In this document: positions 1 through 10,861 of the stretch, one piece after another
How the letters are laid out: every line of letters begins with the position of its first letter
Position numbering within the stretch: the stretch's first letter is position 1
From: a virus
Taxonomy: Duplodnaviria; Heunggongvirae; Uroviricota; Caudoviricetes
Reading direction: 5' to 3' (one strand)
Virus record (IMG/VR): IMGVR_UViG_2713896896_000006
Span: 1-10,861 of that record
DNA length: 10,861 nt
Translations under genes and position numbers: made by a program
Notes under the pieces: model-generated
What the model saw: the letters and a program-made list of their open reading frames with translations, nothing else
Databases searched by the model: none
Told to the model about the DNA's origin: nothing

Positions 1-276
1 TGGATAACCTACAAAGGAAAGCTACCGGGAAGAATTACTGGTTCTCTGAAGACGCCACCGACGGCATTGCGGTCAGAAAAAGATGATATTGAATCGCCCA
101 TTGAAAAACTGGAGGGCAGCGTCGCTGATCTGAATAAAAAATTGTCGGTGCTGATTCCTTCTGAAGATGAAAAAAAACGCCGCGATGAGCAGTTTGCGGC
201 GTTTTACGATTATTGCATTGAAGTTACTCGCAGGAATTTTGTGAAGATTTTTGAGGAGGGTAAATCTCTTCAGTAA
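1..276 (+). CDS. Hypothetical protein, 3' end of an ORF that is open from the window edge (5' partial)
   Basis: Frame 1 is open from position 1 to a TAA at 274-276; the product is hydrophilic and charged, and the antisense frame is not protein-like. No family recognised. Confidence 0.4.
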   Translation, partial: WITYKGKLPGRITGSLKTPPTALRSEKDDIESPIEKLEGSVADLNKKLSVLIPSEDEKKRRDEQFAAFYDYCIEVTRRNFVKIFEEGKSLQ

Positions 277-484
277 GCTTATTGGCGGACGCTGCAATTA
301 ATTCAGGAAGGTCCGCAAGGTCATCTGTCAGTGGATATGATGAAAAATCGGCGGCAGTTCTGTTAAGAAGCGCTTTAACTAATTCCTTTTCCTTCTCCGG
401 CAACAAGTTGATTAGAGCTACGACTGCTTGCCTGAGTGCGATTAAATCAGCAAAAGTTTGTTTTGGTAGATTTGTGTAATCCAT
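224..484 (-). CDS. Hypothetical protein (86 aa), convergent with and overlapping the previous ORF by about 53 bp
   Basis: ATG at 482-484 preceded by a GAGG Shine-Dalgarno about 5 nt upstream on the minus strand; the non-overlapping part is protein-like. No family recognised. Confidence 0.4.
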   Translation of the reverse strand: MDYTNLPKQTFADLIALRQAVVALINLLPEKEKELVKALLNRTAADFSSYPLTDDLADLPELIAASANKLTEEIYPPQKSSQNSCE

Positions 485-597
485 AGTCGCCTCTGTGTTT
501 ATCAGATTGACATCCTCATCCCGCCAGTGCCCATCACTGGTGAGGTAAGATTTAACATATCCGGGGATTTGAAGCCGATAAATCCTGATAAATATCC

Positions 598-1131
598 ATG
601 AACGTAAAAATCAAATACGGCCTGTCAGCTGCCGTTCTGGCGCTGATTGCTGCAGGCGCGTCTGCTCCTCAAATACTTGACCAGTTTCTGGATGAAAAAG
701 AAGGTAACCACACAACGGCATACCGTGATGGTTCTGGCATATGGACCATCTGTCGTGGTGCCACAATGGTGGATGGTAAGCCCGTCATACCGGGAATGAA
801 GCTGTCGAAGGAAAAATGCGACCAGGTTAACGCTATTGAACGTGATAAGGCGCTGGCATGGGTGGATCGCAATATAAAAGTACCACTGACCGAACCACAA
901 AAAGCAGGTATTGCGTCATTTTGTCCCTATAACATTGGCCCCGGTAAGTGTTTCCCGTCGACGTTTTATAAGCGGCTGAATGCCGGTGATCGTAAAGGCG
1001 CATGCGAGGCGATTCGCTGGTGGATTAAGGACGGTGGCCGTGATTGCCGCATTCGTTCAAATAACTGTTACGGTCAGGTTATTCGTCGTGACCAGGAGAG
1101 TGCGCTGGTGTGCTGGGGGATCGACAGATAA
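598..1131 (+). CDS. Phage endolysin, T4-lysozyme-like (GH24) with an N-terminal signal or signal-anchor-release segment
   Basis: N-terminus MNVKIKYGLSAAVLALIAAGASA is a K-rich then hydrophobic Ala/Gly-rich segment; the E-x8-D-x5-T catalytic spacing (E...YRDGSGIWT) matches lysozyme R of phage 21 and the RrrD-type family; it sits directly upstream of Rz/Rz1. Confidence 0.85.
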   Translation: MNVKIKYGLSAAVLALIAAGASAPQILDQFLDEKEGNHTTAYRDGSGIWTICRGATMVDGKPVIPGMKLSKEKCDQVNAIERDKALAWVDRNIKVPLTEPQKAGIASFCPYNIGPGKCFPSTFYKRLNAGDRKGACEAIRWWIKDGGRDCRIRSNNCYGQVIRRDQESALVCWGIDR

Positions 1132-1219
1132 GCAGAATATTTTGCTGAAAAATGCCGTTTGCTCACACAAGCGGATAACACGATATTCTGCAAACTGGCA
1201 AAAGGAAGTGAATAAAAGC

Positions 1220-1262
1220 AAAAACCCCGTTTGTTGGCAGCAAGCGGGGTTTTGTTTTCTGC
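1220..1262 (+). terminator. Intrinsic-terminator-like hairpin (13-bp stem with one G-U pair, 7-nt loop, then a T-rich tract)
   Basis: AAAACCCCGTTTG / TTGGCAG / CAAGCGGGGTTTT followed by GTTTTCT, about 90 bp after the endolysin stop. Confidence 0.5.
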
Positions 1263-1287
1263 CCATGGGAAAGCTAAAGGAGAAAAC

Positions 1288-1425
1288 GTGTTTGATTTTA
1301 GCAAACTGATTCTGGAGATTCGAGTGATGGCTGAAAAATTATCCACCTGGAAGTTCATCCTTATCTGGCTGGTGTTTGTGGTTATGGGCTCCGGTTATTT
1401 CATCGGTCAGATACGCAGGTGGTGA
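1288..1425 (+). CDS. Small single-pass membrane peptide (about 45 aa from GTG 1288, or 32 aa from ATG 1327) between endolysin and Rz
   Basis: AAAGGAG Shine-Dalgarno 5 nt upstream of GTG 1288; one hydrophobic helix (FILIWLVFVVMGSGYFIG); its TGA at 1423-1425 lies 1 nt before the Rz ATG, suggesting translational coupling. Confidence 0.4.
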   Translation: MFDFSKLILEIRVMAEKLSTWKFILIWLVFVVMGSGYFIGQIRRW

Positions 1426-1426
1426 A

Positions 1427-1891
1427 ATGAACCGGATTCTGTATGGCGTGATTATTGTCCTGCTGATGGTCTGTAGTGCTCTGTGGCTGGCAACAGATCA
1501 TTACCGCGATAACGCCATTACCTACAAAACACAACGCGATGACAATGCCAGAGAGCTGAAACTGGCAGAGGCGATCATTACTGATATGCAGGTGCGCCAG
1601 CGTGACGTTGCTGCACTCGATGCAAAATATTCAAAGGAATTAGCTGATGCGAAAGCTGAAAATGATGCTCTGCGTGATGATATTGCCGCTGGTCGTCGTC
1701 GGTTGCGCATCAGAGCAGTCTGTCCAGCCGTGCGTGAAGCCACCGCCTCCTCCGGCGTGGATGATGCAACCAGCCCCCGACTGGCAGACACCGCTGAACG
1801 GGATTATTTCACCCTCAGAGACCGATTGATGACGATGCAGAAGCAACTGGAAGGGGCACAGCTATACATTCGTGAGCAATGCCTCAGATAA
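1427..1891 (+). CDS. Rz: Rz i-spanin (inner-membrane spanin subunit)
   Basis: Near-colinear match to lambda Rz (HYRDNAITYK..., DVAALDAKY.KELADAKAENDALRDD.AAGRRRL, SPRLADTAERDYFTLR.RL.TMQKQLEG); N-terminal TM helix; start moved to ATG 1427 with AGGTGGTGA upstream rather than the track's 1376. Confidence 0.9.
   Translation: MNRILYGVIIVLLMVCSALWLATDHYRDNAITYKTQRDDNARELKLAEAIITDMQVRQRDVAALDAKYSKELADAKAENDALRDDIAAGRRRLRIRAVCPAVREATASSGVDDATSPRLADTAERDYFTLRDRLMTMQKQLEGAQLYIREQCLR
1647..1829 (+). CDS. Rz1: Rz1 o-spanin lipoprotein, embedded in the +1 frame of Rz
   Basis: Matches lambda Rz1 (KLKMMLCVM.LPLVVVGC, CVKPPPPPAW.MQP.PDWQTPLNGIISPSE); lipobox VVGC; proline-rich mature region; nested-gene arrangement typical of Rz/Rz1. 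Confidence 0.85.
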   Translation: MRKLKMMLCVMILPLVVVGCASEQSVQPCVKPPPPPAWMMQPAPDWQTPLNGIISPSETD

Positions 1892-2208
1892 AAACCGGCC
1901 AAGGATAATCCGCTGAAGATTTGCCGGCGGCGAAAGAGAGCCAAGGGTTCAGCCTACGCCATTACTCCTGTCGATGCAATGCATTCAATGGATGCTTGAT
2001 TTATTTCTGTGCGCTATATCGTCGCTGTCTCCTGCATAAACTATGACCGTAACTCGACGGGGAACCCCTTCTGCGTGAGTGTGCGGGGGGGAAGAAACAG
2101 GACACTCACACAGATTCTTGTGGGCACGATGCTATTCCTTTCTGGATTATCCCGATGCCATTCATGCAGGGCGCTGTATCAGACGTTCGTCATGGCTGTC
2201 AGGCTGAC

Positions 2209-2280
2209 GGGTCCTCCCGGTGGGGTGGCCTGCCACGGGGCGGGAGCGTCGCGGAAAAAGGCTAGTTTTTGAAATTTCAT
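2209..2280 (+). other. Lambda-like cos site, copy 1 (cosQ-like GGGTCCT at 2209-2215; predicted cosN 12-mer GGGCGGGAGCGT at 2238-2249)
   Basis: Aligns with the recalled lambda right-end/left-end junction ACGGGTCCTTTCCGGTGATCCGACAGGTTACG|GGGCGGCGACCT|CGCGGG; sits between the lysis cassette and the Nu1-like gene, as in lambdoid genomes. Lambda sequence is from memory. Confidence 0.65.
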
Positions 2281-2283
2281 TCG

Positions 2284-2370
2284 TCATCACCACTACTGTA
2301 ATGGATTGATATTACAGTGGTTTTATTTTTATGGTGTCGATTTTGATTATTTTTTGTTCACCACTAACAC
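2284..2370 (+). repeat. cosB-like region: three ACCACT(A/G) elements (two direct, one inverted) between cosN and the small terminase start
   Basis: CACCACTACTG at about 2288, inverted ATTACAGTGG at about 2311-2320, CACCACTAACA at about 2359; position matches the lambda cosB R-site block. Confidence 0.45.
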
Positions 2371-2423
2371 CGTTTGCCTAAAGTTGTTCGCAAGATGCAT
2401 GTTTAAAACATTCCGGAGCGGGT

Positions 2424-2918
2424 ATGGATCGAGAGTTAAAAAATCTGACGCTGAATATCAGTCAACTGGCGGCACTGTCAGGTGTACATCGCCAGACTGC
2501 TGCGGCAAGGCTGCAAAATCTACCCGTTGCAGGGGGGCATGAAAGCAACCTCAAGCTTTATCGGGTGGTTGATATTGTGTCGGCATTTCTGGCATTACCA
2601 CCGCCGGTTGCAGAAGGCGAAATGGACGCGCATGAGCGCAAAGCCTGGTATCAGTCTGAACGTGAGCGTCTTAAGTTCGAACAGGAAACGGCACAACTCA
2701 TTCCGGCCAGTGATGTCAGACGGGAGTTTGCCATCTGGGCAAAAGCGGTCGTGCAGGTGCTGGAGACATTACCGGATATTCTGGAACGTGACTGTGGTCT
2801 GCAGCCTGCCGCTGTGAGCCGTGTTCAGTCCATTATTGATGATCTGCGCGATCAGATAGCCCTGCGGGTGACCGAAGCAGGTGCGGATGATGAGGAGGAA
2901 TTACAGCAGGAGGAGTAA
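2424..2918 (+). CDS. Terminase small subunit, lambda Nu1-like
   Basis: N-terminal HTH-like segment (LNISQLAALSGVHRQTAAARL) and acidic C-terminus comparable to Nu1; GGAG Shine-Dalgarno; stop overlaps the large terminase start (TAATG). Confidence 0.75.
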   Translation: MDRELKNLTLNISQLAALSGVHRQTAAARLQNLPVAGGHESNLKLYRVVDIVSAFLALPPPVAEGEMDAHERKAWYQSERERLKFEQETAQLIPASDVRREFAIWAKAVVQVLETLPDILERDCGLQPAAVSRVQSIIDDLRDQIALRVTEAGADDEEELQQEE

Positions 2919-3913
2919 TGCTGAATCAGGAAACCGCAAAGGCAGCACGAACCGATTCAGGTTATATCCTTCGCGCACCGAGACGAATGCGGGTTGCTGA
3001 TGCCGTTGCTCAGTATATGCGGGTGCCCATGGGGGCAGGGAACTCAGTCCCGTGGGATCCGCTGGTGGCACCGTATGTTATTGAGCCGATGAACTGCCTG
3101 GCCTCGCGTGAATACGACGCAGTGATATTTGTTGGCCCGGCACGAACCGGCAAGACTATCGGCCTGATTGACGGCTGGGTGATTTACAACGTGATTTGCG
3201 ATCCTGCGGATATGCTGATCATTCAGATGACGGAGGAAAAAGCCCGCGAACACTCCAAAAAACGACTCGCCAGAACGTTTCGCGTCAGCCCGGAAGTGGT
3301 CAGTCGCCTGAGTCCGAACAAAAATGACAACAACGTTTATGACAGAACATTCCTTGCTGGCAACTACCTGAAAATCGGCTGGCCGTCAGTCAATATCATG
3401 TCCTCATCAGATTATAAATGCGTGGCGCTGACGGATTATGACCGTTTTCCGGAAGATATTGATGGCGAGGGGGATGCTTTCTCTCTTGCCTCAAAACGTA
3501 CCACCACATTTATGTCCAGCGGTATGACGCTGGTGGAGAGTTCCCCCGGCAGGGATGTGAAGGATGTGAAATGGCGACGGACTTCACCGCATGAGGCTCC
3601 ACCAACCACGGGGATACTGTCGCTCTATAACCGTGGCGATCGCCGTCGCTGGTACTGGCCCTGTCCACACTGTGGTGAGTTTTTTCAGCCCTGCGGCGAT
3701 GTGGTTGCTGGTTTCCGTGATATTGCCGATCCCGTGCTGGCAAGTGAGGCGGCTTATATTCAGTGTCCTTCCTGTTCAGGACGGATTATGCCTGAACAAA
3801 AACGTGAGCTGAACGGACGTGGGGTCTGGTTGCGGGATGGTGAATCCATCAATGCGGATGGCAGTCGTTATGGTGATCCCCGACGCTCACGTATTGCGTC
3901 ATTCTGGATGTAG
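2918..3913 (+). pseudogene. Terminase large subunit (lambda gpA family), truncated to the N-terminal 331 aa
   Basis: Walker A-like VGPARTGKT; CPHCGE motif (WYWPCPHCGEFF versus lambda FHVACPHCGEEQ); tracks lambda gpA up to about residue 330 (RIASFWM versus VTFHIWTAY) then hits a stop; the remaining ~300 codons are absent and the integrase gene begins 160 bp later. Confidence 0.8.
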
Positions 3914-4074
3914 GGTACATTTCTTACCTGTTTTTATGTTCTGGTGTCGTTTTGTAGTCTTTTCAATGAGTTGTGATTTTTTGTGTTTCCTCTCTTTACT
4001 TGATAATGAGTTAGTTTATCGCTTGTTATCGACTTGAAAGGACTACATGACGGACTAAAAAATGAGGGCGATAG

Positions 4075-5313
4075 ATGCCGGTAAAGCCATTAACCGTGAC
4101 TGAAGTTAAGGGAATGAAACCACGTGAAAAGGACTATGCCGTTTATGATGGATTCGGTTTATTGCTGAATGTGAGTAAAGCTGGTGGGAAAGTGTGGCGT
4201 TTCCGTTATAGCCATCCGATAACGAAGAAACGGCAGACATACACGATAGGGCGTTTTCCTGAATTCTCACTCGCGGAAGCACGGGAAATACGTGATGAAC
4301 TTCGGCGAATGATTGCACGTGGAGTTGATCCAGTGACAGAGAAGAAAAATCGTAAAATTGAGATGTCACTAAAAAATCTACAAACATTTGAAGCTGTTGC
4401 TAATGCATGGATCGCTTTTAAAAAGGGATCGGAATTGCGGAAACCTACGCTGTATAATATCGAATATGAAGTATACAAATATCTTGTTCCTTTCTTTGGT
4501 AAGTACAGCATAGAGAAAATTACAGCGCCAGTAGCTATTAATGCTCTGGATGCCGTATCCGATAAGAATGCGTTGCAAAAAAAATTAATATCAAGATTAA
4601 ATGAAATTATGAATTACGCTGTAAATTGTGGAGCATTGAAAACGAATCCATTACTTAAGATAAAAACTGCATTCACAGGAAAGAAAAATAAATCATTAGC
4701 TGCACTACCTATTGAAAGATTGCCTGAATTTCTGAGCTGGTGGGATAGTGTGCCTCATAAGTATCAAATAGCTCACAATGCACTTTTATTCCAGATATTG
4801 ACAATGGTCAGGCCAGGTGAGGCGATTAAAGCAGAGTGGTCCGAGATTGATTTTGATTCTGGCTTGTGGATTATCCCCGCGCATAAAATGAAATGCCATC
4901 GTGAACATGTTGTGCCTCTCTCATCACAGGCTATTAGAATCCTAAGAACAATGCAGAAAATAAAAAGAGGGCGTTATATATTTTTTTCCTCCAGAACAAA
5001 AGATGCTCCTATGGGAAAGAATACTATCAATACCCCAATTGCTGCCAGCAAGTTCAAAGGGATTGTAACGTTACACGGTTTTCGTTCGATGTGGAGTACG
5101 CTTTTAAATGAGGAGGGTTTTAACCCTGATGTTATTGAGGCTGCATTAGCACATAAAAGTGGTGATAAAATAAGAGATATTTATAATAGAACTACTTATT
5201 TAGAACAACGCAAAATTATGATGCAATGGGTAGGAGATTTTTTTGATGAGGCGAGAAAAGGGGTAATTAATAGATCCGGTGGTAAGAAAGGTTTGAGAAT
5301 AGTAAATGGTTGA
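4075..5313 (+). CDS. int: Tyrosine recombinase, P4-type integrase
   Basis: N-terminal arm-binding-like domain (KDYAVYDGFGLLLNVSKAGGKVWRFRY...TIGRFPEFSLAEAR) and C-terminal catalytic region (HGFRSMWST...H..R..YNRTTY); GAGGG Shine-Dalgarno. Confidence 0.9.
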   Translation: MPVKPLTVTEVKGMKPREKDYAVYDGFGLLLNVSKAGGKVWRFRYSHPITKKRQTYTIGRFPEFSLAEAREIRDELRRMIARGVDPVTEKKNRKIEMSLKNLQTFEAVANAWIAFKKGSELRKPTLYNIEYEVYKYLVPFFGKYSIEKITAPVAINALDAVSDKNALQKKLISRLNEIMNYAVNCGALKTNPLLKIKTAFTGKKNKSLAALPIERLPEFLSWWDSVPHKYQIAHNALLFQILTMVRPGEAIKAEWSEIDFDSGLWIIPAHKMKCHREHVVPLSSQAIRILRTMQKIKRGRYIFFSSRTKDAPMGKNTINTPIAASKFKGIVTLHGFRSMWSTLLNEEGFNPDVIEAALAHKSGDKIRDIYNRTTYLEQRKIMMQWVGDFFDEARKGVINRSGGKKGLRIVNG

Positions 5314-5325
5314 GGAGTTCAGCAA

Positions 5326-5529
5326 ATGAATACCAATGAAGATATTTTATTTACTAAAGACGTAATGAAAATTTTGCGCTATGGGGCAATGAGCGCATTC
5401 ATCAATTTCTGGAAAGATGAAAATAATGGTTTTCCTCAACCGTTCAGAATTGGGCGGCGGCATACCTGGCACCGTAGAGATGTAGAGGCATGGTTAGATA
5501 AACAACGAGAACAGGCCAATCCCCACTAA
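5326..5529 (+). CDS. alpA: AlpA-family DNA-binding regulator/excisionase-like protein
   Basis: 67 aa, directly downstream of int; AlpA-like HTH with a ...HRRDVEAWLDKQ tail; GAGGAG Shine-Dalgarno. Confidence 0.7.
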   Translation: MNTNEDILFTKDVMKILRYGAMSAFINFWKDENNGFPQPFRIGRRHTWHRRDVEAWLDKQREQANPH

Positions 5530-5543
5530 TAATATCTTTCATA

Positions 5544-5568
5544 CCCCGCACGCAATGCGGGGTTTTTT
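5544..5568 (+). terminator. Intrinsic terminator after alpA
   Basis: CCCCGCA / CGCAA / TGCGGGG followed by TTTTTT. Confidence 0.8.
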
Positions 5569-5587
5569 GTATGTGAGGTAAAAAACG

Positions 5588-6169
5588 ATGAATAAAAATA
5601 TTGCCGTGACGGGCAAGGGGTACGCTCGTTCAGTAAAAAAATTCTGCGATATTCGTGATCTTGTCGTTCTGCGCTTTGATGGCGTGGATGTTCGTGTGGT
5701 GTATCTGAACGGCGATCCGTGGTTTGTTGCAAAGGATGTTTGTGAAGCTCTGGAAATAAGCAACTCACGCGATGCTCTAAAAGCTCTGGATGTGGATGAG
5801 AAGAATACCGTCGCTTTAAGCTACGGTATTCGCGGAAATCCAAATCATAGCGTCGTTTCTGAATCTGGTTTTTACAAGCTGATCGCCAGAAGTCGCAAAG
5901 CTGTTACTCCTGGCACGTTCGCCCATCGTTTCAGTAACTGGGTATTCAGGAATGTGATACCAGGTATCAGAAAAACGGGGGCTTATGGTATCCCGTGGGG
6001 TGCATTACAGGATTTTTCCCGCCGTAAAGAGCAATATCAAATAAGTGCCAGCGAGAAGGGGAGGGAGCTACAGGCATGTAAGCGCAAAAAGCGTGAGCTG
6101 GAGGAAGAAGAAAAAAGGCTGATACGTGAATATCAGCCTGAGTTTTACTTTGGTGAGCGTATTCAGTAA
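5588..6169 (+). CDS. Bro-N domain protein (antirepressor-like)
   Basis: N-terminal Bro-N signature (FDGVDVRVVYLNGDPWFVAKDVCEALEI...VVSESGFYKLIARSRKA) with a charged, coiled-coil-like C-terminus; GAGGT Shine-Dalgarno. Confidence 0.7.
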   Translation: MNKNIAVTGKGYARSVKKFCDIRDLVVLRFDGVDVRVVYLNGDPWFVAKDVCEALEISNSRDALKALDVDEKNTVALSYGIRGNPNHSVVSESGFYKLIARSRKAVTPGTFAHRFSNWVFRNVIPGIRKTGAYGIPWGALQDFSRRKEQYQISASEKGRELQACKRKKRELEEEEKRLIREYQPEFYFGERIQ

Positions 6170-6344
6170 CCACGCGCATTGCTGATTATACGATACATCG
6201 TGTTAACCGGGAAGCTCCCCACCAGCAAGGCAAAATCTTCTGCTAAAAAATGACATATGAGCAGCCGTCCTGAAAGCATGAAGTTTTGCAGGAATAGATG
6301 CTGCAGTTCTTTATTTTATCAATTGGACTTTAGATAAAAGTAAA

Positions 6345-6380
6345 GGCGACCGAGGTGGTCGCCAGTTTTATTTTTATATT
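6345..6380. terminator. Bidirectional intrinsic terminator between the convergent Bro-N and membrane-protein genes
   Basis: GGCGACC / GAGGT / GGTCGCC flanked by an A-rich run upstream and a T-rich run downstream. Confidence 0.7.
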
Positions 6381-6385
6381 TTTCC

Positions 6386-6829
6386 CTATTGCATCAACAA
6401 TGAATGTCTTATCCACATTACGAGGGATGGAATAATTTTTATGTATCCGCCATATGCCCATATAATGGTGCCAAAAACAGTTAGTCCAACCCCGAGTACT
6501 TCAGCTTTTATTTCCTCTCTGACCTCAACTCGAGCTTTAGCTAAGTTTTCTTCTCGTATCTTTTGTGATTCTTCCGCAGACAATGGCGGGCCAGTTACGC
6601 CACTGCGTGAATTAATTTCAGCTTCGCGATTAGATAATTTTTTTAAAGTTGTGAACTTGATTGTATACAACAATCCAAAAACTGAAATAATTGCACCTGA
6701 GCTGGCGAATAGATTCATATCATTAAGATATTGGCCGAACAAAAAGCTTGCTCCACAAAAAACACATAATATGGCAATGGATGTTTTTGCACCGAGTATT
6801 TTTAGTAATATTGTTCTAAATCTCTTCAT
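6386..6829 (-). CDS. Hypothetical multi-pass membrane protein (147 aa)
   Basis: Three to four hydrophobic helices around a charged central loop (SAEESQKIREENLAKARVEVREEIKAE); AT-rich codon usage; second gene of a minus-strand pair after the ribbon-helix-helix gene. No family recognised. Confidence 0.6.
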   Translation of the reverse strand: MKRFRTILLKILGAKTSIAILCVFCGASFLFGQYLNDMNLFASSGAIISVFGLLYTIKFTTLKKLSNREAEINSRSGVTGPPLSAEESQKIREENLAKARVEVREEIKAEVLGVGLTVFGTIIWAYGGYIKIIPSLVMWIRHSLLMQ

Positions 6830-6860
6830 TGTTAATATATCCTATCATAGAAGTAGTAAT

Positions 6861-7055
6861 TCACCCCTTAGGTTCGATACCGCGCCGCTTTAGTTCGGAG
6901 CGCCCTAACTCTTTAAGCCAGTTAGCAAGGCTTACACCATCATTATTAGCCTCGCTATCAAACTGTTCTTTCAGTTCTGGAGCTATACGCATATGGAAAG
7001 GGGGAGCCTTTCCTGTCCCTTTGGGTTTTTTATCGCGTTTAATTATTGTTGACAT
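6861..7055 (-). CDS. Ribbon-helix-helix (Arc/CopG-like) DNA-binding protein, candidate island repressor
   Basis: Basic N-tail then a beta-strand/helix pattern (FHMRIAPELKEQFDSEANNDGVSLANWLKEL) typical of RHH proteins; AGGTG Shine-Dalgarno; start codon lies inside the palindromic operator region. Confidence 0.6.
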   Translation of the reverse strand: MSTIIKRDKKPKGTGKAPPFHMRIAPELKEQFDSEANNDGVSLANWLKELGRSELKRRGIEPKG

Positions 7056-7113
7056 GTGTACACCTATGGCGTTATGTTTTCATTCGATAGGTGTACACAT
7101 TAACACGTGTGCA
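7049..7113 (+). promoter_or_regulatory. Divergent switch region: rightward sigma70-like promoter overlapped by palindromic operators
   Basis: -35 TTGACA at 7049-7054, 18-bp spacer, -10-like TATGTT; self-complementary GTGTACAC at 7056-7063 and 7091-7098 (12-bp perfect inverted arms 19 bp apart) and ACACGTGT at 7103-7110. Confidence 0.55.
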
Positions 7114-7194
7114 TTTAATAACGCAACGCCCCGCAGTGCTGGAACACATGCAGGGCGTCTAACCACCAACGATAGCAACAGTATCGAGGTAGCT

Positions 7195-10861: not shown

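Follow-up and report, generated by a model that had tools for sequence, protein, structure and literature searches.

What occupies the gap between the endolysin and Rz genes in this lysis cassette, and is the cassette really without a holin? Both questions are raised by a stretch of 10,861 nucleotides from a Caudoviricetes record (IMG/VR IMGVR_UViG_2713896896_000006, positions 1 to 10,861; hereafter the window), in which the endolysin gene R is followed not directly by Rz but by a 295-nt insert containing a hairpin and a 45-codon gene, here called PEP45.

The lysis genes and the location of the holin

The left end of the window contains the following features:

1-276 (+ strand): last 91 codons of a DUF1327/YdfR-family gene (phrog_2091), running off the left edge
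224-484 (- strand): 86-aa ORF matching phrog_2572 over its full length (E=4.4e-53); the second of the genes inserted between S and R
598-1131 (+ strand): SAR-type endolysin R, 177 aa (PF00959, E=1.2e-24)
1132-1211 (no strand assigned): spacer between R and the PEP45 cassette, conserved only among E. coli/E. albertii copies

The lysis genes are an ordinary phage-21-type set, comprising pinholin S (off-window), SAR endolysin R and the spanins Rz/Rz1. The initial annotation had stated that no holin lies ahead of the endolysin, which is true only inside the window; the missing holin is an artefact of the window edge. A 71-aa PF04971 holin is encoded upstream in all eight contigs that carry the exact same endolysin, and six of the eight also align across window position 1 (98.7-99.8% identity). 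In contig L012, which is 99.5% identical to window positions 1-6167, the holin gene is located at 4908-5123, that is, 281-496 nt to the left of window position 1 (∼280-500 nt in near-identical genomes). The upstream holin is an S21-type pinholin with the dual-start MKSMDK motif. It is almost certain that the holin of this cassette simply lies upstream of the window, and therefore no holin needs relocating.

The neighbours upstream of R, described initially as hydrophilic convergent ORFs, do exist and can be identified as the 3' end of the DUF1327/YdfR-family gene and the 86-aa reverse ORF, which form an insert between S and R. The product of 1-276 covers phrog_2091 positions 93-183 of 183 (E=1.7e-50), and the full 183-aa gene (PF07041) directly follows the PF04971 holin in contigs L006-L008 and L011. 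The 224-484 ORF is labelled 'DUF1823 containing protein' in phage PhiR5_1. The essQ-ydfR-rrrQ genes of the K-12 Qin prophage (equivalent to S-ydfR-R) provide a precedent for a pinholin separated from its SAR endolysin by a DUF1327/ORF86 insert.

R has the sequence features of a SAR endolysin of the R21 type: a T4-lysozyme-like domain, a catalytic triad of the form E-x8-D-x5-T (E35-x8-D44-x5-T50, as read from the sequence) and a predicted N-terminal TMD (N-terminus MNVKIKYGLSAAVLALIAAGASA), a SAR TMD being defined here as weakly hydrophobic, rich in Gly/Ala/Ser, preceded by basic residues and devoid of a signal-peptidase site. From residue 12 onwards, R can be aligned with phage 21 R (3HDE) and with RrrD (4ZPU), N-terminal membrane segment included, and the exact sequence is named lysozyme in Escherichia albertii. 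SAR endolysins are exported by Sec yet still triggered by pinholins. The proposal that this endolysin acts independently of a canonical holin is thus contradicted by the pinholin upstream and by the alignment of R with an ordinary SAR endolysin. The cassette itself is textbook, no new holin model is needed, and the case illustrates how a window edge can produce an apparently 'holin-less' cassette.

The PEP45 gene and its product

1288-1425 (+ strand): PEP45, 45 codons, GTG start, TGA stop; small predicted inner-membrane protein (phrog_6632)
1314-1329 (+ strand): possible internal start, speculative (GGAG at 1314-1317, 9 nt, ATG of Met14 at 1327-1329)

Conservation within its family indicates that PEP45 is very probably a real membrane-protein gene. 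Its product matches phrog_6632, a family without annotation, over its full length (E=3e-26), as does the homologue from a Pseudomonas phage (E=4e-23). The ideal Shine-Dalgarno sequence noted initially is present as AAGGAG at 1277-1282, 5 nt upstream of the GTG. The 97 PEP45 loci retrieved represent 13 unique DNA sequences, with invariant GTG and TGA and zero indels or stops. Comparison with the E. fergusonii copies gave pN/pS values of 0.13-0.26 (Sd 15-19 and Nd 9-15, for S of ∼28 and N of ∼104), a sign of purifying selection. Substitutions in the family alignments are conservative, and the two-helix architecture and N-terminal motif are kept across genera down to 31-47% identity. The initial annotation had named, as evidence against an atypical cassette, a canonical holin just upstream together with a peptide unconserved in homologues; the holin is there, but the peptide is conserved.

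The AlphaFold model (mean pLDDT 81.9) has a helix-break-helix fold with helices at residues 4-17 and 20-44, interpreted as a predicted amphipathic helix (∼4-17), a break and a single predicted TM helix (∼20-44). The protein of the window ends in RRW, whereas most copies end in RWW; the latter was considered as a universal ending and rejected, as many distant members end otherwise. Met14 is nearly invariant in the family and is chosen as the start by some gene callers (P0020-P0022). GAG is used as codon 10 by 17 of 18 copies, and this conservation could serve an internal Shine-Dalgarno sequence; speculatively, initiation at Met14 would give a 32-aa form without the amphipathic helix.

PEP45 has no match in Pfam, NCBIfam, the PADLOC defence families or the PHROG lysis category, nor to any holin, antiholin, releasin or defence family, and no match to PF10805 (DUF2730) at E<=0.1. 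Searches of the literature by accession, peptide string and topic returned no transcript, protein or phenotype for the ORF, which is also absent from the Sakai ribosome-profiling supplements and an Enterobacteriaceae microproteome preprint. Small ORFs of this kind are sometimes mis-named ('HAD family hydrolase', 'DMSO reductase subunit B').

Distribution and genomic contexts

PEP45 is present in 871 of 5426 complete E. coli genomes (>=80% coverage), about one in six. It also occurs, in most cases without annotation, in the lysis operon of H-19B and of many Stx1a, Stx2a and Stx2c phages. One copy is retained in a defective prophage with a disrupted terminase. K-12 is not suitable as a model for PEP45: in its Qin prophage the rrrQ and rzpQ genes overlap, which leaves no place for the peptide.

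Several lines of evidence make it highly likely that the hairpin, leader and ORF together form a portable cassette. The hairpin lies upstream of every intact PEP45 copy, from Escherichia to Pseudomonas and Azoarcus. On the spacer side, the alignment with E. fergusonii copies begins only at ∼1212-1215, at the hairpin, and in an otherwise unrelated E. fergusonii lysis cassette (holin_8, GH19, DUF2514) the DNA homology extends from the hairpin to just after the spanin ATG. In Citrobacter, the cassette precedes a third spanin family, with start/stop overlap (phrog_1026), so that in all it adjoins three unrelated spanin families (Rz, DUF2514 and phrog_1026). The generalization that the cassette is always linked to a spanin, which holds for 92 of 92 Escherichia-type loci, is overturned by other contexts: the SEN34, Pantoea and Yersinia copies are flanked by gpV-like and baseplate wedge/J genes, the Azoarcus copy lies amid genes for internal virion proteins, and a Pseudomonas phage carries the cassette in its tail region.

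These contexts bear on the initial suggestion that the peptide is a relocated or novel holin or antiholin, with the endolysin acting without a canonical holin. A single-pass hydrophobic peptide co-expressed late within a lysis cassette would suit such a role, as would the GxxxG-like motif (G36-x3-G40) conserved in enteric copies, and the invariant Met14 with its upstream GGAG recalls the dual starts of holin/antiholin genes. The suggestion is nevertheless very improbable. Upstream there is already a full S21-type pinholin that has a dual-start motif of its own. PEP45 has one predicted TM helix rather than the two TMDs of class II holins and matches no holin family. The holins and endolysins that accompany it are of unrelated types, and some of its operons, such as baseplate operons, contain no lysis genes. 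Many lambdoid cassettes, K-12 Qin among them, bring about lysis with overlapping R and Rz genes and without the peptide. PEP45 may yet be a lysis regulator, as was also suggested initially.

PEP45 could instead be an inner-membrane accessory acting on the pinholin or SAR endolysin, tuning triggering or SAR release. Small TM accessories essential for pinholin/SAR lysis include the 65-aa Lcc6 of LambdaSo (bioRxiv 10.1101/2024.01.23.576932) and the Mu releasin gp25, a 99-aa N-out/C-in protein with a 73-aa cytoplasmic domain (PMC9239132). PEP45 likewise has a predicted cytoplasmic segment followed by a TMD, and R carries two lysines near its N-terminus (K4, K6), a type of feature that makes the Mu endolysin dependent on its releasin. 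Against this, PEP45 does not match DUF2730, the orientation of gp25 is opposite to that predicted for PEP45, and PEP45 accompanies GH19 and other endolysin types as well as non-lysis operons, and we regard such a role as unlikely.

The junction between PEP45 and Rz

1427-1891 (+ strand): Rz i-spanin, 154 aa (PF03245, E=1.9e-49; phrog_13)
1647-1829 (+ strand): Rz1 o-spanin lipoprotein, in the +1 frame within Rz (PF06085, E=1e-18)

Rz and Rz1 have the sequence features of a two-component spanin, with a putative lipobox (...LVVVGC) read from the Rz1 translation. As reported initially, PEP45 ends 1 nt before Rz: its TGA ends at 1425, and a single base (1426) precedes the Rz ATG at 1427. The same 1-nt spacing is found in 92/92 scorable Escherichia-type loci, and the only SD-like sequence of Rz (AGGTGGTGA) lies within the last PEP45 codons. 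Translation of Rz is therefore probably coupled to that of PEP45.

This tight junction could reflect a partner dedicated to the spanin (an assembly factor, chaperone or brake), produced one-to-one with the i-spanin through translational coupling. The junction holds for Rz, for DUF2514 and, by start/stop overlap, for the phrog_1026 spanin, and in PhiR5_1 and E. fergusonii this place is taken by other small TM ORFs with a terminal [RK]WW-stop. The three i-spanin families have no sequence similarity to each other, however, and specific TMD recognition is therefore unlikely; in addition, intact copies with hairpin and predicted promoter occur in baseplate and internal-virion-protein operons with no spanin adjoining, and the peptide is missing from the majority of spanin-bearing phages (49 phage records with PEP45 versus 484 matching the R-Rz region of the window). 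A dedicated spanin partner is unlikely, while the strict proximity to spanins of three families leaves room for some spanin-related role.

Alternatively, the frame could be a mere translational leader that loads ribosomes for Rz after the insert broke the R-Rz coupling, its peptide being functionless, or it could be a chance frame. In cassettes that lack the peptide, such as that of Qin, R and Rz overlap, and the perfect Shine-Dalgarno sequence, the 1-nt stop-start junction and the location of the Rz SD-like motif would all fit a ribosome-loading function. A functionless peptide or a chance frame is highly improbable in view of the purifying selection at the amino-acid level and the two-helix architecture and N-terminal motif conserved across genera; moreover, some intact copies precede a gene that has its own Shine-Dalgarno sequence 15 nt away.

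The hairpin, the leader and a predicted antisense RNA

1212-1258 (no strand assigned): bidirectional intrinsic-terminator-like hairpin (A-tract 1212-1224, stem-loop 1221-1253, U-tract 1250-1258)
1254-1287 (- strand): leader, in which the predicted antisense RNA would have its stem-loop 1 (RNAalifold, covariation)
1295-1303 (- strand): predicted extended -10 element TGCTAAAAT, inside codons 3-6 and facing the hairpin
1318-1323 (- strand): predicted -35-like hexamer TCGAAT, codons 11-12, 17 nt upstream of the -10

The strong hairpin between endolysin and Rz, also noted initially, is real. A 96-nt segment containing it has a folding energy of -32.5 kcal/mol (z = -4.3), and 0 of 200 shuffled sequences were as stable. 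With its GC core (1225-1229/1245-1249), A-tract on the 5' side and U-tract on the 3' side, it has the properties expected of an intrinsic terminator on both strands, namely a GC-rich stem-loop, a U-run and a conserved predicted structure. Four of its nine pairs have changed on both sides among the copies, and 95% of alignment cells are paired. The hairpin delimits the portable cassette on its 5' side and would also serve to terminate a predicted antisense RNA.

The leader carries the AAGGAG sequence (1277-1282) on the + strand and hence an anti-SD CUCCUU on the - strand. RNAalifold predicts the leader stem on the minus strand, where 3 of the 5 pairs of helix 3 have double-sided changes; the stem is weaker in the window's own copy (6/9 pairs). 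Across the two stems, 9 of 18 pairs covary, values reached by 0/500 shuffles and collapsing on register sliding. Leader cells are paired at 90.6% on the minus-strand RNA versus 80.0% on the plus strand, and stem-loop 1 is better kept on the minus strand (24 versus 6 G-U wobbles). Most of this strand asymmetry stems from one E. coli clade, and the test for it carries a bias, the structure having been derived from the minus strand itself.

The extended -10 motif TGnTA(A/T)AAT is present in 20/20 diverged copies, including the GC-rich Pseudomonas copy; ∼1.1 chance occurrences would be expected in the whole window on both strands. In Azoarcus, the encoded residues have changed to N-F-I-K, yet the motif remains (TGATAAAAT). 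At a fixed distance of 17 nt, 19 of 20 copies carry a -35-like hexamer (TCGAAT, TCGCAA, TCGTAT or TCGCAC). The TCGAAT of the window agrees with the consensus at no more than 3/6 positions, and a generic promoter scan did not call the antisense site. Codons 3-5 and 12 show no synonymous variation, in contrast to codons 7-9, 13 and 18-24; the Arg codon in the -35-like site is the rare CGA in 18/18 copies, whereas Arg9 is encoded by CGG, AGG or CGC. A need to keep the translation start unstructured could account in part for the constancy of the AT-rich codons 3-5. The distance from the antisense promoter to the hairpin is roughly constant among copies, and the layout predicts an antisense RNA of ∼70-80 nt over the PEP45 ribosome-binding site. 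On this sequence evidence, we lean slightly towards the existence of the antisense RNA.

Other regulatory arrangements were considered. A plus-strand sRNA in 1132-1260 ending at the hairpin was rejected, since the only promoter-like hexamers in that interval (TTGCTC, 17 nt, GATATT; score 8/12) are unconserved in E. coli copies; the spacer at 1132-1211 itself has no Rfam match and no promoter-like site. Sequestration of the Shine-Dalgarno sequence by the U-tract in the sense mRNA, seen in a single-sequence fold, is unsupported by plus-strand RNAalifold. The Pas sRNAs of pathogenic E. coli prophages occupy a different site, between esterase and holin. An Rfam scan of 1-2600 at E<=1 returned only a chance lncRNA fragment. 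Lysis genes are not mentioned in Tree et al. 2014.

The promoter scan also found no plus-strand promoter for PEP45, the terminator lying ∼35 nt upstream of its start codon; production of PEP45 would thus require late transcripts that continue past the hairpin. This arrangement bears on the view that PEP45 is a moron-type gene expressed from the prophage to the benefit of the lysogen, in superinfection exclusion or another membrane function. Its portability, its moron-like positions in tail and lysis operons and its retention in the defective prophage mentioned above are what such a gene might show. A terminator immediately upstream without a sense promoter does not favour expression in the lysogen, the conserved predicted antisense promoter argues for repression there, and no defence family is matched; a moron function is improbable.

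Proposed mechanism

As the overall best explanation, to which we give an even chance, we propose a portable, antisense-gated PEP45 cassette within the canonical lysis operon of an E. albertii prophage. Window positions 1212-1426 would constitute a three-part cassette, comprising a bidirectional terminator, a leader of ∼35 nt with a strong Shine-Dalgarno sequence, and the 45-codon gene, whose codons 3-12 would carry an opposite-strand promoter firing an antisense RNA across the PEP45 SD and start codon up to the hairpin. In the lysogen, the terminator and antisense RNA would keep PEP45 and the coupled translation of Rz silent. Upon induction of strong Q-antiterminated late transcription, read-through of the hairpin would outrun the antisense RNA, allowing PEP45 to be made. 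In the most speculative step, PEP45 would act as a type I toxin or HokW-like membrane perturbant assisting late envelope events, and would be neither a holin or antiholin nor a spanin-specific partner. Our best guess is a membrane protein made late, similar to type I toxins, whose translation also feeds that of Rz; a membrane-perturbing or lysis-assisting function as such is suggested only tentatively. The occurrence of the terminator in baseplate operons without known antitermination is awkward for the antisense-gating model.

A broader and more doubtful interpretation is that the cassette represents an unrecognised class, a self-contained antisense-RNA-gated membrane-peptide unit in the late operons of phages of Gamma- and Betaproteobacteria, serving as a general membrane-breaching helper. 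The bidirectional terminator would then double as insulator and antisense-RNA terminator. Recurrence of the cassette beside spanins, baseplate spike/wedge genes and podovirus internal virion proteins hints at such a general role in membrane breaching.

Lysis timing in H-19B-type and other Stx phages governs the release of Shiga toxin and phage. If both the antisense RNA and the coupling are true, spanin synthesis in Stx phages would be gated by an overlooked RNA switch and, if the broader interpretation applies, spanin translation would be under RNA control wherever the cassette precedes a spanin. PEP45 would then be a new phage-egress accessory factor or a new type-I-toxin-like family and, if it helps to breach membranes, a further regulated lysis component in H-19B-type Stx phages. 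The antisense model gives concrete predictions regarding promoter bases, RNA ends and synonymous mutations. As far as our searches show, the hairpin, antisense promoter and context pattern of phrog_6632 are described here for the first time within the literature searched.

Comparison with known systems

The lysis genes closely resemble those of Qin, phage 21 and Stx phages, sharing with them a PF04971 dual-start holin, a SAR endolysin of the same family (3HDE) and Rz/Rz1, and sharing with Qin the DUF1327/YdfR gene wedged between holin and endolysin. They differ in the R-Rz junction: R overlaps Rz in phage 21, lambda and DLP12, as rrrQ does rzpQ in Qin, whereas the 295-nt insert with hairpin and 45-aa gene lies between the two here.

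Like gp25 and Lcc6 (the latter compared by description only), PEP45 is a small predicted inner-membrane protein in or near the lysis genes of SAR-endolysin phages. It differs from gp25 (DUF2730, 99 aa, N-out/C-in) in its length of 45 aa, predicted N-in orientation and C-terminal TM helix, and from both in also occurring away from lysis genes.

In P22 sar/ant and lambda OOP/cII, a short (∼70-nt) antisense RNA with a terminator is complementary to the RBS of a convergent gene and provides temporal control. The layout predicted here is alike, but the target is a tiny membrane peptide of the late operon rather than a regulator, and the unit is mobile among unrelated phages.

PEP45 also has the size and predicted topology of a type I toxin (45 aa, below 60; hydrophobic; modelled TM helix at 20-44). 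The hokW-sokW locus of Stx prophage Sp5 provides a precedent for a type I module that can aid the release of a Stx phage (PMC8621323). PEP45 has no sequence similarity to Hok, Ldr, Ibs, TisB, ZorO or other families of this kind (no Pfam/NCBIfam match). The predicted cis-antisense RNA over the RBS and start codon, with its promoter in the 5' end of the ORF and its own terminator, would be a further likeness to type I loci, in particular to the geometry of symE/SymR. Classical type I toxins are expressed from a promoter of their own, whereas the PEP45 cassette has none and the ORF therefore depends on read-through of the host late operon; also unlike type I loci, PEP45 is probably translationally coupled to the gene downstream.

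Lysis genes and the holin

The lysis genes lie at the left end of the window, the first 2.9 kb of which carries the following features.

Features of the left-hand 2.9 kb
1-276, plus strand: DUF1327/YdfR-family gene, last 91 codons
224-484, reverse strand: 86-aa ORF (phrog_2572)
598-1131: lysozyme/endolysin R (PF00959), 177 aa
156-nt gap after R, with a strong hairpin at 1221-1253
1288-1425, plus strand: PEP45, 45 codons, GTG start, AAGGAG 5 nt upstream
1427-1891: Rz (PF03245), starting one base past the PEP45 stop
1647-1829: Rz1 (PF06085), embedded in Rz
2424-2918: small terminase (DUF1441)
After the small terminase: large terminase (GpA)

The hairpin, the Shine-Dalgarno (SD) sequence, the 45-aa single-helix ORF and its 1-nt junction to Rz are all as the initial annotation described them, and the 96-nt segment containing the hairpin folds much more stably than 200 shuffles (z = -4.3). 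Public records with the exact PEP45 and lysozyme sequences bear the name Escherichia albertii. The further proposal of an atypical, holin-less cassette is not borne out: all eight contigs with the exact endolysin have the order 71-aa PF04971 holin, DUF1327, reverse ORF, endolysin, PEP45, and Rz or Rz1 (the gene caller listed Rz1 alone in two of the eight). For six of them the alignment with the window starts at its position 1, with 98.7-99.8% identity. The contig L012 is 99.5% identical to window 1-6167, and since its holin occupies 4908-5123 and its position 5404 is window position 1, the end of the holin lies 281 nt beyond the window's left edge. The apparent lack of a holin is an artefact of where the window begins. 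This holin (32 residues quoted in the source) is a S21-type pinholin carrying the dual-start motif. E. coli relatives show two arrangements, with the holin gene S abutting R or in the order S-YdfR-(reverse ORF)-R, and the order in K-12 Qin is essQ-ydfR-rrrQ.

At the endolysin N-terminus, basic residues precede a weakly hydrophobic segment rich in Gly/Ala/Ser, through which the alignment to phage 21 R (3HDE) and RrrD (4ZPU) extends; together with the E-x8-D-x5-T triad, these features identify it as a predicted SAR endolysin. Stx phages typically use a pinholin/SAR pair (PMC8136144). With a S21-type pinholin just upstream and a SAR endolysin, the lysis cassette is canonical and the idea of PEP45 as a relocated holin is unneeded and effectively excluded, while a holin or antiholin function in the broader sense is disfavoured.

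Region downstream of Rz

Between Rz and the small terminase (1892-2423) lie ~530 nt of non-coding DNA, with a GC-rich segment (~2040-2270), terminator-like hairpins (1981-1995 and 2292-2321) and a promoter-like site (2306-2335). The matching slot in relatives holds bor, DUF1398 or HNH genes, and cos may lie within it. The GpA large-terminase gene (2918-3913) ends past the ATPase domain, encoding 331 aa versus about 700 in relatives, and beyond about 3916 most relatives no longer match the window, which continues as an integrase-bearing element (3914-10861), an insertion also present in L012.

Genes of the integrase-bearing element
4075-5313: Int
5588-6169: Bro-N
8006-8347: DUF4222
8344-9759: AAA_25
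10209-10631: SSB

The insertion has the appearance of a satellite or genomic island lodged in the prophage terL and, because terL is apparently interrupted by it, the prophage is probably defective.

PEP45 gene and protein

PEP45 matches phrog_6632 over its full length (E=3e-26), and an exhaustive profile search yielded 37 family representatives at 50% identity, which share the motif x-D-[FI]-S-K-[LI]-I-[RK]-E-[LI]-R-x-M-x-[EK]-[KQR]-L-[PS]-x-W-[KR]-F and then a hydrophobic helix, frequently with a C-terminal RWW. As this N-terminal motif is the best-conserved part, the true start is GTG 1288 rather than ATG 1327. The 97 fetched loci contain 13 distinct PEP45 DNAs, all with GTG and TGA, and none of the loci has an indel or internal stop. 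Comparison with the E. fergusonii lineage gives 15-19 synonymous and 9-15 non-synonymous differences (pS 0.53-0.68, pN 0.09-0.15, pN/pS 0.13-0.26), with non-synonymous sites outnumbering synonymous ones by nearly 4 to 1. AlphaFold predicts helices at 4-17 and 20-44 separated by a break (mean pLDDT 82), and the distribution of basic residues, five before the TM helix and one or two after it, suggests an N-in, tail-anchored topology. PEP45 is a real, conserved small membrane-protein gene, and the reading of the ORF as a mere leader is disfavoured. Met14 is nearly invariant across the family, with (G)GGAG 9 nt upstream (window 1314-1329), and codon 10 is GAG in 17/18 copies; a dual-start arrangement is possible, with a 32-aa short form devoid of the amphipathic helix.

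PEP45 is present in 871 of 5426 complete E. coli genomes (>=80% coverage, 361-nt query) and is carried by H-19B, CP-1639, TL-2011c and many Stx1a/2a/2c phages. No annotation covers the locus in H-19B, SPN3UB and most Stx-phage records; in RefSeq it is labelled "hypothetical" or, wrongly, "HAD family hydrolase" (WP_192825475.1; 2690-2827 of record L004), and some RefSeq/GenBank records (including protein record P0029) misname it "dimethyl sulfoxide reductase subunit B, partial". A species-level scan and phage search found further copies in Salmonella, Citrobacter, Yersinia, Pantoea, Brenneria, Sodalis, Symbiopectobacterium, Providencia, Serratia, Dryocola and Trabulsiella, as well as in one Pseudomonas phage and one Azoarcus MAG.

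A portable cassette

In E. fergusonii, PEP45 (73% identity) lies in an unrelated cassette made up of a PF16931 holin, a GH19 endolysin and a DUF2514 i-spanin that is unlike Rz in sequence, and DNA homology with the window begins at the hairpin and ends just past the spanin ATG. A terminator-like hairpin precedes the start codon of every intact PEP45 copy by 35-45 nt. Judged from these sequence boundaries, the cassette (window 1212-1426) is portable, hairpin included.

Genomic contexts of PEP45
Endolysin-to-i-spanin slot, junction 1 nt or overlapping: Rz; DUF2514; phrog_1026/1275 (Citrobacter L115)
Past a gpV-like baseplate spike, before a baseplate wedge/J gene with its own SD: SEN34, Pantoea, Yersinia; by sequence reading, also Serratia and Dryocola
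Among podovirus-type internal virion proteins: Azoarcus
Past a large polyvalent protein: Brenneria
Small-ORF cluster in the tail region: Pseudomonas phage

All of these are late operons, and the reading of PEP45 as a lysogen-benefit moron is disfavoured. In lysis cassettes its stop codon lies 1 nt from the i-spanin start. Because the contexts are so varied, PEP45 is tied to no particular holin, endolysin or spanin, nor to lysis genes at all; a role as spanin partner is likewise disfavoured. The non-lysis copies (Azoarcus MAG L112; L110, L101 and L107) adjoin virion parts that penetrate the envelope: the gpV spike with the baseplate wedge, or internal virion proteins of podovirus type, one of which has a SLT domain. 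This proximity may be meaningful or may simply reflect late-operon gene boundaries.

At the same break-points, PhiR5_1 (L001, 5485-6623) carries another insert in the R-Rz slot, in which an ANT/KilAC gene is accompanied by four small single-TM ORFs in tandem. Among these ORFs is a PEP45 paralogue truncated at its N-terminus (MKMIKMDWKFLLVWLIPFLWVVAQLITAIKG), and the last (ending ...AIAVLVWAIRWW-stop) ends 1 nt ahead of the Rz ATG. The E. fergusonii loci (L094-L097, ~2755-2907) have a second small TM ORF (MKESGNKTNLNIGGKMSEKGADRAGVILAVAALISALALLVWAASWVKWW, phrog_12997) just upstream of the PEP45 cassette, with the same terminal junction as PEP45 (...TGGTGGTGA-T-ATG) followed by an apparent 12-nt remnant of a spanin 5' end (MSRV...), and Dryocola (L116) has a fusion between an N-terminus related to this ORF and a truncated PEP45. 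The R-Rz junction is a favoured site of small hydrophobic ORFs.

Predicted antisense promoter and RNA

The reverse complement of PEP45 codons 3-6 (GAT TTT AGC AAA), TTTGCTAAAATC, contains an extended -10 element (TGnTAAAAT), for which chance expectation is ~1.1 in the entire window on both strands. TGnTA(A/T)AAT occurs at these codons in 20/20 diverged copies, including the GC-rich Pseudomonas copy; Azoarcus, although it encodes N-F-I-K here, still has the DNA TGATAAAAT. Exactly 17 nt upstream on the minus strand (codons 11-12), 19/20 copies have TCGAAT or TCGCAA, the exception being Azoarcus (CATCAA). Among 19 unique N-terminal PEP45 DNAs, synonymous sites are invariant in codon 3 (GAT, 18/18), codon 4 (TTT, 17/17), codon 5 (AGC, 18/18, with six Ser codons possible) and codon 12 (rare CGA, 18/18), whereas codons 7, 8, 9, 13 and 18-24 each use two to five synonymous codons (Arg9 is CGG, AGG or CGC). 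From this pattern we infer a conserved antisense promoter within PEP45.

Antisense transcription would begin close to the complement of the GTG, cross the anti-SD (CUCCUU) and terminate at the hairpin, whose minus strand likewise bears a U-run (UUUUUGCUUUUAU), giving a RNA of roughly 70-80 nt. RNAalifold on the 19-sequence minus-strand alignment predicts two stems, SL1 (overlapping the anti-SD) and the terminator, with 92.9% of cells paired and double-sided changes in 9/18 pairs; the observed covariation was reached by 0/500 shuffles, and the signal collapses once partners are slid. SL1 pairs better in the minus-strand RNA than in the plus (90.6% versus 80.0%; 24 versus 6 G-U wobbles), a comparison biased by derivation of the structure on the minus strand. 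No plus-strand promoter was found between the hairpin and the PEP45 start codon, and Rfam and literature searches found no report of the antisense RNA or of PEP45.

Proposed function

PEP45 travels with an upstream terminator that is, by its sequence, bidirectional. Sense expression would need Q-antiterminated late transcription reading through this terminator, and a constitutive antisense RNA would block the RBS until late transcripts exceed it in number. The sole SD-like sequence for Rz (AGGTGGTGA) lies inside the last PEP45 codons, and Rz translation is probably coupled to that of PEP45. More speculatively, PEP45 might perturb the inner membrane as type I toxins do; a precedent is HokW-SokW of prophage Sp5, with faster growth arrest and phage release (PMC8621323). 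Upstream of the window's region, L006-L013, which belong to the same prophage family, carry a type I toxin gene of the hok/gef kind (PF01848) before DUF968-RusA-Q (~690-1470), and if PEP45 is toxin-like, those prophages would have two small membrane-peptide modules.

Comparison with known systems

The holin question is ordinary and explained, the whole lysis cassette belonging to the phage-21/Stx-phage pinholin-SAR-spanin family; PEP45 is interesting and testable. By family match and topology it is neither a holin nor releasin (DUF2730), and a Lcc6- or releasin-like accessory role is disfavoured. It shares with type I toxins its size and hydrophobicity; the antisense RNA of such loci is, for PEP45, a prediction from sequence. 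It differs from them in having no sense promoter of its own. We rate PEP45 as a candidate cis-antisense-controlled small membrane peptide, or a phage accessory membrane protein. The predicted geometry of the cassette resembles that of symE/SymR and P22 ant/sar, and its unusual features are the terminator-first layout, the lack of a sense promoter, the late-operon mobility and the probable spanin coupling.

Follow-up and report, generated by a model that had tools for sequence, protein, structure and literature searches.

A predicted lambda-like cos site in an E. coli prophage and a satellite-borne second copy with the cosB of another phage lineage

The cos of the helper and a homolog of a capsid protein are both found in staphylococcal cos-type islands, for instance SaPIbov5; their helpers belong to a different phylum and use HNH-dependent terminases. 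Work from the Feiss laboratory on lambda and phage 21 reportedly revealed that cosB and the N-terminus of Nu1 co-vary while cosN is shared. Packaging-specificity swaps between these two phages are also described in PMC9026076, where the R3 element of lambda cosB is placed at bp 50–65. In EcCICFT073-type cos PICIs, cosQ and cosN of the satellite match those of the helper and cosB differs (PMC6739421, PMC9026076). The HE-PICIs (Tommasini, Mageeney & Williams 2023, PMC10111431) are organised in int-alpA, Bro-N, replication and late zones. Their gene-A sites in Terminase_1-family genes are A:Terminase_1:132 and :245/246, and the model element is without terS.

The window analysed here is a stretch of 10,861 nt (positions 1 to 10,861 of IMG/VR virus record IMGVR_UViG_2713896896_000006) with two cos-like regions, copy 1 and copy 2. 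The satellite strategy seen in it is already known (EcCICFT073 cos1/cos2, HE-PICIs), and the window is a new example; as the principle is published for both systems, the gain is in detail and not in concept. We consider it likely that copy 1 is a working lambda-like cos and that copy 2 is an island cos with a heterologous cosB, probably suited to cdtI-type helpers.

As in EcCICFT073-type PICIs, cosQ and cosN of the island match the helper and cosB differs, a cos follows the replication module, full-length relatives of the island have two cos each, and one cos has a TerS-like gene immediately after it. An int gene, an alpA-like gene, a replication module with iterons and genes running in one direction were also found, and near-identical islands, at ~10.8 kb, fall within the 10–20 kb of this type. 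In contrast to EcCICFT073, no Rpp homolog was found and a full-length DUF1441 TerS paralog is present instead, the cosB of the window copy is native to another phage lineage and not island-specific, and the helpers use a DUF1441 TerS and not Nu1. The zones of the HE-PICIs are recognisable as well, including late genes that were captured (capsid) and a cos common with the helper at about 90% identity, but the att site of the island is not among the 14 published HE-PICI att sites; the text and supplements of PMC10111431 contain neither the gpA-type terL site with its core CTGGATG(G/T)AGGG nor the GpA profile name. Similar to the lambda/21 swaps, near-identical phages here differ in a cassette of cosB and TerS DNA-binding domain and keep cosQ and cosN; for Ayreon and cdtI, identity is 96% across 78% of length (PMC5764929). 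The differences are that TerS belongs to another family, that at least six cosB classes are seen here, and that specificity is read from sequence. The island shares with SaPIbov5 a helper-type cos that would be read by a helper terminase and a major capsid protein homolog, whereas here the island cos does not match the cosB of the resident helper.

Shared cutting signals of the two copies

From its sequence, the region 2209–2370 is assigned as a cos site for DNA packaging, in an E. coli prophage of the lambda-like type. The first-pass annotation had proposed a duplicated cos with common cosQ and cosN, and this was borne out by a direct repeat of 72 nt (2209–2280 and 10672–10743) that is 90% identical. 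The heptamer GGGTCCT, which we take to be cosQ from its position in lambda, lies 29–30 nt before the nick in both copies, compared to a spacing of 30 nt in lambda. The cosN of the copies, like that of lambda, is a 12-mer; it agrees with lambda at 8 of 12 bases and is flanked alike (ACG preceding GGGCGG... and CGCGG following). The first base of the deposited cdtI and Tritos genomes corresponds exactly to the first base of the homologous cosN, from which bp positions are counted here. The copies part after bp 43 (2280 and 10743), and bp 44 is where lambda cosB begins. Neither cosQ nor cosN differs between cosB classes.

Table 1. Coordinates of the features in the window; assignments of function are predictions from the evidence in the last column.
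Feature	Position	Strand	Evidence or remark
Prophage cosQ GGGTCCT	2209–2215	+	same heptamer as lambda, same distance from nick
cosN cohesive end GGGCGGGAGCGT, 12 nt, putative nick sites	2238–2249	+	aligned to lambda GGGCGGCGACCT
Shared segment after cosN, bp 13–43, lambda I2 position	2250–2280	+	function suggested by position only
R3-like TCACCACT, bp 50–57, holds first ACCACT	2287–2294	+	lambda R3 position; conserved in class A
IHF-consensus core TATCAATCCATTA, bp 62–74, I1-like	2299–2311	-	exact WATCAANNNNTTR match
Second ACCACT, right arm of palindrome ACTGTAAT-N8-ATTACAGT	2315–2321	-	CCAC part in only 25/54 relatives
R2-like GGTGTCGA (reverse complement TCGACACC), bp 96–103	2333–2340	-	in 45/54 relatives
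R1-like TCACCACT, bp 121–128, holds third ACCACT	2358–2365	+	most relatives: TCATCACT
Small terminase TerS-A, DUF1441 family	2424–2918	+	Pfam DUF1441; PHROG 141; hhalign; AF2/Foldseek
gpA-type large terminase, N-terminal 331 codons	2918–3913	+	Pfam GpA_ATPase; alignment to intact mEp460 terL
attL core CTGGATG(T/G)AGGG	3904–3917	+	alignment of intact terL, attL, attR
Satellite body	4075–10631	+	profile matches; annotation of near-identical islands
Integrase	4075–5313	+	
HTH/AlpA-like (weak HTH_17)	5326–5529	+	
Bro-N	5588–6169	+	
Icd-like	7198–7401	+	
RepA-type helicase	8344–9759	+	
Iterons	9757–9951		
SSB	10209–10631	+	
Island-copy cosQ GGGTCCT	10672–10678	+	
Island-copy cosN GGGCGGGAGCGT	10701–10712	+	repeat; cdtI/Tritos homology
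cosB class B (cdtI/Tritos/HannyBb-type), runs off window end	10744–10861	+	95–96% identical to Tritos and cdtI bp 1–161
IHF-consensus core of copy 2	10764–10776	-	
TTTTCACCTG in copy-2 cosB	10794–10803		within the class B cosB

Proposed lambda-like layout of the prophage cosB, and the small terminase

Comparison of six cosB classes (A–F) gave a lambda-like layout for the region downstream of the repeat in copy 1. This region had been proposed earlier to occupy the position of lambda cosB, in agreement with the first ACCACT at bp 52–58, inside the lambda R3 position. As in lambda, the same cosQ is followed by an R3-like element at bp 50–57 and then by IHF-consensus, inverted and direct elements (PMC9026076). 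However, the R elements are here ~8 bp long and unrelated in sequence to the 16-bp R boxes of lambda, and the R3–R2 distance is ~46 bp compared to ~58. ACCACT copies 1 and 3 would be the cores of R3 and R1, and the conserved inverted partner appears to be GGTGTCGA at 2333–2340 rather than the second ACCACT. The inverted R2 arm reads ATGTCGAA in class C, ATGTTAA in class D and AGTGTCGA in class F. R3, R2 and R1 change together by class, ending in ..CAC(T/C) in A and F and in ..CAT in C, D and E, and the TerS proteins of classes A and F have a common NIS...GGHESNLKLY. The assignment of the R elements is post hoc, and they are candidate TerS sites; the motif TCRNCACY occurs 8 further times elsewhere in the window.

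Only three exact matches to WATCAANNNNTTR are present in the window, compared to 0.7 expected, and two of them sit in the cos copies, at the same place and on the same strand (bp 62–74 in copy 1, bp 64–76 in copy 2). The ATTGAT core of this IHF-type site is conserved in most cosB classes and degraded in D and E. A T-rich tract at 2321–2330 accompanies the site.

The product of 2424–2918, called Nu1-like in the first reading, was confirmed as a small terminase by PHROG 141 (E 7e-74) and by an AF2 model, for which the N-terminal domain of lambda TerS is the best match in the PDB. Its ATG is at bp 187, compared to bp 191 for lambda Nu1, and like lambda it is accompanied by a gpA-family large terminase. 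A single-sequence AF2 model was discarded (pLDDT 66, N-terminus below 50) and an MSA-based model was used. In this model the N-terminus is folded as strand-helix-helix-wing-helix with a pLDDT of about 80, and the top Foldseek match was 6hn7_B, the lambda TerS N-terminal domain, with a probability of 0.99 but an E of 0.055. The hhalign alignment to Nu1 residues 3–47 was weak (E 0.023). Searches of phage and island DUF1441 proteins and orf93 against PDB sequences by phmmer gave no Nu1 or Rpp match, and a profile search gave a weak HTH match only; the likeness of this DUF1441 TerS to Nu1 is thus limited to a weak profile and the fold. NCBIfam and PADLOC returned nothing for TerS or cargo ORFs. 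A winged helix-turn-helix at the N-terminus of TerS-A is found in the predicted model, with the gpA-type large terminase adjoining.

Copy 1 (2209–2423) is probably the working cos of an mEp460/Ayreon-type lambdoid prophage, in the order cosQ, cosN, short shared segment, R3, putative IHF-type bending site with T tract, inverted R2 and R1. The winged-helix domain of TerS-A would recognise these R elements and so direct the gpA-type large terminase to cosN.

The satellite and its heterologous cosB

The genes and junctions downstream point to a helper-embedded PICI-type satellite that interrupts terL at about 3911. Intact terL could be rebuilt from attL and attR; the island cuts the gene at codon 331, a TAG stop is created at the junction, and every core island gene is on the + strand. 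Near-identical islands are ~10.8 kb long; past the end of the window they also have a gene for a capsid protein, a third cos and a small-terminase paralog of their own. This DUF1441 paralog is 68% identical to the helper TerS, with a similar central region and a different tail of ~17 residues, and its cos is class D or A-like, distinct from copy 2. In phage versions of its DNA-binding domain the helper-type tail is kept and terL comes next. An rpp gene directly after cos is absent behind copy 2, and the neighbour of the third cos is the TerS paralog; no ORF is present for about 350 bp past copy 2. The island proteins tested, orf93 included, gave no sequence match to RppC, and orf93 was without a PDB match. 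Rfam and tRNA scans of the window returned nothing.

The flank of copy 2 had been described as unrelated and AT-rich. This did not hold, for a complete heterologous cosB, 95–96% identical to those of real phages, is present there. In alignments it continues as cdtI-type cosB as far as the first codons of TerS-B, the gene of which is deleted in the island after about 6 codons. An island-specific flank like the cosB of Rpp-type PICIs was rejected, because phages cdtI, Tritos and HannyBb have this cosB as their native one. TerS-B is a DUF1441 protein 42% identical to TerS-A, with a very different N-terminal DNA-binding domain. The window TerL and the cdtI TerL are 75% identical.

Over about 130 loci, cosB class tracks the type of the TerS DNA-binding domain. 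Among unique fragments the two agree in 47/47 for class A, 20/21 for class C and 30/30 for class D, while class B cosB is found 17 times with TerS-B and 17 times as an orphan. A perfect pairing was first assumed and then dropped; the claim was softened because in NZ_CP043414 the third cos of the island has a class-A-like cosB beside a class-D-type TerS. TerS-A and TerS-D have the same predicted recognition helix, RQTAAARL, yet different R motifs.

Copy 2 (10672–10861) belongs to the PICI-type satellite, which is inserted in the prophage terL and runs in the same direction as that gene. It retains cosQ and cosN together with the stretch to bp 43, all of which the large terminase would read, and from bp 44 on its cosB is the full one of a different allele group within this phage family (cdtI/Tritos/HannyBb). 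Since copy 2 keeps the parts that TerL is expected to read but has the cosB of another lineage, the comparison supports a cutting chemistry common to both copies with different initiation specificity. Shared cleavage with differing initiation had been suggested earlier, and the constancy of cosQ and cosN together with the tracking of cosB class by the TerS domain fits well with it. The different small terminase on which copy 2 was thought to rely can now be named as the cdtI-type DUF1441 TerS. This presumed cognate TerS-B is encoded by neither the island nor this helper, and copy 2 would most likely lead to direct packaging of the island by cdtI-type helpers; near-identical islands have the third cos with its TerS paralog in addition. 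Of 5426 complete E. coli genomes, 763 (14%) have the cdtI-type cos with TerS-B. In a sample of 60 island-bearing genomes, a cdtI-type prophage co-occurred in 13, which is not significantly different from the 14% baseline.

The locus thus presents a satellite nested in the terminase gene of its helper, in which the cutting signals expected to be read by TerL are kept and the recognition region is swapped as a cassette. It also provides a first sequence-level cosB map for phages with DUF1441 small terminases (mEp460, Ayreon, cdtI and several Stx phages), with R3, IHF site, R2 and R1 proposed along with class-specific motifs. Such phages, which bring toxin genes with them, are frequent in E. coli, and the map allows a prediction of which helper phages could mobilise these islands.

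Alternative readings of the second copy and of the ACCACT elements

Copy 2 could instead be a passive relic of a captured cdtI-type cos-to-capsid piece that lost TerS, TerL and portal, the island being packaged from the third cos with its own TerS paralog. This is a possible reading, though we hold it to be doubtful. Late zones of PICIs are reported to capture helper late genes (PMC10111431), and cos2 of EcCICFT073 is likewise dispensable (PMC6739421). The orphan cos-B copies belong to a single island lineage and have a single deletion junction, which means that their conservation does not prove selection, and one island copy has a mutated cosQ, GGGGCCT. A second cos-B-like locus is missing from 47/60 island-bearing genomes, so that a resident cognate TerS-B is as a rule missing. 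Nucleotide diversity was also used to look for selection on the orphan cos-B; this was uninformative because 5/6 usable loci share one lineage and junction, and the sixth is a disrupted phage. However, the window has an intact cosQ, an intact cosN and the entire cosB as far as the TerS start codon, at 95–96% identity to working phages, and the deletion took the TerS gene and spared the whole cis site. Helpers of the cdtI type are common (14% of genomes), and the island family is found in them: in NZ_CP043414 it sits in a cdtI-type (class B) helper.

An extension of direct packaging by cdtI-type helpers would give the island two keys, an idea that we offer tentatively and regard as rather unlikely. 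The first would be the orphan but complete cdtI-type cos, by which any cdtI-type helper packages the island with no island factor. The second would be the other cos with the island TerS paralog, whose TerL-facing tail appears to be replaced; the paralog would co-assemble with the DUF1441 TerS of the resident helper and redirect the terminase, as a functional Rpp analogue evolved from the helper's own small terminase. If so, the R motifs and wing differences would form a readable specificity code for DUF1441 terminases.

For copy 1, three ACCACT(A/G) heptamers had been proposed as small-terminase sites. All three are present (2289–2295, + strand; 2315–2321, - strand; 2360–2366, + strand), but the second is on the minus strand and is therefore inverted, which was left out in that proposal. 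A motif scan did not find ACCACTR in the copy-2 flank. It is unlikely that the three are equivalent sites R3, R2 and R1 that set the specificity of copy 1, even though their orientations match those of lambda R3/R2/R1 (PMC9026076), the first is at the R3 position, and the equivalents in class C read ACCAT and ATGGT, so that the arms change together. Across 54 unique homologous cos regions, conservation of ACCACT is uneven: 38 have it at site 1, 25 at site 2 and only 5 at site 3, which reads ATCACT in most relatives; three equivalent conserved sites are not what this comparison gives. The second element varies within class, its CC/GG positions change without compensation, and it is missing from phage 1720a-02, whose R motifs are of the same type. 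It is located in the spacer of the IHF-type site, between core and A/T tract, and this middle copy is probably not a terminase site. The triple is barely above what chance would give (p about 0.04): when the 174-nt cosB was dinucleotide-shuffled, 4.3% of the shuffles had at least three occurrences of some hexamer containing G+C. In the whole window ACCACTR occurs 4 times compared to 1.65 expected, and 20/200 shuffles reach 4.

Reading of copy 2 by a redirected terminase, in which an island protein (the TerS paralog or another) forms a mixed complex with the helper TerS, appears quite improbable. Rpp in EcCICFT073 is a precedent (PMC6739421, PMC9026076), and the tail of the paralog is swapped where phage versions keep the helper type. 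But the paralog is placed behind its own, different cos, copy 2 is followed by the ORF-free stretch, the tested island proteins do not resemble RppC, and cdtI-type phages already supply a natural cognate TerS for the cosB of copy 2.

Very improbable is a hairpin ACTACTGTAAT...ATTACAGTGGT with a T run, with ACCACT 1 and 2 as its outer ends, acting as terminator or cruciform at the boundary of lysis and packaging genes and not as protein-binding sites: a terminator scan flags 2292–2321 plus TTTTATTTTT, the RNA hairpin has -13.9 kcal/mol (DNA fold z = -2.1), the inner 8-bp palindrome is conserved in 48–54 of 54 relatives and both arms are changed in NZ_CP043414 (TTGTA...TACAA), but the stem has only 3 G-C pairs, 9/200 shuffles fold as well, the outer pairs are not maintained, classes D and F keep R3, R2, R1 and the T tract with no comparable hairpin there, and the loop is the exact IHF consensus.

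Two cos copies and the origin of the second flank

The window holds the late region of a lambdoid prophage in E. coli, the terminase genes of which are nearest to those of phages mEp460, Ayreon, phi458 and vB_EcoS-569R4 (96-99% identity). An island breaks the reading frame of the large terminase gene (terL) at about 3911 (codon 331), creating a TAG stop. Copy 1 of cos belongs to the prophage and copy 2 to the island. They form a 72-nt direct repeat with 90% identity, and both contain the lambda cosQ heptamer GGGTCCT 29 nt upstream of the 12-mer GGGCGGGAGCGT. This 12-mer aligns with lambda cosN, GGGCGGCGACCT, and, as in lambda, is preceded by ACG and followed by CGCGG. The genome records of phages cdtI and Tritos start at the first base of the 12-mer. 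Because of the lambda alignment and these records, bp 1 was set at 2238 in copy 1 and 10701 in copy 2. The copies are similar through bp 43 and diverge beyond. Thus two real cos copies sharing cosQ and cosN are present, as the first-pass annotation had stated.

The same annotation took the copy-2 flank to be unrelated sequence. Comparison with other phages did not bear this out: 10701-10861 matches bp 1-161 of Tritos and cdtI at 95-96% identity, and HannyBb at 93%. In cdtI, a 179-residue DUF1441 small terminase (TerS-B) starts at bp 185 and is followed by terL. The island copies match cdtI to about bp 204, i.e. the first six or so TerS codons, and then switch to a terminator-like hairpin and unrelated sequence. 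Copy 2 is thus a complete cdtI-type cos from which the cognate gene has been deleted. TerS-B is only 42% identical to the window's small terminase (TerS-A), with a quite different N-terminal domain and a similar central part; the large terminases, aligned over 311 residues of the N-terminal fragment present in the window, have 75% identity.

A terminator-like G+C hairpin with a T run precedes both island cos copies, ending 2-3 nt before cosQ (10642-10668 in the window; 17175-17200 in L002, an island-bearing locus outside it); the prophage's own cos has no such hairpin before it. At the orphan cos copy of the L002 island (14664-14670) cosQ is GGGGCCT, not GGGTCCT, which hints that the orphan copy is not strictly constrained everywhere. 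In Stx2_499 and VT1-Sakai (loci L208 and L209, about 925-945), cosQ and the cos flanks are the same as here and the cosN core before CGCGG is GGGCGGGCGG(G), of 10-11 nt and not 12. The cohesive ends of that branch may therefore differ in length or sequence.

Features of the prophage late region, the two cos copies and the island
Feature	Position	Strand	Remark
Lysozyme gene	598-1131
Rz-like gene	1427-1891		non-coding stretch follows
Direct repeat, copy 1	2209-2280
ACCACT(A/G), first	2289-2295	+
IHF consensus, copy 1	2299-2311	-	between first and second element
ACCACT(A/G), second	2315-2321	-
ACCACT(A/G), third	2360-2366	+
DUF1441-family gene (TerS-A)	2424-2918
gpA-type terL	2918-3913		first 331 codons
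Island att site	3904-3917		in terL
Tyrosine integrase	4075-5313		island
Small HTH, Bro-N and Icd-like proteins	within island
RepA-type helicase	8344-9759		island
Iterons	9757-9951		island
SSB	10209-10631		island
Direct repeat, copy 2	10672-10743		island
IHF consensus, copy 2	10764-10776	-
Third cos and island DUF1441 gene	L002 17190-17910; L001 19850-20571; L211 20880-21582		island-bearing loci outside window

Proposed cosB elements and the adjacent small terminases

Viral contigs were scanned for exact matches to a cosN 30-mer, and the loci fell into distinct classes by downstream flank. Six classes were compared; the DUF1441 gene begins at about bp 187-197 after each. Classes A, C, D, E and F carry a short element at three like positions in the orientation + / - / +. 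At the seventh base, classes A and F have C in each of the three elements, and classes C, D and E have T in each. The N-terminal features NIS...GGHESNLKLY are common to the TerS of A and F and lacking in those of C, D and E.

Flank classes and the short elements at their proposed R3, R2 and R1 positions
Class	Found in	R3	R2 (reverse complement)	R1
A	window, mEp460	TCACCACT	TCGACACC	TCATCACT
B	cdtI type
C	helper in NZ_CP099721	CCATCATC	TCGACAT	TCGACATC
D	inside islands, a few phages	TCATCATC	TTAACAT	TCAACAT
E	Stx2_499, VT1-Sakai	TCATCATC	CCATCATC	TCGACATC
F	phage 1720a-02	TCACCACC	TCGACACT	TCATCACT

Lambda cosB is arranged as R3-I1-R2-R1, R3 lying at bp 50-65 and R2 being inverted (PMC9026076); copy-1 cosB as read here would have this order too, inverted R2 included. 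An exact IHF consensus (WATCAANNNNTTR) followed by a T tract lies at bp 62-74 of copy 1, and another lies in a like place on the same strand after copy-2 cosN (bp 64-76); the whole window has 3 exact matches against 0.7 expected. Among class A sequences, TCACCACT at bp 50-57, the palindrome ACTGTAAT-N8-ATTACAGT with the T tract, GGTGTCGA at bp 96-103 (45/54) and TCA(T/C)CACT at bp 121-128 are conserved.

TerS-A belongs to Pfam DUF1441 and PHROG 141 ('terminase small subunit'). A phmmer search of the PDB matched it to neither Nu1 nor Rpp chains; in an alignment with a small profile, residues 10-52 of TerS-A correspond to residues 3-47 of Nu1 (33% identity, E 0.023). In an AF2 model built from 46 homologs (pLDDT 81), the N terminus folds as strand-helix-helix-wing-helix. 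Foldseek places the lambda TerS N-terminal domain (6hn7, probability 0.99, E 0.055) first among PDB matches to the model; MerR-type winged-helix proteins come next, and RppC is at ranks 9 and 12. The earlier description of the gene downstream of copy 1 as Nu1-like is therefore reasonable by position, fold and annotation, and not by clear sequence homology.

Flank class and TerS type were paired in 47/47 unique cos fragments of class A, 30/30 of class D and 20/21 of class C; class B comprised 17 with TerS-B and 17 orphan copies. cosB class thus tracks TerS type. A swappable unit of cosB and TerS N terminus is known for lambda and phage 21. Here too the unit behaves as a cassette, given this pairing and the 96% identity that Ayreon (class A) and cdtI (class B) otherwise share over 78% of their genomes (PMC5764929). 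The pairing is strong but not absolute, with elements recombining, since the third cos in the NZ_CP043414 island has an A-like cosB beside a D-type TerS. The same island type occurs in helpers of class A (window, NZ_AP040249), class C (NZ_CP099721) and class B (NZ_CP043414). Among 5426 complete E. coli genomes, 163 have the orphan cos-B junction and 763 the cdtI-type cos with TerS-B. A second cos-B-like locus was found in 13 of the 60 best island-bearing genomes, not clearly above the 14% baseline.

Possible use of the two copies

Judged by sequence, the copies share cosQ, cosN and bp 13-43 and differ in cosB, and copy-2 cosB has a natural cognate TerS, which neither the island nor this helper encodes. 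The shared part would be read by the large terminase, and R3, R2 and R1 by the TerS winged helix, with IHF bending the intervening DNA; copy 2 would then be usable by cdtI-type helpers. The first-pass annotation described a real feature and was right in its general interpretation, but its details need correcting. That copy 2 is a relic of late-gene capture is a possible though less favoured reading.

Three equivalent ACCACT sites after copy 1, as proposed for small-terminase binding, are unlikely. ACCACT(A/G) does occur there three times and is absent throughout the copy-2 flank. Across the window there are 4 matches where 1.65 would be expected, and 4 are reached in 10% of shuffles. When the 174-nt cosB is shuffled, 4.3% of cases have some G+C-containing hexamer three times; the triple taken alone is therefore weak evidence. 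Its conservation is unequal: of 54 unique class A sequences, 38 keep ACCACT at the first site, 25 at the second and 5 at the third, ATCACT being the norm there. The first would form the core of R3 and the third that of R1. Of the three, the second varies most; it falls in the spacer of the IHF-type site and is missing in class F, which has the same R motif.

EcCICFT073 has two cos sites with cosQ and cosN like the helper's and a different cosB; its Rpp, encoded just after cos, serves only one of them (PMC6739421, PMC9026076). The central idea is already published for that island, and the present system is of a known kind. In the present island, by contrast, no Rpp homolog was found at the expected place; the island has a full-length TerS paralog in place of Rpp, and the island cosB in the window is borrowed from another phage lineage and is not island-specific. 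Service of copy 2 by a redirected terminase is doubtful. Two ACCACT arms on opposite strands could also be read as a terminator hairpin, the least credible of these readings.

In near-identical islands a third cos, with cosN GGGCGGGAGCGG (one mismatch), lies directly upstream of the island DUF1441 gene. The paralog is 68% identical to the helper's TerS and has a D-type N-terminal domain; its last 17 or so residues are replaced (...SRMVKNDVVNEVAKQA), and a 93-codon ORF (phrog_1561) lies 3' of the gene. In the few phages that share this N-terminal domain and cosB, the tail is still the acidic helper type and terL comes next. The paralog may be an Rpp analogue in a two-key system situated mostly outside the window.

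Island anatomy

The att core, CTGGATG(G/T)AGGG, came from aligning the junction with two sequences, the intact terL of mEp460 and a near-identical island's right junction. Satellites in prophage late genes, gene A included, are already published (PMC10111431); the gpA-type terL site was not found among the 14 sites of Tommasini et al. 2023, where the gene-A sites belong to genes of the Terminase_1 family (PMC10111431). Past the window end, islands in complete E. coli genomes carry a small ORF, a ClpP-protease/major-capsid fusion gene, the second DUF1441 gene and usually the 93-codon ORF, and beyond these come the remainder of terL and the portal gene.

Directly after the RepA-type helicase gene, AAAAAGTGGGTAGTAAAAGTGGGGAG occurs twice, 168 bp apart, with AAAGTGGGGA variants; this iteron array is probably the island's replication origin. 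Two minus-strand ORFs, 6386-6829 and 6861-7055, lie in a variable zone of the island. The 147-aa product had no match in Pfam, PADLOC or NCBIfam, and the 64-aa product had a weak HicB-like match. As this zone differs among otherwise similar islands, the two ORFs may be cargo genes.

What the first reader, a model, noticed from the sequence alone, without database searches (positions are those of the whole stretch)
2918..4075. Large terminase gene ends at codon 331 exactly where an integrase-bearing island begins
The gpA-like ORF keeps its N-terminal Walker A and CPHCGE region and follows lambda gpA to about residue 330, then stops at 3911-3913. The rest of gpA is missing and a P4-type integrase starts 160 bp later. 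Either a satellite integrated into the helper prophage's large terminase gene (an attachment site inside a phage packaging gene would cripple the helper), or the mobile unit itself carries a small terminase plus an ATPase-only terminase fragment. Neither arrangement is typical.
Basis: partly seen in the sequence, partly recalled or inferred. Interest (0 to 1): 0.75.

Follow-up and report, generated by a model that had tools for sequence, protein, structure and literature searches.

The report
Phage satellite lodged inside helper's terminase gene
A small parasitic element (a phage satellite) has inserted itself at one precise spot inside the DNA-packaging gene of a dormant lambda-like virus of E. 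coli. The virus can probably only rebuild that gene when the satellite cuts itself out, an arrangement first described in 2023 but seen here at a new site and with a different insertion enzyme.

Summary
The ORF at 2918-3913 is the first 331 codons of a 700-codon lambda-gpA-type large terminase gene (terL). It keeps the whole ATPase domain and lacks the whole nuclease domain. It ends at a TAG supplied by the first base of an inserted island, and the island's P4-type integrase starts 161 bp later.

In longer E. coli and Salmonella contigs the missing terL 3' half lies about 10.6 kb downstream, just past the island. The island is flanked by a repeat of the core YTGGATG(T/G)AGGG, and removing it restores the intact gene.

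The island has the layout of a Gram-negative PICI: integrase, a small AlpA/Xis-like HTH protein, Bro-N, a replication module with iterons, and SSB. In relatives a protease-capsid fusion and a small-terminase homologue follow. It also carries a 72-nt copy of the helper's cosQ-cosN-like site.

This is the helper-embedded PICI configuration of Tommasini, Mageeney and Williams (2023). It is not one of their 14 sites. Its integrase is only 25% identical to their founder and lies closer to tRNA/tmRNA-targeting P4-type integrases.

Nine of nine relatives at 45-96% identity also sit inside prophage late operons. That suggests a second integrase lineage aimed at prophage late genes.

Verdict: real, mechanistically ordinary for its class, and a modest extension of it.

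The parts
2209..2280 (+). Helper prophage cos-like site (cosQ GGGTCCT to cosN-like GGGCGGGAGCGT), about 145 bp upstream of terS
   Evidence: It is one copy of the 72-nt direct repeat. It aligns to the lambda right-end/left-end junction, including GGGTCCT and GGGCGGCGACCT. An mEp460-type phage record begins inside it.
2424..2918 (+). Helper small terminase (DUF1441 family)
   Evidence: Pfam DUF1441 E=2.7e-41. PHROG 141 'terminase small subunit' E=7e-74. Its stop overlaps the terL start.
2918..3913 (+). 5' fragment of the helper large terminase gene: 331 codons, ATPase domain only, ended by TAG
   Evidence: It is 99.4% identical over residues 1-333 to the 700-aa intact TerL of E2348/69. The nuclease domain of the intact protein starts at residue 326.
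3904..3915 (+). attL core C-TGGATG-T-AGGG. The inferred 7-bp strand-exchange region is 3904-3910 (YTGGATG). T3911 is the first base that must come from the island, and it creates the TAG.
   Evidence: attL, attB and attR were compared. attL always has T at this position and attR always has G. Position -1 (C or T) follows the helper allele at both ends.
3911..4074 (+). P' arm of the satellite att site, with the doubled arm-type motif GGACTA-N6-GGACTA at 4040-4057
   Evidence: This is the only match in the window, against 0.01 expected by chance. It lies at the same +135 offset in E. coli L001 and Salmonella L086. It is conserved in Rahnella while the flanks diverge. No terminator is predicted in this stretch.
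4075..5313 (+). Satellite tyrosine integrase, P4-type domain architecture
   Evidence: Pfam Arm-DNA-bind_3, Phage_int_M/SAM_3 and Phage_integrase. It is 33% identical to P4 Int and 25% identical to 11capE Int.
5326..5529 (+). Small HTH protein in the AlpA/excisionase position
   Evidence: PHROG 66 'excisionase and transcriptional regulator' E=9e-7. Pfam HTH_17 is below threshold. RefSeq names it an HTH transcriptional regulator. A strong terminator-like hairpin follows at 5543-5563.
5588..6169 (+). Bro-N anti-repressor-like protein (the 'dynamic zone')
   Evidence: Pfam Bro-N E=1.8e-18. PHROG 2593 anti-repressor E=4e-83.
6386..7055 (-). The two reverse-oriented genes of the island: a 147-aa predicted membrane protein (6386-6829) and a 64-aa RHH/Arc-like protein (6861-7055)
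   Evidence: The only family match is weak: PHROG 228 Arc-like repressor E=9e-6. There is no PADLOC hit.
8006..9759 (+). Replication module: DUF4222 protein (8006-8347) and AAA_25 RepA-like helicase (8344-9759)
   Evidence: Pfam results. PHROG 2850 and 906.
9758..9951 (+). Probable replication origin: two exact 26-nt direct repeats (9758-9783 and 9926-9951)
   Evidence: The position, just downstream of the replication gene, matches what is described for Gram-negative PICIs (PMC10111431, introduction).
9961..10631 (+). Conserved 83-aa protein (PHROG 1231) and SSB
   Evidence: This stretch is 85% identical at the nucleotide level to the same two genes of the founder HE-PICI 11capE.
10672..10743 (+). 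Satellite copy of the helper's cosQ-cosN-like site
   Evidence: It is 90% identical over 72 nt to 2209-2280 and aligns to lambda cos. Homology to the helper stops right after it, so the cosB-equivalent side differs.

Best explanation
**What it is.** The window shows the left junction (attL) and about 7 kb of a PICI-type phage satellite of about 10.6 kb. The satellite is integrated site-specifically, and in the same orientation as the late operon, inside the gpA-type large terminase gene of an mEp460-like lambdoid prophage. The insertion point is the codons for F-W-M|E-G at the start of the nuclease domain.

**Shown by sequence.**
- terL is split and can be rebuilt exactly.
- The first island base creates a stop codon.
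- The island encodes an integrase, a small HTH protein, a replication module and a copy of the helper's cos.
- Its relatives carry a capsid-protease gene and a small-terminase homologue. They carry no large terminase, portal, tail or lysis genes.

**Inferred, from the anatomy and from the experiments on the related element 11capE.**
1. While the satellite sits in place, the helper can make only an ATPase-only TerL stub and cannot package DNA.
2. After induction the whole composite excises and replicates.
3. Helper late transcription runs through terS and the terL stub into int and the HTH gene.
4. The satellite then excises across the 7-bp overlap YTGGATG, and terL is restored.
5. The restored terminase packages both genomes. 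The satellite competes through its own cos and, in relatives, its own TerS and capsid protein.
For: **The gene is split, not naturally short.**
- Intact terL is 700 aa, with ATPase plus nuclease domains.
- The 5' and 3' halves flank the island in EJN001, O157:H7 3-5-1 and Salmonella.

**Site specificity.**
- The core repeat shows a fixed T (attL) versus G (attR) asymmetry.
- 33 of 34 IMG/VR junctions lie in terL, across at least 10 alleles that all end ...SRIASFWM.

**Functional att site.**
- The doubled arm motif sits at conserved offsets of -83 and +135.
- This is the same layout as the annotated attP arm repeats of P4.

**PICI content and dependence on the helper.**
- PICI-like gene content and order.
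- 85-90% nucleotide identity with 11capE in the replication zone.
- A 72-nt cos copy.
- In a relative, the satellite TerS is 68% and the satellite capsid-protease is 57% identical to the helper's.

**Consistent with read-through and clean excision.**
- No terminator-like site is predicted between terL' and int.
- Sequenced mEp460-type phages have uninterrupted terL and never carry the island.
- For 11capE, excision of the composite, then replication, then satellite excision were observed experimentally (PMC10111431, abstract and results).
Against: - No excised form was found. No attP junction appeared in IMG/VR or in JGI metagenome contigs, so activity of this particular lineage is not demonstrated.
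- Some occupied prophages are decayed. In UK_Dog_Liverpool the terL 3' half and the head genes are missing.
- The AlpA assignment of the 67-aa protein is weak.
- The window ends inside the island, so its own right end, capsid and terS genes, attR and terL 3' half are inferred from relatives whose middle modules differ.
- Read-through from the late operon is inferred only from orientation and from the lack of a predicted terminator.
Confidence: 0.85

Rival explanations
1. Dead-end insertion. An integrative island happened to use a sequence in terL as its attB, killed the prophage, and now persists as a chromosomal island with no working helper relationship to the prophage it sits in. This would amount to prophage domestication or decay.
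For: - At least one occupied prophage has lost the terL 3' half and its head genes.
- No attP junction was found in IMG/VR or in metagenomes.
- One off-target chromosomal insertion exists, L105.
Against: - The site is used on at least 10 terL alleles and in three genera.
- All nine related integrases examined sit co-oriented in late operons of different prophage types.
- The island carries the helper's cos. Relatives carry a TerS and capsid of the same families as their own helper: DUF1441 plus protease-capsid in this lineage, Nu1 plus gpE plus gpD in lambda-type helpers.
- int is full length in the window and across 657 cluster members.
Confidence: 0.1
2. One reading: the mobile unit itself includes the small terminase and an ATPase-only terminase fragment.
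For: Only the adjacency of terS, the terL stub and int within the window.
Against: - terS and the terL 5' part are contiguous with full-length terL in about 2000 E. coli genomes and in free phages.
- Homology to those genomes stops at 3916, not upstream of terS.
- attR and the terL 3' half bracket the island on the other side.
- The upstream lysis genes belong to the same prophage.
Confidence: 0.01
3. An added function rather than a replacement. The 331-aa ATPase-only TerL stub is a stable product that poisons terminase assembly. It would act against the helper before excision, or against related superinfecting phages, by binding TerS without being able to cut DNA or dock on the portal.
For: - The break falls exactly between the two Pfam domains, leaving a complete ATPase domain.
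- The island supplies an immediate in-frame stop at every junction seen.
Against: There is no evidence of expression, stability or activity. The clean stop may simply be part of the att core. Related integrases insert within domains, for example at about codon 195 of a gpA ATPase domain, so a domain boundary is not a general rule.
Confidence: 0.04

Closest known systems
Helper-embedded PICIs (HE-PICIs), founder 11capE in prophage 50icd of E. coli NRG857c (Tommasini, Mageeney and Williams 2023, PMC10111431)
   Same: [quoted passage not shown]
- The interrupted gene is restorable by excision.
- Same gene order: int, small HTH, Bro-N zone, replication zone with ori and SSB, then a late zone with captured capsid and terS genes.
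- Replication-zone DNA is 85-90% identical to 11capE.
- attP has a doubled 12-bp-period motif on each arm, the downstream one about 133 bp from the core centre in both elements.
   Different: - The integrase is only 25% identical (86 bits), far below that study's 400-bit search cut-off.
- The site is in a GpA-family terL, whereas their terminase sites are in the Terminase_1 family. The core sequence is absent from their attL/attR files.
- The arm motif is GGACTA, not TGTATTGC.
- The upstream arm motif ends about 68 bp from the core centre here, against about 81 bp in 11capE.
Classical Gram-negative PICIs such as EcCICFT073 (cos-packaged; as described in PMC10111431 and the references it cites)
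   Same: Size, P4-type int, a small regulator, a primase/helicase with a downstream ori, an optional capsid gene, dependence on a lambdoid helper, and cos-based packaging.
   Different: Classical PICIs sit in chromosomal genes apart from the helper (EcCICFT073 at phoQ) and interact only in trans. This element is inside the helper.
Satellite phage P4
   Same: P4-type integrase (33% identity). attP with paired 12-bp arm repeats on both sides of the core. Dependence on a helper for packaging.
   Different: - P4 integrates at a tRNA-Leu gene and uses a P2-type helper.
- No sid, psu, delta or epsilon homologue was detected among the window ORFs.
- The replication protein is an AAA_25 helicase rather than the P4 alpha primase.
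tRNA/tmRNA-targeting CP4-57/IntA-like integrases
   Same: These are the nearest integrases outside the late-gene-targeting group (34-41% identity), with the same domain architecture.
   Different: 56 of 60 such loci have a co-oriented tRNA or tmRNA gene directly upstream of int. None has a gpA-type terL within 10 kb.

Membership tests
HE-PICI (configuration as defined in PMC10111431) | [quoted passage not shown] | tested here: met
   terL is split into a 331-codon 5' part and a roughly 370-codon 3' part by the island.
HE-PICI (configuration as defined in PMC10111431) | Key satellite genes (int, alpA, replication) co-oriented with the interrupted late gene | tested here: met
   All lie on the + strand with terS/terL. 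The same holds in all 9 related loci examined.
HE-PICI (configuration as defined in PMC10111431) | Four ordered zones: integration (int + AlpA), dynamic (Bro-N network), replication, late | tested here: met
   int 4075-5313, HTH 5326-5529, Bro-N 5588-6169, replication 8006-10631, cos 10672-10743. The late-zone genes are seen only in relatives. The AlpA assignment is weak.
HE-PICI integrase clade of PMC10111431 | Integrase closely related to 11capE Int (at least 400 bits by TBLASTN) | tested here: not met
   86 bits and 25% identity. The cut-off is quoted from the paper's Supplementary Table 1. P4 Int is closer, at 207 bits.
HE-PICI integrase clade of PMC10111431 | Doubled TGTATTGC motif about 81 bp upstream and about 132 bp downstream of the attP centre | tested here: not met
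   No match in the window with up to 3 mismatches. An analogous doubled GGACTA motif occupies comparable positions.
HE-PICI integrase clade of PMC10111431 | One of the 14 published late-gene sites | tested here: not met
   Their gene-A sites are Terminase_1:132 and :245/246. No GpA site name and no matching core string appear in the supplementary files held as text; their GI table (file 3) was truncated when stored.
HE-PICI (behaviour) | Satellite excision after induction and replication of the composite | not testable with these tools
   Only indirect searches were possible. No attP junction was found in IMG/VR or in JGI metagenome contigs.
Gram-negative PICI | 10-20 kb element with a terminal int, a regulator, a replication gene plus ori, and no lysis or tail genes | tested here: met
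   The island is about 10.6 kb in L001 and about 10.4 kb in L004. The gene content matches. The window's own right end is not visible.
Capsid-forming PICI (cf-PICI) | Own large terminase, portal and head-tail connectors as well as a capsid gene | tested here: not met
   Relatives carry only a protease-capsid fusion, a DUF1441 TerS and a small ORF in the late zone.
P4-like satellite | sid, psu, delta, epsilon/ash and alpha-primase genes | tested here: not met
   No such family was hit by any window ORF in Pfam or PHROGs. Only the integrase type and the attP layout resemble P4.
Lambda gpA-type large terminase | N-terminal GpA_ATPase plus C-terminal GpA_nuclease domains in one protein of about 640-700 aa | tested here: not met
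   The window ORF has the ATPase domain only. The intact allele has both. It is therefore a gene fragment, not a short family member.

The most novel reading that the evidence does not exclude
The window's integrase may belong to a second lineage of P4-type integrases that arose independently and has specialised on prophage late genes.

- Relatives at 45-96% identity occupy at least eight different sites. These include two in gpA-type terL, one in a protease-capsid gene, one in a major capsid gene, one in a lambda head-tail/tail gene, and positions next to terS, portal and scaffold-like genes. The helpers have lambda-, HK97- and Terminase_3/Mu_F-type head modules.
- The next-nearest integrases (34-41% identity) use tRNA/tmRNA genes.
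- The published HE-PICI clade is more distant still (25% identity).

If this holds, helper embedding would have evolved at least twice. It would also be more common than the 2023 survey suggests, for example in O157:H7, O121, O111 and O145 strains.
Probability: 0.6. Interest if true: 0.55.

Novelty: new member of a known kind. Interest (0 to 1): 0.4.

Why it matters
- It explains a recurrent 'pseudogene' annotation. RefSeq marks the terL halves as incomplete in the E. coli genomes examined, which include an O157:H7 strain. The gene is more likely a reversible, satellite-controlled switch on a prophage's packaging enzyme.
- Prophage-completeness tools and satellite finders will tend to score such prophages as defective and to miss the satellite.
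- Biologically, the terminase is the one function the satellite itself lacks and needs. The insertion therefore ties the helper's packaging to the satellite's own excision.
- If the second integrase lineage is confirmed, targeting of prophage late genes would be a convergent strategy rather than a quirk of one clade. That is worth a systematic survey, but it does not overturn current understanding.

Tried and rejected
- **Published HE-PICI arm motif.** I searched for TGTATTGC, doubled or single. It is absent or at chance level, so the element is not filed in that integrase clade.
- **Published att files.** I searched the paper's attL/attR files and GI table for this core and for a GpA site. 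None was found.
- **GTDB representative genomes.** Searching with the integrase returned only relatives at 41% identity or less, none near a gpA-type terL. They served only as an outgroup.
- **Excised forms.** I looked for attP in IMG/VR (0 of 34 hits were attP) and in JGI metagenome contigs (0 hits). This is negative but weak, because most of the IMG/VR contigs that matched appear, from their ids, to be prophage calls from isolate genomes, and I expect E. coli to be rare in the JGI metagenome collection.
- **Other screens.** Rfam found no RNA family in the window. PADLOC found no defence-system hit among the island ORFs. ARAGORN found no tRNA in the window, so a tRNA attB is excluded.
- **Literature.** Searches for other descriptions of satellites in terminase genes found only the 2023 paper and papers that cite it.
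- **Readings considered and dropped.** A cf-PICI or P4-like identity fails for lack of the defining genes. The idea that terS plus the terL stub belong to the island is excluded by the homology breakpoint at 3916.
Full report
**1. The observation**

The window reads as the late region of a lambdoid prophage followed by an island.
- Prophage part: lysozyme (598-1131), Rz/Rz1 (1376-1891), a DUF1441 small terminase (2424-2918) and a gpA-type large-terminase ORF (2918-3913).
- Island part: integrase (4075-5313), a 67-aa HTH protein (5326-5529), Bro-N (5588-6169), an AAA_25 helicase (8344-9759) and SSB (10209-10631).

The terminase ORF is 331 aa. It covers the entire GpA_ATPase profile (residues 41-304), contains no nuclease domain, and ends at TAG 3911-3913. 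The integrase starts 161 nt later. G+C falls from about 52-55% to about 37-44% across the junction.

**2. The gene is truncated, not naturally short**

Megablast of 2400-4400 against 5426 complete E. coli genomes finds this terS/terL in 2130 of them. In the top hits that lack the island, the match ends at query base 1517, which is window 3916. In E2348/69 the same gene continues to 700 aa, with GpA_ATPase at 41-304 and GpA_nuclease at 326-644. About 1998 genomes have an uninterrupted 300-bp stretch across the site. So do sequenced mEp460/Ayreon/phi458-type phages, none of which carries the island.

**3. The other end of the island**

In E. coli EJN001 the terL 5' part (99.4% identical to E2348/69 over residues 1-333) and the 3' part (98.4% over residues 326-701) are separated by about 10.6 kb. 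The portal and head genes follow directly. The same structure occurs on a diverged terL allele (about 70% amino-acid identity) in O157:H7 strain 3-5-1. It also occurs in Salmonella with a 75%-identical integrase.

| Site | Sequence |
|---|---|
| attL | ...cattC TGGATG T AGGG tacattt... |
| attB | ...cattC TGGATG G AGGG tccggc... |
| attR | ...cttcC TGGATG G AGGG tccggc... |

- The G/T position is always T at attL and G at attR.
- Position -2 differs between attL and attR.
- Position -1 (C or T) follows the helper allele at both ends in three composites.

I therefore infer that strand exchange happens within the 7 bp YTGGATG (window 3904-3910). The first island-derived base, T3911, turns GAG (Glu332) into TAG. 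Excision would regenerate ...FWMEGPAA... exactly.

**4. Site specificity**
- An exact-match scan of IMG/VR for the core plus the P' arm gave 34 contigs. In 33 the upstream sequence is terL, in at least 10 nucleotide alleles, all ending ...SRIASFWM.
- One contig (L105) is an off-target insertion beside a 299-aa non-phage ORF whose N-terminus looks like that of a LysR-type regulator (by eye, not family-tested).
- Rahnella carries the same attL.
- The integrase (at least 80% coverage) is present in 88 of 5426 complete E. coli genomes, including O157:H7, O121:H19 and O111:H8 strains.

**5. The attachment site has arm-type sites**

GGACTA-N6-GGACTA occurs once in the window (4040-4057), against 0.01 expected by chance. 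In the 42-kb EJN001 locus it occurs only twice, at +135 from the attL core and -83 from the attR core. The same offsets hold in Salmonella, although the surrounding arms have diverged. The P4 genome record annotates the same layout: tandem 12-bp arm repeats on both sides of the core. So does the 11capE element, with a different motif. This supports a functional P4-type attP.

**6. What the island is**

The gene order is int, a small HTH, Bro-N, two reverse-oriented small genes, DUF4222, a helicase, exact 26-nt repeats just after the helicase gene (9758-9783 and 9926-9951, a probable ori), a PHROG-1231 protein and SSB. This is the four-zone organisation described for Gram-negative PICIs (PMC10111431).

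The replication zone is 85-90% identical at the nucleotide level to that of 11capE. Relatives continue with a ClpP-protease/major-capsid fusion (57% identical to the helper's), a DUF1441 TerS homologue (68% identical) and a small conserved ORF. They have no TerL, portal, tail or lysis genes.

Inside the window, a 72-nt sequence upstream of the helper terS (2209-2280) is repeated at 90% identity after the island's SSB gene (10672-10743). It aligns with the lambda cohesive-end junction from GGGTCCT through GGGCGGCGACCT. In lambda, GGGTCCT is cosQ; that assignment is from my own knowledge of the lambda literature. The satellite therefore carries the helper's packaging signal but lacks the enzyme that cuts it, which is the very gene it interrupts.

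**7. Mechanism**

*Shown:* a reversible split of terL, a stop codon supplied by the island, co-orientation with the late operon, no terminator-like site between terL' and int, and cos, TerS and capsid mimicry.

*Inferred:*
1. The helper cannot package while the island is in place.
2. After induction, late transcription reads into int and the HTH gene.
3. The island excises and terL is restored.
4. The satellite and the helper then compete for terminase.

The order of events (composite excision, replication, then satellite excision) was measured for 11capE/50icd (PMC10111431). It has not been measured for this element. I found no attP junctions in IMG/VR or in metagenome contigs, and one occupied prophage is clearly decayed. 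Activity of this lineage therefore remains unproven.

**8. Comparison with what is known**

The configuration is the helper-embedded PICI of Tommasini, Mageeney and Williams (2023). [quoted passage not shown] Three features set the present element apart.
- Those terminase sites are in Pfam Terminase_1 proteins. Neither a GpA site nor this core sequence appears in the supplementary files held as text; the paper's GI table was truncated when stored.
- Their survey used the 11capE integrase with a 400-bit cut-off. The window's integrase scores 86 bits (25% identity) against it, and 207 bits against P4 Int.
- Their signature TGTATTGC motif is absent.

I therefore file the element under the HE-PICI configuration, not under that integrase clade.

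**9. A wider pattern**

Relatives of the window's integrase form a graded series. Every one of the nine I examined, at 45-96% identity, sits co-oriented inside a prophage late operon.

| Relative | Host | Position |
|---|---|---|
| window lineage | E. coli, Salmonella, Rahnella | this terL site |
| L134 | Lelliottia | about codon 195 of a lambda-type gpA |
| L091 | Salmonella | S78 protease-capsid gene |
| L088 | E. coli | head-tail/tail gene of a lambda-like prophage |
| L132 | E. coli | next to a Terminase_2 small terminase |
| L093 | E. coli | next to a scaffold-like gene |
| L133 | Raoultella-type integrase (viral contig, vOTU) | major capsid gene |
| L135 | Pantoea | next to a portal gene |

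The captured late genes match the helper type: Nu1 plus gpE plus gpD in lambda-type helpers, and DUF1441 plus a protease-capsid fusion here.

In contrast, 56 of 60 loci with 34-41%-identical integrases have a tRNA or tmRNA gene directly upstream, and none of the 80 loci fetched at that identity level has a gpA-type terL nearby. By similarity, the late-gene-targeting group containing the window is nested among tRNA/tmRNA-targeting integrases and is separate from the 11capE clade. A proper phylogeny is still needed.

**10. Verdict**

The phenomenon is already a described kind, so surprise is limited. The new elements are the site, the integrase lineage and its arm motif, plus the indication that helper embedding evolved more than once. 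Literature searches found no other description, but the searchable library is incomplete.

Noticed in passing
window 2209-2280 and 10672-10743: A 72-nt direct repeat, 90% identical: one copy upstream of the helper terS, one in the island after SSB. It aligns to the lambda cosQ-cosN junction, so the island carries the helper's packaging site. Homology ends right after it, so any cosB-like side differs.
   Followed up: yes
window 9758-9783 and 9926-9951: Two exact 26-nt direct repeats (AAAAAGTGGGTAGTAAAAGTGGGGAG), 168 bp apart and immediately after the AAA_25 helicase gene. They are probably iterons of the satellite's replication origin.
   Followed up: partly
L001 28213-28284 and about 30747-31404: In the EJN001 relative the island has two cos-like copies about 2.5 kb apart. 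One follows SSB (92% identical to the helper's). The other is fused to the island's own DUF1441 terS (74%). How two co-oriented cos sites in a 10.6-kb element are handled during packaging is unexplained.
   Followed up: no
L088-L090, L091-L092, L093-L094, L132, L133, L134, L135: Integrases 45-62% identical to the window's sit co-oriented at other positions in prophage late operons. The positions are gpA at about codon 195, an S78 protease-capsid gene, a major capsid gene, a lambda head-tail/tail gene, and next to terS, scaffold-like or portal genes. The exact att cores and attR ends were not mapped.
   Followed up: partly
L105 1158-1179 (IMG/VR UViG 2737471855_000016): The same island with a non-terL left flank: a 299-aa non-phage ORF whose N-terminus looks LysR-type by eye (not family-tested), then ...cactttt-TGGATG-TAGGG. 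It looks like an off-target integration at a secondary site that shares TGGATG.
   Followed up: partly
L005 (E. coli UK_Dog_Liverpool) 23157-26255: The right end of the island is followed directly by a tail-fibre gene. The terL 3' half, the portal and the head genes are missing. This is a decayed composite that can no longer restore terL.
   Followed up: no
window 6386-6829 (-) and 6861-7055 (-): The only reverse-oriented island genes: a 147-aa predicted membrane protein with no family or defence-system hit, and a 64-aa RHH/Arc-like protein. They sit in the variable zone where PICIs often carry accessory or immunity functions.
   Followed up: partly
L001 32118-32120 (attR): The Met331 ATG of terL is retained in frame at attR (ATG GAG GGT...). 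The nuclease-domain half therefore begins with a start codon, but no Shine-Dalgarno-like sequence precedes it.
   Followed up: no
window 5543-5563: A strong terminator-like hairpin (ACCCCGCACGCAATGCGGGGT plus a T-run) lies directly after the small HTH gene. It separates int and the HTH gene from the rest of the island. It may gate read-through from the helper late operon.
   Followed up: no
L001 2895-6722 and 19049-19342: The EJN001 helper prophage carries the Dsr1 anti-phage sirtuin gene next to its own integrase, and the iss serum-survival gene just upstream of terS. The composite therefore also carries defence and virulence cargo.
   Followed up: no

What the first reader, a model, noticed from the sequence alone, without database searches (positions are those of the whole stretch)
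6386..7055. Minus-strand pair: ribbon-helix-helix protein followed by an AT-rich multi-pass membrane protein
A 64-aa RHH protein followed 31 bp later by a 147-aa membrane protein resembles an antitoxin/toxin or repressor/effector pair. The RHH gene starts inside the palindromic operator region, so it may autoregulate and also repress the rightward replication operon. The membrane protein could be a superinfection-exclusion, abortive-infection or membrane-depolarising effector; its low GC content suggests separately acquired cargo.
Basis: inference. Interest (0 to 1): 0.6.

Follow-up and report, generated by a model that had tools for sequence, protein, structure and literature searches.

The report
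Satellite repressor with swappable membrane-protein cargo
The small DNA-binding protein is most likely the on/off repressor of a phage satellite sitting inside an E. coli prophage, and the membrane protein after it is an exchangeable passenger gene of unknown function rather than a toxin partner.

Summary
Both minus-strand genes are real and lie where stated: RHH 6861-7055, 31-bp gap, 3-TM protein 6386-6829 at 37% GC. They sit in a helper-embedded PICI satellite inserted into a prophage terL gene.

The 64-aa protein is an Arc/Mnt-type ribbon-helix-helix repressor. Two copies of the palindrome GTGTACAC lie 35 bp apart. One abuts its start codon and fills the spacer of a conserved rightward promoter, whose -35 TTGACA is encoded by RHH codons 1-3. 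Across about 64 distinct Enterobacterales loci, the operator core changes together with the residues that align to Arc's base-contacting positions. This supports autoregulation and repression of the Icd-like/replication operon, but only by comparison.

The toxin-antitoxin reading is not supported:
- The membrane gene follows the RHH in 1 of 80 species-level loci.
- In E. coli the membrane gene is in 4 complete genomes and this RHH family in 283.
- In Xenorhabdus the two genes are on opposite strands.
- The RHH has no toxin-binding tail.

The 549 bp after the RHH stop codon form a variable slot holding roughly 18 other ORF families.

The membrane protein belongs to a small uncharacterised family found on mobile elements. 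A superinfection-exclusion or defence role, by analogy with P22 mnt-sieA, is inference only.

The parts
6861..7055 (-). 64-aa Arc/Mnt-type ribbon-helix-helix protein, the candidate repressor of the satellite
   Evidence: ORF. Profile match to P22 Arc over Arc residues 2-49 (E=5e-4) and to Mnt (0.17). phrog_228 Arc-like repressor, 9e-6. HicB Pfam match is below cut-off, 18 against 21 bits. This RHH family is detectable in 283 of 5426 E. coli genomes and in 141 confirmed stretches across Enterobacterales species genomes, of which the best 80 were kept.
6386..6829 (-). 147-aa three-TM inner-membrane protein with a roughly 50-aa cytoplasmic helical hairpin; the cargo gene
   Evidence: ORF. Hydropathy and charge. 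AF2 pLDDT 88.6, pTM 0.75. The family has 68 cluster representatives at E<=1e-3 among 1.84 billion. No Pfam, PHROG, NCBIfam or PADLOC family.
6316..6864 (.). Variable cargo slot (cassette): 31-bp spacer, membrane gene and its terminator
   Evidence: Homology to a related island (L009) stops at 6315 and resumes at 6865. Most E. coli relatives match only from 6861-6871 rightwards.
6345..6363 (.). Bidirectional intrinsic terminator ending the leftward RHH-cargo transcript
   Evidence: GGCGACCGAGGTGGTCGCC with T-runs on both strands.
7054..7067 (.). Operator O1 (core palindrome GTGTACAC, 7056-7063). It abuts the RHH start codon and lies in the spacer of the rightward promoter
   Evidence: The core co-varies with RHH beta-strand residues across loci.
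7087..7100 (.). Operator O2 (core GTGTACAC, 7091-7098), 35 bp from O1. It overlaps the 3' end of the proposed leftward -10
   Evidence: A second copy lies 33-35 bp upstream in most relatives.
7049..7078 (+). Rightward promoter P_R (TTGACA-18-TATGTT) for the Icd-like/replication operon. The -35 is the complement of RHH codons 1-3
   Evidence: Promoter scan, 10 of 12 matches. TTGACA followed by 17 or 18 nt and TAnnnT is present in 61 of 69 distinct relatives.
7097..7126 (-). Proposed leftward promoter P_L for the RHH and cargo (TTGCGT-18-TGtTAATGT, extended -10 at 7105-7097)
   Evidence: TGnTAnnnT is found at -50 to -47 from the RHH start in 40 of 69 distinct relatives and almost nowhere else in 130 nt. 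The -35 assignment is my inference. The consensus scan did not call this site.
7115..7210 (-). Candidate cis-antisense small RNA. Promoter TGgTATGAT at 7210-7202, start near 7195, terminator hairpin 7158-7126 plus a U-run. It is complementary to the Icd-like ribosome-binding site and start codon
   Evidence: Sequence. RNAalifold on 17 loci gave 21 pairs, 11 with compensatory changes, and G-U as the commonest pair at 3 positions, which favours this strand. Full-length but sub-threshold SymR-like match, 21.7 bits against 61.
7195..7401 (+). Icd-like gene, first gene of the rightward operon controlled from P_R
   Evidence: RefSeq product name in the identical genome. ORF. 91% identical to the same gene of EcCICFT073.

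Best explanation
The pair is a repressor-plus-passenger operon of a phage satellite (a helper-embedded PICI), not a toxin-antitoxin system.

The RHH (inferred from comparison). It is an Arc/Mnt-type repressor whose dimers bind two 8-bp palindromes, O1 and O2, 35 bp apart.
- O1 lies between the -35 and -10 of the rightward promoter. Binding there should keep the Icd-like, DUF4222, helicase and SSB replication operon silent in the quiescent island.
- O2 overlaps the extended -10 and start of the leftward promoter, so the RHH should limit its own synthesis.
- The two promoters face each other, with start points only a few bases apart, so only one can be occupied at a time.

The cargo (shown: it is a swappable cassette; inferred: how it is expressed). 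The membrane gene lies in a recombinationally variable slot between the RHH stop codon and a terminator. No terminator lies between the RHH stop and the membrane gene. The one promoter-like match in that stretch (6835-6807) has its -10 after the gene's start codon, so I discount it. The gene should therefore be made, together with the repressor, exactly when the island is dormant.

Function of the membrane protein (speculative). That expression logic matches lambda cI-rexAB and P22 mnt-sieA. The most likely role is protection of the host and island at the inner membrane, by superinfection exclusion or another anti-phage or anti-element effect. It would work as a small oligomerising 3-TM protein with a cytoplasmic helical hairpin.
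For: Element identity:
- int, AlpA-like HTH, BRO-N, AAA_25 helicase and SSB follow a truncated terL.
- This matches the four-zone HE-PICI layout of PMC10111431.
- Iterons follow the helicase gene.

RHH fold:
- Profile match to Arc (5e-4) and Mnt.
- Arc-like PHROG family.

Operators:
- Perfect inverted repeat.
- GTGTACAC occurs twice against 0.09 expected.
- 11 classes of residues at the Arc Q9/N11-equivalent positions each have their own core. Examples: P/H with GTGTACAC, T/Q with GTACGTAC, Q/K with GTGGCCAC, M/N with GTCTATAC, Q/R with GTGACCAC.
- Pairs of loci with the same residues share the core in 336 of 469 cases. Pairs with different residues share it in 25 of 1547.

Promoters:
- TTGACA-17/18-TAnnnT in 61 of 69 distinct relatives.
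- TGnTAnnnT fixed at -50 to -47 in 40 of 69.

Cargo slot:
- Breakpoints at 6315/6316 and 6864/6865.
- 54 downstream ORFs of at least 60 aa fall into 20 clusters. They include SWIM, DUF4225, Hcp, DUF6998 and a PemK fusion.
- About a third of loci have no downstream ORF.
- The RHH is 88-91% identical in islands carrying other cargo. The nearest membrane homologue (81%) sits behind an RHH only 61% identical.

Precedent: P22 immI has mnt (RHH) followed on the same strand by sieA, divergent from Pant-arc-ant, with the antisense sar RNA.

Family context. Close and distant homologues were found on PICIs, small Acinetobacter plasmids, a relaxase-bearing element, and one locus flanked by ordinary chromosomal genes. 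One homologue is fused to an Mrr-type nuclease.
Against: - Nothing here shows DNA binding, repression or co-transcription experimentally.
- The operator covariation is confounded by shared ancestry of the loci.
- The leftward promoter was not called by the consensus scan, and its -35 is weak.
- The membrane protein has no match in 50,697 phage genomes, in the PADLOC defence models or in solved and viral structure libraries. It is not homologous to SieA. The defence role therefore rests on position and analogy alone.
- The close PICI-borne homologues nearly always sit directly behind an RHH. This could still reflect a functional tie.
Confidence: 0.6

Rival explanations
1. A type II toxin-antitoxin-like pair. 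The membrane protein is a depolarising toxin, and the RHH both represses the operon and neutralises the toxin.
For: - NCBI names close RHH homologues 'HicB family antitoxin'.
- The order is small RHH first, effector second, with a tight 31-57-bp spacing in PICIs.
- A distant homologue fused to an Mrr nuclease follows a HigA-like HTH.
- Acinetobacter plasmids carrying homologues are rich in TA modules.
Against: - The membrane gene follows the RHH in 1 of 80 species-level loci. In E. coli it is in 4 genomes against 283 with the RHH.
- In Xenorhabdus the two genes are on opposite strands with alpA between them.
- The whole 64-aa protein aligns to the 53-aa Arc, leaving no C-terminal toxin-binding tail.
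- There is no HicB N-terminal domain and no hicA. The Pfam HicB match is below cut-off.
- The slot holds many unrelated genes.
Confidence: 0.08
2. The membrane protein serves the satellite's own life cycle. It might alter lysis timing (holin- or antiholin-like), or block DNA entry of competing satellites or of the helper, rather than defend the host in general.
For: - The island is embedded in the helper's late operon next to the lysis genes.
- It is a small 3-TM protein with glycine- and serine-rich helices.
- 4 of 49 family members give weak Phage_holin_3_6 matches, the best at E=0.0015.
- An E. coli PICI is reported to give superinfection immunity against its helper (PMC11773190 abstract).
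Against: - The gene is dispensable. Most islands with the same RHH lack it.
- The topology (N-in, long cytoplasmic loop) is unlike class I holins (holin topology from my own knowledge).
- It is predicted to be expressed with the repressor, in the dormant state, not late.
- The window protein's own holin match is noise (E=0.48).
Confidence: 0.15
3. Host-adaptive or neutral cargo unrelated to phages, for example an envelope-stress or niche factor that happens to occupy a permissive slot.
For: - The slot also carries genes with no obvious phage link, such as Hcp, a SWIM protein and small basic proteins.
- The family also occurs on small plasmids and at one chromosomal site.
- It gives no defence-model match.
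Against: - The family is rare and found almost only on mobile elements.
- One member is fused to an Mrr-type restriction nuclease domain.
- Co-expression with the repressor is the classic position of exclusion and abortive-infection genes (for P22; lambda rexAB from my own knowledge).
Confidence: 0.15
4. The real gene is the plus-strand 150-aa ORF 6441-6893, and the 'membrane protein' is its shadow.
For: - The antisense frame has no stop across the gene in 6 of 7 homologues despite 35-37% GC.
- My crude codon-usage gene finder preferred it.
- RefSeq annotates a similar antisense ORF over the RHH in EDL933.
Against: - Synonymous shuffles expect only 1.3-3 stops, so the open frame is mostly a composition effect.
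- In the 53%-identical homologue the antisense frame is broken (6 stops within the CDS, 7 including flanks), while the membrane ORF and its motifs are intact.
- The sense protein yields a 68-representative family and a confident fold.
Confidence: 0.02

Closest known systems
Phage P22 immI region: mnt - orf59a - sieA, divergent from Pant - arc - ant, with the antisense sar RNA
   Same: - An RHH repressor gene faces away from the operon it represses, and its operators overlap the promoters.
- A small multi-pass inner-membrane protein gene lies downstream on the repressor's strand.
- A short antisense RNA covers a ribosome-binding site in the repressed operon (for P22; here).
- The RHH aligns to Arc and Mnt.
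   Different: - The membrane protein is not homologous to SieA (hhalign probability 0.65%) and has a different TM order.
- P22 sieA has its own promoter after a terminator. Here no terminator separates the genes.
- P22 uses two RHH proteins (Mnt and Arc). Only one is seen here.
- The repressed operon starts with an Icd-like gene and runs into replication genes, not an antirepressor.
- The element is a satellite, not a phage.
Gram-negative PICIs and helper-embedded PICIs (EcCICFT073, EcCIEDL933; PMC6092414, PMC10111431)
   Same: - Same backbone: int, alpA, Bro zone, Icd-like, DUF4222, primase or helicase, SSB, iteron origin and late genes.
- Insertion inside a prophage late gene.
- EcCIEDL933 carries an intact RHH of this family.
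- EcCICFT073 has a YlcI/YnfO-type small protein with its own direct repeats in the same place.
   Different: - The papers I could read do not assign a repressor. [quoted passage not shown]
- They place defence cargo downstream of pri, not behind this gene.
- A 2026 survey lists such genes as HicB toxin-antitoxin modules.
Repressor-linked 'moron' operons such as lambda cI-rexA-rexB
   Same: An accessory gene rides on the maintenance-repressor transcript, so it is expressed in the dormant state. The cargo is dispensable for the element. The lambda part is from my own knowledge.
   Different: The repressor fold differs (RHH against HTH). The cargo is a single small membrane protein with no partner and no similarity to RexB.
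RHH antitoxins (HicB C-terminal domain, ParD, CcdA, RelB type)
   Same: The RHH DNA-binding fold, and autoregulation through palindromic operators.
   Different: There is no toxin-binding extension or HicB N-domain, no conserved partner gene, and the Pfam HicB match is below threshold.

Membership tests
Arc/MetJ (ribbon-helix-helix) repressors | Sequence match of the beta-alpha-alpha module to known members | tested here: met
   The profile of 15 homologues matches Arc over residues 2-49 (E=5e-4), Mnt (0.17) and an Arc-family protein, 9pio (0.26). phrog_228 Arc-like repressor, 9e-6. The scores are modest.
Arc/MetJ (ribbon-helix-helix) repressors | Repeated or palindromic operator at its own promoter, read by the N-terminal beta-strand | tested here: met
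   Two palindromes lie 35 bp apart at the start codon. The core co-varies with the residues aligned to Arc Q9 and N11 in 64 distinct loci. This is comparative evidence only.
Arc/MetJ (ribbon-helix-helix) repressors | Dimeric beta-ribbon fold and DNA binding | not testable with these tools
Binding needs a gel-shift or footprinting experiment.
HicB family antitoxin (NCBI's name for close homologues) | N-terminal HicB (HicA-binding) domain and an adjacent hicA toxin gene | tested here: not met
   The protein is only 64 aa, all aligned to Arc. Pfam HicB scores 18 bits against a 21-bit cut-off and covers only the RHH part. None of the neighbouring ORFs scanned matched a HicA family.
Type II toxin-antitoxin module | The two genes are inherited together as a unit | tested here: not met
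   The membrane gene follows the RHH in 1 of 80 species-level RHH loci. In E. coli it is in 4 genomes against 283 with the RHH. The two are unlinked in Xenorhabdus.
Type II toxin-antitoxin module | The toxin arrests growth and the antitoxin protein neutralises it | not testable with these tools
   This needs inducible expression with and without the RHH.
Helper-embedded PICI / Gram-negative PICI | int + alpA, a Bro zone, a replication zone with SSB and an iteron origin, insertion in and co-orientation with a prophage late gene | tested here: met
   terL is truncated at 3913 and int starts at 4075. The layout is as in PMC10111431. Helper-dependent mobilisation was not tested.
P22 SieA superinfection-exclusion protein | Sequence homology | tested here: not met
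   hhalign of the 49-sequence profile against SieA gave probability 0.65%. tblastn against 50,697 phage records found nothing at E<=10.
Holins (Pfam holin families) | Match to a holin model, and a position in a lysis cassette | tested here: not met
   The window protein scores E=0.48 to Phage_holin_3_6. 4 of 49 relatives match weakly, the best at 0.0015. The gene is not in the lysis cassette at 598-1891.
Known anti-phage defence systems (PADLOC v2), including membrane effectors | Match to a defence protein model | tested here: not met
   Only HEC-01B at E=0.035 (window protein) and 0.0073 (best of 3 members). No SLATT-type or other 2-TM effector Pfam model was among the 25 best-represented of the 46 families matched at E<=1.

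The most novel reading that the evidence does not exclude
The RHH, its two co-varying operators, the face-to-face promoters and the antisense RNA over the Icd-like start may together form an immI-like immunity switch.
- This switch would be the missing 'master repressor' system of a large class of Gram-negative PICIs.
- It appears to exist in exchangeable specificity types: at least 11 residue/operator classes, plus a YlcI/YnfO-type alternative in EcCICFT073.
- The slot behind the repressor would be an unrecognised hotspot of dormant-state cargo.
- Its members, including this 3-TM family, could include new phage-exclusion or abortive-infection effectors.
Probability: 0.3. Interest if true: 0.7.

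Novelty: new member of a known kind. Interest (0 to 1): 0.45.

Why it matters
For Gram-negative PICIs the published picture is an activator (AlpA) and no clear repressor. A conserved Arc-like protein whose operators sit on the replication-operon promoter is a concrete, cheap-to-test candidate for what keeps these widespread satellites silent and what sets their immunity type.

It also corrects a recurring database label, 'HicB antitoxin', and a RefSeq call on the wrong strand in EDL933.

Finally, it marks a short, sharply bounded slot where satellites carry dormant-state cargo of unknown function. That makes the slot a compact place to look for new exclusion or defence genes.

Tried and rejected
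- **Family searches on the membrane protein.** Pfam, PHROGs, NCBIfam and PADLOC gave nothing usable.
- **Phage genomes.** tblastn against 50,697 phage genomes found no match. A profile comparison with P22 SieA was negative.
- **Rfam.** A scan of the whole window for C4, isrK or P4 CI-type immunity RNAs found none.
- **Small upstream ORF.** A 56-aa ORF precedes a fused homologue on a relaxase-bearing element. It is not RHH-like.
- **Antisense 150-aa ORF.** I took it seriously, then set it aside after synonymous shuffling and inspection of the divergent homologue.
- **My own gene finder.** A codon-usage gene finder mis-called AT-rich cargo. I replaced it with a plain ORF survey.
- **Correction of an early figure.** My first reading that the RHH is in 1020 E. 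coli genomes was wrong. Much of that match is to the Icd-like/hairpin segment, which EcCICFT073 shares without this RHH. The RHH itself is detectable in 283.
Full report
**What is in the sequence**

The window is E. coli DNA. The 1,051-bp stretch 6200-7250 is 100% identical to strain UK_Dog_Liverpool. From left to right it holds prophage lysis genes, a DUF1441 small terminase and a large-terminase gene that stops abruptly at 3913. Then comes an island:
- integrase (4075-5313)
- AlpA-like HTH (5326-5529)
- BRO-N protein (5588-6169)
- the minus-strand pair in question
- an Icd-like gene (7195-7401), small ORFs and a DUF4222 protein
- an AAA_25/RepA-type helicase (8344-9759), six iterons (9758-9950) and SSB

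[quoted passage not shown] Such elements have Integration, Bro, Replication and Late zones (PMC10111431). The pair lies in the 'Bro' (dynamic) zone.

The 64-aa ORF (6861-7055, -) and the 147-aa ORF (6386-6829, -) are 31 bp apart, and RefSeq annotates both. The second gene has 36.9% GC.

Three lines of evidence fit an N-in/C-out inner-membrane protein:
- three hydrophobic segments
- five basic residues before the first segment
- a 52-residue charged stretch between the second and third

With 49 homologues, AlphaFold2 gives pLDDT 88.6. TM2 and TM3 extend into a cytoplasmic helical hairpin joined by the conserved loop SGVTGPPLS.

A perfect 14-bp inverted repeat (7054-7067 / 7087-7100) covers the RHH start codon. 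Its 8-bp palindromic core GTGTACAC occurs only at these two places in the window. A bidirectional terminator (6345-6363) follows the membrane gene.

**The small protein is an Arc/Mnt-type repressor**

A profile of 15 homologues matches P22 Arc over nearly its whole length (E=5e-4), and also Mnt. PHROGs gives 'Arc-like repressor'.

NCBI names close homologues 'HicB family antitoxin'. That label does not fit. The protein consists only of the RHH module plus a basic N-terminal arm, and the Pfam HicB match is below threshold.

I fetched 80 loci from different Enterobacterales species. In most of them the gene has the same setting:
- The start codon region reads (A/G/T)TGTCAAC. Its complement is TTGACA.
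- 17-18 bp to the right there is a TAnnnT hexamer in 61 of 69 distinct sequences. In the window this is TTGACA-18-TATGTT (7049-7078), which the promoter scan also found.
- One palindrome fills that promoter's spacer. A second copy lies 33-35 bp further on.

The core sequence differs between lineages. It tracks the two residues that align with Arc's base-contacting Gln9 and Asn11:

| Residues | Core |
|---|---|
| P/H | GTGTACAC |
| T/Q | GTACGTAC |
| Q/K | GTGGCCAC |
| Q/R | GTGACCAC |
| A/Q | GTACACAC |
| M/N, L/N | GTCTATAC |
| I/S | GTCCATAC |
| M/P | GCATATAC |

Pairs of loci with the same residues share the core in 336 of 469 cases. Pairs with different residues share it in 25 of 1547. Shared ancestry inflates this, but the pattern is what a beta-strand-reads-operator model predicts.

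An extended -10 (TGnTAnnnT) sits at a fixed position, -50 to -47 from the RHH start. It overlaps the outer edge of the distal operator in 40 of 69 sequences. I take it as the leftward promoter.

On this reading the two promoters face each other with start points a few bases apart. The RHH would shut the replication promoter at O1 and limit its own promoter at O2. These steps are inferred. Nothing here measures binding or transcription.

**Not a toxin-antitoxin pair**
- Among the 80 species-level RHH loci, only one (Kluyvera) has the membrane gene behind the RHH.
- In complete E. coli genomes the RHH family is detectable in 283 and the membrane gene in 4.
- In Xenorhabdus ishibashii the membrane gene follows the integrase on the other strand, with alpA between it and the RHH.
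- More distant homologues were found without an RHH partner in the contexts examined: small Acinetobacter plasmids, a relaxase-bearing element, and a fusion to an Mrr-type nuclease preceded by a HigA-like HTH.
- The RHH has no residues left over for binding a toxin.

**The cargo slot**

Homology between the window and a sister island stops at 6315 and resumes at 6865, four bases inside the 3' end of the RHH gene. Most E. coli relatives match only from 6861-6871 rightwards.

In the surveyed loci, the first co-directional ORFs of at least 60 aa after the RHH fall into 20 clusters. These include a SWIM-finger protein, DUF4225, an Hcp, DUF6998, a PemK/MazF-domain fusion and a 128-aa membrane protein. 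About a third of loci have no ORF there. EcCIEDL933 and EcCICFT073 carry a 57-62-aa basic protein there.

Repressor and cargo assort independently. RHHs 88-91% identical to the window's carry other cargo. The closest membrane homologue (81%) sits behind an RHH only 61% identical.

No terminator lies in the 31-bp gap, and one follows the membrane gene. The promoter scan did list one site in this stretch (6835-6807, 9 of 12 matches). I discount it because its -10 falls after the gene's start codon. So the cargo is most simply read as part of the repressor transcript.

**What the membrane protein might do**

The family is small: 17 close proteins and 68 cluster representatives at E<=1e-3 among 1.84 billion. 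It has two signature motifs:
- N-[LI]-F-[AS]-[SA]-S-G at the start of TM2
- G-T-x-[IV]-W-A-Y-G in TM3

It matches no curated family or defence model, no phage genome and no solved fold beyond generic helical bundles.

Three things are suggestive: its position behind a maintenance repressor, its confinement to mobile elements, and the nuclease fusion. Together they make a dormant-state protective role (superinfection exclusion or another anti-phage effect) the best guess.

The closest architectural precedent is P22 immI. There the RHH repressor gene mnt is followed on the same strand by sieA, opposite the Pant-arc-ant operon. SieA itself is not homologous. This functional assignment is analogy, and I rate it well below the regulatory part.

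**Relation to the literature**

[quoted passage not shown] Searches of the held library found no paper linking ribbon-helix-helix proteins to PICIs. A 2026 survey lists such genes as HicB toxin-antitoxin modules. Known PICI defence cargo is placed downstream of pri (PMC11364771).

EcCIEDL933 has an intact RHH of this family, although RefSeq annotates an overlapping ORF on the other strand.

EcCICFT073 shares the Icd-like segment at 91% identity. In place of this RHH it has a YlcI/YnfO-type small protein with its own direct repeats, AGGTGTGGCCCAC twice. That suggests the repressor-operator block is itself an exchangeable immunity cassette.

**Side finding that belongs to the same switch**

A conserved element lies on the minus strand between the operators and the Icd-like gene. 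It has an extended -10 promoter (TGgTATGAT, 7210-7202) and a start opposite the Icd-like ATG. A first hairpin follows. In most relatives its loop holds the CUCC anti-Shine-Dalgarno sequence, while in the window CCUC lies just 5' of the stem. A terminator hairpin (7158-7126) with a U-run ends the element.

In 17 diverse loci, 11 of 21 predicted pairs show compensatory changes. Three positions are mostly G-U, which fits this strand and not the other. Rfam gives only a full-length, sub-threshold SymR-like match.

It looks like a cis-antisense RNA against the Icd-like ribosome-binding site, comparable to P22 sar.

**Verdict**

The effector role is open.

As a kind of thing (an immunity repressor with a passenger gene in a satellite) it is familiar. 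The specific families, the co-varying operator types and the slot appear not to have been described.

Noticed in passing
window 2918-4075 (terL fragment 2918-3913, int from 4075); also L009, L011: The island is inserted inside the prophage large-terminase gene. Sister islands interrupt major-capsid genes and carry their own capsid genes at the right end. This matches the published helper-embedded PICIs.
   Followed up: partly
window 7115-7210, minus strand: Candidate 75-80-nt cis-antisense RNA over the Icd-like ribosome-binding site and start codon. It has an extended -10 TGgTATGAT, two hairpins and a U-run terminator. Compensatory changes occur in 11 of 21 pairs across 17 loci. Rfam gives only a sub-threshold SymR-like match.
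   Followed up: partly
window 6441-6893 (+), antisense to the membrane gene; also L002 6578-8605: A stop-free antisense frame runs across the whole membrane gene in 6 of 7 homologues despite about 36% GC. Synonymous shuffling shows this is mostly a composition effect, and the frame is broken in the most divergent homologue.
   Followed up: yes
L109 (E. coli O157:H7 EDL933) 5554-6297 (+) against 5997-6188 (-): RefSeq annotates a 247-aa plus-strand hypothetical protein lying over an intact 63-aa RHH ORF (TTG start) of this family in the PICI EcCIEDL933. This is probably a call on the wrong strand.
   Followed up: partly
L101 (E. coli CFT073) 10243-10870, compared with window 7120-7384: EcCICFT073 shares the hairpin and Icd-like segment at 91% identity. 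In place of the RHH and its palindromes it has a YlcI/YnfO-type 59-aa protein and two direct repeats AGGTGTGGCCCAC. This suggests exchangeable repressor-operator cassettes.
   Followed up: partly
window 9758-9950: Six copies of AAAAGTGGG(G/T)A, in two identical 26-bp blocks 168 bp apart plus two central copies, lie just after the helicase gene in a 40% GC stretch. This is the expected iteron-type PICI replication origin.
   Followed up: partly
L055-L070, L077 (Pantoea and Erwinia): A divergent branch of the RHH family (48-57% identity) lacks the MST/TTGACA start arrangement. It sits directly upstream of what look like a membrane-fusion protein and an 11-TM, 1044-aa RND-type pump, so it is apparently used in a non-satellite context.
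   Followed up: no
window 6116-6139: A second hairpin with T-runs on both strands lies inside the 3' end of the BRO-N gene, upstream of the slot terminator.
   Followed up: no
window 1647-1829 within 1376-1891: A 60-aa ORF with a lipoprotein-like signal (LVVVGC) is embedded out of frame in the Rz-like gene, the usual Rz/Rz1 spanin arrangement of the helper prophage.
   Followed up: no

What the first reader, a model, noticed from the sequence alone, without database searches (positions are those of the whole stretch)
7049..7113. Palindrome-rich operator overlapping a TTGACA promoter at the divergent switch
Two copies of the self-complementary octamer GTGTACAC (within 12-bp perfect inverted arms 19 bp apart) plus ACACGTGT sit on the -35/-10 spacer and predicted start of the rightward promoter and on the start of the leftward RHH gene. 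This looks like the lysogeny-type control point deciding replication of the element, where a helper-encoded inducer would act.
Basis: seen in the sequence. Interest (0 to 1): 0.5.

Follow-up and report, generated by a model that had tools for sequence, protein, structure and literature searches.

The report
Repressor operator of a phage satellite
The palindromes are real and are most likely the two binding sites of a small Arc-like repressor that shuts off the promoter driving replication genes of a phage satellite (PICI) embedded in a prophage, and the same control cassette, with a SymR-like antisense RNA, also controls the SymE toxin gene in other bacteria.

Summary
The arms are a perfect 14-nt inverted repeat (7054-7067 / 7087-7100, 19 nt apart), the longest in the window, and 0 of 2000 shuffles reach it. 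They bracket the -10 of a promoter, TTGACA-N18-TATGTT.

Comparison of 75 related loci shows what it is. The -35 is kept in 66 of 72 unique loci and a TAnnnT -10 in 59 of 72. Both arms follow a half-site GT-NNNN-ACCTAT. Its central four bases track residue 21 of the beta-strand of the divergently encoded 64-aa ribbon-helix-helix (RHH) protein, not overall divergence. This points to two operators of an Arc-like repressor that occlude the rightward promoter and probably a leftward autoregulated one.

The rightward operon (Icd-like gene to replicase) belongs to a helper-embedded PICI satellite. Just outside the given coordinates lies a second control layer: a diverged SymR-like antisense RNA (about 7194 to 7116, minus strand).

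ACACGTGT is not conserved beyond close relatives. The "HicB antitoxin" label that NCBI gives some homologues is not supported. Nothing supports a helper-encoded inducer acting at this site. No binding or transcription was measured.

Verdict: a new, uncharacterised member of a textbook kind of switch, and a candidate for the unidentified repressor of Gram-negative PICIs.

The parts
6861..7055 (-). Gene for a 64-aa Arc-like ribbon-helix-helix protein, the candidate repressor. Its beta-strand is roughly residues 19-25 (PFHMRIA).
   Evidence: ORF. PHROG 228 'Arc-like repressor', E 9e-6. AlphaFold2 model pLDDT 79 with helices 26-38 and 43-57; Foldseek top hits are P22 Arc and other RHH proteins. 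The N-terminal 21 residues are conserved in 25 homologues, so the long start is the real one.
7049..7054 (+). -35 hexamer TTGACA of the rightward promoter P_R. It is encoded by RHH codons 1-3 (Met-Ser-Thr).
   Evidence: TTGACA is kept in 66 of 72 unique related loci.
7054..7067 (.). Operator O1 (ATGTGTACACCTAT). It lies in the P_R spacer and also holds the RHH Shine-Dalgarno sequence (AGGTG on the minus strand) and start codon.
7073..7078 (+). -10 hexamer TATGTT of P_R. The predicted start of transcription is about 7085.
   Evidence: TAnnnT at 17-18 nt spacing in 59 of 72 unique loci. The start site is inferred.
7087..7100 (.). Operator O2 (ATAGGTGTACACAT). It covers the predicted start sites of both P_R and P_L.
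7097..7126 (-). Candidate leftward promoter P_L for the RHH gene: -35 TTGCGT (7126-7121), 18 nt, -10 TAATGT (7102-7097). Predicted start about 7090.
   Evidence: The same geometry (TTGnnn, usually 18 nt (16-19), TA[AG][TG]GT overlapping the outer 2 nt of O2) is seen in about two dozen long-leader loci, with weaker -35 matches in a few. It is absent in the SymE-type loci. It falls below the threshold of the consensus scan. Weak, inferred.
7103..7118 (.). ACACGTGT (7103-7110) and a degenerate third half-site GTGTGCATTTAAT (7106-7118).
   Evidence: The core does not track the repressor class outside the PFHM class. Significance doubtful.
7116..7194 (-). Predicted SymR-like cis-antisense RNA of about 75-80 nt. 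Start at 7194, 5' hairpin 7195-7160, terminator hairpin 7159-7125, U-rich tail 7124-7116. It is antisense to the leader, Shine-Dalgarno sequence and start codon of the icd-like gene.
   Evidence: Rfam symR scores 21.7 bits, below the gathering score of 61. Its homologue SymR is experimentally characterised in K-12 (PMC1891008).
7202..7210 (-). Extended -10 (TGG TATGAT) of the antisense-RNA promoter, inside codons 3-5 of the icd-like gene.
   Evidence: TAnnnT is invariant in 46 of 46 aligned diverse loci, although one of its bases is a synonymous third codon position. The homologous -10 in K-12 symR was shown by mutation to drive SymR (PMC1891008).
7195..7401 (+). First gene of the rightward operon, an Icd-like protein of 68 aa.
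   Evidence: NCBIfam NF033153, 71 bits against a cut-off of 25. PHROG 6196.
7391..9759 (+). Rest of the early and replication operon: overlapping small ORFs, DUF4222 (8006-8347) and an AAA_25 replicase (8344-9759).
6386..6829 (-). Variable cargo gene downstream of the RHH gene (147-aa membrane protein, function unknown).

Best explanation
The interval 7049-7113 is the core of a two-way transcriptional switch of a phage satellite (a Gram-negative PICI embedded in a prophage terminase gene). A near-consensus promoter P_R (TTGACA-N18-TATGTT) fires rightward into the Icd-like-to-replicase operon. Two operator sites bracket its -10 element: O1 in the spacer and O2 over the start site. The 64-aa Arc-like RHH protein encoded leftward from the same region binds both operators through its N-terminal beta-strand, probably as dimers of dimers. 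This occludes P_R and keeps the replication operon silent. Because O2 also covers the predicted -10 and start of the weak leftward promoter P_L, and O1 covers the repressor's own ribosome-binding site, the repressor probably limits its own synthesis and that of the cargo gene behind it. A second layer acts on any transcript that escapes: a SymR-like antisense RNA, made from a promoter inside the first codons of the icd-like gene, pairs with the leader, Shine-Dalgarno sequence and start codon. Shown by computation: the sequence features, their conservation, the co-variation of operator core with repressor residue 21, the RHH fold, and the strand-specific RNA structure and its homology to SymR. 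Inferred: actual binding, repression, autoregulation, start sites, stoichiometry, and how repression is lifted. The most likely route for lifting it is terminator-resistant rightward transcription from the int-alpA side or from the helper's late operon, which would run over the repressor gene.
For: 1. Not chance: a 14-nt perfect inverted repeat, with 0 of 2000 shuffles reaching it.
2. Promoter conservation: TTGACA in 66 of 72 unique loci and TAnnnT at 17-18 nt in 59 of 72 across Enterobacterales, while the spacer sequence itself is only 30-50% identical.
3. Both arms keep a class-specific core: PFHM goes with GTGTACAC, A/TFQ with GT[GA]TGTAC or GTACGTAC, M/LFN with GTATAGAC, IFS with GTATGGAC, QFK with G[TAG]GGCCAC, and QFR (E. 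coli O157:H7) with GTGGTCAC.
4. At matched protein divergence, locus pairs with the same residue 21 share 90-100% of the 4+4 core bases. Pairs with a different residue 21 share 22-45%. For example, L003 is 81% identical to the window protein outside the motif yet has a different core, while L025 is only 60% identical and keeps GTGTACAC.
5. The sites co-occur with the RHH gene whatever lies downstream (SymE toxin, Icd-like or a 176-aa protein) and whether or not satellite genes are present. K-12 symE has no RHH gene and carries a LexA box at the place of O2.
6. Each arm has its own dyad symmetry (GTGTACAC, GGCC, GTACGTAC), as expected for a symmetric protein.
7. The fold is RHH, closest to Arc.
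8. EcCICFT073 has the same layout, with repeats in the spacer and over the start of TTGACG-N18-TATAGT.
Against: There is no experimental binding or expression data. Co-variation is comparative, and the QFKM class dominates the pair counts. Pfam and NCBIfam hits for the protein are below their cut-offs. The beta-strand is not formed in the monomer model. The leftward promoter is weak, is not found by the consensus scan, and is absent in SymE-type loci. The distance between O1 and O2 varies from 31 to 35 bp, so there is no strict helical phasing. In EcCICFT073, AlpA alone switches the element on (PMC6092414), so a repressor of this kind, if present there, is not the sole gatekeeper.
Confidence: 0.78

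Rival explanations
1. The inverted repeat works as RNA or as a DNA cruciform. In this reading a 14-bp hairpin in the leader of the RHH mRNA sequesters its Shine-Dalgarno sequence and start codon, or acts as a terminator or attenuator, and it is not a protein-binding site.
For: Arm 1 does contain the RHH Shine-Dalgarno sequence and AUG. If leftward transcripts read through from the antisense-RNA promoter at 7202-7207, both arms would be transcribed. Concerted change of both arms is also what a hairpin predicts.
Against: In the largest class the two copies differ at the same two positions in about 30 loci (GAGGCCACCTAT against GTGGCCTCCTAT) with no compensation, so they behave as direct as much as inverted repeats. 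In EcCICFT073 the repeats are purely direct. Within a class the sequence, not merely the pairing, is conserved, and no G-U variation is seen. Each arm is internally palindromic. No U-tract follows the arms. The predicted starts of P_R and P_L both lie at or within O2, so each transcript would carry only one full arm. The core tracks a protein residue.
Confidence: 0.07
2. The RHH protein is the antitoxin of a type II toxin-antitoxin pair, as in the 'HicB family antitoxin' name that NCBI gives some homologues. The palindromes are then its autoregulatory operator and have no role in controlling the satellite.
For: NCBI names several homologues HicB family antitoxin. There is a weak Pfam HicB hit of 18 bits. 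RHH antitoxins typically autoregulate through palindromes, and a gene follows the RHH gene in the window.
Against: The HicB hit is below its cut-off of 21 bits and covers only the RHH part. The protein is 64 aa and has no HicB N-terminal domain. There is no HicA. The downstream gene is absent in many loci and otherwise belongs to dozens of unrelated families, several of them defence proteins. The sites sit on the core elements of the divergent promoter, which is conserved.
Confidence: 0.05
3. The sites are bound by another factor, such as AlpA, the Icd-like protein (which PHROG labels a 'transcriptional repressor'), a helper-phage protein or a host regulator, rather than by the RHH protein.
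For: PHROG 6196 and 1743 label Icd-like proteins as repressors. AlpA activates PICI genes in EcCICFT073.
Against: The SymE-type loci have neither alpA nor icd-like genes yet keep the sites and the RHH gene. The core co-varies with RHH residue 21. A host factor would not explain six or more specificity classes within one bacterial order.
Confidence: 0.05
4. The palindromes are a chance or compositional feature of an AT-rich intergenic region.
For: ACACGTGT alone is compatible with chance. One-mismatch GTGTACAC matches are at the chance level.
Against: 0 of 2000 shuffles reach 14 nt. Position and class-specific conservation hold across 70 or more loci.
Confidence: 0.01

Closest known systems
P22 immI region: Arc and Mnt (RHH repressors) with the overlapping divergent promoters Pant and Pmnt
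   Same: A small RHH repressor whose beta-sheet reads a short operator with dyad symmetry placed on core promoter elements. The promoters are divergent and overlapping, and the repressor gene sits at the switch. Arc is the best structural match to the model and the best-aligned PDB sequence.
   Different: Sequence similarity is marginal (PDB E-value 1.2). Here there are two separated sites flanking the -10 rather than one 21-bp operator. A 17-residue basic N-terminal arm is present. The controlled operon is a satellite's replication module. No Mnt-like second repressor was seen.
SymE/SymR type I toxin-antitoxin locus of E. coli K-12 (Kawano, Aravind and Storz 2007, PMC1891008)
   Same: The leader, the antisense RNA and its promoter inside the first codons of the target gene are homologous (alignment A3; Rfam symR is the best hit). 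In many related loci the gene downstream of this same cassette is SymE itself (Pfam PF08845, E 2.4e-16).
   Different: In K-12, transcription is repressed by LexA through an SOS box, and there is no RHH gene. In the window the target is an Icd-like gene heading a replication operon, not SymE. The RNA scores far below the Rfam gathering score.
SaPI and Gram-positive PICI Stl/Rpr master-repressor switch (stl and str divergent genes)
   Same: The position and logic match: a repressor gene transcribed leftward, and the excision and replication operon transcribed rightward from an overlapping control region of a phage satellite (as described in PMC6092414).
   Different: Stl proteins are larger helix-turn-helix proteins that are inactivated by binding helper-phage proteins (from knowledge of the field; not tested here). 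Here the protein is a 64-aa RHH, and no anti-repressor is known. In Gram-negative PICIs the known inducer is AlpA.
EcCICFT073, the model Gram-negative PICI, and the HE-PICIs of Tommasini, Mageeney and Williams 2023 (PMC10111431)
   Same: The element architecture is the same: int, alpA, a variable Bro zone, leftward small genes, then icd-like, DUF4222, primase, SSB and late genes. The leader and antisense RNA are almost identical to those of EcCICFT073. The window element sits inside a prophage terminase gene, as HE-PICIs do.
   Different: In EcCICFT073 the divergent regulator is a 59-aa YlcI/YnfO-family protein. Its gene does not overlap the -35, and the repeats are direct (GTGGGCCACACCT twice). 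Neither paper describes this repressor or operator. [quoted passage not shown]
P1 c4-icd-ant and P4 CI immunity RNAs
   Same: An Icd-type first gene whose translation start is masked by a small RNA, which would shut off the operon behind it.
   Different: C4 and CI are processed from the sense transcript and act on nearby sites. Here the RNA is a true cis-antisense transcript. No Rfam C4 or isrK match was found in the window.

Membership tests
Arc/MetJ ribbon-helix-helix repressors | Beta-alpha-alpha fold of about 45 residues | tested here: met
   The AlphaFold2 model has two helices (26-38, 43-57) after an extended N-terminal segment, with pLDDT above 90 over residues 31-60. The Foldseek PDB hits are dominated by Arc, CopG, NikA, AmrZ, ParG and PutA. 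PHROG 228 'Arc-like repressor' matches at E 9e-6. Caveats: E-values are weak because the domain is small, and the strand is not formed in a monomer model.
Arc/MetJ ribbon-helix-helix repressors | Score above a curated family threshold | tested here: not met
   Pfam HicB (the RHH part) scores 18 bits against a cut-off of 21. NCBIfam TraJ scores 17 bits against 134.
Arc/MetJ ribbon-helix-helix repressors | N-terminal beta-strand residues read the operator bases | tested here: met
   The strand xFxhR aligns to Arc QFNLR. R23 is invariant and residues 19 and 21 vary. The operator core tracks residue 21 at matched divergence. This is comparative evidence only.
Arc/MetJ ribbon-helix-helix repressors | Physical binding to the operator and repression | not testable with these tools
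   Needs gel-shift or footprinting assays and reporter assays.
HicB antitoxin (type II toxin-antitoxin) | N-terminal HicB-fold domain that neutralises HicA | tested here: not met
   The protein is 64 aa. Only residues 20-48 match the C-terminal RHH part of the Pfam model.
HicB antitoxin (type II toxin-antitoxin) | Adjacent conserved HicA toxin gene | tested here: not met
   The downstream gene has no HicA match. Across loci it is absent or belongs to unrelated families.
SymR antisense RNA (Rfam RF01809) | Covariance-model score at or above the gathering score (61 bits) | tested here: not met
   21.7 bits in the window and 26 bits in L021. No hit at the gathering threshold in 11 loci.
SymR antisense RNA (Rfam RF01809) | Cis-antisense to the 5' end of the target gene, with its promoter inside the first codons of that gene | tested here: met
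   The TAnnnT -10 is invariant in 46 of 46 loci and places the start at the target's start codon. This is the same geometry as in K-12.
SymR antisense RNA (Rfam RF01809) | Two-hairpin structure on the antisense strand | tested here: met
   The antisense strand folds more stably than the sense strand in 66 of 66 loci. The window z-score is -5.6 for the antisense strand and -2.2 for the sense strand. 96% of cells are paired against 30-53% in slid controls, with many G-U pairs valid only on this strand.
SymR antisense RNA (Rfam RF01809) | The target is a SymE toxin | tested here: not met
   The window target is Icd-like. Related loci do have SymE.
Gram-negative PICI / helper-embedded PICI | int and alpA co-oriented at one end, a Bro zone, a replication zone with ori, and insertion in a prophage late gene | tested here: met
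   int 4075-5313, alpA-like 5326-5529, Bro-N 5588-6169, replicase 8344-9759, iterons 9757-9951, SSB 10209-10631. The terminase large-subunit gene is truncated at 3913. An almost identical element is seen in NZ_CP031653. The late zone lies beyond the window.
SaPI Stl-type master repressor | Helix-turn-helix repressor inactivated by a helper-phage protein | tested here: not met
   The fold is RHH, not HTH. Inactivation by a helper protein cannot be tested here.
C4 / CI / IsrK immunity RNAs | Match to Rfam C4 or isrK | tested here: not met
   No match at E up to 1 in the whole window, nor at E up to 10 in 7040-7420.

The most novel reading that the evidence does not exclude
The 64-aa RHH protein is the unidentified master repressor of a subset of Gram-negative PICIs, a functional counterpart of SaPI Stl. 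It comes in at least six operator-specificity ('immunity') classes set largely by one beta-strand residue. It forms part of a portable control cassette: repressor, O1-P_R-O2, leader, SymR-like RNA and the first eight or so codons. Recombination has placed this cassette in front of unrelated effectors, namely the SymE toxin in chromosomal islets and Icd-like or replication operons in satellites, with the RHH protein taking the role that LexA plays at K-12 symE. The repressor's own operon doubles as the expression platform for a hypervariable defence-gene slot.
Probability: 0.4. Interest if true: 0.7.

Novelty: new member of a known kind. Interest (0 to 1): 0.5.

Why it matters
For Gram-negative PICIs the published position is that a global repressor has not been identified and that AlpA is an activator (PMC6092414). 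A conserved repressor-operator pair sitting on the promoter of the replication operon gives a concrete, easily tested candidate for what keeps these satellites silent. The residue-to-base correspondence offers a ready design for specificity-swap experiments. The link to symE/symR shows that a chromosomal type I toxin-antitoxin control region and a satellite's early control region are the same mobile cassette. It also shows that current annotation hides this: some homologues are labelled 'HicB antitoxin', and in O157:H7 the gene is not called at all. If the gene slot behind the repressor is expressed from the repressor's promoter, that would explain how satellites express defence cargo while quiescent.

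Tried and rejected
- Rfam on the whole window and on 7040-7420: no C4, isrK or other family reached its threshold. Only sub-threshold symR and R1162-antisense hits appeared. SymR also failed the gathering score in 11 loci.
- A consensus scan for a leftward promoter between O2 and the RHH gene found nothing, and there is no positionally conserved minus-strand TAnnnT across all loci. A weak candidate emerged only after anchoring on O2, and only in long-leader loci.
- tblastn of the window's other proteins against the 75 loci: the neighbours are mostly not conserved, so the gene-context argument had to rest on the cassette alone.
- Toxin-antitoxin reading: rejected.
- RNA-hairpin reading of the arms: rejected as the main explanation.
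- ACACGTGT as a third operator: not conserved and at the chance level. A degenerate third half-site remains doubtful.
- Megablast with the short RHH and operator query found only 10 genomes. The sensitive mode found 283 of 5426. The earlier figure of 1377 genomes came mostly from the icd side.
- Literature searches for an RHH repressor, operator or antisense RNA of Icd-like genes in PICIs returned nothing relevant. This covers only the open-access library searched.

Full report
**1. The observation.**
The interval reads TTGACA TGTGTACACCTAT GGCGT TATGTT TTCATTCG ATAGGTGTACACAT TAACACGTGTGCA. GTGTACAC occurs exactly twice in the window, at 7056-7063 and 7091-7098. The two copies lie inside perfect inverted arms of 14 nt, not 12: 7054-7067 and 7087-7100, with 19 nt between them. 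This is the longest perfect inverted repeat in the 10.9-kb window, and none of 2000 dinucleotide shuffles of either of two surrounding segments reaches it.

The promoter scan finds TTGACA (7049-7054), 18 nt, TATGTT (7073-7078), matching 10 of 12 positions. The leftward 64-aa ORF starts at 7055, so its ATG overlaps the -35 hexamer. ACACGTGT is present once (7103-7110) and is compatible with chance.

**2. The setting.**
The window is a satellite inserted into the terminase large-subunit gene of a lambdoid prophage.
- Prophage side: lysozyme and spanin, terminase small subunit, and a terminase large-subunit gene truncated at 3913.
- Satellite, rightward genes: integrase (4075-5313), an AlpA-like HTH protein (5326-5529) and a Bro-N protein (5588-6169).
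- Satellite, leftward genes: a 147-aa membrane protein and the 64-aa RHH protein.
- Satellite, rightward again: an Icd-like gene (7195-7401; NCBIfam NF033153, 71 bits), overlapping small ORFs, DUF4222, an AAA_25 replicase (8344-9759), iterons (9757-9951) and SSB.

A near-identical element in E. coli NZ_CP031653 shows the same insertion.

This is the helper-embedded PICI configuration described by Tommasini, Mageeney and Williams 2023 (PMC10111431). That paper does not mention the RHH gene or its operator. Fillol-Salom et al. 2018 (PMC6092414) state that a global repressor of Gram-negative PICIs is unclear and that AlpA is an activator.

**3. The protein.**
It matches PHROG 228 'Arc-like repressor' (E 9e-6). 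Its Pfam HicB hit is below cut-off and covers only the RHH part. The AlphaFold2 model has two helices after an extended N-terminus, and its best structural matches are P22 Arc and other RHH proteins. Twenty-five homologues conserve the whole N-terminus. R23 is invariant, and beta-strand positions 19, 21 and 22 vary.

**4. Comparative test of the operator.**
A scan of one genome per species returned 75 loci across Enterobacterales. After orienting on the RHH start codon:
- TTGACA is kept in 66 of 72 unique loci, and a TAnnnT hexamer sits 17-18 nt downstream in 59 of 72.
- In nearly every locus two copies of a 12-nt element flank that -10, at fixed positions. The consensus is GT-NNNN-ACCTAT.
- The central bases fall into classes that match the beta-strand motif: PFHM with GTGTACAC, A/TFQ with GT[GA]TGTAC or GTACGTAC, M/LFN with GTATAGAC, IFS with GTATGGAC, QFK with G[TAG]GGCCAC, and QFR in E. 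coli O157:H7 with GTGGTCAC.

To separate recognition from simple co-inheritance I compared all locus pairs at matched protein divergence outside the motif. Pairs with the same residue 21 share 90-100% of the eight core bases. Pairs with a different residue 21 share 22-45%. The spacer between the arms is 30-50% identical in both groups. Concretely, L003 is 81% identical to the window protein but has a different core, while L025 is 60% identical and keeps GTGTACAC.

The sites accompany the RHH gene whatever the downstream gene is, and whether or not alpA, integrase or replicase genes are nearby. Together these results assign the sites to the RHH protein and make P_R the repressed promoter. Binding itself was not measured.

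**5. Geometry of the switch.**
O1 fills the P_R spacer and contains the repressor's own Shine-Dalgarno sequence and start codon. O2 covers the predicted P_R start, near 7085.

A candidate leftward promoter reads TTGCGT (7126-7121), 18 nt, TAATGT (7102-7097). The same geometry recurs in about two dozen loci of the long-leader type, with weaker -35 matches in a few. It is weak, it is missed by the consensus scan, and it is absent in the SymE-type loci. If it is real, P_R and P_L face each other with starts about 5 bp apart, and O2 represses both. I treat autoregulation as inferred.

**6. A second layer just outside the coordinates.**
The leader of the rightward operon holds a hairpin that is conserved with compensatory changes. 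Several results point to a leftward RNA:
- The leftward strand folds more stably than the rightward strand in 66 of 66 unique loci, with mean energies of -29.4 and -19.4 kcal/mol.
- In the window the z-scores are -5.6 for the leftward strand and -2.2 for the rightward strand.
- On an alignment of 46 diverse loci, 96% of cells pair, against 30-53% for slid controls. Many G-U pairs are possible only on the leftward strand.
- A TAnnnT hexamer is invariant in 46 of 46 loci. In the window it is TGG-TATGAT at 7210-7202. It lies inside codons 3-5 of the first rightward gene and includes a synonymous third codon position.
- That hexamer predicts a start at 7194. The terminator hairpin is at 7159-7125, followed by a U-rich tail.

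Rfam's best hit is SymR, at 21.7 bits in the window and 26 bits in L021, well below the gathering score of 61. Direct alignment with K-12 symR nevertheless shows homology. In the largest group of related loci the gene behind the cassette is SymE itself (PF08845, E 2.4e-16).

In K-12 the symR -10 lies inside symE, and mutating it abolished SymR (PMC1891008). K-12 symE has a LexA box where O2 sits and has no RHH gene.

The cassette is therefore shared between type I toxin loci and satellites. It is fused to at least three unrelated downstream gene families.

**7. The model PICI.**
EcCICFT073 has the same layout. Its divergent gene encodes a 59-aa YlcI/YnfO-family protein. Its promoter is TTGACG-N18-TATAGT, with two direct GTGGGCCACACCT repeats in the spacer and over the start site. 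Its leader and antisense region are almost identical to the window's.

**8. Rivals.**
- RNA or cruciform hairpin. The major class keeps two uncompensated differences between the copies. EcCICFT073 uses direct repeats. The arms are internally palindromic, no U-tract follows them, and the predicted start sites separate the arms.
- HicB-type antitoxin. There is no HicB N-terminal domain and no HicA gene. The downstream slot is empty or holds unrelated proteins, including TIR, PDC-S19, KwaA and metallophosphatase defence candidates.
- Another binding protein, or chance. Both are excluded by the co-variation and the shuffles.

**9. How repression is lifted (inferred).**
In EcCICFT073, AlpA over-expression alone induces excision and replication, and helper phages induce alpA. 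For embedded satellites, helper late transcription should propagate into the element.

In the window all upstream genes, from lysis through the terminase genes to int, alpA and Bro-N, point rightward. They are separated from the leftward genes only by a bidirectional terminator at 6345-6363. Terminator-resistant transcription, modified either by the helper's Q protein or by AlpA, would cross the cargo and RHH genes in antisense and enter the icd-to-replicase operon. That would bypass the operator and silence the repressor. Nothing here supports a helper protein acting directly on the operator, and nothing excludes it.

**10. Verdict.**
The reading as an operator on a promoter is well supported by comparison. 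The 'helper-encoded inducer' part is not supported. As a mechanism it is a textbook repressor-operator switch, so I file it as a new member of a known kind. Its value lies in naming a testable candidate repressor for Gram-negative PICIs, in the clear residue-to-base correspondence, and in the unrecognised kinship with symE/symR. About 5% of complete E. coli genomes (283 of 5426) carry a homologue of the RHH gene with its sites. In O157:H7 the gene is not annotated.

Noticed in passing
window 2918-4075: The satellite is inserted in the terminase large-subunit gene of a lambdoid prophage. The ORF is truncated at 3913 and the integrase gene starts at 4075. This is the helper-embedded PICI configuration of PMC10111431.
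   Followed up: partly
window 7116-7210 (minus strand): A predicted SymR-like cis-antisense RNA with its own invariant -10 inside the icd-like gene. It scores below the Rfam gathering score, so annotation pipelines would miss it.
   Followed up: yes
L016-L063 and others (about 40 loci; example L021 5537-6195): The same RHH, operator and leader cassette sits in front of a SymE toxin gene next to tRNA-Sec (selC) in Klebsiella, Enterobacter, Kluyvera and others. Across all loci the cassette is fused to at least three unrelated first genes: SymE, Icd-like and a 176-aa protein.
   Followed up: partly
window 6386-6829 (minus strand) and the equivalent slot in L010, L020-L026, L036, L053, L062: The slot just downstream of the RHH gene is hypervariable and often holds defence candidates (TIR/ThsB-like, PDC-S19, KwaA, a metallophosphatase effector). 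The window's 147-aa membrane protein matches nothing in Pfam, PHROGs, NCBIfam or PADLOC.
   Followed up: partly
L082 5554-6297 (E. coli O157:H7 NE 1169-1): RefSeq annotates a 247-aa ORF on the strand opposite the intact but unannotated RHH gene (6188..5997, TTG start). A similar long spurious ORF runs through window 6829-7401 on the plus strand.
   Followed up: partly
window 9757-9951: An iteron array directly after the replicase gene: six direct copies of AAAAGTGGGGA plus an inverted copy, with a 26-nt unit repeated 168 bp apart. This is probably the satellite's origin of replication.
   Followed up: partly
window 6345-6363: A bidirectional intrinsic terminator (GGCGACC..GGTCGCC with T-runs on both strands) lies between the convergent Bro-N gene and the cargo gene. 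The weak Rfam MicX hit at 6332-6554 is explained by this hairpin.
   Followed up: partly
L080 10474-10653 (EcCICFT073): In the model PICI the gene at the repressor position is a 59-aa YlcI/YnfO-family protein. By eye its sequence (…ARVPHEIVNAMESVK…) looks RHH-like. It was not in the original CFT073 annotation and I did not find it discussed in PMC6092414.
   Followed up: no
window 5588-6169: The Bro-N protein matches phage 'anti-repressor' families strongly (PHROG 2593, E 4e-83) and sits in the alpA operon. It could act on the RHH repressor or on the helper's repressor. This was not tested.
   Followed up: no
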